Positions 1 to 64,000 of a stretch of 64,000 nucleotides of DNA are shown one piece after another; within the stretch, counting starts at the first letter, position 1; each line of letters begins with the position of its first letter. The stretch is taken from assembly GCA_004764695.1 (NCBI GenBank), contig SMSO01000037.1, forward strand, positions 3,076,747 through 3,140,746. Reading direction: 5' to 3'. Under the pieces are notes generated by a model. The model saw only the letters and a program-made list of their open reading frames with translations, made no database searches and was not told the DNA's origin. Source of the stretch: Schizochytrium sp. TIO01. Lineage: Eukaryota > Protista > Bigyra: Labyrinthulomycetes. The position numbers and the translations under genes were made by a program.

Positions 1-743
1 AATCATAATTTCAATTATTAAAGTTACTGGCGAATAGAGAGGGATTCCTTATTTCTTTTAATTGAAAGAAAAACAGGGAAACTTGTTTCTTACTTTCGAT
101 CAATGCTGCGCTTCAGCTTGAAACCATCGATAATGTAACTTTTCTTATTTTTAATATTACAAATACAATCTCAAGATCGTTACATGAAACTTGTGAAACC
201 TTTTCGAGTTTAACGTCTATAAGGTAGTTTTTATAACGAATCTGGGGAGTGGAATAGCTTGAAAGTAGAATGTCGGCATTTAATAATGGTGCTCGCGACA
301 TACTTCGTAGCCAGCGGTCTTGTAAGCCAGAAAGCTTCTAGCTCTGATGAAGACTGAGCAAAATTGCTTACCACCCACCCAGCTTTCGCTTTAAGCTTCA
401 GCTTTGTTTTGTTTTGTCTTCAAGCGGCAACAGCAGTAGTAAGTACTCTATTATACAAATTTATATTGAATGATTGAATGAAAATATGTGGAATTGAGAA
501 TCGCTGGTCAGGCACGTCATACCTCGAACTGCACTCGCGACGAGGTCCGAGTTGCTGTTCTTTGATCTGCGACGCGGCTAAGGTCGTTTCGGACGGTCGT
601 TGTGCTCTATCTCGGGCACATTCTCGGTGCCGTTGTCTTCTGTCTCCAGTGCTGAAGTCGCTCCTCCAGACATTTTACTGGACGGGGCTGCCGTGGTTTA
701 GCTCATCGTGGGGAGCTCCTGATATCCGAACAGAACAGAAATC

Positions 744-3700
744 ATGAGCGACGTAGAAAACCTTCCCAAACCAGAGTCTGATGTAGACACTAAGATTGCT
801 GAGGATAGCAAGCTTCCCCGTGCGTCTGACACTGCTGATCCCGAGGACATGATGGACGAAGAGGATGGCGACGCCTTTCGCCAATTCGTAGACGTAGACA
901 ATGTTCACGAAAGCAATGCCTCTAAAAATGCTCTCTCTGCAGGACAGACCTTCCAGCGACTTCGCGAAAACGTTGTAGGTGCTTTTAGCCCTGTGGAAAC
1001 CCCTTTTGGCGAGAAACCTCTCATTTATGCCGACTGGACCGCCAGCGGTAGAGCCTTCGCCCCACTAGAAACCTACATTCGCGACAAAGTGTACCCCTTC
1101 TATGCTAATACCCACACTTCTACAAGTATTACTGGACTGCAAAGCACATGCTTTCGAACTGAGTCTCGCCAGATTATTCAGCAAGCCGTTAATGCCAACA
1201 CCCGCAAAGATGTGGTGCTTTTCACTGGCACTGGCGCTACAGGAGCTGTGAACAAGCTGGTCTCGGTATTGGGCCTCGATGTCCCTCTTCGTATGGATCA
1301 GCCGACGCAAGCTCGTCCTGTAGTCTTTGTCGGGCCTTTTGAGCATCACAGCAACCTCCTTCCGTGGCGCGAGTCCAATGCGGAGGTTGTCACTGTTCCA
1401 GAGCGTGAGGATGGCTGTGGAATTGATCGGGTTGCTCTCGAGAAACTCTTAAAGACGTACGTAGATCGACCTCTCTTGGTGGGAGCTTTCTCAGCTGGTT
1501 CGAATGTCACTGGAGTTCTCGAGGACGTCGACCGTATCTCAGCGATCCTGCACCGCCACGGAGCTTTAGCATGCTGGGATTATGCTGCTGCCGGCCCGTA
1601 CGCTCGTATTGACATGAACCCTGTTCTTGCTGGAGAAGACCCCGATCGGCCATTTGCCTATAAGGATGCTGTGTTTCTATCTACACACAAATTTGTGGGT
1701 GGCCTGAACACACCTGGTGTTCTTGTCGCTAAAAAGAAGCTTTTCGGTAATGCGGTGCCTGGCGCAGGGAACGTCGGAGGTGGCACTGTCTACTTTGTGC
1801 GCGAGGATGGACACCGCTATATGTCGAACCGTGTTGAGCGCGAGGAAGGTGGTACTCCGGACGTTGTTGGTGCGATTCGTGCGGGCCTTACCTTCCAGCT
1901 CAAGCAGAATGTTGGTTGGGAGAACATTGAGAAACGTGATTGTGAGCTTGGCAAGCGTATTGGATCGAAGCTCGGATCCCATTCAAACCTTGCTTTGCTC
2001 GGTCCTGAGTGGCAAGAAGAAGCCCGTTTGCCAATCGTGTCTTTCTTGGTTCGCCATGAGTCTCGGTTCTTGCACTACAACTTTGTATCTGCTGTATTGA
2101 ACGACGTCTTTGGCATCCAAACCCGTGGTGGCTGCATGTGTGCTGGCCCGTATGCACAGCGCCTCCTTGGAATGTCGCAGGCTTCCGTTGAGGCTGTGGA
2201 GGAGGAACTCCTCCTCAACCCAAAGCATTCTGAATATCTTCGTCCAGGATTCACCCGCTTCAGCCTATCATATTTTGCTAGCGATGCAGAGGTAGACTAC
2301 ATTCTTGATGCTGTTTGCGCCGTAGCTGATCATGCCTGGAAGCTTCTTCCACTGTACCGTTTCAACACCCGAACTGGCGAATGGAAGCACCGCACTCGCT
2401 TCACCAAATTCCCTGGTCGTCTTTGGCTGGACGATGCTAATTTATTGGGCGAGACCTCTTCTGAAGAGAATATTCCTTCAGAAGGCCAAGCTAGCGCACC
2501 TGACTTCACCAAACTCTTTAGCGAGTGTGTTGAGCAAATGCACGCTGCTGTTGCTGAGGCTGAGAAAGAGACAGTTGCAGATCAAACAAAGCTTTTCACC
2601 CCTGAGGCAGCGGTGCTTCGTTGGTTTGTCATGCCTTCCGAGGTGCACAAGGAACTCAATCAAGAAGCTTCTGCCAACGGAGAATCAGCAGCTACTGGTA
2701 GCTTAATGCCTTCTGCAAAAGATACCTCTTCCCCCGCGCAAGAATCTGTGGTCGGTCCTATTGACCCGTACAAATACTGGGCGCAGATCCGGGAGGGTCT
2801 CCCTGTGCAGCCAGCGTCAACAAGCAAGAGCGATGACGGCTTAACAGATGCGGAACGTGCGCGCAAGCGTGCTCCCGAAATGGAACAAGAGCCGGCCAAG
2901 CGTGCCAAGACTGGCAAGAAAGACTTTATCTGTGAAGACAACTCGTGCTTTCGAATTCGTAAAAGTGACAAGTATCCCTTGCGCACAACGGAGGTTATTC
3001 GCAGCGGTCAAGCGCAGCTGATGGAGCAAAACCCTGGTGAGACTATCAAGGTCGTTGATGAAGCAATTGTGCAGGCTGCTCCGCAAAAGATTTTGCGACC
3101 CAAGATCCCCAAGGGTATCTTGAAGAACGTTGGCAAGGCTTTAGCACAGTGGGACATGATCCAGGATGGCGACCGTCTGCTTCTCGGACTTTCTGGCGGT
3201 AAGGACTCTCTAGCTCTGCTTCATGTTTTGCTCCATGTCCAAGCCAAGGCACCGGTCAAATTTGAGCTCGCCGCTTGTACGATTGACCCAATGACTGAGG
3301 CATTTGACCCAAGTCCTCTCATTCCCTATATGGAGTCTTTGGGTGTCAAGTATCATTACATGAAGGAACCTATTTTTGACAAAGCAAAATCTGGCTCCCT
3401 TCGCGGTACTTCAATCTGCAGTTTCTGTGCTCGGATGAAGCGCGGTGCTCTCTATACATGCGCCCGCGAGCATGGCTACAACAAGCTTGTTCTTGCTCAG
3501 CACTTGGATGATCTGGCAGAGACCTTGATGATGGGTCTCTTCCACAATGGTGTGGCACGGTCTATGATGGCCAACTACGAGGAAAAGAAGGGAGATGTTC
3601 GTGTGATTCGCCCTTTGGCCTACGTTCGTGAACATGAAACCAAGGACTTTTCGTATGCTGCCAAGCTTCCTGTAATCAACGAGAACTGCCCCGCTTGCTT

Positions 3701-3944
3701 CGAGGCTCCGCAGGAGCGCCAGCGTGTGAAACGTTTGCTGGCTAAGGAAGAGGCTACTTGCCCAGCTCTCTTTAACAGCTTGCGTAGAGCCCTTGTGCCT
3801 CTTATGGATGCTGATCTCCTGGAGAAGATGGCTGAGGTCACAAAGGAGCGCCAGCAACTGTCCAGTATTCAACAGCGCCGTATCCGTTCAGCAGTACATA
3901 AAGATCAAAAGGTAAAGCAGGACACACCGCCCGAAGAATCATGA
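744..3944 (+). CDS. Cysteine desulfurase-like class-V PLP enzyme fused to a C-terminal TtcA-type tRNA-cytidine(32) 2-sulfurtransferase (PP-loop) domain, 1066 aa
   Basis: N-terminal domain has YADWTASGR, YANTHT, GPFEHHSN, WDYAAAGPY, the PLP-lysine motif STHKF (~1680), GGTPD and the Cys loop RGGCMCAG (~2124). C-terminal domain has the PP-loop LSGGKDS (~3189-3209), CSFCARMKRG (~3417), QHLDDLAET, IRPLAYVRE and NCPAC (~3684), the diagnostic TtcA motif series. The ORF is single and uninterrupted. Confidence 0.92.
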   Translation: MSDVENLPKPESDVDTKIAEDSKLPRASDTADPEDMMDEEDGDAFRQFVDVDNVHESNASKNALSAGQTFQRLRENVVGAFSPVETPFGEKPLIYADWTASGRAFAPLETYIRDKVYPFYANTHTSTSITGLQSTCFRTESRQIIQQAVNANTRKDVVLFTGTGATGAVNKLVSVLGLDVPLRMDQPTQARPVVFVGPFEHHSNLLPWRESNAEVVTVPEREDGCGIDRVALEKLLKTYVDRPLLVGAFSAGSNVTGVLEDVDRISAILHRHGALACWDYAAAGPYARIDMNPVLAGEDPDRPFAYKDAVFLSTHKFVGGLNTPGVLVAKKKLFGNAVPGAGNVGGGTVYFVREDGHRYMSNRVEREEGGTPDVVGAIRAGLTFQLKQNVGWENIEKRDCELGKRIGSKLGSHSNLALLGPEWQEEARLPIVSFLVRHESRFLHYNFVSAVLNDVFGIQTRGGCMCAGPYAQRLLGMSQASVEAVEEELLLNPKHSEYLRPGFTRFSLSYFASDAEVDYILDAVCAVADHAWKLLPLYRFNTRTGEWKHRTRFTKFPGRLWLDDANLLGETSSEENIPSEGQASAPDFTKLFSECVEQMHAAVAEAEKETVADQTKLFTPEAAVLRWFVMPSEVHKELNQEASANGESAATGSLMPSAKDTSSPAQESVVGPIDPYKYWAQIREGLPVQPASTSKSDDGLTDAERARKRAPEMEQEPAKRAKTGKKDFICEDNSCFRIRKSDKYPLRTTEVIRSGQAQLMEQNPGETIKVVDEAIVQAAPQKILRPKIPKGILKNVGKALAQWDMIQDGDRLLLGLSGGKDSLALLHVLLHVQAKAPVKFELAACTIDPMTEAFDPSPLIPYMESLGVKYHYMKEPIFDKAKSGSLRGTSICSFCARMKRGALYTCAREHGYNKLVLAQHLDDLAETLMMGLFHNGVARSMMANYEEKKGDVRVIRPLAYVREHETKDFSYAAKLPVINENCPACFEAPQERQRVKRLLAKEEATCPALFNSLRRALVPLMDADLLEKMAEVTKERQQLSSIQQRRIRSAVHKDQKVKQDTPPEES

Positions 3945-6900
3945 AAAGGGCTAGGACACATAATATTGCACATGTAATAACACCAAATAATTAAAGAGTG
4001 AAATAAGCGCTAGTTTACATGAACTTCAAATTTACAGTTGACTATCATCTAAGATTGCGTGGGGATTAGAAACAAGTCAGTTTCCATATGTTCTGAAGAA
4101 CTTTACTTGCACTACTCTTGATAATCAGAAATTCAACTATAGGACAATCATTTGCTTGTTTAATTCACTATTAATTTTCCAGGTTTTTAGAGATATCATC
4201 TCAACATATTAAGTAAAACTTTTGACTTGAATATAAAAAATGAGACAAATATTCGATTTGCATGAGAGATTTTCAAAGAGCTGCCTAATAGCCGTTCAAA
4301 GTTGATCAAACCTTGGGCAGACAGATGTCAATGAAATTTCCAATGTGTTGCTTCATTTCAAGAGCAGGGAAGTTTGGAAAGCAAGGCAACTGGACACAGT
4401 GGATATATGACAAGTTCTTGTCGACTAGATTCGTCTTTTCTTTCAATGGTTGAACCTTTTCCATCTCTAAATCTGCAAATAAATACTGAACTTCTCTTCT
4501 CATTATCAGCAGTTCCTCTTTCACAAATTCCATATGGTTCCCTCGCCACGTACCTACAGTCCAAGCTAGATGGACAATTTACTGCAACAATTCAGTTTTT
4601 GGGGCCATGGACTGTGTCTCGCGCATGCCAATGTTAATTTGTCCCAGGATTTGTGCAAACTCTGGACGGATAGCGAACTATCAAAAGCGGCCATTAAAAC
4701 CAGCTGCTCCTTTGCTTTGTCTTTTCCCCACATTGCGCATCGCAATTGTTTCTGCCAACCTAGCTTGCTACGGGTTTACATATTGCACACAAAAATCTCA
4801 AAGACCCGAGGCTCCGTTCCTCTCCGTTGAGAATGGACGCCGACTCCCCGTTGATACTTCCTTGTTCTATGAACTAACGTAACCGGACATTGTACAGGTG
4901 TAGACAACCTGCTGACCGCTAAGGAGGTGTACGTGCGGCACCCACACGAGAGGAAGTCCACACAAAGGCTCCTTTGCTAGGGCGTATAACTTGTTGTCGA
5001 GAATCCAGTATGACAGTTGACACTACTTGGACAATATTTACGGGGGGGAGTCTGGGTTTTTCGAGTGTGAGTCTCTTTTCTGGGCAGTCTTTGCATATGG
5101 GGAAGAAGCTACTAAGTGCAAGCTTTGTCGGCACCGTTTTCACCGTTCCTGGCAAAGATGATCACTTTGATCCTGTTACTGCTATGCTACTTTCTTGTGC
5201 AAAATTGTCTCATCGATGGGACCATTCACCGCCTCGTAGCAACATTTCAACTATGGTCCTTAGTAACATTTTTTGTTTAAATATTAAAAAGGAATAAATA
5301 AAATATTATATTTTAATATATATAGGCCTATACGATTTAGAAATATAATAAAAAATATTCTAAAGCTAAGACATTATTCGTTGCTTTCCCAAGTATGTGA
5401 AATGCGGAGCTCGTGGTCCAAGATTATCCGACTCTGCGCCAGCCTGCCAGCTCCTCTACCAAGGCTCTATTGTGCACTATATGCTGGGCCTTTAGTGATC
5501 ACTCAAGGGAATGAGACATTGGACTACCCCCGTGGCCATTATCATGAGGCATGTGTCATGTGGAGTGAGTATGTGATAGATACTATTGGTTTCAACACCT
5601 GCTGGCCTCTTGAATAATTACATCTTCAATTTTGTTTGTTTGTAGTAGGATGAAGTTGTCTCCCATCATTTACTTCTTTTTTAATGAAAACCAAGTCTGT
5701 CTCGAATCGAAGAATAGCGGTCTCACCTCCTTTCCTTTGGATTGCTAGTGTAATGAGATACCTTATCTGTTTTTGGTGTGCCTTGTTTTGCCTCGGTTCG
5801 CTGAGGAGTATGAAAGCAAAAGAAGAAGAAGAAGAAGAATAAAAGAAGAAGAGGATCCCAGGCCTGTCTATGAAGAAGAAGAAGAAGTAGCTCCTACATA
5901 AGAAGAGTTGAACACGGTTCGTTACTGTGAGCAACTCGGCGTGGGTACCCGTGCTTTTGAGTTTCCAAGCTTAATAAGCGTCGACAAATCAGGTATCCAA
6001 GGTTAGCATTCAGCTCTTCCAAATGCCTATGTAATTGGAAACATCATTTGTGCTCCGCCATGCTACCTACCCCATACCGCTGCTACTAATACTAGCTAGC
6101 TAGGCAGAAGAAAGAAGTCCTGTGTGTTAACAGTCTTTCCGTGGCCCACTGTGGGTACGGCTGCTTAGTAGGCGCTTAGGGACTATTTCTGGCTCAGGAG
6201 CACGGCAGTTGACGTACGCGGTTAGAATCGCTTTCGGGTTTGAGCTGCTCCAAAAGATGCTCCATAAGGACCCCGAAAACTTCCTAATCATCGCGTACCC
6301 TTCGCATGCCGTAAACCACGGAGCAACAGCCATCCCAAGTAAGTTTTCAACCCACCCCGAATCGCTCTTCGCGTTCCCAACACCACTAATCGTTCCGAAA
6401 GTCGGAGCCTCCACCTTGGCAGAGAAAGGCCTCTTTATCGTCTTGGAGCCATGTCATTACACCACTTTCGGATTCCACTGAGCGCTCAGCCATTCGAGGA
6501 CCCTTCTGCGCGGACGTATCCTTCTGCTTCCGCCATCAAACGCCATCGTCAGTCAATCTGAAGATATGGTTTCTGTCACAAGTCAATCCGAATTGGAGGC
6601 ATCATAACAGACACTGACGCACTCACTCATGAGAGCAAAACACAAATAAACAGATAAATAGTTAAAATAATTAATTAGCCGTGGCGCTCACTTCTCTCTC
6701 CCATCGAAAACCTGGAGAACCAAGCGTCATCTCGCAAACGAGTCATCGCCGCCCATCGCAAAGATCGCAATGGACCTGAAGGCTTTTCCGGGAGCATCGC
6801 AAGCTCTCGAGCAGAGTCATCCATGCCTCAGCCAACCAACCATCCAACCCAAATCAACTTGCTGTCTTGGGGCCTGGTCCCCGAGTACCAACCCCAATGA

Positions 6901-6991
6901 ATTCTAATTCTCCGGTGCCTTTTCCCCTTCTTTCTCTTCTTTTAATCTCGAACTTACTATTACAGTACACACCCTGAGCTGGCTTTGAGCG

Positions 6992-7026
6992 CATACATAC
7001 ATACATACATACATACAATACATACA

Positions 7027-7057
<31 letters not shown>

Positions 7058-7387
7058 CATACATACATACATACATACATACATACATACATACATACAT
7101 ACATACATACATACATACATACATACATACATACATACATACATACATACATACATACATACATACATACATACATACATACATACATACATACATACAT
7201 ACATACATACATACATACATACATACATACATACATACATACATACATACATACATACATACATACATACATACATACATACATACATACATACATACAT
7301 ACATACATACATACATACATACATACATACATACATACATACATACATACATACATACATACATACATACATACATACATACATACA
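6992..7387. repeat. (TACA)n microsatellite, ~395 bp
   Basis: Directly visible. It produces the spurious YVCM/YIHT ORFs. Confidence 0.99.
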
Positions 7388-8829
7388 GTGTGATACACAC
7401 CATGAAACCTGGTATTTCTTCGGCGGAGACACGCTCTCCCACCGTCCTGCGGACACCTCTGAAGCGATGGGGACCCGAACCAGCCTCAGGTTCTCCATCT
7501 CTTCACCTGTATTATTTCGATTTCGATTTCGTCTCCCTGGTTCACGGGCCCTTTTTGCCGAATAGTTCCTCATCAACTTACAACATTATAACTTTTTAAT
7601 TTTTTATAATAGATGGAAATAGCCGATGGAAAGCCAGGTTGAAAGAAAGAGACCATGCTGATGATTCCCCTTTTCAATCAATAGCCATGCGATAGGAGAC
7701 CCTAGTCCCGATCCAGTGCAACGGCGAAGAAAGAAAGAAAGAAAGAGAGAAAGAAGGAAAGAAAGAAAAGAAAGACAGAGAGTTTCGCTCTTTTTCGCTC
7801 TTTTTCGCTCTTTTAAGTGACAGAGTTCCTCGTTGCTGCGATAGTAGAAGAGCTCAGGTCCTCGTTTGCAACTCATCTGTAGCTAGCAAGCTGTCGATGC
7901 GGCCTGAGACCGAAGCCGTCCTCAGACATGCTCAGACGGGAGTACGCGATGCAACTCAGAGCCTTCTGAGGTCGGCGTCACCTGTAGAAGCAGAGACCCC
8001 CCTTCTTCAACTCCAATCCGCAGCCAGACATCCAAAACGAGTTCTTCGACAACTTACGGCTAATTTCGCCATATTCTGCCCAGTCATCGAATGAAGGATC
8101 AAATGAACAACCAATGGCCGTCAACTCAACCAGGTCTCGAGGACCAAAACGGCTGAAAACCATAACTTCTCGAGGGGGATCCGCTGGCTCGAACCCTGCC
8201 GGGAGACTCCGTAGGAAAGTTAGAGGCTCAAGTTTCTAAACAGGTATATGTATTTCAAGAAGTGGAGTGAGTTAGCATTATGAGAAAGAAAGAAAGAAAG
8301 AAGAGAAGAGAAAGAGAGAGAGAGTCATAGAAGACTGCAGGTGACTCGGGGGTGTGTCTTTCATGATTTCCTCGTTTTCAAAAGTCCCAAATCAGCATGA
8401 TTGCAATAATCCACTTCCTGCTACACTGGTCCCCGACCAAGTCCGGGGAGGCCACGCTCTGTCTGCCTGAGTGGATTCCATGGGCGTGCTTCTCTTAGTG
8501 AACACCGCCACCTACAACAGTCATATCTAGCTCATTCACTTTAATTAGTTGATTCATGCAATTGGACTTTTGATTGATAGATAGATAGAAAGAAAGACAT
8601 CGCTGCCTTTTCTGTAGTAATGCTCCTTGGCTATTATTTGATACTCTCAGCATAACATAACCGGCAGTTGCGGCAAGTACGCCAACCAGCTCCTGTCTCG
8701 TGACATCGAACTTCGTTACCTTCACGCACCACTCCGACCGATTTGTAAAACTTCAAGCCGCTGCCGACGCCGCTGCCTGCGCGTACCTGCCTGGCAGAGC
8801 TCTTGAAGCAATGCGAGTTAAGCTGAAGT

Positions 8830-8963
8830 GTTTGTTTGTTTGTTTGTTTGTTTGTTTGTTTGTTTGTTTGTTTGTTTGTTTGTTTGTTTGTTTGTTTGTT
8901 TGTTTGTTTGTTTGTTTGTTTGTTTGTTTGTTTGTTTGTTTGCTTGTTTGTTTTATTTGTTTG
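8830..8963. repeat. (TTTG)n microsatellite
   Basis: Directly visible. Confidence 0.98.
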
Positions 8964-10822
8964 TGCGTTGTTCATGTGTGATCTCGGCAAGTGTGAAAGA
9001 CATTTTACAGAAAGCTTTTTTATTACTTTAAAGCAAGCAAACACCATTTTTACCATATTGAGTCGCTTCAGAGATCAAAGGCTTTGGGTGCATAAGCTGC
9101 GGACGTTCCTCACAGACAGACAGACTGGGGCAGAGACCGGAAGCAAGCAGCTTCATAGCTGGTAGTGAGTACGATGCGACCAGATGCTTACGGAAGATGA
9201 ATCAGACTTGGTTTAGAAACAGCATATAATTTATTCGTACTTCTTTTATTAGTATGCTATCTTATAAAGTGTAACACAAATTATAATTAATTATAATTTA
9301 CAAAAACTTTAACTAATTAATTAAAAGTTTCCTATTCACGCTGTACATACCCAAGCTAATGGCTGCACGGAAGTCGATCGACGATATCCTTGAGTGCAGA
9401 AGGCGAAAAGCTGGAGCTGGAGACCAGGCGAGGGACGCGACAGCGGTTGTCTAATTATGCAGGCTGCATGAGTTATTTTAATTTCAATAGATAGATAGTC
9501 CAAGCTTGATTCCAACACGCTTTGTTGTTGTTCGTAGTACCCAGCAGCTGGAACTTCTTTCAGAGTCTATCTTAGAACAGGGACTGGTAGAAGCGCTGAA
9601 AGCCTTTCGGCCGCTATGTTACGACGGTGGTCGGCCTGTACTTCAGGAGCTATCGGCCAACTCTTCAAGTCTTGGGCTCGCACACAGGAACTTTTACAGG
9701 TTTCAGAATGTTCTTTGACATCCCCAGCAGCACAATTTTCTGACTTGGGACAGGAGTTTCAAGTTCTTGTTTCAAGTTATTGATTGATGCTTTCTCTTCA
9801 TTTCCACCGTGTATAAAAGTTACAATAATATTGAAAAACATTTTTAATTATATAACAACCTATGCTACTACTATTACTACTAATACCACCAGTAAGTACA
9901 GTAAGTACAGGAAAGTAAAAAAGAAAGAGAGAAAAGCTCACCTTAACAGCCACATGCCATACTACAAAGTTATGCTTTCTGATTTTCGCACAGGCGAGGG
10001 AAGCAAACCCGAAACTTGAGTCTCGTAGCAAAGCAAGGCATTAAAACAAATCTTGAGGAGATCAGGTCCTAGCAGAACATTCTTCAGTTCTAAACTGGTC
10101 ACCGAAGCTAGAATCCGTACGGATTGTAAGAAACAAAGAACTCGTAAGTATCAAACAGAGCTAAGTCTCGAGTATGCGTGATCATACTCCAAGGGAACTT
10201 TCATAGAGAGTTACAGTACAAGTATCATCAAGCCGTCTCTATAGTAGAAGGAACTGCATAATAGCTTCCTTTACTCGAGATGTCTGTTATCTTCTGAGAG
10301 TATCGGGGTTACACTGATACCACGTCTTTACGCACGCCTCAACTCACCTCACAGACTCCTTTGAGCTCAAATAATCTGAGACGCCTATACAAACGTGTTC
10401 TCAGTATTCTTTGTGCCCCTTCGCGGTTTGAGATCACTAAACACACCATCCTCAAAGACTCGGTGTATTTTAGCGGGTAAAAGCGCTGAAGGAGTGCTAG
10501 GTAATACTATTAGTGCAAAGACTTGAAGTGTTATGCAGCACTTTGAGGGGGAAGCAAGACAAGTACTGGCCACATTTACATTCAACATAAAAAGGCCAAA
10601 TTCATCGTGACACTCGCACATGCTTTGGAATATTGATTACCTTGCTTCATTTTGAGTCTGTCAGAAACTGAAAACTAACGAGCAAGATTTCTATGTCATA
10701 CGATTATTTGTGGGGATAAGCAGACTCATTGCAAGGACGCAGTAGGTAGAAAGATTACAACTTTTGGAGCTAACGAGCTAAATTTGAAGGCAAAGAAGCT
10801 ACAACAAAACTCAATCAAGATC

Positions 10823-12929
10823 ATGGCTAACTCCAAGGAGATTCACCCCTCTTCGGGCAAGAAGCCTGAAGACGTGGAGATGGCAATGCAAGGTCTGCGT
10901 GACGGCGTTATTGGCGCTTTTAAGCCGGCCCAGACCCCATTTGGTCTCAAGCCTGTGGTCTATGCCGATTGGACTGCCAGTGGTCGTGGATACGGTCCAT
11001 TGGAAGACTACATCCGTAATAAGGTTGTACCGTTTTATGCTAACACACATACGACATCTTCTCTGACGGGTCTTCCAGAGTACTCTCTTTCGTGAAGAGG
11101 CTCGCAAGATTATTGGAGACTCTGTCCACGCGACGAGTGATGATCTCGTCATCTTCACTGGCACTGGTGCGACGGGAGCTGTGAACAAATTGGTTACCCT
11201 CCTTGGACTTGACTTTAGTGGACGTCTGGATATCCGCGAAAGCGCACGCCCAGTTGTCCTGGTTGGACCCTTTGAGCATCATAGTAACCTTCTTCCGTGG
11301 CGTGAATCCAACGCAGAGGTTATCAATGTTCCCGAGCGCAAGAACGGGCCAGGTGCTGATCAAGAAGTTCTTGAACAACTCTTGAAGCAGTACAAGAACC
11401 GCCCTCTGATTGTTGGCTCCTTCTCAGCTGGCTCAAATGTCACGGGTGTTCTTGAGGATGTCAACGGCGTCTCTAGCCTCCTCCATCGCTATGGTGCACT
11501 CGCTTGCTGGGATTACGCTGCTGCTGGCCCGTATGCTCATATCGACATGAACCCGGAGCTTCCGAAGAATGACCCGAACTATGGACTGGCCTACAAGGAT
11601 GCAGCTTTCATTTCTGTACATAAATTTGTTGGCGGCCTCGGCACTCCAGGTGTTTTGGTAGTCAAGAAGAAGCATTGCACTACTGTTGTTCCTCACGCTG
11701 GAAACATTGGTGGTGGCACTGTGGCCTACGTTCGTGAAGACGGCCAACTTTATCTTCATAATGCCATTGAACGCGAAGAAGGTGGTACTCCGGACATTGT
11801 CGGCGCGATTCGCGCAGGTCTAACCTTTAAACTCAAGGAATCAGTTGGTTGGGAGAACATTGAAAAACGAGAAGTGGAGCTGGGTCATCTGGTGAACTCC
11901 AAGCTGGGTGCACATCCCAAAATTTCTCTGCTTGGGCCGAAATGGGGCCAAGGCCCTCGCCTGTCGATTGTGACCTTTGTTATTCGCCACGGCAATAGAT
12001 TTCTGCATCATAACTTTGTCTCAGCTGTGTTAAATGACATTTTCGGCATTCAAACACGTGGTGGGTGCATGTGCGCTGGTATCTACGCACGGCGTGTGCT
12101 GGGCATTGATTACAAATCGCTGCTTGCCATGGAGACAGAAATGCTCAAGCAACCTGAGATTGCAAGCTTCATTAAGTTTGGTTTCACTCGATTCAGCCTG
12201 TCGTACTTTGCCAGCGAAGAAGAGGTGAACTTCATCCTTGACGCTGTTCTTGCCGTGGCTGATCATGCCTGGAAGCTCCTTCCCTTGTACAGGTATAACA
12301 CTCACACTGGTGAGTGGAAACACAAATCTCTGAGTAATGAGACCTTGGACCAACTTTGGCTCAAGGACGCAGAGCTCTTTGATGCACAAGGCCAAAAGCA
12401 GCCTTTGGATACTGTGGATTTGCTTCAGAGAGGTCCGACGCCGGACTTTGATCACCTATTGGCCCAAGGAATCGAGGACATGGTCAAAGCTGCAGAATCG
12501 TCCAAGGTTGAGGTACTTGAAGACCAAACCAAATCATTTACTCATGAAACCAACAATATGCGCTGGTTTGTCTTGCCCTCGGAAGTGTATTCTCAGATTT
12601 GCGAAGACCGTGAGGCAGCTTTGACTTCGGAGACATTTGGTCCAATCGACCCCTCGCGCTATGAATTACTCAGAGCCACCGAAATGCCTCACCAGTATCA
12701 GCAAGACATCGAGACTATCTCTGTGGAATCTATGTCGGTTTCGTCGGATATCAGCTCTGATAGCCCCAACATGCGCAATCTGTCATCCGACGGTTTTCAC
12801 AAACCGGCCGCAGATGAGCTGAAGAAGAAAACCATTTCAAAGAAGAAATCCTCCGGAAGCAGATTCTTTGGATGGCTTACTCAACTCCGTAAGCGTGAAA
12901 CTCAGCTTGCGATTCAAGTCAGAGCTTAA
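10823..12929 (+). CDS. Cysteine desulfurase-like class-V PLP enzyme, paralogue 2 (no TtcA domain), interrupted by a single +1 C at 11075-11076; ~701 aa when repaired
   Basis: ORF 10784-11095 (first ATG 10823) and ORF 11181-12929 are both colinear with the 744 gene. Removing one C from GGT CTT CCA GAG gives GLQSTLFREEARKIIGDSV...FTGTGATGAVNK. 2107 nt minus 1 is divisible by 3. Motifs SVHKF and RGGCMCAG are intact. Could be an assembly error, a recent pseudogene or recoding. Confidence 0.85.
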
Positions 12930-13079
12930 GGACACTTGACACACTCCAAAATGTATAAAGAGCAGTGCCGCACTCTGCATGACATAATTTACATAAGAAA
13001 TAATCATCATTCATAAGTCTACATTTTTCAGTTCCGGAAAAATAGTTTCGATCATATGGTCCTATGATTTTCGCTGTTT

Positions 13080-13285
13080 TAATAGATGAAGCAGTCTTAG
13101 ATTGTATTATATGTGCAATTTTAATAGTGCAGAGGTGACTTTCTTTGTAGATGCATAAGCGTTGTATTGCGTCCATTACCTCTGCACTTTAACTAGTGTA
13201 GAGATGATCACCTTTAAAGATGAAGAAGGACTGCATTGGATTCATCATATGTACAATTTAAACAGTGCAGAGTTGACAAAACCAA
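13080..13285 (+). pseudogene. Degenerate 69-bp tandem repeat, possibly a leucine-rich-repeat gene remnant
   Basis: About 3 copies with a 69-nt period (e.g. AATAGTGCAGAGGTGAC, ACTAGTGTAGAGATGAT, AACAGTGCAGAGTTGAC). The + frame reads MCNFNSAEVTFFVDA*ALYCVHYLCTLTSVEMITFKDEEGLHWIHHMYNLNSAELT, a 23-aa LRR-like pattern with one stop. Confidence 0.45.
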
Positions 13286-15703
13286 AGCATGCGTAAGTAG
13301 TACTAAATTATACATCTTTTTAGAGAATTAAATTCATACTCAAGGGTCATATTCAAGATCATTCTTTAAGGACTCATTTCCATAACTTTATTTTGCAAGC
13401 ATACGTTAAGATATCGACAAGTATTTGCCTATTCACAAGTCTTGATGAGGCTCAACGTATCCACAAGTTGTAAAATTCGACACCAAGGTAAAATCGGATT
13501 CCTCAATTTAAAACGATTCTCCATATGACGCTCTTAGGCTTCTGAATTCAAGAGATCTCCCCAATTCTATGGGATTTATGCCAACGCCTTATGGCGTTAC
13601 TTACTCCCCTGGCTATTCATTCAAGCATCGATTTCATAACAGAAAGACTTTTCGATTCTCTCCGTTGTCACTTCTGCTTCAAAACTTCCCTTCTCGTGTG
13701 ACCACCAAATCGACGCAACTCCGCATGAATTTCGCAAATCCAGCGCGGCTGCTTTCATTCGTCTCTGTCTGAATTAGCAATCTAAATTAGCCCAGATAAC
13801 CGGCGCCTGATCCCGGCGTTGCTACGAATGGGCTTTCTTCTCCTCCTCACGTGTGCTCTTGGGACTGTAGGTTGGTTGGCTTACGAATTACAACGCGTTA
13901 CAGGCGCCACTCTAATAACAGCCGCGCTGAGCCCCTTTTCGAGCCATGATGGCATTACTATGCTCACTTCTCCAAGCGAAACAATTTACGCTGCGTCTGA
14001 CCGACTCTGTCACAGGTCGCCTTTCTTTATGGCTGCGAATGACGCCGTTGTTGTCCCAAGTGCAAATATCCGAAGCCAATTCGCCATTGCATTGAAGAAA
14101 ACTTTCACCCTTTGCTTCCGTTTTAACAATCAATAACTTTGTGCACCATAGAAAGAAAATAGAAAATAGAACTTCGAGGTCGCTACCGCGTTCTAGTCGT
14201 CAATCGAAGTGCGTGCGCCTTTCGGAGTTGCGAAGTAAACTTGAGATGTGATTATTATTCCTGAAAAAGCAAAACCTCGAAAACCTTAAGTAAAGAAAGA
14301 GAGCCAAAAGAGCCCGTTTCTCTTTGCAGAAGGTACCTAAAGATATCCAGTCAGTTCTTTCACATTACTTACTTACTGCCGTTCAGAGCGAATGGGACCT
14401 TTCAAGAGGAGACTCCCTTTCAGAGAGTTCCACCATCCGGAGCCTCCCTTGGATCTGCTCTTTCGTGTGGGAACGAGCGATGCTCAAAGGTCCCTGACAA
14501 CTCTTCCTTTCCCGGAAACAGGATCGATCGATCCTTCGAAGAAAGCGAATGAATCTGTTTGGTTTTGCCTTCTTTTTTACTTTTAAAAAAAAAAAAGCGA
14601 AGCACAAATCCATCCAAAGTATCAACTTTTTCCCGAAATCTTCAAAGCCTTAGTTGGCCTGAAGATACCTGGTCGAGTGTGGCTTTTCAGATTGCGGCTT
14701 TTATCAGAATCTGATCACATTTTGGTCTTGGATTGCTGGCGTTGTCAGCGCTTGAACTCAAGTTTTTATTGAGCTTTTGATGCGAATTGAGGCCAACAAA
14801 CTTGAGCTAAACGATGCACAATGGAAGCCGCTTATAAAACTCAGATTATGCATTCACTTGGTAAAGTTAGAAACCCATTTGAGTGTCTCTATGGGCCGGG
14901 TCACCTGTGCTTTTGTAGCACCAAGGTTAGTCTGCTGTCTGTCTCTAACCATGAATTATTTGTAGATCATCATCACACATTAGATAATATAAAGCTTTCT
15001 TTCACAATAATCTTCAAGTAACGTATATGGAAAGTATTCTTGCTAAGAGCTAACAAAAGGACAGGATCGTGCATCGTTGTTAACCATGGCAATACTTTAG
15101 GCTCAAAGTTGCAAGTAAAAACGCGTCGGAGCCGCGGTCTTCAATTGTATTTGATCGCGTCGCGTCGATGAACGTTGGAAGATTGCCGATGCAATGCTAT
15201 GTTCGCAGAAACTGAAAGGGTTTTCACTTAATTTTCTATTCTCTTTAGAAGGAAAGAAATTATGTTTTTTAATTTATATTTTTTTAACCTTCAACACCAT
15301 GATTGCCAGTTAGTAGGTACTTAATAAGATCCCGACTTGATACTTGCAAACGTATGCCTAAGTATATTCGGCACATACCTCGCTTCGCAGCAAATAGATA
15401 AAGGCGCAGCTCTAGAAACAGAGCATGCTTAAACATATTTCTATCTCAGATTTCCAGAGACCGCATTCTTGAACCCCAATTTATGATGGGAAAACAAGTT
15501 GCACCGGTGTTCGATTGTTTTTTTTTAAAGTTAATTATTATGATGATGAGCATGATGAAAGCAATCAAAAAAGCAAAATGAGATGATGTTAGCCTGTTCT
15601 ATCGCTGCAGATTTCTCAGTTGTACACATTATCCACGCGACCCAAGTTTTCAATGCAGTTAGTTTGACACTTCTAACAACAGTCTCAGACAGCACCTACG
15701 CCA

Positions 15704-15862
15704 GAATTGAATTAAATTGAATTGAATTGAATTGAATTGAATTGAATTGAATTGAATTGAATTGAATTGAATTGAATTGAATTGAATTGAATTGAATTGA
15801 ATTGAATTGAATTGAATTGAATTGAATTGAATTGAATTGAATTGAATTGAATTGAATTGAAT
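15704..15862. repeat. (GAATT)n pentanucleotide microsatellite
   Basis: Directly visible. Confidence 0.98.
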
Positions 15863-18800
15863 GGCTTTGTGTTTTTAAGCACCGTCATAAAATTAAAAAA
15901 AAAAAAAAAAAAAAAACAGAGAAACTTCGGCATTTTACTTTCGGAGTAGAGGCTCAAGAGTGACAGGCTCGCGTATGCTGGTTCATCAAAGGAGAACTAC
16001 AACAATTAGGCGATATAGCTGCTAAGAGAAAGAGCATAGAACTACTTAGTCGCAAATGTTGTGTCTGTCATACCTCAGAGCAATCGAGGATTGCGCGAGT
16101 CGCATCTATGCGTAAAAGTTCGCCATCATTGGGAATGCAATCACGCTCGAAGCGATATTCATGTGCCGCATACATAGATAGTCCTTTGGGAAGGTCATTC
16201 ATCTCCGTTCTGCGAACAAAAGGAGAAAACAGTTTGGCACTTATGGAGGGTGCGGTCATACAAGTTGCGACGACATTCATGGCAGTCCTGCTTCTTCATT
16301 TCGGATGAATAATTATGTAGAAGTTACTTTCCCTCATTCCCGCACCTTCATGAAGTCAGATTTGCCCTTCCATGTAGCAACAATACTTCGAAATGCTTAA
16401 ATGCTTGTCGTACCAGAAATAACATCGTCATTATGAAAGGTATCGTCAACGGAGAGGCGAGTGCTTTGAATTGTCAAACAAGTTGCAAAGCCAGATATAT
16501 CAGACACTGCATTCTTTGAAATATGCTTTCTTAAGTCTTGTGGTTTGTCTCGCTCGCTTCACAACCCATTGTGTGTGGTTGGCTCATTTGCAGATTTTAG
16601 TCGCTTCTCTCGGGCATGTAGGTAGGTACACTGAAGCATGCGCAGCTGAGACCTTGAATGCATAATTCGGAAGCAACTTGCTAAAATCCAAGCACGTGCC
16701 GATTGCTGTTGTTGCTCAGTTTATGCAAATATATGTACCCACAATGCGTTCTTCTCTCCGCTACCTGCATGAACTACTACATCGGCTGGCACGGGAGGTT
16801 GGCTTTACGCCATCATATTTGTACGCAAAGTTTTCTATTTCGTTTGAAGAAAAACATGGCGTTTTCTAATTCTTACAGGATTGTGAATTCTGCTTTACAG
16901 CGCTGCTATTCCGCCTCTATATGATGGCGTCCTCTCCTGTGCACACCTGGAAGCTCCTGATCTCAGCCTCCACACCTCAAACCTTATTTGTGGCAATTCT
17001 TATGGTGACAATTTACATTATATAGCTAGAAGGGGTCCGCGGATTCGCAGATTCCGCTACTTCATCATGCAAATCAGAGCTGATCCAGTCCTGGTAGGTT
17101 AGCTCTACAGAGCTGCAGAAAGCAATGGCCACATATAGTTGTACGCAAGCACCAGGCAATTGCACCGAAGTCAGAGCAGCTTTAAGTGCCCAGGTGCCAG
17201 GTTTCCATGGCCTGTGTTGCTTTTCCAACCCAAGCAGTGCAAAGCTAAGTGTACGCTCAGCCCGCCGAGGTGTAAACCCTGGCATTTTCAGTAGCCAAGC
17301 ACGGTCGATGCGAAGAATTGCAGCTTGTTGAAGCACCGATTGATGACAGCATTGATTCATGCTTCATGCATGCTTCATATTGCTGCACTACGTACCTTCA
17401 CCAGCCAGCAGATAGAATATAGAATTAAGAACCGCAAACAAGTTGGTCATTTTCACGTGCCGATCCTTTTTTGCTCTCGCTAAGTCCTAGCTACCCACTG
17501 ATATCTATTAGGAGTAAGCAGAAAAAAGAAAAGAAAAAAAAAACTTTTGCGCGCGCAATACCTGGCGTGGGACAGCATGCGCGCGCGTGGAACAGCCCCT
17601 TGACTCTTGTTTTCATTGGTAGGTAGGCAGAGCAATTCTAGAGCCTGCCCTTCTTCGACAAACGCAGAGTCGTTCAGCCAGGGATTACGGAGGCCCGCCA
17701 TCCATCTACCGAAAGGCTCCATCGACGTTCTCAATCTAAGCTATTGAGTTCATGGAATCAGAGTTTGGAAAACTTGGGTCGCCCGTCTCTGGTTTTTATT
17801 TTTTAATAATTTATTTTTGTAACTAAGAATTTTAAAAAAATCATCGGAAGGATCATAGTAATTTCCTGAAAGAAAAGAGACAACCAAACAAAAAAAAGGG
17901 GGAAAAGGAAGAATGTCAAGTAGGCCTCTATACCTACTGGTTTAAGGGAACACTGTGTCGTGTTTAGAAGTCATGGCAGATCAGAGAGGCCCCAAGGTGC
18001 ACGATCTGTGTGATCTTCGAGTACACCGCGTGCGCTGAGCACGTAATTAATTTGTTAGCTCAAGCCTGCTCATCACATTTTAATCTACATCTCCCGAGAT
18101 TCGCGATGTTGCCCAGTCATTCTGATCTCGTTTATTTTGTTTGTATTTTACAATTCGATTTTGTTTAATATTTTATGAAAAAAAAAACTTTTAAAAAGAA
18201 ACTTGATATCATCTACGATTCAGGGTACCCGCAGTGCTACTGCTCCCCGTAGCTGGCCTCTAAGCGTGCATTTCAAAGATCACTAGGACTAGAAATCCTC
18301 TTCATCCTCCATCGAACTCTATGTCGTGTCCCAGGTTCGCTGCCTGCGAATCGCGGTTTGAGGCCGGGCCTTCTCGCACTATGTTTCTGTGATGTGGTAT
18401 GCATCTTGACAGGCATTCTTTCCCACCCACCATCCAATATTTCCTCAATCATTTCTGCTGCTGCGCTCGATCTTTCAAGAGTTCAACTTGAACTCATTTG
18501 TCCTATTTCCAAAGTTACCTTCGTTCTTCTTCCTTTCTTTCCAGCTTGTCAAACTCGATCGCTCAAGTCTTTGACCCACGGGTCCCCCCTCTCGCCCGCA
18601 GCAAACCCCGCATCTCCTTCCTGAAAGAGAACCCGCGCCGTGAAAACTCCGACGGCCCTTTCACCGAAGTCTTTTCCGTCTGTTTGCTCTGCCTTCCTGC
18701 CTTCCTGCCTTCCTGCCTTTCTGTCTGTCTGTCTGTCTGTTTGTGATGTCGCTATTGCAAGCCTGTCGCAGAACAAGTAGCTGCAGCATCATCCATAACC

Positions 18801-18956
18801 ACCGTGGTTCTGAGGGGTTGGCCGCCGAGCCATACTCTTACTGCCGCTCTCACTTTGAAACTTAATTAAAAGTTAAACTTAAACTCCAACTTGAAGTCTT
18901 CACTTGCATCTTCAACCTGAAGTTCAAGCTCCAGCTCAACTCCAAGTCCTCGTCTT

Positions 18957-18986
18957 CAAAGTTAAAGTTAAAGTTAAAGTTAAAGT
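18957..18986. repeat. (AAAGTT)n short tandem repeat ending a hexamer-periodic tract
   Basis: Directly visible; a looser hexamer periodicity starts at about 18850. Confidence 0.8.
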
Positions 18987-21299
18987 CGAGAGATTCTGAT
19001 TGATTTCATACTGCTGTACTCATGGAAGGAGCTTCGAAGCTGTCTCTAGTTGCTTTAAGTTATCTATCTATCCATCTCCGTCGTCACGATTTCACGTGCC
19101 AGGTTTATAGAAAACGAGCGACCAGACTCGCAGACGTACGGATCCAGCAAGACACGGAGCGCCGCCGCGTTTGCTTGGGAAACGAACGAACGTTATGCTC
19201 TGCTTGGCAAGCTTGCTGGCAGAGGAACTCGGCGCCTGCCACCGGAGAGGCTGATCGAACGGCCCTTGGAGGACTTCGCAGGCGCACGAAAGTGATTGAA
19301 TGATAGAGGGCACGTGCACACCCATCCAGCTAACTAGCTGAGCTGTCTATCTATTACATATATACATATATATATATGTATGTGTATATATGTATGTGTA
19401 TATATGTATGTATGTATGTTTATATGTATGTATGCAGGCGATCGTTGGAGTTCATCGATGATCACTTTAGTTTTCTTATTTCCTTCTTGCCGCACTTTGA
19501 CAGCGCACCTTCGGCCGCCATTTATTTGTCTATTTATCTATTTAATTATCTCTGGCCATTTTAGCTGATGATAGCAGTACGCTTGCGTGGCCAACGAATG
19601 GCAATGACGAATAATGCCATGGCAGGATATCTCTGTTTTCTAAAAGTCCTGCTGCGAGTTCGTCTCGACTTCATTTCTTATGCTCTCAATGAATAAAATC
19701 GAGAGATGGGCTTTTTAGCTCTTTTCAAGACAGACTCGCACGACGCGGCCAAAGACATGCATTAATCCACGAGAGTCCTTTGCTTTGGTTTTCTTTGCTT
19801 AGCTTCAAGAAAGTAAGCAAGTAAGCACGTTAGAAAGAAAGAAGGTTTATGGCGCGTGCTGCAGCTTCAAGCAGACCGTTCGATAGGTTTGTTTGTCTTC
19901 TTCTCCATCCTGGAATGATCTAAATTACTGCGACGCGTGCTCTCTCTTCGTCCAACTGCTCCGTTAATGGCCGGGAATATTTACAATCTTCGTAACAGTC
20001 CTCATATGTGCAGCGATGTGATGGCTTGATGAAAGGAGATCGTCCAAGTTGGACTTCGTTCTGCAATACAAAATAGTCATCGTTCATTTGTTCGTTGCTG
20101 CGTCTGTTCAGAGTGCCCTAATAGGCCCAATTTCGAGTGCCGAGCATCCGAAAAGGCCTAACTGCTCTGGCCGCGCTTTCTTCAGACCTCCTGTCAGCAC
20201 TCGAAAGAAGGCGGGATCTCTCAACGGTTGGCGACGGCGAAGAACGATGGAGCCATACTTACTTCGATTGAGCCAACGAGAGAACATCGCATTTCGGATG
20301 TCGTTTGTTTGCTCTTGAAAGGGTCGATCGGTTGGTCTGTTGGTCTGTTGGTTGGTTGGTTGGTTGGTTGGTTAATATCCATTCGCAAAGAGAATGGAGT
20401 GAATGAACTTATATTCAGAATGCCTTCGTAGATGAGGCGGCAAACTTCGTGGCAGATAAAAGAGAAGAAGAAGAAGAAGAGAGCTCAGGGCCACGGTATA
20501 CTTCTTTTTTTATGGTTTAATTTTTATTTTTTAATTACATTCTTTCCTTTTTTAGAATAAGCTCTTTTCCAGTGTCTATCTATCTATCTATCCATCTCGT
20601 GCTTTTCCCAACTGAGAATACTGAGAAAGAAAGTGAGAGGGGAGAGATTGAAGAGCGACACCTCCTCGTGCTTCATAGCGCTTACTAGTAAGAGTGAATG
20701 AAGTTCCAGAAGACTGCGGGAAAGTGGAAAGTGAGAGGGATAAAAAGTGAGTGAGTGAAAGTAAAACTTGAAACACAAAGAGGAACTTTGAAGAGGGAAG
20801 CTTTTGGCTACCTATTGTTAACTCTACGGATCAGGGGCTGCTGTGGCGACTACCTTCCTACAACCTACCTACCTCTCTATCTATATACCGATGATGTGCG
20901 CAACGAAAGTAGTACCAACGAAATAAAACTAAGCGAAACTACATAAAACTAAATAGAGGAATGAATTGAGCGACGAGGAATGAACAAATCATGGTACCTG
21001 GTCGCTCATTCCCTGTGAAAACCTGCCGCTTGCTGGCAAGTGGGTGGATGGCCGTGACTTTGATAGGTTTAGAGCGTCATGTGCGTTGGCCAAAAATCCA
21101 AAAGAAGTCGTGGCTTCCGCAGAGCTGAACAGCTATCTCCAAAACATCGCTAACTCCTTTCGATGGTCTAAACTGTAGACAAGATTGTGGCTTCGTAACA
21201 GTCGCATGCATATCATGGTTAACCGCGATACACGCCTCGTGGCAGTTCCTGCGCGTGCCCATAACTATTGGCAGCCTAATTGTGATCCATATCCGGCAT

Positions 21300-21405
21300 C
21301 ATTCACTCATTCACTCATCCATTCATTCATTCAATCAATCAATCAAACAATCAAACAATCAAACAATCAATCAATGAATGAATCAATGAATCAATGAATC
21401 AATCA
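21300..21405. repeat. Compound (ATTC)/(AATC)/(AATG) microsatellite
   Basis: Directly visible. Confidence 0.85.
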
Positions 21406-22603
21406 TTTATTAGCATGCGGTTGAACGGAATTCGTTGTCCGATGATGACGAGCGAGATCGACTGCAGCGACCAACGCACCTAAATCGCGCAATTAAAACT
21501 CGTAGCAACGTCGGTAAATCTGAGCGATCTTTAGATTCCTGGCTTTGATCGCCTCAAATCTTCGCCTCTTCAACGCTCTGCTCCTCTACTGACTATAACT
21601 GCTGCAAGTTCCGCCAGCCGAGCTCTTTCTTTTGTAGTCTCCGCTGCCTCCCTCCATCAAGTCCATTTTCGAGGTGCCGTTAAACTCCATCGCAGTGCTT
21701 TCCATTTCGCACGGCACAGCCACTTCGATCCCTCCAAGTCTCAGCAGTGCTTGCTTACTTACGCGTGGATGGCTGGAATCAACAACAACAACGTAGTTCT
21801 CGCAGACCAAATTGTACCCGAATGACCCGGAGCAGCAAACTTGAGCTCTTCAACTGCCAAGATCTCTTGATCGTCGAGCTTTATGACGAATCGTCGATGC
21901 GCTTGGAGTGAATGATTTCGCAGAGGCACTTGAGCTCCTGCCAAAGCGAAACCTGGGATGACTCAGGAGCTAGCTGCCAAGCAGATGAACAAACAATAAG
22001 AACAAACAAACAATAAAGATAAACAGACTGCTAAACATGTTCGCGTGCCATTGATTGAACGATGCAATGGGGGAAACTAAGAGCGTGCAGTCGCTAGCTA
22101 GGCCTATGCCACTTCTAGAGGGGTTGAACTTAACAGCGAGGACCTGTTAATCAAGTCCCTCAAGTAATAGAATTCGCTGTTTACTGTTACTTCTATTTTC
22201 TTTTTCTTCTGTTTTGGTGAATTTTTTTTTCTTTTCTTTTTTTTCTAATTTACCAATTTTAAGTACTAGTAAGGAAATAACTAAATAACTAAATAGCTAA
22301 ATAAATGAAAGAATAAAAATAAGAAACTAGAAAACACTTGAGGACAAAGAATCGAGGAAAGAAGGAACGTACCTTCTTGAAACCTTCCGCGGTATCGCTC
22401 TTCATAGAAAAGCGTCAACGCACCACTCCATATTCAGGTGCTCAGCAGTCGCCTCACTTTAAAGCCCTCCGCAAAACCACTTTTGCACTCAACGTGGAGG
22501 CCAAAAGTGGTGAAATCAGGAAGTCAAGTCCCTTCGACCTCCTATTCGCTCACTCATCGACTACAATGTGCTAGCAACTAACTAGCTATCCACCTATATA
22601 AGC

Positions 22604-22660
22604 AGAAAGAAGAAAGAAGAAAGAAGAAAGAAGAAAGAAGAAAGAAGAAAGCAGAAAGAA
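22604..22660. repeat. (AGAAAGA)n heptamer repeat
   Basis: Directly visible. Confidence 0.9.
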
Positions 22661-24196
22661 GGTGGATGGGAAAGCCGCCTTTCTATTCATTTATGCTCTC
22701 TGTTCCTGCCATGCACAAAGACTTTGGCCTGAGAGCCATCATTTCTCCCAGCGAGACGGCGTAAACAATCAACTAAGACCTAACTCTTCAGGACCCTAAT
22801 CCTTCGAAAGCGCGAGTTTGCATGAAGAGAGAGAGAACGCACGCATTGCTTTTCAAGATTCTATAAGTGCCGGAGCTCCTCATCAACGCAGCAGGTAAGC
22901 TAGCAGTAGCTAGAAGGTACTTAGGACACACTTCAACTGGTACTACTACCCAGCTATCTATAGTAGTAGTCTTTAGGTTCTGGGTAAGAGTAACCATTTA
23001 TATATATATAGTTTGATCTGCTTAAGAACCGCTTTGCGAAGGTCCCTCTTCACCTCTCACTTTAGAAAAGCCATCGAATCCTAAAAAGCACAACCGGGAC
23101 GCCTCAAGAACATAGCGCACTGCAACTTACTAAAGCACTTTGACAGACACGCCAGCAGCTACAACCATTATCAGCTCATCCCTCCATCAACTAATCAATC
23201 AATCGATTAGAGACGAAGTTTGGAGCTTCGATGTCTTCAAACCACAGAACTACTTTCCAACGTATGTACGTATCAATCGAGTTGGAATACAAAAAAATAA
23301 TAAACCTAAAAATAAAATAGAGAATTGATTTTTAGTTTATAAATAGGTACTTCTTAACAGTTGAATCGGTTGTGACTATGAAGCTAGGCTATGCTGTGGG
23401 TATGGAATGGCCTATTGATGAGGCTACCCAGGACTTGTTTTGCAGCTGTTGCTCTTTGCAAAACTAACCATCATCGCCACTTTAGTATTTTGAATATTAT
23501 TTTAACTTATTTATTATTTCCCATTAGAGTGAAAAGTTAAAAATGCGACAACGTCAAATGAGATCGTTTACTGTTCATTCGTCGTCATGACAGAGAGATT
23601 GGCCAAACTGAGGTTGGCTTTGTTTAGTCTCCACGCTTAAGCTCGCGATACTTTAGAGCTCCAGCAAGTGAGTAAAGAAGAGGAAGTTCCGGGCAGACAA
23701 ACGAGTGAGTGAGTCTTCATCGCAGTCGATTCCATAATCGCAGTCGATTCCGTAATCGCTTGGTTCGATGGATTTCTCAGAAGCCTTCAGGTTCTTTCTT
23801 GCGAATGGGTGTGGAGCAATCAGGCCGCCCATAATGAAAACGGCACGACGATCTCCGCAATGGACGGCTCAAAGAGGCCCTCAGGTTCATCTTCGATACC
23901 AAATAGCGAGCTGGGAAGAGGTCGCGTGCGTCGCTGGCTATGCATTGATTGGGCTTTCAACTGTTCTTCACTTAGTTTGAGCATTCTTTGGCAAATTTGG
24001 GATAGATGAAGGGAGGTGGTAGGGCCTCGCTAGTGTATACTATAACCGAGGAGGACTACCTGTTCTCGAGAAAAGTGTCCTTTTGGGGGTCGATCTTTCA
24101 GTGAATCGATTATTCAATTCATTTCATTGATCTATCTATTCGGAGGTCTTTGGAAACTTACTGTGGAAACATCTTCAAAGTAAAAAGAAGAAGTCA

Positions 24197-24240
24197 CTTT
24201 GGTCTATCAACTTTGGTCTATCAACTTTGATCTATCAACC
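24197..24240. repeat. Three copies of a 14-mer CTTTGGTCTATCAA
   Basis: ctttggtctatcaa ctttggtctatcaa ctttgatctatcaa. Confidence 0.85.
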
Positions 24241-25054
24241 TTGAAATAAATGGGCCTCTGTGAGTTGAGTCACAGCACGTGTCCGAAGTCTGATTTCTTG
24301 CCCTCGAAATGCATAGACTTGAGACTTGAGAGATTGGCACGATCCCGGCGAGCGAGGGACTCTTCAGGACCACACTAATTGTACGCTGCTCATGCTGCAG
24401 CAGAGAAGCTGCCATCGCGAGACGTTCAAGCGTTGCACTGTTGTGCACTGCATTGTTGTGCATTATGTTGTTGTGCATTGCGGTAGTCTGCATTGCAATA
24501 TTCTGCATTGCAATATTCTGTATGTACACACGGCGAGTTCCACTTTCTTGAAATCTGGAGCTTCTGCATGAAAGCACGCGTGTTTTTAAAGAGCACTTAC
24601 ATCGTCTGTTGCTTAATTGGTTTATTCGGAGTGGTTCACTCATCCATTCGTTTGTCTTCAATCTAAGATGTGCAATTCATTCGTTCACTCATTCGCAAGG
24701 GGTAGTAGCATACGTAGTACTAATTAGTAGGTACCTACTGCATTTCAAGGCAAGATGGACGATGTTGATGGATGGGATTCGCTCCTAAAGATGGGCCTTA
24801 CTGTTGGCACTCAGGGCTGAAGTTGCATAATATCGAGCGACGGAATGCGCTGAGGCCGAAGGGACTTGAGGAGATGAGCTCAGGCTCGTGTCAAGCTCGA
24901 GCAGCTTCAAGCTCTGGGAAGACGAATAAGATGTGACAAACCAAGAGCTCAATTTTCCACACGTGCTCGCGATAACTAACAAACATTCAGACAAACAACT
25001 TTTTCTTTTCTTTTCTTTATTTAAAAACTGATTAAGAGAGGTTTTCTCTTTCAA

Positions 25055-25055
25055 A

Positions 25056-25139
<84 letters not shown>

Positions 25140-25140
25140 A
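25055..25140. repeat. (AAAG)n microsatellite
   Basis: Directly visible. Confidence 0.98.
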
Positions 25141-26593
25141 GGCTCATTCAGAAGGAGCAAAAGGGGCGAACCAATAATCTCTCAAGATGAACTTGGAAAC
25201 TGGCCACGAACTTACTTACAAACTCAATTTCACTGTCGTCGGCCAAAGAGCCAAAGCGCAAACCGCCACATACTCACTTGCTCTGAGTGGCGAGACGAAG
25301 ACAACTCAGGTTGTGCAGATCAGACTGAGATCCCATCGACCATTCGTCGATTCATTTCTTCGTCGCTCGTTCCAAACTCAATTTCATCTTCGGAAACAAC
25401 CTTTCCTGAACATTAATCGATCTTTCTCTCTCAGTCAGTCTCTCCTTCGCATCGCTGTGGATTAGGTGCGCTTAAGGGACTCCTACCGCCCGGGCCTCAC
25501 GCGAAAGGTCCAAAAACGCTTCTGAATTCCCCCTTTTTCTTTTTAATTTAAACTTTTGTTAAATTAAAGGAAGTCGTCCATAAGAAGCTCCAACTAAATT
25601 TTGAATTTCGAAATTCAATACTTTTGAATTTCAATACTTTTCAACTTCAATCATTTGAACTTGAAGAAAAGAAAAATGAAAAGAATTCAAACGAACCACA
25701 AAACTTAATTAAACAGGTCTGGAGCACCTCGAGATCCGAGCGAGCAAACCCCGAACTGGAATCAGCCAAGCAAGCCAGCCAGCAACTGAGCTCGCCATAC
25801 CTCCAAGGAAGCAGCGCACTCGAAGCTCGCGGCAGTCTCTCGTTGTCGTGGATTCCCTTCGCCTGCCTGTACGTACCTACCTTGAGCTTGTTGTTGTTGC
25901 GTTTGCTTGCACAATCTGCACATCGATTCATCGATCTCGGATTTCAAATCGGGCGCTCGCTAGGCGTATCAGTAGCAGTGCCAGTAAGGGCGCCAAGAGC
26001 AGCAAACCTCGAGGCTTCACTCGCTCGCTTGTTCAGCCGCCGCTAGCAGCGCACTCGTTAGTAGACAGGTCCAGCTGGCTGCAAAAGAGGCATCTCTCTC
26101 TGCTTGCAATCTCAAGCTTGGCATCTCGCGGGCTCTCTTTTGAGTAAGGGCTTCGACATCGACGCTCTCCATTATTGAAAAGCGCCAAAGCACAGATCCC
26201 CAGGACCACTTCCATCTGGGGGAGTAAGACTCAACTAAGGATTGGGTAAGAGAGGTTCTCCAAGTAGGAACCACGTGCCCCTCCCTGGTCTGCGGCACGC
26301 GCGCTCTTTGGCAAAACAAGCCCAACAGCAACAACAAAAAGAGGTACTGCTTCCGTTTGCAAACTGCAAGCTCCAGGAGCGACTGAGCGAAAGCAAACCC
26401 GAATTGGGTGCACGAGACAGAACTCTTTTCCTACTTCTACTTGTCTACTTCGAGTCGGTAGACGAGAGGGGAAAAGACTCGTACAAGCAAGTAACTGGAT
26501 CGTAAGGTCTGGCTGGCCTGGTTCTCTTCTTTTTGACTTGTATAATTGAATTCCTGCTTGCAACGGAATAGAATCTTAAGTAAGTAGGCCATC

Positions 26594-28862
26594 ATGATGA
26601 GCCCTGTCTTTGAAGATTTTGCCTTGGAGAAGTTCTCGGCAGCCTTTGAGGAAAAAGAGGATGCTCAGCATGAAGAGGATGCGGCAACCATTGTTGATGA
26701 CATTGAGGATGACGACCACCTCGAGGTCCTTCTTGAGGAAGTAGATCCCGCCTTCGAGTCAGAAGAAATCAGCAAGCCGGAAAATGATGCTCTTCGTCGC
26801 CTGCGTGAGGGCGTCGTTGGCGCTTTCTTCCCTGCTCAGACCCCTTTCGGAGAGAAACCTGTCGTTTACGCAGACTGGACTGCAAGTGGTCGCGGGTTTG
26901 CACCCCTTGAAGAATTCGTGAGCAACAAGGTCGTGCCTTTCTACGCCAACACTCACACTACATCCTCTCTTACAGGACTGCAAAGCACACTCTTCCGTGA
27001 GGAAGGTCGTCAGATTATCCAAGACGCAGTCAACGCCAAAAAAGACACTGACCTTGTCATCTTCACAGGTACTGGTGCCACTGGTGCAGTAAACAAGTTT
27101 GCCACTCTGCTGGGCCTTGAGTTTAACTCTAGTAGTGACGGCATCGAGGTTTCTCGCCCAGTCGTTTTTGTTGGCCCTTTCGAGCACCATAGTAACATCT
27201 TGCCCTGGCGCGAGTCCAACGCCGAGGTTGTCAATGTCCCTGAGCGTAAAGATGGACGTGGAGTTGATCAGAATGCTCTTGCGCAGCTTCTCAAGCTGTA
27301 CCAGGACCGCCCCTTGCTTATTGGGTCGTTCTCTGCAGGATCAAACGTTACTGGAATCCTTGAGGACGTCAATGGAGTCTCTGCTGTACTTCACCGTCAC
27401 GGAGCCCTCGCATGTTGGGACTACGCGGCTGCAGGCCCATATGCCCAGATTGACATGAACCCGGAACCTTCCCAAGGATGACCCCAACCATGGTCTGGCC
27501 TACAAGGATGCAGTCTTTCTCTCTGTCCACAAATTTGTTGGTGGTATCAGCACCCCTGGCGTACTCATCGTCAAGCAGAAGCTTTTGGCATGCGCAATGC
27601 CTGGAGCTGGCAGCATTGGAGGTGGAACTGTCTTTTTCGTGCGCGAGGATGGCCATCGCTACCTCTCGAACCTTGTCGAGCGTGAGGAAGGTGGTACTCC
27701 TGATGTTGTCGGTGCCATTCGAGCAGGACTCACTTTTCAACTTAAGCAAACTGTAGGATGCGATACCATTAAGAAACGGGATTGTGAACTTGGTGCGCTT
27801 GTCGCCGCCAAGCTTAGCTCACACCCAAAGATCATGCTGCTTGGCCCCGAGTGGCGTTATGAGGCGCGGCTTCCAATTGTAGCTTTTGTCATTCGCCACG
27901 GATCCCGCCTCTTGCACTACAACTTTGTGTCAGCTGTCATGAATGATGTTTTCGGTATCCAAACGCGTGGCGGCTGCATGTGTGCTGGCATCTATACTCG
28001 CCGTCTACTTGGCGTCTCGTACTCCTCACTGAACGCTATCGAGACTGAGATGGTTGATAACCGTGAGCTTGCTGAATTTATCAAGCCCGGCTTTACCCGT
28101 CTGAGCCTCTCATACTTCGCCACTGAAGACGAGGTCAACTACATTCTCGATGCCGTCCGTGCAGTCGCTGACCACGCCTGGAAGCTTCTGCCTTTGTACA
28201 GATATAACACACGCACTGGAGAGTGGAAGCACAAGACCCGCTTTGCCGAAAACCCCACCCGTCTCTGGTTGAGAGATTCTAACCTGCTAAGTGGTGATAA
28301 CAAAGACAAATTCGCCGGAGTCAACACCGAGAAATCTGCCTCCAATGTATACCCTAAGCCTGACTTTAGCAAGCTGCTGGAACAAAGCATTGCCCAAATT
28401 CATGCTGCTGCTGAAGAAGCAAAGGCAGAGCAACTTAGTGATCAGACCCAGATCTTTCAGGGCCCGTCTGCTCCCCTCCGCTGGTTTGTCATGCCTTCCG
28501 AGGTCCACAGCCAAGTATGCTCTGATTGCCCTGTAGCCACGGCACCTGAAATGCAAGGTCCTGTTAACCCTAGCAAATACTGGGTGAACGTTAACGATCT
28601 TCCTCGCCAATACAGTAGTCTTGACGATGTATCCGTAGAGTCTAAATCAACTTCTTCAGAAGACTCCTACCGTGGCCCGAAGCCACCAGCAGGGCTTCGC
28701 GTCGATACTTCAACCAACACCAACAATAAAAACAAGATCATTTCGAACTCCTCCAAAGCGCGCACTGGAACTTCCCCTAAGCGAATCATCTGGAACATCT
28801 TGCAGAAGCACGTGATTAGGTCTGAGTCGAGACTCGCGAGCCCGAAACAGAAGTCGCCATAG
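26594..28862 (+). CDS. Cysteine desulfurase-like class-V PLP enzyme, paralogue 3 (no TtcA domain), interrupted by a single +1 C at 27467-27468; ~755 aa when repaired
   Basis: ORFs 26594-27481 and 27585-28862 are colinear with the paralogues. Removing one C from GAA CCT TCC CAA GGA TGA gives MNPELPKDDPNHGLAYKDAVFLSVHKF, matching paralogue 2 MNPELPKNDPNYGLAYKD. 2269 nt minus 1 is divisible by 3. It has an acidic N-terminal extension like the 744 gene. Confidence 0.85.
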
Positions 28863-29950
28863 AATAGGTCTCTGTGAGTCTAAGATTTCTCTCCGCCTAA
28901 GCAAATTTGCTCGTCCATAGAATATCGTGTTCCTGTTATCCATGTCATCGTGTTGTGTTTTAATAAATCAAAATCAATCTAGCAATTATAATTGTTTCTT
29001 TTCACTATCAGTCTATCTTCATCGACATTTTGCAGCTTTTGGTTTTTCTTAAGTTTATAATTACTGTTGTTTTTCAAAGTGTAACGACTGTTAATAATAG
29101 ACACTGCCTAACTGGTGAGAGTAACAAGAGATGTATTTATAAATCTCAGCCCCAAGCTTTGAGCCTTTGTGCTGTATTTGCATTCCACCACACGATTTCC
29201 CAACAGAGTAAACTCTTAAATGAAGCAATCCTACTGAAATCAGATCATGATCAAACAAGAAAGAAGACAGATAAGGTTAAATTGCGAGAGGTATGCAAGC
29301 ACTACTCAGGCAAATGACAAGTGCCAAAGCCTCATCACAAATACCAGAATTAAGCATCATGTATTAGTTTGTTCGCACATTGATTTAACTTCAATCCACT
29401 TGGACAACTCAGAGAGGGAATATTTAATAAATAATCAAGAAAGAACATAGTTTGCGTTTTATTCATCCGAAAGGAGGGGAGCACATTCATGTGGCTAGAC
29501 TTGACTTGTATAGGGCTTCAATTGGCTTTTATTCGCGTGTATTAATAGCCAGCACTCACAAAGACGACTTATCGTATAATAGAATAATTCCGTCCAAAGA
29601 TGAGTATAAATCGACGGCTTGTGGTTCTGAAGTTCAGTACTTCTCTGGTGTAAGCTTTTCTGTTTCAGCAAAGTAAGATAATTTGGTAGTCAAACACTTC
29701 ACAGCTCCAAGAACATGATTTTACTATCTGCATTTACTCTTTTTCTTTGTGCATGCTTTTCTTTTTCTTCTTATTTGTTGTATTTAAATAATGCCCAAAT
29801 GTACTCTTCTTTAGAAGAGCCTATTCTTCTTGAATCAAGCTTGACGTAGGTACATTATAGTTTTCTTTGCTTCACGCGTTAATTTCGTAGAGCATGTAAT
29901 TTTTGGGACAAAGATCCGAATAATGGAAAAAAGAAAAATTAGAACAATTC

Positions 29951-32155
29951 TTAGGGAGGAGCAAGCGAGATTGAGATTGATTGAATTTTCACCGGAATGA
30001 GAGGCTTATCATGGGCATCGACCTTCACCTGCTCAATCTGTTTGACAGCCTCCATACCTCTCACAACACGGCCAAAAATAGTATGCTTTCCATCGAGCCA
30101 TGGCGTCTCCTTCGTTGTGATGAAGAATTGACTACCGTTGGTGTTTGGTCCTGCATTTGCCATAGATAGGGTAAATGGACGATCGTGACGAAGCCTTTTG
30201 GTATTGATCTCGTCTGAAAAGGTTCCACCCCAAATAGACTCGCCACCAGTCCCGTTGCCCTTGGGATCTCCACCTTGTATCATAAAGTCGCGAATAACAC
30301 GGTGAAATGTAAGGTTGTCATAGTATCCACGCTTAGCATGAGTTGAAAAGTTTTCGACTGTCAAAGGTGCATCATCCGGAAACAGTTCAATCACAACATC
30401 ACCCATTGAGGTGTGAAGAGTAGCAGCTCGAGGGAGAATCTGAGTAACAAGGTTTTGCTCACCTGCCATATTTTCTAGAACGTTCGCGTCTCCCGACAGG
30501 TTTGTGGGTTTCTCGTTGAATATATCGCGTCCTGAGCTTGAGTGAGTTGTGATCGCGTCGTCATCTCCTTCAGGCTCACGTCGAGTGAATAGATAAAATC
30601 GTTGCTTGTTGAACGCAGCACACACAATAACAGGTTCTACAGAAAGAACACGGCTTCTGTTTTGCAGAGCGGATTTGTCAGCACCATGCAAGGCATGTTG
30701 CATCTGATAATCACGTTCTGGAGAACCTTGATACAGTGCAAGCGCAGTGAAGCGCTCAGAGCTTTCGAGGCGCCCTAGAACTCGCGTTGTCACACCTGTC
30801 TCCACATTGATGATCTTAATACCCTCCAACGTTGGCAGAACAATGAAGAGGCCTGACTCATCAAAGACGGCAACAGAAGGCGGAGCTTCTTTTGCCCTCA
30901 CTTGATCAATGTACTTTTTCTCCATAGCAAGACGTCGACCCATATCGACAGGGTCAATGCCCTCCGCATCAGGGCTGGCCTTGGAAAATGCATCAGGTAA
31001 CACCAGCTTTAGCTTTCCTGAGGCAAACCGTATCACTGAAACCTCCCCATTTGCACAGCTCAAGACAAAATATTTTCCTTGTGGGTCTGCGTGAATACCA
31101 AGAGCGTAGGTCTTGCTTTTGCAAAGCTGAAATAAATCAGTTTCAATCTTTCGTGAAAATTTCACAGTTCCAGGGGCAATTGAAGATGATTTCTCAGGAA
31201 AACGAAATTCGGATACATCTCCAGATGATCCGTTCGTCCAATACTCAATCATCCCCTTTTCGTCTACGCTCACGACGCAGTGGCGCTCAGGAAAATAACA
31301 CATGCATGTTACGGGTGCAAAATGCTGTTTAATCTGAGCAAGTGGTTTCGCGCCTTCCGCAGCCTCGTTATCAAAGATTGAGATTTCGCCTGAATCCTTG
31401 TGACCAGCCGCGATCAATTGGCGGCTTGAGCCTGTCGTTTGAGGATGACTCCGAAGCCACACGGCAGGTCCAGGGACGAAATCAAGGGTGATGATGTTGA
31501 TCATGTCAAAACCCTCCACATCAAACACTTTTATATTCCTATCCAGACCAGCGCTACATAGTCTTTTTCCATCAGGGCTGGTACAAAGAGCTGTAAGTGG
31601 TGCCGCATGAGCTTGGTACGTCTTCACAAACTCAACCTTACCTGGCATGATCTTCCAGAATCGTACTTGGCCGTCTGCGCTACCAGTCATAATAAATGCG
31701 CATGACATTGAGACTGCAGTATGCGTGACCTGCGTTTTGTGCATGTAGCTTTTCTCGTATAGCTCTGCACAAGGAAGCCTATCTAAGTACAGCTTTTCTA
31801 GCGCTGGGTCTACGTTTTTGGCAACACGTCGTCGCTTTTTGCCTCGAAGAGAACCACCAGCATTCTTGTTATCAACATCAGCACTTCTACTGAGCTGCAC
31901 CTCTTCGATGTTATCTGAATTTCCAGCAGGCAACTGTGTTCCTTGCAACGATCGTTTCTCTCCCTGTTGCGAAGAGCTCTGCTTCTCCCCAGAATTGCTT
32001 TCTGCAGGCAGCTTTGGTTGCGGGCCCTCGTCCTCTCCATCTCCATCGTCTGCACTACCGTTCGATCCTACAGGAGGAGGTTTGGTGGGGGGTGGGAGCG
32101 GGAGGGGTCCTTCATCGTCATCACTGCTTTCAGGATCCTCGCGTTTGGCGCTCAT
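29951..32155 (-). CDS. PPWD1: Peptidyl-prolyl isomerase domain and WD40 repeat protein (PPWD1/CYP71-like cyclophilin), 734 aa
   Basis: LPCAELYEKSYMH followed by WD repeats (TGSADGQVRFWK, SAGLDRNIKVFD, GMIEYW), the linker RDIFNEKP, and a C-terminal cyclophilin domain (FHRVIRDFMIQGGDPKGNGTGGESIWG, SMANAGPNTNGSQFFIT, WLDGKHTIFGRV). Confidence 0.95.
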   Translation of the reverse strand: MSAKREDPESSDDDEGPLPLPPPTKPPPVGSNGSADDGDGEDEGPQPKLPAESNSGEKQSSSQQGEKRSLQGTQLPAGNSDNIEEVQLSRSADVDNKNAGGSLRGKKRRRVAKNVDPALEKLYLDRLPCAELYEKSYMHKTQVTHTAVSMSCAFIMTGSADGQVRFWKIMPGKVEFVKTYQAHAAPLTALCTSPDGKRLCSAGLDRNIKVFDVEGFDMINIITLDFVPGPAVWLRSHPQTTGSSRQLIAAGHKDSGEISIFDNEAAEGAKPLAQIKQHFAPVTCMCYFPERHCVVSVDEKGMIEYWTNGSSGDVSEFRFPEKSSSIAPGTVKFSRKIETDLFQLCKSKTYALGIHADPQGKYFVLSCANGEVSVIRFASGKLKLVLPDAFSKASPDAEGIDPVDMGRRLAMEKKYIDQVRAKEAPPSVAVFDESGLFIVLPTLEGIKIINVETGVTTRVLGRLESSERFTALALYQGSPERDYQMQHALHGADKSALQNRSRVLSVEPVIVCAAFNKQRFYLFTRREPEGDDDAITTHSSSGRDIFNEKPTNLSGDANVLENMAGEQNLVTQILPRAATLHTSMGDVVIELFPDDAPLTVENFSTHAKRGYYDNLTFHRVIRDFMIQGGDPKGNGTGGESIWGGTFSDEINTKRLRHDRPFTLSMANAGPNTNGSQFFITTKETPWLDGKHTIFGRVVRGMEAVKQIEQVKVDAHDKPLIPVKIQSISISLAPP

Positions 32156-32501
32156 GGCTGCCTCGCCAGAGTGCTGACTGACAATTTCTGTTCGAGCACT
32201 TTGGTTTTTGATTTTAATCAGTCGATTACCGCTCTTGCAAATTCGTTGGATTTTATTTTTCCAACGAAAATATCTCCAAAACCACTTGAAATTATCAAAT
32301 AGAAAATATTCCTTCCAGGAGTTGCTATCTTAGTGATCAAGATAAAGGAATTCGTCACGATGTATCTTTGCCCAAGACTAAAAAGAATTTGGCGGAGCAG
32401 AACTCGAACTTTATTTTTTGCAGTTTGCTTTCAACAGTTCATAAGGTTCTCACTGCGCGAAGAAGTCGAGGCGCTCTGGTTACTCCTGCTGCTGCTTGAA
32501 G

Positions 32502-33491
32502 ATGAGGGTTTTCGTGGCATCAATTCTCTGGAGCCTGGGTCTTCTGAGCATCGTCTGTTCGGCGGATGCCGTTAATGAGGGAGATTTTGACGCTTTTGAA
32601 TACGTACCATCGTGGAGGATTGTGAGCGAGGCACTCACGTCTGGCGAGTCTGATATTGAGGACCTTCATGATTCAATTGCACCTTTGATCAATGCTACTA
32701 AGAATGCATATTCCGGAGACCTTGCAGATCCGATTGGCCAGGGCTTTGCTTTGATTGCCAACCACACGCCTGCAGATGGAATGAATGCTCTGGCGTACCG
32801 TGGATCTGCTTCGCGTGTCATCGTGGCATATCGCGGCACGAGGTCAATTTCTGATGAGTGTGCTGATGTTCTGCTGTTTACCCCGAATGATCCTCTTCCT
32901 GATGAATGTGAGGCCTTTTCCAAGGACACGCTTGACTACGTTGCACGGGCTCACGAGTTTGCGGAGGAGGCGCTAGCTGCTGCAGGAGATGCGGAAGATG
33001 GCTTTGACGTGGTATTTACTGGACATAGCCTTGGTGCGTCCCTGGCTCAGCTCATGGCCCTTTCATTTCATGGAACTGCAAGCTCAAACTCCTCTAACAC
33101 CTATCGTGCTATTGCATTTGCTCCTGCTGGAATCAAAGAAATTGCTATGCGCGATGGCTTCCCTACCAAAGATGCTAAAAAGGTGGCCGTAGTTTTGGTG
33201 AACAAGTATGACCCAGTGTATACTTCTACTTTAAGAACTGAAGTCGGTTCTGTCTGCGAATTCGTCGGCACTCACAAACCCCTACTCTGCTATTGCTGTG
33301 TGTCTCCCATGGCAACTGAGAATGCCTCTGTGATGGCTCGCCGATTGCGACCGCTACGTGAAGGAATAAGTTTTTCCACAGGGATGAGTAAAATGAGTTT
33401 CTGCTGTAGAGTATGCATGCAAAAAGCTCATCGTTACCCTAATTACATTCGGTTTTTCGAACAAATGACCCAAGTCCCTGAATGCATATAA
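32502..33491 (+). CDS. Secreted class-3 (fungal/Atg15-like) lipase, ~329 aa
   Basis: First ATG at 32502 is followed by a hydrophobic signal-peptide-like stretch (MRVFVASILWSLGLLSIVCSA). Motifs: VIVAYRGT oxyanion region, nucleophile FTGHSLG, candidate Asp in NKYDPV and His in AHRYPNY. C-terminus is Cys-rich. Confidence 0.85.
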   Translation: MRVFVASILWSLGLLSIVCSADAVNEGDFDAFEYVPSWRIVSEALTSGESDIEDLHDSIAPLINATKNAYSGDLADPIGQGFALIANHTPADGMNALAYRGSASRVIVAYRGTRSISDECADVLLFTPNDPLPDECEAFSKDTLDYVARAHEFAEEALAAAGDAEDGFDVVFTGHSLGASLAQLMALSFHGTASSNSSNTYRAIAFAPAGIKEIAMRDGFPTKDAKKVAVVLVNKYDPVYTSTLRTEVGSVCEFVGTHKPLLCYCCVSPMATENASVMARRLRPLREGISFSTGMSKMSFCCRVCMQKAHRYPNYIRFFEQMTQVPECI

Positions 33492-34496
33492 AATATTATT
33501 TTTAAAAAATTGAAAGGATGTTACATTCATGCCGCAGTTGTACAGTACAAGCATTTAGATGCATTACGATCTTAGTCTTCTCAAAGCATCATTGATCGTT
33601 TATACTCCTTTGCATAGAAGGTAGGTCTCCCTGCTTGGTTTTAAAGTATAGATAGAGCGTCGTTCCTGTCTTTGCGGAAGATATTGGTTTCGTGTTGTGC
33701 TTGACCCAATTTTCAATTCAGGACAGGGATCAGAAATAAAACACGCTCTTTAGAGGAATGCATGGAGTCTTCACAAAGCAGGTATAAGAAAGTGCATTTC
33801 ATTTCTCAGAAGGAATAGAACAAGAAGGTACGAGCTTACACGAGAAGAAGCAAACACCAGTACAAGAGCTAGATAGCAGGACAGAGTGCATTGTAAATTG
33901 AAAGAATATAATAAAGGATCATCAGGATGTGTATACGTTACGTTATGATATTTATTGAAAAAGTGTTTTGGTGATCGTGAAAGGTACAAGAGCAAGAACA
34001 ATGGACCAAAGTCAATTGAATTTACAATCCGCCAAAGCTCGAAGTCTTCTTTGGGAACCTCGCACTATCATATTAGATGCCTCCTGTTTCCTAAAGAGAA
34101 TGCAACAGAAGACACAACATCAAGCTGCACAGGGCACCGCGATAGCTGGCTGCTACAATAACTGGGGTCGTAGAATGCTGATGTGATAAACAACCCCATT
34201 CTTTTCAACAGCCAGATATAGCAGCTACAATGCCACCGACATTATACCCGGAGTGTATGTTAGAAGATGAAGAATTCTTCATCTCTACTATTGTGATTGA
34301 TCTTTCCGATGTGAGAAAGATGTCACGATGTGATTCGAGTTTTGTTGTTTTAGTTCCCAGACCATCAGCCCGATTCGTAGAAAGATTCGACCAACCTGGA
34401 TGGGGATTTGAGAATCAAAAGCAGTGTGTAGAAAGAGAAGGACAAGAAGTTAGTAGATTTCTACGAAAGAAATCTGCCTATCAAGAAAGAATCGGC

Positions 34497-36074
34497 TTAC
34501 TCGATGAGGTCCTTGAGGTCCTCGTCGTCCTCAGCATCTCCCTCGCGCTTCTCAAAGGTGAGAACCTTGATCATGTTGGACTGTCCAGACACAGCATCGC
34601 GCATACCGTGCACGGCAACAAGCTGCTCGCCAGGCTGAAGCCAACCGAACTCGTGCGAGATCTCAGCTGCGCGAAGAAGAATTGAGTGCGTTCCAATCAT
34701 GGAGCCCATGACGCGAGCGCGGCATCCACGGAGAAGTCCCTCACACTGGCGGGCCGCCTCGGGGTCGGCAGTGAGCACAAGGATAGGCACAACGGGGCGG
34801 TACTTGGCAACAAGACGAGCGGTGGTACCGGTCTCAGTGAGCACAACGATGACCTTGGCGGACATATCCACGGCAGTCTTCACGGCAGAACTCGCGACAG
34901 CCTCGGGGGTGTCGAGCGGGCATCCGTTGCGGAGGAGGCTAATTGTAGTGCGAGTGGCATCGTAGAGCTTGGAGTGGTTGACAGCGGACTCGGCCTCGCG
35001 GCAGATAGAGGCCATCATGGTCACAGCCTCAAGAGGGTAGGCACCACCGGCAGACTCACCACTGAGCATGACAGCGTCGGAGCCATCGAGGACGGCGTTG
35101 GCGACATCAGTGCACTCAGCGCGAGTGGGACGCGGTGCGTTGATCATGGACTCGAGCATCTGTGTGGCAGTGATGACGGGCTTACCGACGACGTTGCAGC
35201 GGCGGATCATGTACTTCTGGGCGAGGAAGACGGCCTGGGAGCGAATCTCCATGCCGAGATCTCCGCGGGCAACCATGATACCGTCGGATGCCTCAAGAAT
35301 CTCGTCAAAGTTCTGGAGACCAGCCTCGTTCTCGATCTTGGAAATGATCTTAATGTGACGTCCGCGAGCTCCGAGCACCTCGCGGATCTTGTGCACGTCA
35401 GAGGCACGCTGAACAAAGGAAGCCGCAACAAAGTCAACGTTGTGCACGACGCCGAAGTTCACAAGATCGTTCTCGTCCTTCTCACCAATAGTGGGGAGGT
35501 CGACTTCCACGCCGGGAAGGTTCATGTTCTTGCGCTCAGAGAGCTTGCCGGAGTTGAGCATCTCGACAATGATGGAGTCCTCGAGAACCTCGACAACCTT
35601 CATGGTCAAGGATCCATCAGCAGCAAGGATGGTGCCGCCGACCTTGACGGATTTGCAGAGGCCCTTGTATGAGCATGCGAACTTCTTCTCGTCACCCTTG
35701 AACTCGTAGTCGGTGGTGATCTCGACATGGGCACCCTTCTGAAGCATAACGTGGTCTCCGTTGGCAAGGAAACCCGTGCGGACCTCGGGGCCCTTGGTGT
35801 CGAGGAGCACGGCGACCTGGCGGTCGGGGCGCTCAGCGGCGGCAGCGCGGATGTTGGCGAGGGTGTTAGCGTGCGTGGCGTGGTCTCCGTGGGAGAAGTT
35901 GAGGCGGCAGACGTTCATGCCGGCGTCAATCATCTTGACGAGCATGTCCTTGTCCCAACTGGAGGGTCCGATCGTGCACACGATCTTAGTCTTGCGCTCG
36001 CCGGTGGCGGGAGTCAGGATCGACTCGAGAGAGATGCCGCTGTTGCGGAGCGTGTGCGAGGCGTCGCTCATCAT
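34497..36074 (-). CDS. PYK: Pyruvate kinase, 525 aa
   Basis: RKTKIVCTIGP, RLNFSHG, LLDTKGPEVRTG, KIISKIEN, DGIMVARGDLGME, ATQMLESM, PRPTRAE, DAVMLSGESA. Strong C/G third-position codon bias. Confidence 0.98.
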   Translation of the reverse strand: MMSDASHTLRNSGISLESILTPATGERKTKIVCTIGPSSWDKDMLVKMIDAGMNVCRLNFSHGDHATHANTLANIRAAAAERPDRQVAVLLDTKGPEVRTGFLANGDHVMLQKGAHVEITTDYEFKGDEKKFACSYKGLCKSVKVGGTILAADGSLTMKVVEVLEDSIIVEMLNSGKLSERKNMNLPGVEVDLPTIGEKDENDLVNFGVVHNVDFVAASFVQRASDVHKIREVLGARGRHIKIISKIENEAGLQNFDEILEASDGIMVARGDLGMEIRSQAVFLAQKYMIRRCNVVGKPVITATQMLESMINAPRPTRAECTDVANAVLDGSDAVMLSGESAGGAYPLEAVTMMASICREAESAVNHSKLYDATRTTISLLRNGCPLDTPEAVASSAVKTAVDMSAKVIVVLTETGTTARLVAKYRPVVPILVLTADPEAARQCEGLLRGCRARVMGSMIGTHSILLRAAEISHEFGWLQPGEQLVAVHGMRDAVSGQSNMIKVLTFEKREGDAEDDEDLKDLIE

Positions 36075-36078
36075 CTTG

Positions 36079-36349
36079 CTAGAGGGGTGAAGAAGATACT
36101 TAGCTTCAAGAGTCCACGAACGAAGAAGGAAGAGTGAAGAGTTAGCGGCGGCTGCTGCTGCTGCTAGTCGTTTGCTGATAAAGCAAGGAGGGGGGGCTGC
36201 GGCACTCGCGGGAGCAGAGTGCTGAGCTGAGTTTGGCGTTTGGGTTCTGCCGCAGTTGACGAGCGAGCGATGGATCGATCAGCTCCGTCGACGACGATGT
36301 ATGAATCAACAATTTTTAGTTTTAGTTTTAGTTTTCGTGAGAAACTTAC
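36079..36349 (-). other. Probable 5'UTR intron of pyruvate kinase
   Basis: On the minus strand: donor GTAAGT starting at 36349, branch-like GCTAAC at 36146-36141, pyrimidine tract, and acceptor TAG|CAAGATG ending 4 nt before the ATG. Confidence 0.6.
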
Positions 36350-36924
36350 AACTTTGAAAAACAAAAACCATAACAATAACAATAATAAAAACTTAATTTA
36401 AAAAAAAAAAAAAAATACTGCTAAGCTAATAAACTGGCTTCTAGTGATACTTTCGATAGTATGATTACTCAAACGTTTCTTTTTAAAGCAATTTATATTT
36501 ATATTTAAAAATAAATAAATAATAATAATATCAATCATAGACAAAACTTTTAAAATCGAGCGATTGCTTTGAATAAGAAATGAGGACCCTTACACTTTTC
36601 ACTAGGCAGTGCATAGGCTCTCTGCAACACTGTGCGATTTGCCCATTTGCATTCTTGTGAATGGCAGGTCAGAATAAGGCACGAAAATGCCCTACAATGC
36701 GGAGCCGCACCGCCGAAAATATTTAGCCAAAGCATCGGAGCGGAAATCCCAGGGCTTGGAGTTCTCGACCATAGGTCAAACTTCTTTGAAAATGCCTGAC
36801 TCGGGTTTATTTGCTTGTTCACGAGGCGAGGGAATGCGACGGTGACCAAATGATCTTGCTTTGGGTGTACACATTTATACCATTTTTTTTTTTAATTTAC
36901 TCTAGATAGAGTAAATGAAAAAAT

Positions 36925-36960
36925 AAACAAACAAACAAACAAACAAACAAACAAACAAAC
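36925..36960. repeat. (AAAC)n microsatellite
   Basis: Directly visible. Confidence 0.95.
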
Positions 36961-37617
36961 TTAAGTTTGAAGGCCTTCTTTCCTTAATCGTAAAATGAAA
37001 CTTTCAAGATTGGCTTTCTGCGATGCCAAAAGAAAACTGAGAAGAACCGGCGAAGCCGTCTATTATTCTTCAAACCCACGCGCTTCGAGAACCAATCGGG
37101 ACCGGTCATTACATTAGCTCGCCAAGCGCCCTTTTGGAGCGCTCCTCTTCCAGTCATGCTCAGCCTAAAGTAGACAGCTCAAAAGCTCTCCTAATCGCAG
37201 AAAGCTCAGAAGTCCCAGTCTCAATCAACTCTGTTCGATTTACTTCTCAAAGTTCACCCCTCTTTTTTAAAGCAGCAATCTCACTCTAATAAACAACGCT
37301 TTCCCAACTATTTATACTATTTATTTATCGTCTACCTTATTTACCACTTCGAAAGACTTCTTTAAATATTTTAACTTATTTCTAAAAATAAAATGTTCTT
37401 TCCATTTATCGTTGTGACTGTGAAGGTCCTAAAAAGCCCGTCAAAGCTTGCTCTTCTTTCTTTCTTTCTTTCTTTCTCTCTTCCCTTCATTACGTTTCCT
37501 TCCACGTAACAGCACGTAACTTCTATACATTTCACAGACACAGCGATTGGTCAACATCGCTTCATTGGGCATGTTCGATAAACTAAAATCATCCTCTCAA
37601 TGAAAACTAACATTGAA

Positions 37618-37618
<1 letters not shown>

Positions 37619-37656
<38 letters not shown>
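37619..37656. repeat. (CAA)n microsatellite
   Basis: Directly visible. Confidence 0.95.
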
Positions 37657-38061
37657 AACCATTAACCTTTAAACATCGTTTGTTTTCATTGATAAACAGT
37701 AAAATAAAAGCGCCAACACTTTAATTATTCGACACCTCTTAACAAACAATTAACAACATCACAGCCTTCGCTCATTCTCTCTTTGTGCCTCCTCCTCGCC
37801 TCTTTTGTGCCCTCTCTCTCTGCGTCGCTGCTTCTCATTCATGTGACGCGCCCACGCCCGATGGGACACACTCTCTGTGTCGAGGGGGCAGTCGCGGAGT
37901 CTTTTGGGACAGCTCCAGAGGCCACGAAGAAAGAACTTGTTTGCGGGAGCAGCAATGATGAGATGGTCCACGATCTCCTCTGCGGCCTGCTCTCGCGCGG
38001 CCTCGAGGCCTCAGCGCCGACGCAGCCGCGCTGCCTAGCGAAGGAGCGCCAAGAGACGCGC

Positions 38062-38087
38062 AGCTAGCTAGCTAGCTAGCTAGCTAG
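38062..38087. repeat. (AGCT)n self-complementary microsatellite
   Basis: agctagctagctagctagctagctag. Confidence 0.9.
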
Positions 38088-41000
38088 AATGATAGACTGA
38101 TAGACAGAAGGTGCCTATTGGTTTGCCAAGCGCTGGATTCTGCGACGAAGAAGATGAGCTCATCAACGCCGCCCTTCGAGAGCTCCGGAGGGAAGGGAGG
38201 CCACGCGAGACCGGCAAAGGGCGCGGAGGAAGGCAGGCAGGCCGGCGCTGATGCAGGGCGGAGCAGAGAGCGGCTGGCTAGGCGGGCAGCGAGTCTCAAT
38301 TCAAGTCGAGGCCTGGTTATCTTTGCCAGGACTCGGAGAGATAACGCAGATAGATATTCGTTAACTGTACATATACAGATATAGAGAGAGAGAGAAATTC
38401 ATTCTTCTTGGTAAATTAAAGTAAATAGTTATAATTAAAAGTTAATGTGCACTTTGAGAAACCCTTACTATTTTATCATCTTATTTAATTTTATTTTTAA
38501 AATAAAGTAAATAAATAAAAATATTAAAATATGTGCATATACACATACATAAATAACTTGAATGGGATTATTTGCGTCGAAGAATCGATGTGATCTTGAT
38601 AGAATCCTGCGGATTCCAGGCACTCAAGGCCCGTGAAACTCGCTCGCTAAAGCTGGAGAGTCTTAAGAATGGAGTTCAACGTCAAGCCTCGGCTGTCTGC
38701 GTATGCCTTTGCTCTTTAGCCCTCACGCCCCATGTGCACTCGACCCGGCAAATGGCGAAAGATGTGAAGCAGTCGCACACTCATCCAAAGAAAAAAAATT
38801 AACAATCAATCGAAATAGCAACGCACGGAAAGGGGCAAAAACGGGCAAATCTTTGGCGGGCGCCCCGACAGAGTAAACTTGTAGTAAACCGCAAAGACAA
38901 TTATGTTATGCCCCTGAGCATCTCATTCTCATTCGACCCTTCTCTTACTTTAGTAGTGTGCGTTATTCACAGCTCTGGGACTAATTATAATTAATACTAG
39001 CTGAAAAGAAGAAAGTGTATGCAGAGTGAGAACGCTAAGAACGCTCTGCAGAGAAGGCTTCTTTCCGCTCGATAATTTTATCTTATCTCTACGTGGCTTT
39101 GGTCAGCCAATGCCACGATTGTATAAAGCGCGATGGGACGTTTAGCCGCTAAAGAAAATCGACGTATATATGCAGGTCCTCGAGCTGCTCCAGCGGCTTC
39201 AGGGCTGCTTGCGATCAATAATGGGTACAGGTTGCACGACGAGTTCATCGAGATTGATCTGGGAGATAGAAGAACAGAACGTTCTGTGCGAGCGGCACCA
39301 ATTTTCTGTGGTCGGGGCATTGCAGGAGTCGAGTGAGCGAGAGACCCAAAAGACACTCGAAGATCCCTCAAAGGCCGTCGCAGATGCCGACGTCGTCGTT
39401 GCACTTACTGCCGAAGTTGGTTGCGGATTGGATTTTTGATGATGACCTAGCTGATGTATTTGTCACAGTAGAGAGTAGCAACCAGCAAGGGAACAACAGG
39501 GTTTTGATAAATTCTTGAAAATGAGATAGCGCAACCTACTTCTAGATAGAATCAACTGAGGATGACGCAGGGCTTTTGTGGGAGCGTTACGATTGATGCC
39601 TGTGAATCAATTTAAAAGTTCTTGTGGGAAGGTACCTACTAGCTAGCTATGATGATGTACCTTTTTACTTATTCTAGCTTGACCCAAGTTTATTTCTTTA
39701 TTTATGCATATACATTAAAGAAAAGGATTTAGTTTGTTTTTAATTGAATCGTCAGCGCGAGGACCTAGACAAGATAACGAAGCGGATTAATCAGTTGTGG
39801 CCCCTCTGAGCGACTTTAGAGGCGAGGAATGTTTTGAATTGGCGCCGCTGCTATGTAGATCGCAAGTTGGTTCAAGCCCATGTACAAGCCCTTTCGATAC
39901 AACTCAGGGATTCGGGGGAGGTAAAAGTTAAACGTCAATATATGAATAGAATTATGATCGCGCATTATCGGATAAGCGGATAGCACTTACTTTTAAAGAC
40001 CGTTCAAAGGCATGCAACGAGTTCCTGCCTAAAGGTCCAGTCGTCACCAGCGGCACTGCTTAGTTGCCAAGGGCCGTATTATTATGAAAGCATCACCCCC
40101 CCCCCACACACACGATATTGCGTAGAGCCAAAACTAACTATGGGACTCTTGCCACCTTTGCGCCTTCAATAACTGATGGAGATGCGGATGCTAGTGAAGC
40201 ATTAGTTTATAAGAATGCCACGTACGCAATCAACACAATCACTCTTCAAAGATTTTGTTTTATTCGTGGCGGGGCGCAGCTGTCTCTATGATAAAACAAT
40301 GGTTTAACTTGCTTTGGACTGAGAGAATATGTCCCCATCTTGACGTTCGTAGCAGGAATAGCGTGCCAAGCCCGGCCTCGTGTGTCTCCACTGAAGTGCA
40401 GCCCACTGTAAGTCAGGATTCTTTCACAAATTTGAAAAACAGCTTCCTCGTAAGAAAAAATATCCTAGAGGTATATGTTAGGAAACTAATGCTACAGATT
40501 TTTTAATTAGATTATCTCTTTTATAATCAAAGAATGCAATTTGTCCTTTTCAGCTGTGAGGGACTTCACAAACAAGAAATCTGTGTGAGACTATGTATAT
40601 AATATAAAATTCTAAAAAGAATATGGGGACCCATTCTAGGTTATACGAGTTCCCAGGGAAACCAAAGGCGTTCTCATGTGAATCGTATTGAGAATCTGTT
40701 TTCTAGGCCCTTGTGAGAGTCCCCGCAGACAGAAAAATCGTTTGTGTGAATCAAGGTCTAAAAACGAGCTATAGAATTCAGTTTTGCAACATCATGATTA
40801 TATATCACTGTTTAGGACCATATCTGTCAAAGACAGAATGAAAATTGGATCTGCAGTATATGCGAAATGACGCTCTTTAAACACCTTCGCATGGGAACCA
40901 GACGTGACCTACAAAGCAGGGTTACTGAAGAAGCGAAAACGCCACTAGTTACCCTTTAGCAGTAAACCTGAATGCGGATTGTGTACATCAAGACATGGGC

Positions 41001-43000
41001 GTTTCTATTGTCATTATTCAAAACTGCGAAACAAGATTTGAAATCTTTCCAAAGAACTACAACGACATCATTGTGTTTTCTTCTCATCGCTGCTCGTCTG
41101 TCCCATCCTAGGATGCAGATTTTGTCAAATGATGTGATTCGAAGCCCCGAATATGTATTATCGCTGTCGAGAATATATTGGCACAGCCATTTCGATAATT
41201 GAACATCACAGATAATTAAGATCTCTACATGTCTCTCGCGAGTCATGCCGAGGTCGCAGATCGCGACAGCATCTATCTCCAAAGATCAAGTCAGCCTCAA
41301 GTCTCGGCATTTCAATTGCACTGTACCTATCAACTAGAACCAACAGTATCCCAGATCGGTGGTCTCCGCCGAAACCCCGCGCAAAGCTCTTCGATTCCCC
41401 TTTCCCCCAGCACCAGAATGCTTCACCTTTCACGCTCACCACCAATAAGTTTCTTCTGAGGTGATAGTCGGTGTCGCGTCGATGGACGCCCTTCCCATCT
41501 CAATAAAGTCAGCTTTGCTCACGTTTCTCACTTGCCTCTGGCGCAGTCAGTCTACTCTACTCGCGCTTCTACTTCAATCTATCCACGCTCCACCAACCCA
41601 GCCGCTTTGACTTCTTTCTTCAACCTCCTTCAACCTCCTTCGAGTCAGCGAAGAACAGTTCGGAGCTCTGGCGGGAACCAGAGAACGCACTTGCCTGTGT
41701 TTTCCTCTCACCCCTCTAGTCCTACCACTGGCCCTATCGGACTCCTAGTAGCCGCTGTAAATCAAAAGTAACCTCTCTCATTTAAAGTGAGTTCCGCGGA
41801 GGTTTTTCTCGCCCGGTCTCTTTCTCCCCTTTTCAAAAGAATTTGTTACTTTTAGATTTTAATTCACTTTCTTTCTTTCAAACAAAAAAAAATATCAATT
41901 AAAGTTAAGAACTTTATTTTTTTTTTAATCTAATCTAAATTAAAACGCTTTGTCTGAGGGTACTGATGTTACCGGTTTATGTAGTGGCCCCTAGAGGTCG
42001 ATTCGATTTGAAAAGAAGGAATCTTTAAGGAGAATGGCGATTCTTGTTTTTGTTTTTAGTTTAAAATAAAAAGTGGGCCTTCTTTCTTATTGCGGAATCA
42101 ATAAATCAACGAATCAACAAATCAATAAATGATACAATCAATGAATAATGCTGCTCGGTTCAAGATCGGGAATAGAAGTCCAGAGCGCCTTTCGTGAATG
42201 ATCAGAGGCGTTTCGAAAGTCTCGCGATATCCTCAATTGGCGACGAGCGAAGACGGAATCATTGGAGCACAGGGTATCATCAGGGCGACTTTTGCAGAAT
42301 GCTGCGAAACAATGAGTCGTCGCTCTGTTAGGTGAAGCAACGAATGCGTCTCCAAATCGCTCGAAAGTGAAAGAAGTTGATGAAGCAATCAAAACCTTCA
42401 CCAAGGTGGAAACCTTCAACTAACCGCGCACTGATCCCGACTAGTGCACGACGAGGCCTCCTCTGGCAGTCTAAAAGCAGACGAGCACGCGAACAGCTTG
42501 AAACGAACAGCTCGGCTGCGAGCTCTGGAGTGCCTTCGGTCCCCAAGACAGGACATATAGATGGCGATGAGACTTGCGAAAGCACCTCGAAGAGGCACCC
42601 CATCCCGTCTGCTGCTGCCTGCGTCCAGGACTTGCAAGGCAAGCAAGCACTGCGCGTAGTTGGAGGTGAACGTGGCGGTGATGGCGATGTCAATGTCGGA
42701 CTTATCCAGCTCAGGAAGCAGAACAAAGCGAGGCCCGAGCAGGTCCGAGTGAACCCCGCCAACGATCCAACAGCACCGCATTTGTTCATTCATTCATTCA
42801 TTTCTTTCTTTCTTTCTTTCGTTCGTTCGTTCGTTCGCTCATTCGTTCTTTCTTCTTTCTTTCTCTTTCTTTCTTATTGATATCTATCTATCTATCTATT
42901 TATTTATTATAATAATTGTATCTATTAAAAGCACCGCTTATTGAAAGTATAGAACAAGTTGTGAATGTAATTGTTAAAGTTAAAGTTTTAAAGAGGAATG

Positions 43001-43063
43001 ATTTCTTTTGTTTTCTTTTGTTTTCTTTTGTTTTCTTTTGTTTTCTTTTGTTTTCTTTTGTTT
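43001..43063. repeat. (TTTTCTTTTG)n decamer repeat
   Basis: Directly visible, about 6 copies. Confidence 0.92.
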
Positions 43064-44535
43064 AGTTTCTAAATTAATAGATAAAGCATTTTGTAAGCGT
43101 CGAGGAGACTTGGGGAGAACTGGTCGAGATGACAAGTTTAGCTTTGATTCATAAAGATCCTGCGGCAAGTGTTGACAGCGTGGCACGCCTTCTTCTTCAC
43201 AACGACGGGATACGCAACTTGGAAAACGAGTCCTAACACGCGAAAGAGCAAACGGCTAAGATGCTGGTATGTAAGCGGGACGTATGATCTTCTACTAGTG
43301 CGCCGTATTACAAAGTTAACTTGGGAGACCATCGATAGCGCAATCACTTGGTAATTGGAGAGAGAACCGTTCTCTCGAAAGATATTTTCTTAATGAATAT
43401 GGATGGCAGATTGAGGATTCCGCTGGTGATTATTCTACACATGTGTAAGAACCTAAGCTTGGAACAATGGCAACAGTATTTAGATCATATCTGAATACGT
43501 GGAAGAAGGCCTTCGTCATGAACACGTAGGCGTCGATACGTTTTTACTTCTCAACATGCAACTTATACCTGCTTATGTTCTGCCATCCCTAACCTTTGAG
43601 AACCTTTAAATCCAGCATTCGCTATTTTGTAATCACTTTCTTATGCCACATATACAAATTATTTTTTATCTCCATCTTTCTCATTTTCTTTCCTTTTTAC
43701 TCCATTACTTTTCATTTTTATAAGTCATGAAGTACTACAGCTATCCAAACAAATGTCTATGACGAAGGTTATAGGTTCTGGTTTTTTCTTTTCAACAAGA
43801 TGTATAAGATGTGCCTTATATGCAGTAGCGTTTTGTCGTTGTCCGAACTTGAAAACCTCTCTTGCCTATAGCAGCATCATAATGTGGCCTCCTCCCCAAA
43901 GATTTCAATCTGACAGCGTAAGCACCAGATCGACTTTTCAATAGTCTTTTGGCACTTCATTTCTTTTCGATTCTCCACTTCTATGCAAGTTCCTCTTGTT
44001 TCTTCATCGTGTTTTTGTTGTTGTTTAAACTAAATATTTTTATTTTTATTTTGTTAAAACATAGTATTCTTTCATTAAGTCCTTCCCTTCCCCTTGCCTT
44101 GTTGACAGCAATTACCTTCTGTTCCTCTATTTACAAAAGCTCGACTCGTCATCCATCGTGGCGAGTCCGCATTCCAACTCGACGCTGGTTTATAATCAAA
44201 TAAACAAACAACTATAACTTCATATGCAAACCTCAACCAAGCACCTGAGTAGAATCTGAAGTGCACATCATCATCGTCGAATCACCATCAATCAAGCTTC
44301 TCATGGCCTCCTTTTATTCAACCATCGACACATCAGTTCGGCCTTCAATCAATCAATCAATCAGTCAATCAAAGCAAGCAAGTCAAGTTTCTTACAATAA
44401 ATGATGATGCGACGACAATGCTTCCTCACTCACTCACTCACTCACTCTCTTGAAATATGAACACCTCAAACAAATCCCATCTCCATCGCCATCATCTCAT
44501 CAACTATCCGAGCTCTGCTCAATCAATCATGTCTC

Positions 44536-44700
44536 CATTCATTCCTTCCTTCATTCATTCATTCATTGACATTGATTGATTGATTGATTCATTGAATCAT
44601 AGATTGAATCATTGATTGATTGATTGATTCATTGAATCATAGATTGAATCATTGACATTGATTGATTCATTGAATCATTGATTGAATCATTCATTCATTT
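44536..44700. repeat. Compound (CATT)/(GATT) microsatellite with an internal ~40-bp duplication
   Basis: cattgattgattgattgattcattgaatcatagattgaat occurs twice in tandem, followed by a degenerate third copy. Confidence 0.88.
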
Positions 44701-45118
44701 GTCTGTCTCTTTGTTTGTTTGCTGTTTGTTTGATCATCTGATATTTTGCCGCCTTCGCACCGACTCGGACGATTGTCGGCGGCAGCTCCTCGGGATCGCG
44801 TCAGCGCCCGCCCATGTCACCGCCATCCGCTACCTCCCTCGCTCTACGTCCAAATCGGCGACGAGGGCGTAGAGGCGCGGCTCCTGGCTACCCCGGGGAG
44901 CGACCCTGTCACGAGCAAGGCCTCGCTCTGCACGTTGCCGATCTCCAAGTCGCCCACCGCCACGCTCGCCGAGACCTCCTTCGAGAGAAGGCGCTTGGCG
45001 CACAAGTGGGTACACACTGGGAGAAAGGGGTGCGCGGGTACACACGGGGTGCGCGGGAGGACCTGGCGATGATTGGCGCTGGGACTCTGGAATTGTGGAG
45101 AAGAAATGGGAAATGAAG

Positions 45119-45157
45119 AGAGTGAGTGAGTGAGTGAGTGAGTGAGTGAGTGAGTGA
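45119..45157. repeat. (TGAG)n microsatellite upstream of ESF2
   Basis: Directly visible. Confidence 0.93.
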
Positions 45158-45258
45158 GAGAAGAATATACAAGAGCGGCAAAACCAAGAAGCGGCCTTGG
45201 CTGGCAGAGATTCGCTTGCTCGTTGTGGCCGGCAGCATCGATTGGCGGTGCAGCAAGG

Positions 45259-46221
45259 ATGGCACGCAAGAGCAAAGAGGTTGAGAAGGAGGTCCGCGAG
45301 GAAGAAGTGCTCGACTCCGCTTCTGAAGATGGCCAGGACGACCAGCAAGATGAGAATCAAGAAGTTGAAAGCAGCGAGGAGGACCTGAAGGAAGACGAAG
45401 AGAATGGAGAGGAAGAAGACGAGGACGAAGACGATGACGAAGATCTCGTCGAAGATGGAGATGAAAATGTTGACAGTGGCGAGGAAGGCGAGGAAGATGG
45501 CGCAAAAACCGAACGCAAGTCCATCATCAAGCCTACTGAAGCTGTTCTGAGAGCGCTCGAAGCTCGCGAAGATGGCTCAAAACGGAAGCGTCAGCGTCGA
45601 GGCGTCGTGTACATTGCTCACCCCCCTGCGTTTATGAAACCTGTCAAAGTGCGGCACCTTTTGAGCCAGTATGGTGAGGTGACGAATTTGTACTTGGTAC
45701 CCGAAGATGTGGGAGCTCGCAAGCGCCGCACGCGTGGAGGAGGTAGCAGCAAGATCAAATATACAGAGGGATGGATCGAATTTGCTGACCGCAAGATTGC
45801 CAAGGCTGTCGCAAACTCTCTCAACAACGTCCCGGTTGGAGGACACAGACGCAACTTTCACCACGACACCCTTTGGATGCTTAAGTACTTACCTGGATTC
45901 GAGTGGTCTCACCTGACTGAAAAACAAGCTTACGAACGGCGCACTAAGAAGGCTCGCCTTCGGGCTGAGCTTGCGCACGCTAAGCGCCAGAACGAACGCT
46001 ACGTTGAAAAGGTAGCGATTGAGAGACACATTCAACATAAGTCAAAGGCTGGTGAAGAAGACCACGATGCTGGTGATAGTGGTGATGACCGTCGGGCAAA
46101 GAAACCTAAGCGCGAAGCCAAGCGCTCCTTTAAACAGTTGGAGTCCCGTGATGAGTACAAGGCGAAGAAGGAGGGCCGCCAAGATAAGGCCCCTGCGTTC
46201 TTGGGAAATATCTTCACTTAG
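45259..46221 (+). CDS. ESF2: Pre-rRNA processing protein ESF2 / activator of basal transcription ABT1 family, ~320 aa
   Basis: Acidic N-terminus, then GVVYIAHPPAFMKPVKVRHLLSQYGEV, YTEGWIEFADRKIAKAVANSLNN, LWMLKYLPGFEWSHLTE and ARLRAELAHAKRQNERY, which match the ESF2/ABT1 RRM core. First in-frame ATG is at 45259; the ORF-track start at 45154 lies in a TGAG microsatellite. Confidence 0.93.
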   Translation: MARKSKEVEKEVREEEVLDSASEDGQDDQQDENQEVESSEEDLKEDEENGEEEDEDEDDDEDLVEDGDENVDSGEEGEEDGAKTERKSIIKPTEAVLRALEAREDGSKRKRQRRGVVYIAHPPAFMKPVKVRHLLSQYGEVTNLYLVPEDVGARKRRTRGGGSSKIKYTEGWIEFADRKIAKAVANSLNNVPVGGHRRNFHHDTLWMLKYLPGFEWSHLTEKQAYERRTKKARLRAELAHAKRQNERYVEKVAIERHIQHKSKAGEEDHDAGDSGDDRRAKKPKREAKRSFKQLESRDEYKAKKEGRQDKAPAFLGNIFT

Positions 46222-46727
46222 AATGGTTGAGATTCCCTCCCACCCACCGCTTATCGCATAGGCGTGGGCGCAATCTGCGCCACACGCGAACCTGGGTTCT
46301 TCAGATTTTGGGCCTCCGTCACTGGACCTTGACGACTTATATTTCTTCTGTAGTATGTAACCAAGCAACGAAAACTTCAAATTTTACAACCCTATCTTTA
46401 CTTTTAACATGCAATCTTCTTGATAATGAAAACAAACTTGCAGATTTTGTTTATTGAAGGTTCTAGAGTTGGATCGACGGAGGATTGCGTTCCTGCTAAA
46501 AGGAAAAATTGAAAAGTGTGTTCAAGTTTTGTCGTGTTCTGATCCCTTTCTTAAAGATTACATGAACAGGCAGAGTCGTCTCATAAGACGATCAGCACAT
46601 ACACAGTTCAGTAGCTGATCACTTGCTACGGAAAAGGTGAGCTCTTGCCCTTCAAAGGGAAATAATGAATAAAAAACAAATAATGAGAAAAGACAACGAG
46701 TTTTTAAGAAAAACAAACTATATATGT

Positions 46728-49700
46728 TCATGAAGAGGTAGAAGAGGTGGAAGAGGACATACGCGAAGACTTGCGCCTTGAAGTGTACTGTTTGTACATG
46801 TTGGACCATGTCCGCATGTTTCGTGTCATTTTGCGGACCTGGTTAAGAATATCTGAAGCCTCATCGCGTCTTCCCGCACGTGCGAGCGCATCTGCAAGGG
46901 CGCGCTCACGCGCAATGTTCACTTCTGAAGGTACGAGTGTTTCAAACAACTTGTCCGAGTGCTCTACGCTGTAGCGAATCGACTGAGCAGCCTGGCCAAA
47001 CTCTTGTTGTGCCTCGTAAATGGCACCAAGGTTCATGTATACACGAGCAACGTGATGCTCTCCTTGCGTCTGGGCGTTCGTAAACACCATAAGCGCCTCT
47101 TCGGCATGGAAAAGCGCATCATTCGAATCGCCTGTTTGCAACGCTGCTACAGCAACCAGGCCATGCGTCTCCGCACTGACCAGACTCATCGGGCTCACAT
47201 CTTCAAGAGCTTGTGACGATTGCTTAAAAGCGGCCCGACTCTCTTCGAGGTTACCAGCAATCCCATTCACGTATCCCGAAATTGCAAGCGTACGTGCTGA
47301 AACTAGATCATTTCCATCGAGGAGCCCAAGTGCGTCACCAAGCAGGGACATTGCCGGGTGGAAGTTGCCCTGCTCAGCAAGAGACAGAGCCAGAGCGCCC
47401 TTGGCGTAAGACTTGGCCGTGACATCAGCCGAGAGAACATCAGCCTCCATCCACTGATCAGAAGCCTGTGTCAAACGACCGCACTTAAAGTGAACGTGCC
47501 CAAGAATGTAGTGCATAGCACTCTCGCTCGAGCGCTCATTCAGTGCCTGGTATACGTTGAGAGCTTCTTGTGCAAAGGATTGAGCACGCTTCAAACGGAA
47601 ATCACCCAGAGGAATGAGAAGTAGCATAAAGGCTTGCATTGCGGTAAGATCAGCAAGAAGAAGACTTGCGTTACTATGGCGCTTGGACTTGTGCGTGAAG
47701 CGACGAGTCAGTGAGCGAAGGATCGGCTTTGGAGAAGTCAGAGACGCGGCGCCGCCAGGAGCAAAAGCGCCACTAAGAGACTTGGGAGAAGGTAGGTCGC
47801 CAGGAGCATTGGCCATGTCGCTACCTGATCCGGATACACTACCGGCGCTCAGAGAACTGCGAGGAGAACGAGCTGCAACAGAAGACGCTCCAGAGGCAAC
47901 AGAGAAAAGAGAATGACGACGGTAAAGGCGCATGAGCTGAAAGTCGTCCTGCGTGGAGCTTTGGCTCGAACGAGATGATCCTACACGACTTTGTGAGCGC
48001 TCAAGAATAGCATCGTCTTCAGGGAGCTCCTCCTCTTCTTCATCGTTGTCGTTCTCAGCTTCCTCAACCATACTGCCTCCCTGGCGTGAGAAACGAGCAT
48101 TGGAGGTAGATAGGCTCAGTCCACGTCGAGATGAGCGTACACGGTTCCAACGACTCTGAGAAGCCTCCGCTGATGGCCCGTGAAGACCACCAGAAACTTC
48201 TTCTTTGAGTTGGTTTTCAAGTAGTTCACGGCACATGCCAACCGCCATAAACAAATGCGGGAGCATAGCCATGACTGCTTGGAGCATATTGGGGTCCGCT
48301 GCAGCGACACCACGGTGGAGAGGGAAAACATTCTCCATACAATATGCGTGCAGAGATGTTAACACACGGCGAGCACAAGAACGATTTGACTCCGTGCTCT
48401 TCTCATGAATACTCCGTACAGCTTCAAGCAAGGTCGGATGGACACAAATTGTTCCATCGTTTGCGCGGTACATGAGATCCTCAATACTAGATTGCGGCAT
48501 GAGAGTCTCGGTGAATCCATGAGCGGCCATCTCAGCCACGATAAGCTCAGCGGGAATGTACATTGCGTTAAAAAACGAGCAAACGCGCAGCATTTCCCAA
48601 AAGTGGCGTCCACGGGACTCCTCGGGATCCTTCAGGAGGTCGCGCCAAATTTTACACAAGAGCTTAAGTGACAGACGGTTTCGAGAGCGGAAAAGGTTTT
48701 CCTGGATCTTTTCAAATTGGTAAGTTTCTTTGGTAGATAAGTTCTTCAACGCCGTCCAAGGGCGTCCACGTAGAAAATCCGCCGTGTCAATCACACCAAT
48801 GTTTCGCAAGGCAGTGTGGTGGCCTTTCAACTTGTATCGATTCAGGATAGCATTCAGGTCAGGCATAATGGTTTGTGAGACAAGTGTATCATAACGTTCC
48901 AAAAGCTCCTCAAAAGTAATATCGTATGTGCGAACAAGATAACCAGCAACCCGCATGCTTAACACACTGCGGCACAAGTGGGCCTGGTCACTGAGTTGTA
49001 GTAGAGCACGGTCCTCCCGGCGGATCCCTTCTGTGCGAGCAATGCTATTACGCGTGCGCTTCCCTGCAGCACGCCGCATGAGGTCCTCTGTAGATTTGGC
49101 ACTGAGCAGTGGGAGTTCTACCCGCAAAGCTTCGTCCCGACCAGACTTTGCTTTGCTGGTGATGAGCACGACACCTTTGCCATTTGAGAGACGCGGAGGT
49201 GGCACCCATTCAAGGGCATCTTCAGTGGCATCATCAATGACCAAAAGCCATCGCTCTTCGTTTTCAAAAAGATAGCGCCAAAGGTTTTCACGCAAATCAT
49301 CCAGGGCAAGCTGGTCAGTAAGTTCGTGTTGGTGAAGGTCCTCAACCAAAAACCGGTGAACATCCCAAACCATAAAGCTTCCATTAAGCCATACCATTCC
49401 ACCCGGGAACTCCTCCTTGTACTGGTCCACAAATTCCACGGCAACCGATGTTTTGCCAGATCCTTCCGGGCCGTATAATTTAATCTGTGACTCGTTGCGC
49501 TCAAAAACAAGTTTTGCCAGCCTCTTGAGAATCTTATCTCTGCCGAGAAGGTCTGCACAGGTGTAAAGCGGCATACGATCTACCTCAGTTTGTCGCTTTG
49601 TGCTTGCACGTGTTCTGGTCAGCCTTGCCATATCCTCCGGGGCAACACCCATACGATGGCCACGCAGTCTGAATGGCTGATACACATCATTAAATAGCAA

Positions 49701-49955
49701 AAGATCATGCCTCTCCATTACACCCTCTAGTAAACCTTGCGAGCTCAAAGAAACTGGAATCACCGGGGATGCTGACGAAGCCCGCCTCTTAACAGAAACA
49801 TCTTCATCCTCGTCCACACGCATTTCATCACTACGAAAAACATCGGCACCAGTATCCTCGAGGACTTTAGCACCAGCAGCTCCAGGTCGACCACGTCTGC
49901 TCACACGAGTTGCACTGCGCCTTGCACTTGACCTTGCGACGCTATCTCGCGCCAT
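46728..49955 (-). CDS. NB-ARC/STAND P-loop NTPase with C-terminal TPR repeats (NLR-like architecture), 1075 aa
   Basis: LLGRD pre-P-loop, Walker A GPEGSGKT (49472-49449), FPGGMVWL, Walker B WLLVIDD (~49250-49230), sensor VLITS, winged-helix VHP motif (~48440). C-terminal TPR-like units include AMHYILGHVHFKCGRLTQA and VARVYMNLGAIYEAQQEFGQAAQSIRYS. Confidence 0.85.
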   Translation of the reverse strand: MARDSVARSSARRSATRVSRRGRPGAAGAKVLEDTGADVFRSDEMRVDEDEDVSVKRRASSASPVIPVSLSSQGLLEGVMERHDLLLFNDVYQPFRLRGHRMGVAPEDMARLTRTRASTKRQTEVDRMPLYTCADLLGRDKILKRLAKLVFERNESQIKLYGPEGSGKTSVAVEFVDQYKEEFPGGMVWLNGSFMVWDVHRFLVEDLHQHELTDQLALDDLRENLWRYLFENEERWLLVIDDATEDALEWVPPPRLSNGKGVVLITSKAKSGRDEALRVELPLLSAKSTEDLMRRAAGKRTRNSIARTEGIRREDRALLQLSDQAHLCRSVLSMRVAGYLVRTYDITFEELLERYDTLVSQTIMPDLNAILNRYKLKGHHTALRNIGVIDTADFLRGRPWTALKNLSTKETYQFEKIQENLFRSRNRLSLKLLCKIWRDLLKDPEESRGRHFWEMLRVCSFFNAMYIPAELIVAEMAAHGFTETLMPQSSIEDLMYRANDGTICVHPTLLEAVRSIHEKSTESNRSCARRVLTSLHAYCMENVFPLHRGVAAADPNMLQAVMAMLPHLFMAVGMCRELLENQLKEEVSGGLHGPSAEASQSRWNRVRSSRRGLSLSTSNARFSRQGGSMVEEAENDNDEEEEELPEDDAILERSQSRVGSSRSSQSSTQDDFQLMRLYRRHSLFSVASGASSVAARSPRSSLSAGSVSGSGSDMANAPGDLPSPKSLSGAFAPGGAASLTSPKPILRSLTRRFTHKSKRHSNASLLLADLTAMQAFMLLLIPLGDFRLKRAQSFAQEALNVYQALNERSSESAMHYILGHVHFKCGRLTQASDQWMEADVLSADVTAKSYAKGALALSLAEQGNFHPAMSLLGDALGLLDGNDLVSARTLAISGYVNGIAGNLEESRAAFKQSSQALEDVSPMSLVSAETHGLVAVAALQTGDSNDALFHAEEALMVFTNAQTQGEHHVARVYMNLGAIYEAQQEFGQAAQSIRYSVEHSDKLFETLVPSEVNIARERALADALARAGRRDEASDILNQVRKMTRNMRTWSNMYKQYTSRRKSSRMSSSTSSTSS

Positions 49956-50757
49956 GATGAAGTTGTTGTTTTGTGTGAGTTCCTCGTTTCAAGTTAATGA
50001 TAAAAAGGAGAAAATGAATCAGTCAGAAAGTGGATGTAGCAGCCAAGATGAGGTACAGCTACTTCGAGTACTTCCACTCTTCAAGGTTTGGGATGAATGG
50101 AGTGGGATGTGATCTAGCACAGTAGACCGCAGCTGTTATGGGTTGAGCGTCGTTGCGTGAAGTTATAAGAACTCGAACAGGAGCAAACCAAAGAATATTT
50201 GGAGTGGAGTTGAAGGAGTGATTAACCAGCTCAATCGGTGATCGAGCGATCAAGCAAAGGGTACGAGTCAACTCACTTGTGGTCACTCAAGTCTGATATA
50301 TAGTTTCCACAGAAGAACCTCAAAGGCCTCTGTGTACAAGAGCGCTCCGCTCGACGCTCGCTCGCGTCTACTCGCGCGGGCAGGGAGCGGTGGATGGGGT
50401 CTAATGTGTTATGTATGTACTCCGATTGTTTGTGAAGAACGATTTCCCATTTTATCGCATAATCAGCAACAAAACCCTTGCCCCTTCCCACGAGGTGGCG
50501 CGCGTGCACAGTTGCACCTTAATGCCCTGGTGGCCTCAGCTATCTTCCCTACATTTACTTATATCTGCACACTACTTTCTGTGCACATAAGGTGCTTTCC
50601 TGGGTGTTTCACAAAGAGTCACCCCATGCCCCCATTCATGCTCTTGTGCATGCAGCCAGCGAGGGACAGGTGGGGTGTATTATGGGATTATCATTCAGCC
50701 AGCGAGGGACCGGCTCGGACGAAAGAGGGATCCATCATAGAAGTCCACAACTTACGA

Positions 50758-50857
50758 AAACAAACAAACAAACAAACAAACAAACAAACAAACAAACAAA
50801 CAAACAAACAAACAAACAAACAAACAAACAAACAAACAAACAAACAAACAAACAAAT
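50758..50857. repeat. (CAAA)n microsatellite
   Basis: Directly visible. Confidence 0.98.
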
Positions 50858-53800
50858 AAATAAAACAAACAAATTGAAATAATCAGTCAGTCAATAAACC
50901 AAACAGTTGAATTAGCAAGCAACAAGAGAACAGGAACGACTTGAAGATAAGCCTCTGCACATGAGGCGAGCAACCTTCAAGACTTCGATCGCTTCCCAAT
51001 GGAGAATCGCAACTCTAGCAGTGCAGAAAAGCGAAGGCCATCCCCAATCAGACTCGCAGCCACCGAGCTGAGCTCTGCCATAATAGGTAGGTACCATAGG
51101 TACGCATCCATACATACATACAAACAAACATCCATCAATCCACTCACTTATTTACTTACTCGACTTGTTCAAGTGTAGCCATCTTGAGTTTGTGGACGGT
51201 GATGGATGGCAAAAGAACGACTCGGAGTGAGTCCAATCAGCTCAGCAGCGAAAAGTGATGATGATAAGGAGGAATAACTCAGGCAGGCCATAACAGGGGG
51301 CCTGGCGGCAGAGGTGGATGCCCGGAGATGCGAGCGAGGCCTCTTCTCGCTCGCTTCCTCCGCTGGACCACGACGGAGCCCGCTCGCCATACTCGTGAAC
51401 AAGCATTTACACAATTCTCCAACGATGATCAGCGTCGAGGCGTGGACATCACCGGCACAAGAACTTCTGCATCCAGGAGTCGCGATCGAGGTCAACTTTT
51501 ATGAATCACCACCTTCCGTGGTGCTCGAAGCTTTGAGCTGCTCGGTAGTTAGTTACGTGCTACCGGTGGGAAAGTAGTTGCTGCTGTTCGATTTTAGAGC
51601 TGCTTGCACGAGCGTGAACATGGGAATCTGCACCTGGCAATGGCTTGGCAATGAATGGGCCTGAGGTCCGGTTTAGAGTGGACATGGCAAGGCAACCAAC
51701 CATCTGAAATATGACGGACCCCGTTGCAGAATCAGGCGCCGCGACAGCACTGGGTAGTAAGCAGTAGCGCCAAGCTGTGGCAGCACTGGCAGTGATTTGA
51801 AGCATACCAACCATTGCTGCACCCAGTGAACAGCACAAGTGGTAGTAGCAAGAGCAGAGAACAACCCGAGCAAAGAATATAACAAGTCGAAGGACCACGA
51901 GCCCGATTCAGTCGGTTTGTAAAGGCGAGACCCCACCGCGCCTCGTTGCAGAGCGAGCAAGCAAGCAAGCAAGCTCCTCGCTGTGCCTGAGCACATCCAA
52001 ATACGAGTCCTCAACGACAGACCAAGGCAAAAGGTGAACTTCATCGCCTTCAAGAATACAGGCGGCAGTGAACCCTGAACTTCTATAAAGTGGTAAGCAG
52101 ACAGACGCAGAGACAGACATACTCGGAGACTCACACTTCAGCGCAGCACGTGCACACCTCCCTTTGTCCGTTAACTATGAACGAGGGATAGGCGGGAATA
52201 TGCAAGTGCTGTACATGAGACTTTGCAAGGATACGGAAAGCCAATTTCTTACCAGAACAAGTGTATTAGGTCTTGGCGCACGCCACGTTTACAGAGGGAG
52301 AGAGAGAAAGAGGGACTCCTAAGGTGTGTATGTACAGGTGAATATAAATGTCTATTATCAGTACCTACGATTACACGAAGTTTGAAGTTGCTTTTGATTG
52401 TCAAGTTTAATCAAATGATTTGAGAGTGGGCTGAGGTACAACACTGACTACTGAAGCGATAGTATAGCCTGTAACGAGGAGTGTGCTGCAAGTTAAGTTC
52501 CTGGTCCCATGACTTTTGGATGCCAAGGTAGGGCTCGGGTTTTTAGTTAGGCTGCTCTTGTGTGCAACGATTTGGGCATGAAGAGACGCCACACTCGTTT
52601 CTATCTGAACGATCTTAATGGAAAGTTGACGACCCAATGAGGTGGCACGCACGTTCTGTTCTATCCCAGGCCAAGCTGCCAACTAACTGACTACGGTGGT
52701 TGAGCCTTTCAAATTGTGATCTTCAAGCTTTCACCATTCTGCCAGTTAAAGGCTAAGGCCAGCTTGCCGGGGACGACCCGAAGTGAGCAATTTGTCTCAT
52801 TGTTTCCATTTCGAGGAAACGGCATTTTGAATCTCTCTTAAATAGGTATAGCCTATATCATATATATATATATATACATTTAATTTAAAATATTAATTTT
52901 GAAGGCAAAAAATTATTGACAAAGTATTCGGTTCTCCATTTGAGGTTTGACCTAGGATTGAAAACCCTGCATAATCATGCCGTGTGAAATCAAATTATAA
53001 TATGTTTTTCGCACGAAATGATCAAGCCCTAGTATAGTGTTTGCTCGAGCAAAGCAGAAAGTCGAGGCTCGTAAAAAGTAGGGAAAGGCGATTGCCTGAA
53101 CTGTTCGGTGTGTATGCAATTAATAAGAACTGGATATCTTATCGAATTTCACTAGTTATAATATTTATCGATTCCCACCTCAATTCTTACCTCTGGATCT
53201 TATTACTGAGGAAAATTCATCATTCCATACCTCAGTATTGATAGGAGAGAAACTTTTTATGTGCATTGTCAGCTTCACTGTACTTAAAGTAAACCTTCAA
53301 CTTTTTATCATAATCATTATGATGATCTTAAAATTTCGGATTTGACAGAAGTAACAATGTACAGAATATTATGTTGCAGGGTCGAGAAAGTTGAAAGAGT
53401 GTGTGAATCTATGAAGAAGTGAGCTAAAAGGCAGTCCAAGCTGCTTTTATATCCATGATTCATAGTAGGGTACCTACATACTAAGAGTGAGGTTTTATAA
53501 TGTTAGTCTCAGGAGCCATACCTGGAAGTCCATTTTCCACAGCATAATTTGAGTTCTGTTGGGCCGGGTCATTGCGAGATTGTTCTGGAGATAGACACTG
53601 AAAATAAGAATTAAAGCACTTGTTTATGCGCGCAAGTTTTGAAGGAATCACGATTCCTGAACTCATGTTTTTCTTGAAAATCACCTCATGGCTTGACTCA
53701 AGATGGTCCATTCTAAACAAAAGCTAGATGTTTCCAAACAAAATAGTGCTAGTGCTAATATTTGCGATGGCGATGCAAACTTAGAACTAAAAGTTGCCCC

Positions 53801-54443
53801 TGACTAGCTGTGTTACCGTGGGTTTGCTGCTATCTAGGGTGGAACGAAAGCAAACAACCATTCATTCAAGGAAATTAATTTATAAGAGTTAAGCTGAGGA
53901 GCAAAATTGCTTTTGTTAAGCTATTCTTCTCTCTTAAGCCAGTATGAATAAAAGCTATACAAAAACTTCAGACTATCATCTAGTTTATTCTGGGATTCTG
54001 AGCCAAAATGCATGTCCTATGAATCTTTTGGTCAATAACAGTTTTACCAAATTGAGCCAGTCTTCTAACACAACCAAAACAACTTGTATGAAATACTAGG
54101 CTTTTGAATCAGTCATGTTATGTGTTATGCTTGAAAGCGATGCAAAGTTACAAGTTTGAACATTTACTCCTTATTTGTTCGCATTTGAAAAGAAGAAGAA
54201 TGCCTTTAGATAGCTCATCCCTTAATCAAGCCAGAAAAAGAGATGTCGGGTAAATAATTTCAATTCAATAAATGTGTGCGCAAATTCCACACAGAAACAG
54301 GAAATACTCTTTTAATCTTTGGTAGAATGTTCTGATGGCTTCTTCAAAGCATCTCTATTTCTTAAATTTTGAGCAACTATAAAGAAACTATATTTCTCGA
54401 AGATCTAATCTATCCAAATCAGTGTCTACACTTGTTTCTGAGA

Positions 54444-57400
54444 TTAAGCAGAATCCGTACTAGATAGCTCATCTAAACTTTCATCAGACATGGAATCATT
54501 AGCAAGCAAGTTGAGTAACGCTTCGGCCGCTTCAACGGTGTTTTGGGGTTTCTTTTCTACTTCTTCATGAGTGAGGTTGAGCAACCCATGACTACCTACG
54601 GAAGAAACCTCTGTCTTGATGAGCACATCAGATCTCTTTTCGTTAGAAGTATCTGTATTGTGCTGCATAGTATCCCGTCCCTTTGCTACCAAGCCACTCG
54701 AATCCATCGGAGTCACTGATTTTGAGCTAGCTTGGATCCCAACAACCCGTGAACTTGAACTATTGAAAGTGGCCAATGCTTGTGAATTTTGTACTTCTGG
54801 TGATCGAGGTCTTTGCGTATAATTAGTCAGGATGCTTTGTTTGCTCTCGCGCTCCAAATCATCCTCAGCATTGATAAATTCCATCAAAGCACGCACTGAC
54901 TCGATAGGGTCTGACTTTCTATATAGAGAGTCATACTTTTGTTTTGATTCTGCTGCTCCTTGCAAATGACTCTTTGTTCCTGGCAATGCATCTTCTGGCT
55001 CTAAATCGTTCTTGACATTGTGATGTCGGTTCTCAGCGATTGATGATAATCCCATTGATGAGACGACTTTAGGGATCACAGACGAATGCTCAGAACCATT
55101 TAGCTTGATATTTTCTGTATGTGCTGTGGAAACGTTCGGACTACCGACATAGTCAAAGGTTGAACTTTGATTTGAACTAATCCTTGCATTTGGATCTCCA
55201 ATAGGTATTGTGTCTACATCTTGGGTCAAACGGTTGCGATCAATGATCTCATCAATCGAGCCCTTATCTCCCATCTGAGGGCTAGCATCGCCAGAGCCGC
55301 TTGAGATACTTGTAGTTTCGGAAGTTTCATCTTCAATTTGCTGGTCTACTGAATGATCACTGCTGGGATCACTCAGTTCCTCTATAATCTCAGAGTCTTT
55401 GCTAGATTCCATTGACACCGAAGATGCAGGTTTTTTAACATGCGTTTGGCCATCGGTAGATCGCCCAAAGGCAACTTCGTCTGCAGCTGACTCAACGTCA
55501 GACAATGCTTGCGCCTCCCCTAGACTGGTGCTGGGTTTCCCATGATCGAGTAACTTAGGAAGTTCTTCCGTTGAAGCGAAATCGTCTGCATATGGAGAAA
55601 CATCTCCACTATATAACTCACCTGGAGATACTTCTATATTTGGGGGAGGGGAATTGAGTACCAATCTAGAAAAATCCAGTGGCGCTATCATTGAGCCTTG
55701 AGAAGAACCCCGCGAAGAGCTTAGCAAGGCGTCAAATCCTTGTTCGCCTTCGCCACCTTCCTCAGAGTGAGATTCTCTTTCTTCATTCACTTTGAGGCCG
55801 TCCGTATTGACGTTAGCAGATTCTATCATACTAGCGCTTTTGAGTTCCACATCATTTGATAAGTTTGAATTACCGATACTCGAACTCCCGCTATTCAGAG
55901 ATACTGATTTGTTCTCCAATAGATCTTTTGGCGTAAAGTTTGAATTCTTAGGCAGAGCATGATCAGATATTTCCTCAGAGCTTGGCTCCGATATTTCTTC
56001 TTCGAGAATCGTGTGATCCACTTCAACAGTAGATTTCGGAAAGGGCAAACCAGGCATTGGTGCACCTGTAACAAAGTCATTTGGATTTCCTGGTGAAAGC
56101 AAGTGTCTGTCGGTATTATTAAAGTGAACACTTGAAATAGAAGTATCTGCAGTTAAACTTGTTGTTTGGTGCCGAAGAGATGGCTCATTATTTGTCAACA
56201 ACATTGATAATTGAGATTCATTTGCCCCTATACTATTATGATGAGTGTGAAGATGAGCATGGGACCCATCTGAAGTACTGTCTGTTTCACCAAGCTTGCG
56301 AGGCCAGGATTGCTGATGCACGAGGGGCTGTTTTACAAAAGGTGCATTGGAGGTACGAGAGATTGTGGCGCGGATTTCATGCAATGATGATCTACCTGTC
56401 AAAGTGTTTGTCCAGCTCATTCGTTGAAAGGGTTGTTGTTGCTGCTGCTGCTGAACATCAGAAAGAGAATTTGTTTTGACAGTGGAAAGTCGTTTCATGG
56501 CTCTTCGTTGAGAGCGCGCTCTTTGTAACCTTGCGCTTCTATCCAAATTATCATAAATAGATGCTTGATCACCTATATCGTTCTGAATTGGTGCAACAGA
56601 CTTTCGTGAAGAATAAAGACGTAATACTGAACGTTGTTGTTCACTTCGTGTCATGCGTCTAGAGAATGACTTTTTCGGAATGTCCAAGAAGCTCATGGTG
56701 GCTTCACTTTCTGGCATGGTAGAATTCAGTAAAGATGTTGAAGAATGATTCTGGTCGTTGGTGATTAATGTAGCTTCATTGCTCTCGCTTTCTCCATTTT
56801 CACTTCTATTATCCTCATTATCGGTATCCGCATCAGAGTGGCTTTTGGCGCTACCTATCCTTGATTCATGATCATTAGCTCCGAGTCCTGAGCTCTTAAC
56901 ATTTAGCTCAAACTCAGCTCGAATATAGTATACCGTTGCTGTCCCAAAGTTTGCTCGTTTTGAAAGTGAACTGCGGGCGCTATCTGGCAAGCCCTCAAGC
57001 TCAGTAACATTCTTTAGAAGTGCTCTTGTTTCCACAAGCTCTTCACTGAATTCACTTAGCCGGGCTTGCTGTAATGCTTCCAAGCACTGTTGTTTAATTT
57101 TGAGTAAGAAACCAGAAATAGGGCAAACAATCAAGCCTTGATCAGCCGCTAATAAAGCTCCTAAATAGTTCTCTTGGCTTAGTAGTAAATCTGCTAAATC
57201 TTGCCATATAATTACAGGGTCTCTCTGACAGCACGCGATGTCCAATGCTTTTCTTGAAAGAGTCGCACGACCCATCACTGAATATGCTCGTGACACAAGT
57301 ACCCAGAGGTTTTCATGCGAATATTGGACACATTTCCCCTTCCGAATTAGATCAAAAATACGTTCTAAATGATTTAGTGCTCGCATAGCCTCGAAAGTAC

Positions 57401-58004
57401 TCAAAAGGACACTTACACAAATCATATGCAGGTCTGCAACGTCACCATACACTGATGAGCTTACATTCTGTTTGGACCTCTTCTTAGCCTTTCCAGATGA
57501 AGTTTGCTGGTTGTTTTTGCTGAGAGAGTAATAGCTTGGCCTCACATTTTCTAAGTAACCTTCCGCTTGATAAAGAGCGGCCTCAAAGTCTCCTGTCAAA
57601 ATAGCTGCTCGAACTAGCCGCGCATAGCAGTCTGAAGCAGCCTGTTCACCTTGCGCAAGGGCCAAGCTCACCGCCTTCTGCAAAGAGAAATATGCCTTCG
57701 CAAAACTGCCAAGCATATATTGTGCAAGACCTAATGTTGACCATAAATGAACTGATGAATTGTTTTCGTGTAGCACATGCTCAAGTAGTTGGACTGCAAC
57801 ATCATACTGACCATCTGCAGTAAGTAAAACTCCAAGTTCTCCTTGAGCTTGGAATTCGTCTGGCCTTCGTTTCACAAGAAGTGCAAGTTTTTGTTTTCTC
57901 AATACTCGAAGAGTTTTTGCAATATTTGAATCACTTGCAAGCACATTTGCCTCTTTCGATTTCTTGCGTGGGCATACAGGGATGGAATAAGCAGGAATCT
58001 CCAT
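54444..58004 (-). CDS. Large protein with N-terminal TPR-like repeats and a long Ser/acidic disordered C-terminal region, 1186 aa; function unknown
   Basis: 3.5 kb uninterrupted ORF. TPR-like units: AQGELGVLLTADGQYDVAVQLLEHVL, LWSTLGLAQYMLGSFAKAYFSLQKAV, IWQDLADLLLSQENYLGALLAADQGL. The remainder is low-complexity S/E/N-rich with a polyQ. Confidence 0.8.
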   Translation of the reverse strand: MEIPAYSIPVCPRKKSKEANVLASDSNIAKTLRVLRKQKLALLVKRRPDEFQAQGELGVLLTADGQYDVAVQLLEHVLHENNSSVHLWSTLGLAQYMLGSFAKAYFSLQKAVSLALAQGEQAASDCYARLVRAAILTGDFEAALYQAEGYLENVRPSYYSLSKNNQQTSSGKAKKRSKQNVSSSVYGDVADLHMICVSVLLSTFEAMRALNHLERIFDLIRKGKCVQYSHENLWVLVSRAYSVMGRATLSRKALDIACCQRDPVIIWQDLADLLLSQENYLGALLAADQGLIVCPISGFLLKIKQQCLEALQQARLSEFSEELVETRALLKNVTELEGLPDSARSSLSKRANFGTATVYYIRAEFELNVKSSGLGANDHESRIGSAKSHSDADTDNEDNRSENGESESNEATLITNDQNHSSTSLLNSTMPESEATMSFLDIPKKSFSRRMTRSEQQRSVLRLYSSRKSVAPIQNDIGDQASIYDNLDRSARLQRARSQRRAMKRLSTVKTNSLSDVQQQQQQQPFQRMSWTNTLTGRSSLHEIRATISRTSNAPFVKQPLVHQQSWPRKLGETDSTSDGSHAHLHTHHNSIGANESQLSMLLTNNEPSLRHQTTSLTADTSISSVHFNNTDRHLLSPGNPNDFVTGAPMPGLPFPKSTVEVDHTILEEEISEPSSEEISDHALPKNSNFTPKDLLENKSVSLNSGSSSIGNSNLSNDVELKSASMIESANVNTDGLKVNEERESHSEEGGEGEQGFDALLSSSRGSSQGSMIAPLDFSRLVLNSPPPNIEVSPGELYSGDVSPYADDFASTEELPKLLDHGKPSTSLGEAQALSDVESAADEVAFGRSTDGQTHVKKPASSVSMESSKDSEIIEELSDPSSDHSVDQQIEDETSETTSISSGSGDASPQMGDKGSIDEIIDRNRLTQDVDTIPIGDPNARISSNQSSTFDYVGSPNVSTAHTENIKLNGSEHSSVIPKVVSSMGLSSIAENRHHNVKNDLEPEDALPGTKSHLQGAAESKQKYDSLYRKSDPIESVRALMEFINAEDDLERESKQSILTNYTQRPRSPEVQNSQALATFNSSSSRVVGIQASSKSVTPMDSSGLVAKGRDTMQHNTDTSNEKRSDVLIKTEVSSVGSHGLLNLTHEEVEKKPQNTVEAAEALLNLLANDSMSDESLDELSSTDSA

Positions 58005-58513
58005 TTCGTTTCTAACCTGATCGTCGCGCCCCTTTCAAGGTCCACGTCGAACAAAGTTCTTCTCCGCAGCAAGCGAAGGTCGCACTGCTACTACCTGTCA
58101 CTTATCATTGAGCGTTCTCAAAGTAAAAATTAACTTGCTTTACGCGCAAATACATGCCTTCAGGCTCCATGCGCATCCAATGCTAAATCGCATTGATCCG
58201 TTGTGCAGTATAAGACTCAGATCGATTACCAGTAGGTAGTAAGTAGGCGGGTAATACCTGCTAAATACACATAGACGTAGCACATTTGACTACTATTTAC
58301 TATAGGCTTGCTGCAAATACTTAGAAGTATAGTGGTACCTACTAAGGTTGTATCTACTTTCTTTAATTTGAAAAAAAGGATAAAGATAGATATAGATAAA
58401 GATTATCACGCAGTATTATCATGCAAGCAGAATAGAGGATAGATTGTATGACAAGGTAGCACCAGTCCCAGAACTTCGAGATTGCTCAAGCGAAAACGCT
58501 CACGAAAACTCAG

Positions 58514-58960
58514 GTAAGTTCGACGACCCTTGCAGCAGACTTTTATTCTCACGTACGAACCGCCGCCAGGAGCAGTCTAAGTGGAGGAACGATGGCCGCG
58601 AAAATCGAGGCGATTGAAAGGACGGTCTGCGCCTCATGCTTGAGCTTGGACATAGGAGAATGAGAATTGGATATCCAGTATGATGTGTCCTTCTCTCCTC
58701 TAATATGGGGTGCGATTGCATGCAGGTATTGGACTAGCATGGGTAGAGCTCCTACCATGCAGAAAATCCTATTGTACTTGAAAACACTTGATCGGGAATA
58801 TCAACGCACGAACCGATTCATCAAAATATGCTAATAAGCTAAATCACAGGAACCAACGTTTAAGGGTGACTATTCTGTCTGATTGGACTCTGAGGACTAA
58901 CAACCATGATGGTCTATCACTTTTACGGTTAACAAACCTAAATTAAACTCCTCACAACAG
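58514..58960 (+). other. Possible 5'UTR intron of the dienelactone hydrolase gene
   Basis: CAG|GTAAGT at 58514, ACTAAC at 58896-58901, an AG-free tract, and acceptor ACAACAG at 58960, 13 nt before the ATG. Confidence 0.5.
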
Positions 58961-58973
58961 TTACTCTACGCAA

Positions 58974-60333
58974 ATGGCAACCATGCAGGCTATTGAGAAG
59001 ACCGTGTCTGGCATCCCGGTGCACATCTACAAGGGCACCAGCTCCAAGGGTGCTCTTGTGCTTCTCCAGGTAAGTTAATAATAACTTTACACGTCTTTTG
59101 CTGCTGGCGATGCGTTCATTCTTTGGCCTAATGCAGACTATGCTTGACTATTTGATCGAGGCAGAAAGACTTACTGATGAGTGATATTGACAGGAATGGT
59201 GGGGTATCACTGAGGAGCTCAAGCTCCAGGCCCAGCATGTTGTAGCCCACCGTGGTTGCACCGTCCTCCTCCCGGACCTTTACAAGGGTGAATCCACTCT
59301 TGATGCTGAGGAGGCTCACCACAAGATGAGCAACCTTGACTGTAAGTTTTAGAGCTTTACTGGATTATAGTGTCCTCAAGTGTCTTTTTTCGTGCAAGAT
59401 TGAACGTGACAAAGTTGCTAACCATTGTTTTTTTTTTTTTTTTTTGTAAAAACAATTTGACAAATTTTGATTTCGTAGTTCCCCAGGCCGTCAAGGAGAT
59501 TGGTATTGTCGCTCAGTACCTTAAGGACGAAGAGAGCTGCGAGAACGTTGGAGTTATGGGCTTCTGCATGGTATGTTGTTCATATTGTTTGGGTGCATGA
59601 TTTCCATGTAAGAATATGTGCGGATCTTGAGCTAACACTCTCGTTTTCACGGTGTTTTTGATTATTTGTTTTGGTAAAATAGGGTGGTGCTCTTGCCACT
59701 GCTGCATCCATCAACTGCACTGACTCTGATGGAAAGCCTCTCTTTGCTTGCGGCCTCCCATTCTATGGAATCCCTCCTCTTGAGCTTGCGGTAAGTTAAT
59801 TGCATGGTTCATTTTCAAAGAAAGTAGTTTATGTGATCTAACGTTGCAGGAGCTCATTTGCCCATCCGCGGTGATAAAATCAATGAAACGGAAAACAGGA
59901 CCCGAGCACCTGCAAGGTCCCGCTCTCTTGCCACTTCGGCTCTCGTGACAACATGGCTGGCTTCTCGGATCCCGAGGCCCAGGACAAATTCGAGGAGGCC
60001 CTTAAGAAGTCTGGCGTTGAGTTCGAGTTCTTCCGTTACGAGAAGTGTGGCCACGCCTTCATGAACAGTAAGTTTTTTTCGAGCAACATTATAGTTTATG
60101 AAAGATCACCCGTTTAAACTTTACTAACACTTGCACAATCAAATAAACTTTCTGAACCCTGACTCCTTACTTAATTATACGTCTTCGCTTATTTAGGTCT
60201 TCCTGAGTCTGTTGCTCGCAAGAAGGAGCTCGGCCAGATTGGCGATGGCGAGAACGACGCCAAGCACGATCCGTCCTCCATCACCACTGCCTGGGTGCGC
60301 TCCTTTAACTTCCTCCAGAAGCACAGCATCTAA
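58974..60333 (+). CDS. Dienelactone hydrolase (carboxymethylenebutenolidase) family protein, six coding exons, 249 aa
   Basis: Exons 58974-59069, 59194-59341, 59479-59570, 59683-59790, 59899-60067 and 60197-60333 join through GT(A/T-rich)..AG introns into a 750-nt frame. It contains LQEWWG, PDLYKG, nucleophile GFCMGG, FYGIP, HFGSRD, GHAFMN and AWVRSFNFL. Missing from the ORF track. Confidence 0.93.
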
Positions 60334-60787
60334 TTTGATAAAATCTAAACTAAATCTCCCTTTTTCTGTTTGGTACGGCCTCTATATGAAAGACAATCTA
60401 AGTTAGGTATGCTTTAAACTATGGAGCCCCTGTAGCTATCCTCGTCTTCAATCCTCACCTTGGCAATGGACTAATTCGAAGATCCGTTCTATGAAATAAG
60501 ATGGGGGTATACAAGAAAATAATCCTATTGGCTTTCTTTAACTTTGAATATGCCAACTACTATAATGAGAAAAGGAATTACTCCAATCATAACCCCTAAG
60601 AAATGACCAGAGGAGTGTGTACTACAGGCAGAATTGCTGAAGCAGGAGCAAACTAATCAGATGACAGGCACAAGAGCGTAGCTGCACTGTGCGGATTCTC
60701 GTAGCTTTATACGCGAGGTTTCATTTGGTGGTTTGACCACGTCATTCACCTCTACCTGTTCCACGACCTGAGGAGTGTCTGACAACT

Positions 60788-63544
60788 ATGCAGAGGCGTC
60801 CACGATCGTTCGTGACGACATGGCACGACCAACCTCCAAACCTACAGAAAAGAGGCACTCGACCCAGTCTAAACCCAAGTGAGCTTGGTACATCAACACG
60901 AAATTTATTACATCAAGTTCCTCAGTTAGCAAATTCGTCTCCCAAAGGAAAGGTATCGGTTCCACGAGCACCGTCTAAGCCAAAACGAAGCTTGTTTCGA
61001 GCAGATTTTGATGCTTCGCCAAAGGAGCAGTACCTCGTGCCTGCACAGCCTACTATAGACTCAATAGGTATAACCTCAAAAAAGGCCAATTTGTTGGAAG
61101 GCCCTCGACGATATACCGTAGCAGGAGAAGAGTCAGCTCATCAGAGAGCCTTGAAAAAATTAAACAACGAAGAAACGAAAGATCAAACAGGCACCAACAG
61201 GCATTCTTCTGCAGTAACTGACACTCAGCATAGCAGAATAGGTCCAACTGCCAAGAAACCCTTGAATCAAGCATCACGTGGGTCGTCCACAAATGATTTG
61301 CTGAAGCCTCGAATTACACGACAACGTACAGAAGCATTGATCCGTGATGCTGTAAATGAGCTAGCACAAGCACCAGTGAAGACTAGACGCTTGACCATTG
61401 AGAAAAGGTCATCTCTGCTTCTCGAAGCTCTTCACAAGTCAGGAGGTACGAAATTTCTTCAAGACATGGCCTCTAAAAACACAACGTTAGTCACTATGGA
61501 GGATTCTGTAGAGAAAGACAGAACATATCAGAACATGTCCTCATACATGATGAGCTTTCGAGGAACTAATCCCCTCGCCCCTCGAGTAAATCAGATTGGA
61601 TCCGATAGAAATGAGGAAGGTGATGAAGATGGAAATGAATCGGAAGGGGAAACAGACGGCATGCAAGGACGCCTCAAGTTATCCTCAGCAAGATCTACAA
61701 TGAAACGGAGTTCGCAACGACGGCTTCATTCAGGATCATCGAATGGGATGTCCAACTCTCCTCAAGCTGGGAAACGTGAAAGCAATCAGTCAGAAGAGCA
61801 ACTTGAAACTGAAGAAGCACCCGTAGAAAGTGCGCGTGTAAGAGTGATTCGCAAACTACGTCTTGTCGGACGCATGGCTGTTGTTATGCGAAACTACCGT
61901 TTAGAGGCTGAAGAGAAATTACGATTAGACCGAATTGAGAAGCGCTGGAATCTTGTGCGGCAAATTGCAAAGGCCTCGTTGGCCATTCTTCACATGCGCA
62001 AAGGCGTTACTGATGGAACACAAGGGACTTGGTTTGAAGACTATCCGAAGCTACGCAAAAACCTGCTTACTCACCCAGCAGAACGATCGCCACGTGATAT
62101 TCAGGAAATCGCCCTTGAGCTTGCGAACATTCGAACTATAAGCGAATATAATATACCTCTCCCTGATCGTATACGTATTGCGCAGTCAGCAGAACTCGAG
62201 GTATGTCCATCTGGCCAAGCAATATTTCATCAAAATGATGAGGGCAGCTATTTCTACATTATTCTTGCAGGTAAAGTTTCTATTCAAGTAAGGGATACAG
62301 AATCCTTATCGCTGGGTTATCAAGACTCATCAGATCGATTAAATCGAAGTCGAAGAGGTACGCGAAGGCGGTCCTCTTCGTCGAACACTGTGAGTCGAAG
62401 AGCAAGTACAAGTTCGGAATCTGGTTCTCTGGCAATGCAACGTGGATTCCGACCTAGGACATCATCTCAAGGCGAAAAGCGACAGGGAAACATTCGAGGA
62501 ACCCCAGAAAGTGGACGTCGAGGAACACCGCCTACCCAAGACCGTCCTGTGCGTCATGCAAATCTTGAAACGCGAATCTTCGGGGAAGCTCGAGCCGCAG
62601 AGCTGAATCAGTCTGTGCAACATCACGCCAAACGGAAGAACCAGGTCACCTTTACTGAAGTTGCTGTCTTGAGGGCCGGACAATCGTTTGGTGGTCTTGG
62701 TCTACGTACTGTTGCTCTCGGAAAACGCAAAGCTTCTGCAATTGCTGCAGAGTATACAGAGATGTTGCGTATTGATGCTGTGAGCTACAGAGATGCTTTT
62801 ATGAGTCACGAGATGGAGCTTATATCTAAACCTGCCCAATTTATTAAAGATCTACCTCATTTTGCAGGTTTATCAGAAGATGAGGTTACACAACTTGCAT
62901 ATAATGTTCGCATTGCACAATATGCCAGCGGGAGTGTGATTTTTAGACAAGGTTTCCCTGTCGATGATACAAAATATTTTGGAATCGTAAAAGTCGGACG
63001 ATGTAGACGCATCAAACTTATTCAGCGCAATGGAGAAGACCCATCGCTCGAGGATCTTCATCGGATTGCTGGGGATGATCAAGTCACAAGTTCTACGAAC
63101 GAGCTCTACGAGTATACTCTGGGATCTGTTGGCCCAGGAGGAATTCTCGCGGAGGGAAGCATTTTAGCTGATGCTAACAACACAAGAATGCATCCCCATG
63201 CAGTTGTTGCAGAAACATGTGTGGAGATTTTATACATTGCTCGTAATGCGCTCGTCTTCACACTTCGCAATGGCAATAAGTTTCGTAAATTGCTTAAATT
63301 GTTGCCTGTAGTCCCGCACAAAGACAAGTTAAGCGATTTACTAGACCAGCAGCATATATGGGAACGTTTTCAGCGTCGCTTTGTCCACGAAATTCTCAAA
63401 GAATCGCCTCGTGGACGAAAAATTGCTTCATTAATTGAGCGCCAAGAGCCACCACGGCTTGTGGATGTAATGAAATTAGAACGAGATCGCATTAGAAGCA
63501 AAGAGTTGGCAGACGCTCAGAATCGTCCAGCACACTCTCAATAG
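60788..63544 (+). CDS. Protein with two cyclic-nucleotide-binding (CNB) domains and a long disordered N-terminus, 918 aa
   Basis: CNB1: GQAIFHQNDEGSYFYIILAGKVSI ... LRAGQSFGGLGL ... RKASAIA ... MLRID. CNB2: FAGLSEDEVTQLA ... GSVIFRQG ... FGIVKVGRC ... VGPGGILAE ... VVAETCVEILYI. A helical RSPRDIQEI segment precedes CNB1. Confidence 0.85.
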   Translation: MQRRPRSFVTTWHDQPPNLQKRGTRPSLNPSELGTSTRNLLHQVPQLANSSPKGKVSVPRAPSKPKRSLFRADFDASPKEQYLVPAQPTIDSIGITSKKANLLEGPRRYTVAGEESAHQRALKKLNNEETKDQTGTNRHSSAVTDTQHSRIGPTAKKPLNQASRGSSTNDLLKPRITRQRTEALIRDAVNELAQAPVKTRRLTIEKRSSLLLEALHKSGGTKFLQDMASKNTTLVTMEDSVEKDRTYQNMSSYMMSFRGTNPLAPRVNQIGSDRNEEGDEDGNESEGETDGMQGRLKLSSARSTMKRSSQRRLHSGSSNGMSNSPQAGKRESNQSEEQLETEEAPVESARVRVIRKLRLVGRMAVVMRNYRLEAEEKLRLDRIEKRWNLVRQIAKASLAILHMRKGVTDGTQGTWFEDYPKLRKNLLTHPAERSPRDIQEIALELANIRTISEYNIPLPDRIRIAQSAELEVCPSGQAIFHQNDEGSYFYIILAGKVSIQVRDTESLSLGYQDSSDRLNRSRRGTRRRSSSSNTVSRRASTSSESGSLAMQRGFRPRTSSQGEKRQGNIRGTPESGRRGTPPTQDRPVRHANLETRIFGEARAAELNQSVQHHAKRKNQVTFTEVAVLRAGQSFGGLGLRTVALGKRKASAIAAEYTEMLRIDAVSYRDAFMSHEMELISKPAQFIKDLPHFAGLSEDEVTQLAYNVRIAQYASGSVIFRQGFPVDDTKYFGIVKVGRCRRIKLIQRNGEDPSLEDLHRIAGDDQVTSSTNELYEYTLGSVGPGGILAEGSILADANNTRMHPHAVVAETCVEILYIARNALVFTLRNGNKFRKLLKLLPVVPHKDKLSDLLDQQHIWERFQRRFVHEILKESPRGRKIASLIERQEPPRLVDVMKLERDRIRSKELADAQNRPAHSQ

Positions 63545-64000
63545 AGAACAGGCGGAGTAGACAAGGAAAGTGATATGGTTGTACAATACTAAGAACATGA
63601 AAAAGATTGTTAAATTTGTTTTAATTATGGAGTGTAAGGCGATTACTTTCATGAAGGTACTATTCACCTCTTTTCCTAAATAGTAGAGGTCATGCGCTAA
63701 AATGCAATATGAGCATTAACCGCGGCAGTGGCCATAGGGTACTAAGCTTTTTTTTTTCTTTTTTTTTTCTTTTCCTTTCTAGACGCGCTTACACAAGACC
63801 TTAGCCAAAGATCCATCTAAAAATTTGGAAAATGCAAGTGTCCCACCAACAATTGCTAATAGATCAACTAGCACTTGCGTCACTGTAAGAACACGATCTT
63901 TACGAACGATTGCGAAGGGTGAAATATCGTACACAAAGAAAACACCCGGTAGCTGTGAGATCGTTGTCCCTTGAGAAGCAAGCGCTGAGCCTAGGCCTGC

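What the first reader, a model, noticed from the sequence alone, without database searches (positions are those of the whole stretch)
744..3944. Eukaryotic cysteine desulfurase-TtcA fusion: a candidate one-polypeptide tRNA thiolation machine
Seen: one ORF joins a class-V PLP domain (STHKF lysine, RGGCMCAG Cys loop) to a full TtcA-like domain (SGGKDS, CSFC, CPAC). Established: bacterial TtcA is a [4Fe-4S] PP-loop enzyme that makes s2C32 in tRNA and depends on a separate cysteine desulfurase (IscS) for sulfur. The standard eukaryotic cytosolic tRNA thiolation is s2U34 by Ncs6/Ncs2-Urm1, not s2C32. This domain lacks the flanking zinc-finger motifs of Ncs6/TtuA, so it is TtcA-type. Inference: this eukaryote may make s2C (or thiolate another RNA or small molecule) using a built-in sulfur donor. 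The fusion would also suggest a function for the poorly characterised RGGCxCAG desulfurase subfamily. I cannot tell from the sequence how widespread this architecture already is in databases.
Basis: partly seen in the sequence, partly recalled or inferred. Interest (0 to 1): 0.85.

Follow-up and report, generated by a model that had tools for sequence, protein, structure and literature searches.

The report
Cysteine desulfurase–TtcA fusion tRNA thiolase
This thraustochytrid gene joins a sulfur-releasing enzyme to a bacterial-type tRNA 2-thiocytidine synthase; the gene is real and transcribed, but the same fusion occurs across eukaryotes and a 2026 preprint already linked it to s2C32 in a sea slug, so it is a new member of a little-studied known family.

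Summary
Window 744-3944 (+) is one uninterrupted 1066-aa ORF with a SufS-type class-V desulfurase (PLP Lys316, RGGC464MC466AG) and a TtcA-type PP-loop domain (SGGKDS 817-822, C892SFC895, C982PAC985). In four runs from four studies, one transcript-like contig spans both domains. The C-domain scores 215 bits on the TtcA model, against 39-61 bits for NcsA, TtuA and TilS, and has no zinc-finger flanks. It belongs to a short-TtcA clade about 60% identical to standalone bacterial proteins. The architecture is not rare. At least 186 two-domain proteins were retrieved, all N-to-C, from stramenopiles, alveolates, Amoebozoa, Rhodelphis, a fungus, choanoflagellates and animals. A bioRxiv preprint (28 Sep 2026) reports s2C32 in Aplysia tRNA-Lys(UUU) and names this fusion as the likely enzyme, without genetics or enzymology. 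New here: Cys466 aligns with the SufS persulfide cysteine; the fusion is ancestral and standalone paralogues (two in this window) derive from it; bacterial homologues are not linked to TtcA; Ncs6/Ncs2/Urm1 were not detected in this genome. Best reading: a cytosolic s2C32 synthase with a tethered sulfur donor that still needs outside Fe-S cluster supply. The scan's index lists only this stretch and the paralogue cluster, nothing on other DNA.

The parts
512..4151 (+). Approximate transcript extent: 5' ends of contigs at 512-531, 3' ends between 3975 and 4662; 5' UTR about 215-230 nt
   Evidence: one contig per run in 4 runs from 4 studies, no joints (no intron), no coverage of 1-511. The runs are only guessed to be RNA.
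744..3944 (+). Coding sequence of the 1066-aa desulfurase-TtcA fusion protein (the end coordinate includes the stop codon)
   Evidence: An almost identical protein, P0001 (99.7% identity), was recovered from other assemblies.
744..917 (+). Acidic, poorly conserved, disordered N-terminal tail (aa 1-58)
   Evidence: pLDDT below 50 for aa 1-43 and 52-58; conservation 0.02-0.12.
921..2453 (+). Type II (SufS/CsdA-like) class-V PLP cysteine desulfurase module, aa about 60-570, including a family-specific C-terminal extension (aa about 480-570)
   Evidence: SufS 8d8s, E 6.9e-22; Foldseek SufS, target TM-score 0.82-0.89; pLDDT mostly above 85.
1689..1691 (+). Lys316, the PLP Schiff-base lysine (S-T-H-K-F)
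   Evidence: Aligns with the SufS 'SGHK' lysine. Invariant in 38 diverse fusions.
2124..2147 (+). RGGCMCAG loop (aa 461-468). Cys466 is the predicted persulfide-forming cysteine; Cys464 is a second invariant Cys.
   Evidence: 'RGGCMCAGP' aligns with SufS 'RAGHHCAQP', placing Cys466 on the SufS catalytic Cys. Both Cys are 100% conserved in 186 fusions.
2487..2693 (+). Confidently folded helical add-on (aa 582-650) with the conserved 'LRWF..P.E' island (Trp627 invariant). It belongs to the desulfurase family, not to the linker.
   Evidence: pLDDT 81-97. The same motif is present in standalone paralogues B and C and in the bacterial homologues.
2694..3086 (+). Poorly conserved, mostly low-confidence tether (aa 651-781) between the two modules
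   Evidence: pLDDT below 50 for 651-665, 692-695 and 710-781; conservation 0.02-0.22.
3087..3851 (+). TtcA-type PP-loop ATP pyrophosphatase / [4Fe-4S] thiolase domain (aa 782-1036), followed by a helical C-terminal tail running to the stop
   Evidence: NF007972, 215 bits, aa 779-1036; 35% identity to E. coli TtcA, E 3e-50; 57-62% identity to short bacterial TtcA.
3192..3209 (+). PP-loop SGGKDS (aa 817-822), the ATP-binding and adenylation motif
   Evidence: Invariant in 38 diverse fusions. Aligns with E. coli TtcA SGGKDS.
3417..3428 (+). C892-S-F-C895, predicted [4Fe-4S] ligands 1 and 2
   Evidence: Aligns with E. coli CSLC (Cys122/Cys125), which are essential cluster ligands. 99% conserved.
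3687..3698 (+). C982-P-A-C985. Cys985 is the predicted third cluster ligand; Cys982 matches the dispensable Cys of E. coli.
   Evidence: Aligns with E. coli CNLC. The paper calls these Cys219 (dispensable) and Cys222 (essential). 98% conserved.
10823..12926 (+). Standalone desulfurase paralogue B (701 aa when intact, no TtcA domain). The window sequence has a 1-nt frame offset at about 11073/11074.
   Evidence: P0241 is 99.7-100% identical across the break; sister to fusion A.
26594..28859 (+). Standalone desulfurase paralogue C (755 aa when intact, no TtcA domain). The window sequence has a 1-nt frame offset at about 27463/27465.
   Evidence: P0068 is 99.6% identical across the break..

Best explanation
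The gene encodes a cytosolic, bifunctional tRNA cytidine-32 2-sulfurtransferase. The N-terminal SufS-type PLP domain (Lys316) takes sulfur from L-cysteine and holds it as a persulfide on Cys466. The C-terminal TtcA domain binds a [4Fe-4S] cluster through Cys892, Cys895 and Cys985, leaving one iron free. It uses ATP at the SGGKDS PP-loop to adenylate the O2 of C32 in a tRNA. The sulfur, carried on the free iron as hydrosulfide or persulfide, then displaces AMP to give s2C32. A flexible tether of roughly 70-130 residues keeps donor and acceptor together. Shown here: the domain identities, the conserved catalytic residues, co-transcription, one orthologous family across eukaryotes, and the TtcA-clade placement. 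Inferred: the product (s2C32), direct transfer between the two domains, cytosolic location, and the tRNA substrates. Nuclear tRNA-Lys(UUU) in this genome has C32/A38, as does the Aplysia tRNA that carries s2C32. The cluster itself must still come from the cell's Fe-S assembly machinery, so the protein is not fully self-sufficient.
For: Domain calls and scores. TtcA 215 bits against TilS_N 61, NcsA 44 and TtuA 39. The same score pattern is seen in standalone short bacterial 'TtcA' proteins (215-224 bits). 35% identity (E 3e-50) to the experimentally characterised E. coli TtcA, with PP-loop and cluster Cys aligned. Those Cys were shown to be essential, and a three-Cys cluster with a free iron site that accepts persulfide sulfur was proposed (PMC4081106). 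57-62% identity to short bacterial TtcA. All fusions fall in one clade nested among short bacterial TtcAs (SH-aLRT 94). The N-domain is SufS-like by sequence and by fold (target TM-score 0.82-0.89), with Cys466 on the SufS catalytic Cys. Lys316, Cys464/466, SGGKDS, CxxC and CPAC are invariant from protists to animals. A single transcript-like contig spans both domains in 4 studies. The model shows two folded modules with a disordered tether. An orthologous fusion is the only TtcA homologue in Aplysia, where s2C32 was mapped by mass spectrometry on tRNA-Lys(UUU). This genome's nuclear tRNA-Lys(UUU) has the loop CUUUUAA.
Against: No biochemical or genetic test exists for any member of the fusion family; the Aplysia link is correlative. 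The C-domain scores below the NCBIfam TtcA equivalog cutoff (215 against 272) and sits in a short-TtcA clade far from E. coli TtcA (very long branch), and I found no experimental test of that clade's product. Type II desulfurases normally need a dedicated acceptor protein (SufE, SufU or CsdE). The domain-docking prediction gave no verdict. This genome appears to lack Ncs6/Ncs2/Urm1, which leaves room for a different or broader target. s2C has not been measured in any stramenopile.
Confidence: 0.65

Rival explanations
1. Same chemistry, different or broader RNA target. In this organism the fusion thiolates U34 (replacing the apparently missing Ncs6/Ncs2/Urm1 pathway) or another pyrimidine position, instead of or in addition to C32.
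For: PF01171, NcsA, TIGR00269, zn-ribbon_14, CTU2 and Urm1 models all fail to find the canonical pathway in a 37-contig, 64-Mb assembly, while positive controls of similar size ring (Elp3-type Radical_SAM_C and MnmA). TtcA, TtuA and Ncs6 share fold and mechanism. The Hondaea orthologue is auto-annotated as 'Cytoplasmic tRNA 2-thiolation protein 1'.
Against: The window protein is an unremarkable, short-branched orthologue of fusions in animals. Animals are known, from general knowledge, to possess CTU1/CTU2/URM1, and Aplysia makes both mcm5s2U34 and s2C32. The score profile is TtcA, not Ncs6. Six-frame searches can miss intron-split or divergent genes, and the CTU2 and Urm1 models had poor controls.
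Confidence: 0.12
2. The two halves work largely independently. The desulfurase module is a general cytosolic sulfur donor (for Moco, Fe-S repair or other acceptors), or the protein is cleaved in the tether, and the TtcA module gets its sulfur elsewhere. The fusion would then only co-regulate expression.
For: The tether is long, disordered and unconserved. The preprint raises possible post-translational cleavage. Standalone copies of the desulfurase arose repeatedly and are retained, showing that the module can function without a fused TtcA. The bacterial homologues are standalone and unlinked to TtcA.
Against: The N-to-C fusion has been kept in all 186 two-domain proteins retrieved, across eukaryotic supergroups. 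The two domain trees are broadly congruent. Such persistence usually reflects functional coupling.
Confidence: 0.12
3. The substrate is not tRNA: a nucleotide or small-molecule thiolation, or DNA/RNA backbone phosphorothioation in the manner of DndA (desulfurase) plus DndC (PP-loop Fe-S protein).
For: The pairing of a desulfurase with a PP-loop [4Fe-4S] ATPase is also the logic of DndA/DndC. There are weak DndA-model hits on the N-domains of relatives (26-36 bits).
Against: The C-domain's best and dominant match is TtcA over its whole length. No DndC-type or other PP-loop family model scored above TilS, NcsA or TtuA. DndA hits are far below cutoff (480 bits) and weaker than the SufS hits.
Confidence: 0.04

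Closest known systems
Aplysia californica 'IscS-TtcA' fused protein LOC101861551 and its mollusc orthologues (bioRxiv 10.64898/2026.09.27.754811)
   Same: Same architecture (CsdA-type desulfurase, long unconserved linker, TtcA-like domain) and the same motifs (PLP Lys, two conserved Cys two residues apart, SGGKDS, CSFC, CPAC). The window protein falls in the same family as Octopus, Penaeus, Cimex and Trichoplax fusions.
   Different: Thraustochytrid orthologue: intronless, 1066 aa against 1177 aa, with a shorter tether. No tRNA mass-spectrometry data exist for this organism. The preprint compared the domain with IscS (type I) and could not name the catalytic Cys; alignment with SufS places it at Cys466 here.
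Escherichia coli / Salmonella TtcA (tRNA cytosine(32) 2-sulfurtransferase)
   Same: PP-loop SGGKDS, a central CxxC plus a later CxxC whose second Cys completes a three-Cys [4Fe-4S] site, and no zinc fingers. 35% identity over 247 aa.
   Different: E. coli TtcA is a standalone 311-aa protein fed by a separate IscS. It scores 514 bits on NF007972 against 215 here. The window domain belongs to a distinct short-TtcA clade.
Short standalone bacterial 'TtcA' proteins (about 245-270 aa; Thiothrix, Aquificaceae and others)
   Same: 57-62% identity to the window's C-domain, and the same sub-cutoff NF007972 scores of 215-224 bits. They form the basal grade next to the eukaryotic clade.
   Different: They are not fused, and the product of this clade is, as far as I found, untested.
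SufS / CsdA type II cysteine desulfurases
   Same: Same fold (target TM-score 0.82-0.89). The PLP Lys, the HHxN motif and the catalytic Cys in an 'R-x-G-x-x-C-A-x-P' loop all align.
   Different: Only about 22% identity and far below the equivalog cutoffs (113 against 475 bits). There is an extra invariant Cys464, a roughly 170-aa C-terminal extension with the RWF..P.E helical module, and no SufE/SufU/CsdE partner is evident.
Ncs6/CTU1-Ncs2/CTU2-Urm1 (eukaryotic s2U34) and TtuA/NcsA
   Same: Same PP-loop/[Fe-S] superfamily and the same adenylation-thiolation chemistry. These are the nearest solved structures (6scy and 5gha, E about 1e-9).
   Different: No N- or C-terminal zinc fingers. The sulfur comes from a fused desulfurase, not a thiocarboxylated ubiquitin-like carrier. 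Scores are only 39-44 bits on the TtuA and NcsA models.
Other natural desulfurase fusions (ABA3/MOCOS NifS-like plus MOSC; desulfurase-rhodanese chimeras)
   Same: The principle of tethering a class-V desulfurase to its sulfur acceptor (abstract of bioRxiv 10.1101/2020.03.25.008375; general knowledge for ABA3).
   Different: Here the acceptor is an Fe-S PP-loop RNA thiolase, not a MOSC or rhodanese domain.

Membership tests
TtcA family (tRNA C32 2-sulfurtransferase) | PP-loop SGGxDS ATP-binding motif | tested here: met
   SGGKDS at aa 817-822, invariant, aligned to the E. coli TtcA motif.
TtcA family (tRNA C32 2-sulfurtransferase) | Three Cys ligands for a [4Fe-4S] cluster: the central CxxC plus the second Cys of a later CxxC | tested here: met
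   C892, C895 and C985 align with the essential E. coli Cys and are 98-99% conserved. Actual cluster binding was not tested.
TtcA family (tRNA C32 2-sulfurtransferase) | No flanking zinc-finger CxxC pairs (group I of Jager et al. 2004) | tested here: met
   No conserved additional CxxC pairs around the domain.
TtcA family (tRNA C32 2-sulfurtransferase) | Reaches the NCBIfam equivalog cutoff for TtcA (NF007972, 272 bits) | tested here: not met
   215 bits. E. coli TtcA scores 514, while short bacterial 'TtcA' proteins score 215-224. It is therefore TtcA-like (short clade), not an E. coli-type equivalog by this criterion.
TtcA family (tRNA C32 2-sulfurtransferase) | Produces s2C32 in tRNA | not testable with these tools
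   There is only correlative support from the Aplysia orthologue.
Eukaryotic CsdA-TtcA fusion family (as in Aplysia LOC101861551) | One polypeptide with an N-terminal class-V desulfurase, a variable linker and a C-terminal TtcA-like domain carrying the C..CSFC..CPAC pattern | tested here: met
   (186 of 186 in N-to-C order). Mollusc (Octopus), crustacean, insect and placozoan members align along the full length.
Type II (SufS/CsdA) cysteine desulfurases | Class-V fold, PLP Lys, and a catalytic Cys on a short C-terminal loop | tested here: met
   Lys316 and Cys466 align and are invariant. Desulfurase activity was not tested.
Type II (SufS/CsdA) cysteine desulfurases | Reaches the SufS or CsdA family cutoffs | tested here: not met
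   SufS subfamily 113.5 against 475 bits; CsdA 50.6 against 494 bits. It is a separate subfamily with a roughly 170-aa extension.
Ncs6/CTU1 / TtuA / NcsA | Zinc-finger flanks and a family-model score | tested here: not met
   NcsA 43.7 against 500 bits and TtuA 38.9 against 450 bits; no zinc fingers.
TilS (lysidine synthetase) | TilS N-domain cutoff (93.6 bits) plus the TilS substrate-binding C-domains | tested here: not met
   60.9 bits. A separate gene in this genome (L001) does reach it, at 107 bits.

The most novel reading that the evidence does not exclude
In this thraustochytrid, which shows no detectable Ncs6/CTU1, Ncs2/CTU2 or Urm1, the desulfurase-TtcA fusion is the only cytosolic PP-loop tRNA thiolase. 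It may have taken over, or always have carried, all cytosolic 2-thiolation (s2C32 and possibly s2U34), with a directly fused persulfide donor in place of the ubiquitin-like Urm1 sulfur relay. More broadly, the fusion dates back to early eukaryotes, which would make s2C32 an overlooked ancestral eukaryotic tRNA modification.
Probability: 0.1. Interest if true: 0.8.

Novelty: new member of a known kind. Interest (0 to 1): 0.45.

Why it matters
Until September 2026, s2C32 and TtcA were regarded as prokaryotic only. The fusion family is the sole candidate enzyme for the newly reported eukaryotic s2C32, and none of its members has been tested. This thraustochytrid copy is intronless and expressed, and its relatives can be grown in culture. 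That makes it a convenient member for the first knockout and enzymology, and for asking whether a persulfide can pass directly from a SufS-type desulfurase to the free iron of a [4Fe-4S] thiolase. The wide but patchy distribution (SAR, Amoebozoa, Rhodelphis, fungi, choanoflagellates, many invertebrates) implies an ancient eukaryotic gene that the standard model organisms have hidden. The apparent absence of the Urm1 pathway in this genome, if confirmed, would be a second notable point.

Tried and rejected
(2) Bacterial operon hypothesis: 80 bacterial loci with the standalone ~570-aa RGGCSCAG desulfurase have no TtcA-like sequence within 8 kb, and no neighbour family is shared by more than 11 of 80 loci. 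Rejected: the fusion does not mirror a bacterial operon. (3) complex prediction of the N-module (aa 60-600) against the C-module (aa 775-1040) gave no verdict (ipSAE 0.00), which is neither support nor evidence against. (4) Identity as Ncs6/TtuA, TilS or a DndA/DndC-like system: rejected on scores and motifs. (5) Introns in paralogues B and C: rejected. The breaks are 1-nt frame offsets relative to intact proteins from other assemblies. (6) The long 'C-only' proteins in the tree looked like different architectures, but Pfam shows Aminotran_5 in all six tested. (7) One Pfam call exceeded the size limit and was re-sent in part. (8) Searches for CTU2 and Urm1 had weak or absent control signal and are inconclusive on their own.


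Full report
OBSERVATION. Window 744-3944 (+) is a single uninterrupted ORF of 1066 aa. Pfam finds Aminotran_5 (aa 94-519, E 1.7e-31) and the PP-loop family ATP_bind_3 (aa 812-977, E 5.3e-15). NCBIfam gives TtcA (NF007972) as the dominant C-terminal match: 215 bits over aa 779-1036, against TilS_N 61, NcsA 44 and TtuA 39. The best N-terminal match is the SufS subfamily, at 113 bits.

TRANSCRIPTION. 24 public runs from 11 studies hold the gene. I laid four runs from four studies on window 1-6000. In each, one contig starts at 512-531, ends at 3975-4662 and covers the whole ORF, with no joints. Nothing lies on 1-511. The shared 5' boundary and the lack of flanking DNA are what transcript assemblies give. 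The runs are only guessed to be RNA, so this is good but not formal evidence that one intronless mRNA spans both domains.

THE TtcA DOMAIN. It is 35% identical (E 3e-50) to E. coli TtcA. SGGKDS, CSFC (C892/C895) and CPAC (C982/C985) align with the E. coli PP-loop, CSLC and CNLC. Bouvier et al. 2014 (PMC4081106) showed that E. coli TtcA is a dimer with a [4Fe-4S] cluster held by three Cys: the central CxxC pair and the second Cys of the later pair. The first Cys of the later pair is dispensable. They proposed that persulfide sulfur from IscS binds the free iron and attacks the adenylated cytidine. The six Cys mutated in that paper map in order onto the six Cys of the aligned E. coli sequence, although the numbering is offset for some. 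The window's equivalents of the ligands are C892, C895 and C985.

The domain is much closer (57-62% identity) to standalone bacterial proteins of 245-270 aa annotated as TtcA, from Thiothrix, Aquificaceae and others. Those proteins also score 215-224 bits, below the 272-bit equivalog cutoff, while E. coli TtcA scores 514. In a 117-row tree rooted on the very long-branched E. coli TtcA, these short bacterial proteins form a basal grade. Every fusion lies in one 108-row clade (SH-aLRT 94). There are no zinc-finger flanks. The PDB holds no TtcA structure; the nearest solved relatives are NcsA and TtuA, at E about 1e-9. So the domain is TtcA-type, of a short clade whose product has not, as far as I found, been tested directly.

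THE DESULFURASE DOMAIN. By sequence and by predicted fold (Foldseek target TM-score 0.82-0.89 to SufS) it is a type II, SufS/CsdA-like enzyme. The phmmer alignment puts STHK316 on the SufS PLP lysine. It puts 'RGGCMC466AGP' on SufS 'RAGHHCAQP', so Cys466 is the predicted persulfide cysteine, and Cys464 is an additional invariant Cys. Both are 100% conserved in 186 fusions. The family has a C-terminal extension of about 170 aa, which includes a confidently folded helical module (aa 582-650) with an invariant Trp627 in 'LRWF..P.E'. That motif is also present in the standalone paralogues and in the bacterial homologues. Much of what looks like linker therefore belongs to the desulfurase. The true tether is roughly aa 651-781 and has low confidence and low conservation.

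HOW WIDESPREAD. A full-length search returned more than 583 hits, and nearly all of the top 120 carry both Pfam domains. A search of 1.84 billion cluster representatives with the C-domain alone gave 451 hits at E<1e-30, and most of the best 150 are proteins of 800-1660 aa with the TtcA domain at the C-terminus. Of the proteins fetched, 186 have both domains, always in N-to-C order, with a median length of 1068 aa. Six long proteins that first appeared to lack the N-domain do carry Aminotran_5.

Named members are as follows.
- Labyrinthulomycetes: Hondaea (75% identity) and Mucochytrium.
- Many oomycetes.
- Ochrophytes: Pylaiella, Tribonema, Chrysoparadoxa and Paraphysomonas.
- Alveolates: Perkinsus, Vitrella and Stentor.
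- Amoebozoa: Vermistella and Polysphondylium.
- Rhodelphis.
- A fungus: Hyaloraphidium.
- A choanoflagellate: Choanoeca.
- Animals: Trichoplax, Octopus, Penaeus and Cimex.
Several entries are already auto-named 'tRNA 2-thiocytidine biosynthesis protein TtcA'.

LITERATURE. A 2017 review lists s2C32 and TtcA for bacteria and archaea only. A bioRxiv preprint of 28 Sep 2026 (10.64898/2026.09.27.754811) maps s2C32 on Aplysia tRNA-Lys(UUU), calls it the first eukaryotic s2C, and identifies a 1177-aa 'IscS-TtcA' fusion. That fusion is conserved in 28 mollusc species and has hits in other animals. It carries SGGKDS and the C-CSFC-CPAC pattern, plus conserved Cys448/Cys450. The authors compared the domain with IscS and could not assign the catalytic Cys, and they did no genetics or enzymology. 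Two further literature searches found no other report.

ORIGIN AND PARALOGUES. Standalone homologues of the desulfurase (about 570-590 aa, about 50% identity) are common in Myxococcota, Actinomycetota, Chloroflexota and other bacteria. None of 80 such loci has a TtcA within 8 kb, and no neighbour is conserved, so the fusion is a eukaryotic invention and not a fused operon. This genome has two further copies of the desulfurase, both in this window: B at 10823-12926 and C at 26594-28859. Each shows a 1-nt frame offset relative to intact 701-aa and 755-aa proteins from other assemblies.

In a tree of the desulfurase domain, eukaryotes (100*) separate from bacteria (100*), and the standalone eukaryotic copies nest within lineage-specific fusion clades. 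B+C group with the window and Hondaea fusions (99*). The Peronosporales standalone copies group with the Phytophthora and Albugo fusions (98*). The Aphanomyces standalone copy groups with the Saprolegnia fusion (98*). The fusion is therefore ancestral, and standalone copies arose repeatedly by partial duplication with loss of the TtcA part. This agrees with the scan's separate note on the paralogue cluster. The two domain trees are broadly congruent, with animal/choanoflagellate/amoebozoan, alveolate and stramenopile groups in each, which points to one old fusion event inherited as a unit.

CONTEXT IN THIS GENOME. The only other PP-loop (PF01171) gene is TilS-type. Models for NcsA/Ncs6, TIGR00269, zn-ribbon_14, CTU2 and Urm1 find nothing except the fusion itself. 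An Elp3-type Radical_SAM_C domain and MnmA are found easily. This is a credible but unproven absence of the Urm1 pathway, and it is the basis of the novel case. A nuclear tRNA-Lys(UUU) gene has the anticodon loop CUUUUAA (C32/A38), the context that is modified in Aplysia. The other neighbours in the window are unrelated.

MECHANISM AND LIMITS. The most likely mechanism is this. PLP-dependent desulfuration of cysteine forms a Cys466 persulfide. The sulfur is delivered to the free iron of the TtcA-domain cluster. C32 is adenylated with ATP and the sulfur substitutes for AMP, giving s2C32. The domain identities and residues are shown here; the product, direct intramolecular transfer, the substrates and the cytosolic location are inferred. 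The protein cannot be a complete 'machine', because cluster insertion and reducing equivalents must come from elsewhere.

VERDICT. This is a real, expressed, well-conserved gene: a new (thraustochytrid) member of a recently described but biochemically untested eukaryotic desulfurase-TtcA family. It is of moderate interest, mainly as a tractable test case and for the side observation on the missing Urm1 pathway.

Noticed in passing
window 10823-12926 and 26594-28859 (+): Two standalone paralogues of the RGGCMCAG desulfurase lie within 28 kb of the fusion. Each has a 1-nt frame offset (about 11073/11074 and about 27463/27465) relative to intact 701-aa (P0241) and 755-aa (P0068) proteins from other assemblies. 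This is either an assembly indel or a strain difference, not an intron. They are sister to the fusion's N-domain.
   Followed up: yes
whole genome G000: No Ncs6/CTU1, Ncs2/CTU2 or Urm1 is detectable by six family models, while Elp3-type and MnmA controls are found. This thraustochytrid may lack the canonical cytosolic s2U34 pathway.
   Followed up: partly
L001 (G000:C31:3419614-3423192), ORF 670-2955: A 761-aa protein with a TilS-type N-domain (107 bits, above the cutoff): a lysidine-synthetase-like gene in a plastid-less heterotroph, presumably mitochondrial.
   Followed up: partly
P0101 (Hyaloraphidium curvatum) in the trees: The only fungal fusion groups with Labyrinthulomycetes in both domain trees (SH-aLRT about 94). 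This could be horizontal transfer, contamination or a long-branch effect.
   Followed up: no
P0055, P0060; P0433; Perkinsus, Vitrella and Stentor entries: Variant architectures exist: some fusions carry added thioredoxin-family domains, and the alveolate versions carry an N-terminal C2H2 (dsRNA-binding type) zinc finger.
   Followed up: no
Phytophthora nicotianae F441_17267 / F441_17268: In Phytophthora a standalone desulfurase paralogue has the locus tag next to that of the fusion, mirroring the tandem arrangement in this window although the duplications are lineage-specific.
   Followed up: partly
G000:C30:9381547-9393155, C35:886110-887841, C8:29573-30669: The genome has long tandem arrays of identical tRNA genes, for example tRNA-Val(GAC) repeats spaced about 165-210 bp apart.
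   Followed up: no
window 29951-32155 (-): A 734-aa WD40 plus cyclophilin (PPIase) protein. It is unrelated to sulfur metabolism.
   Followed up: partly
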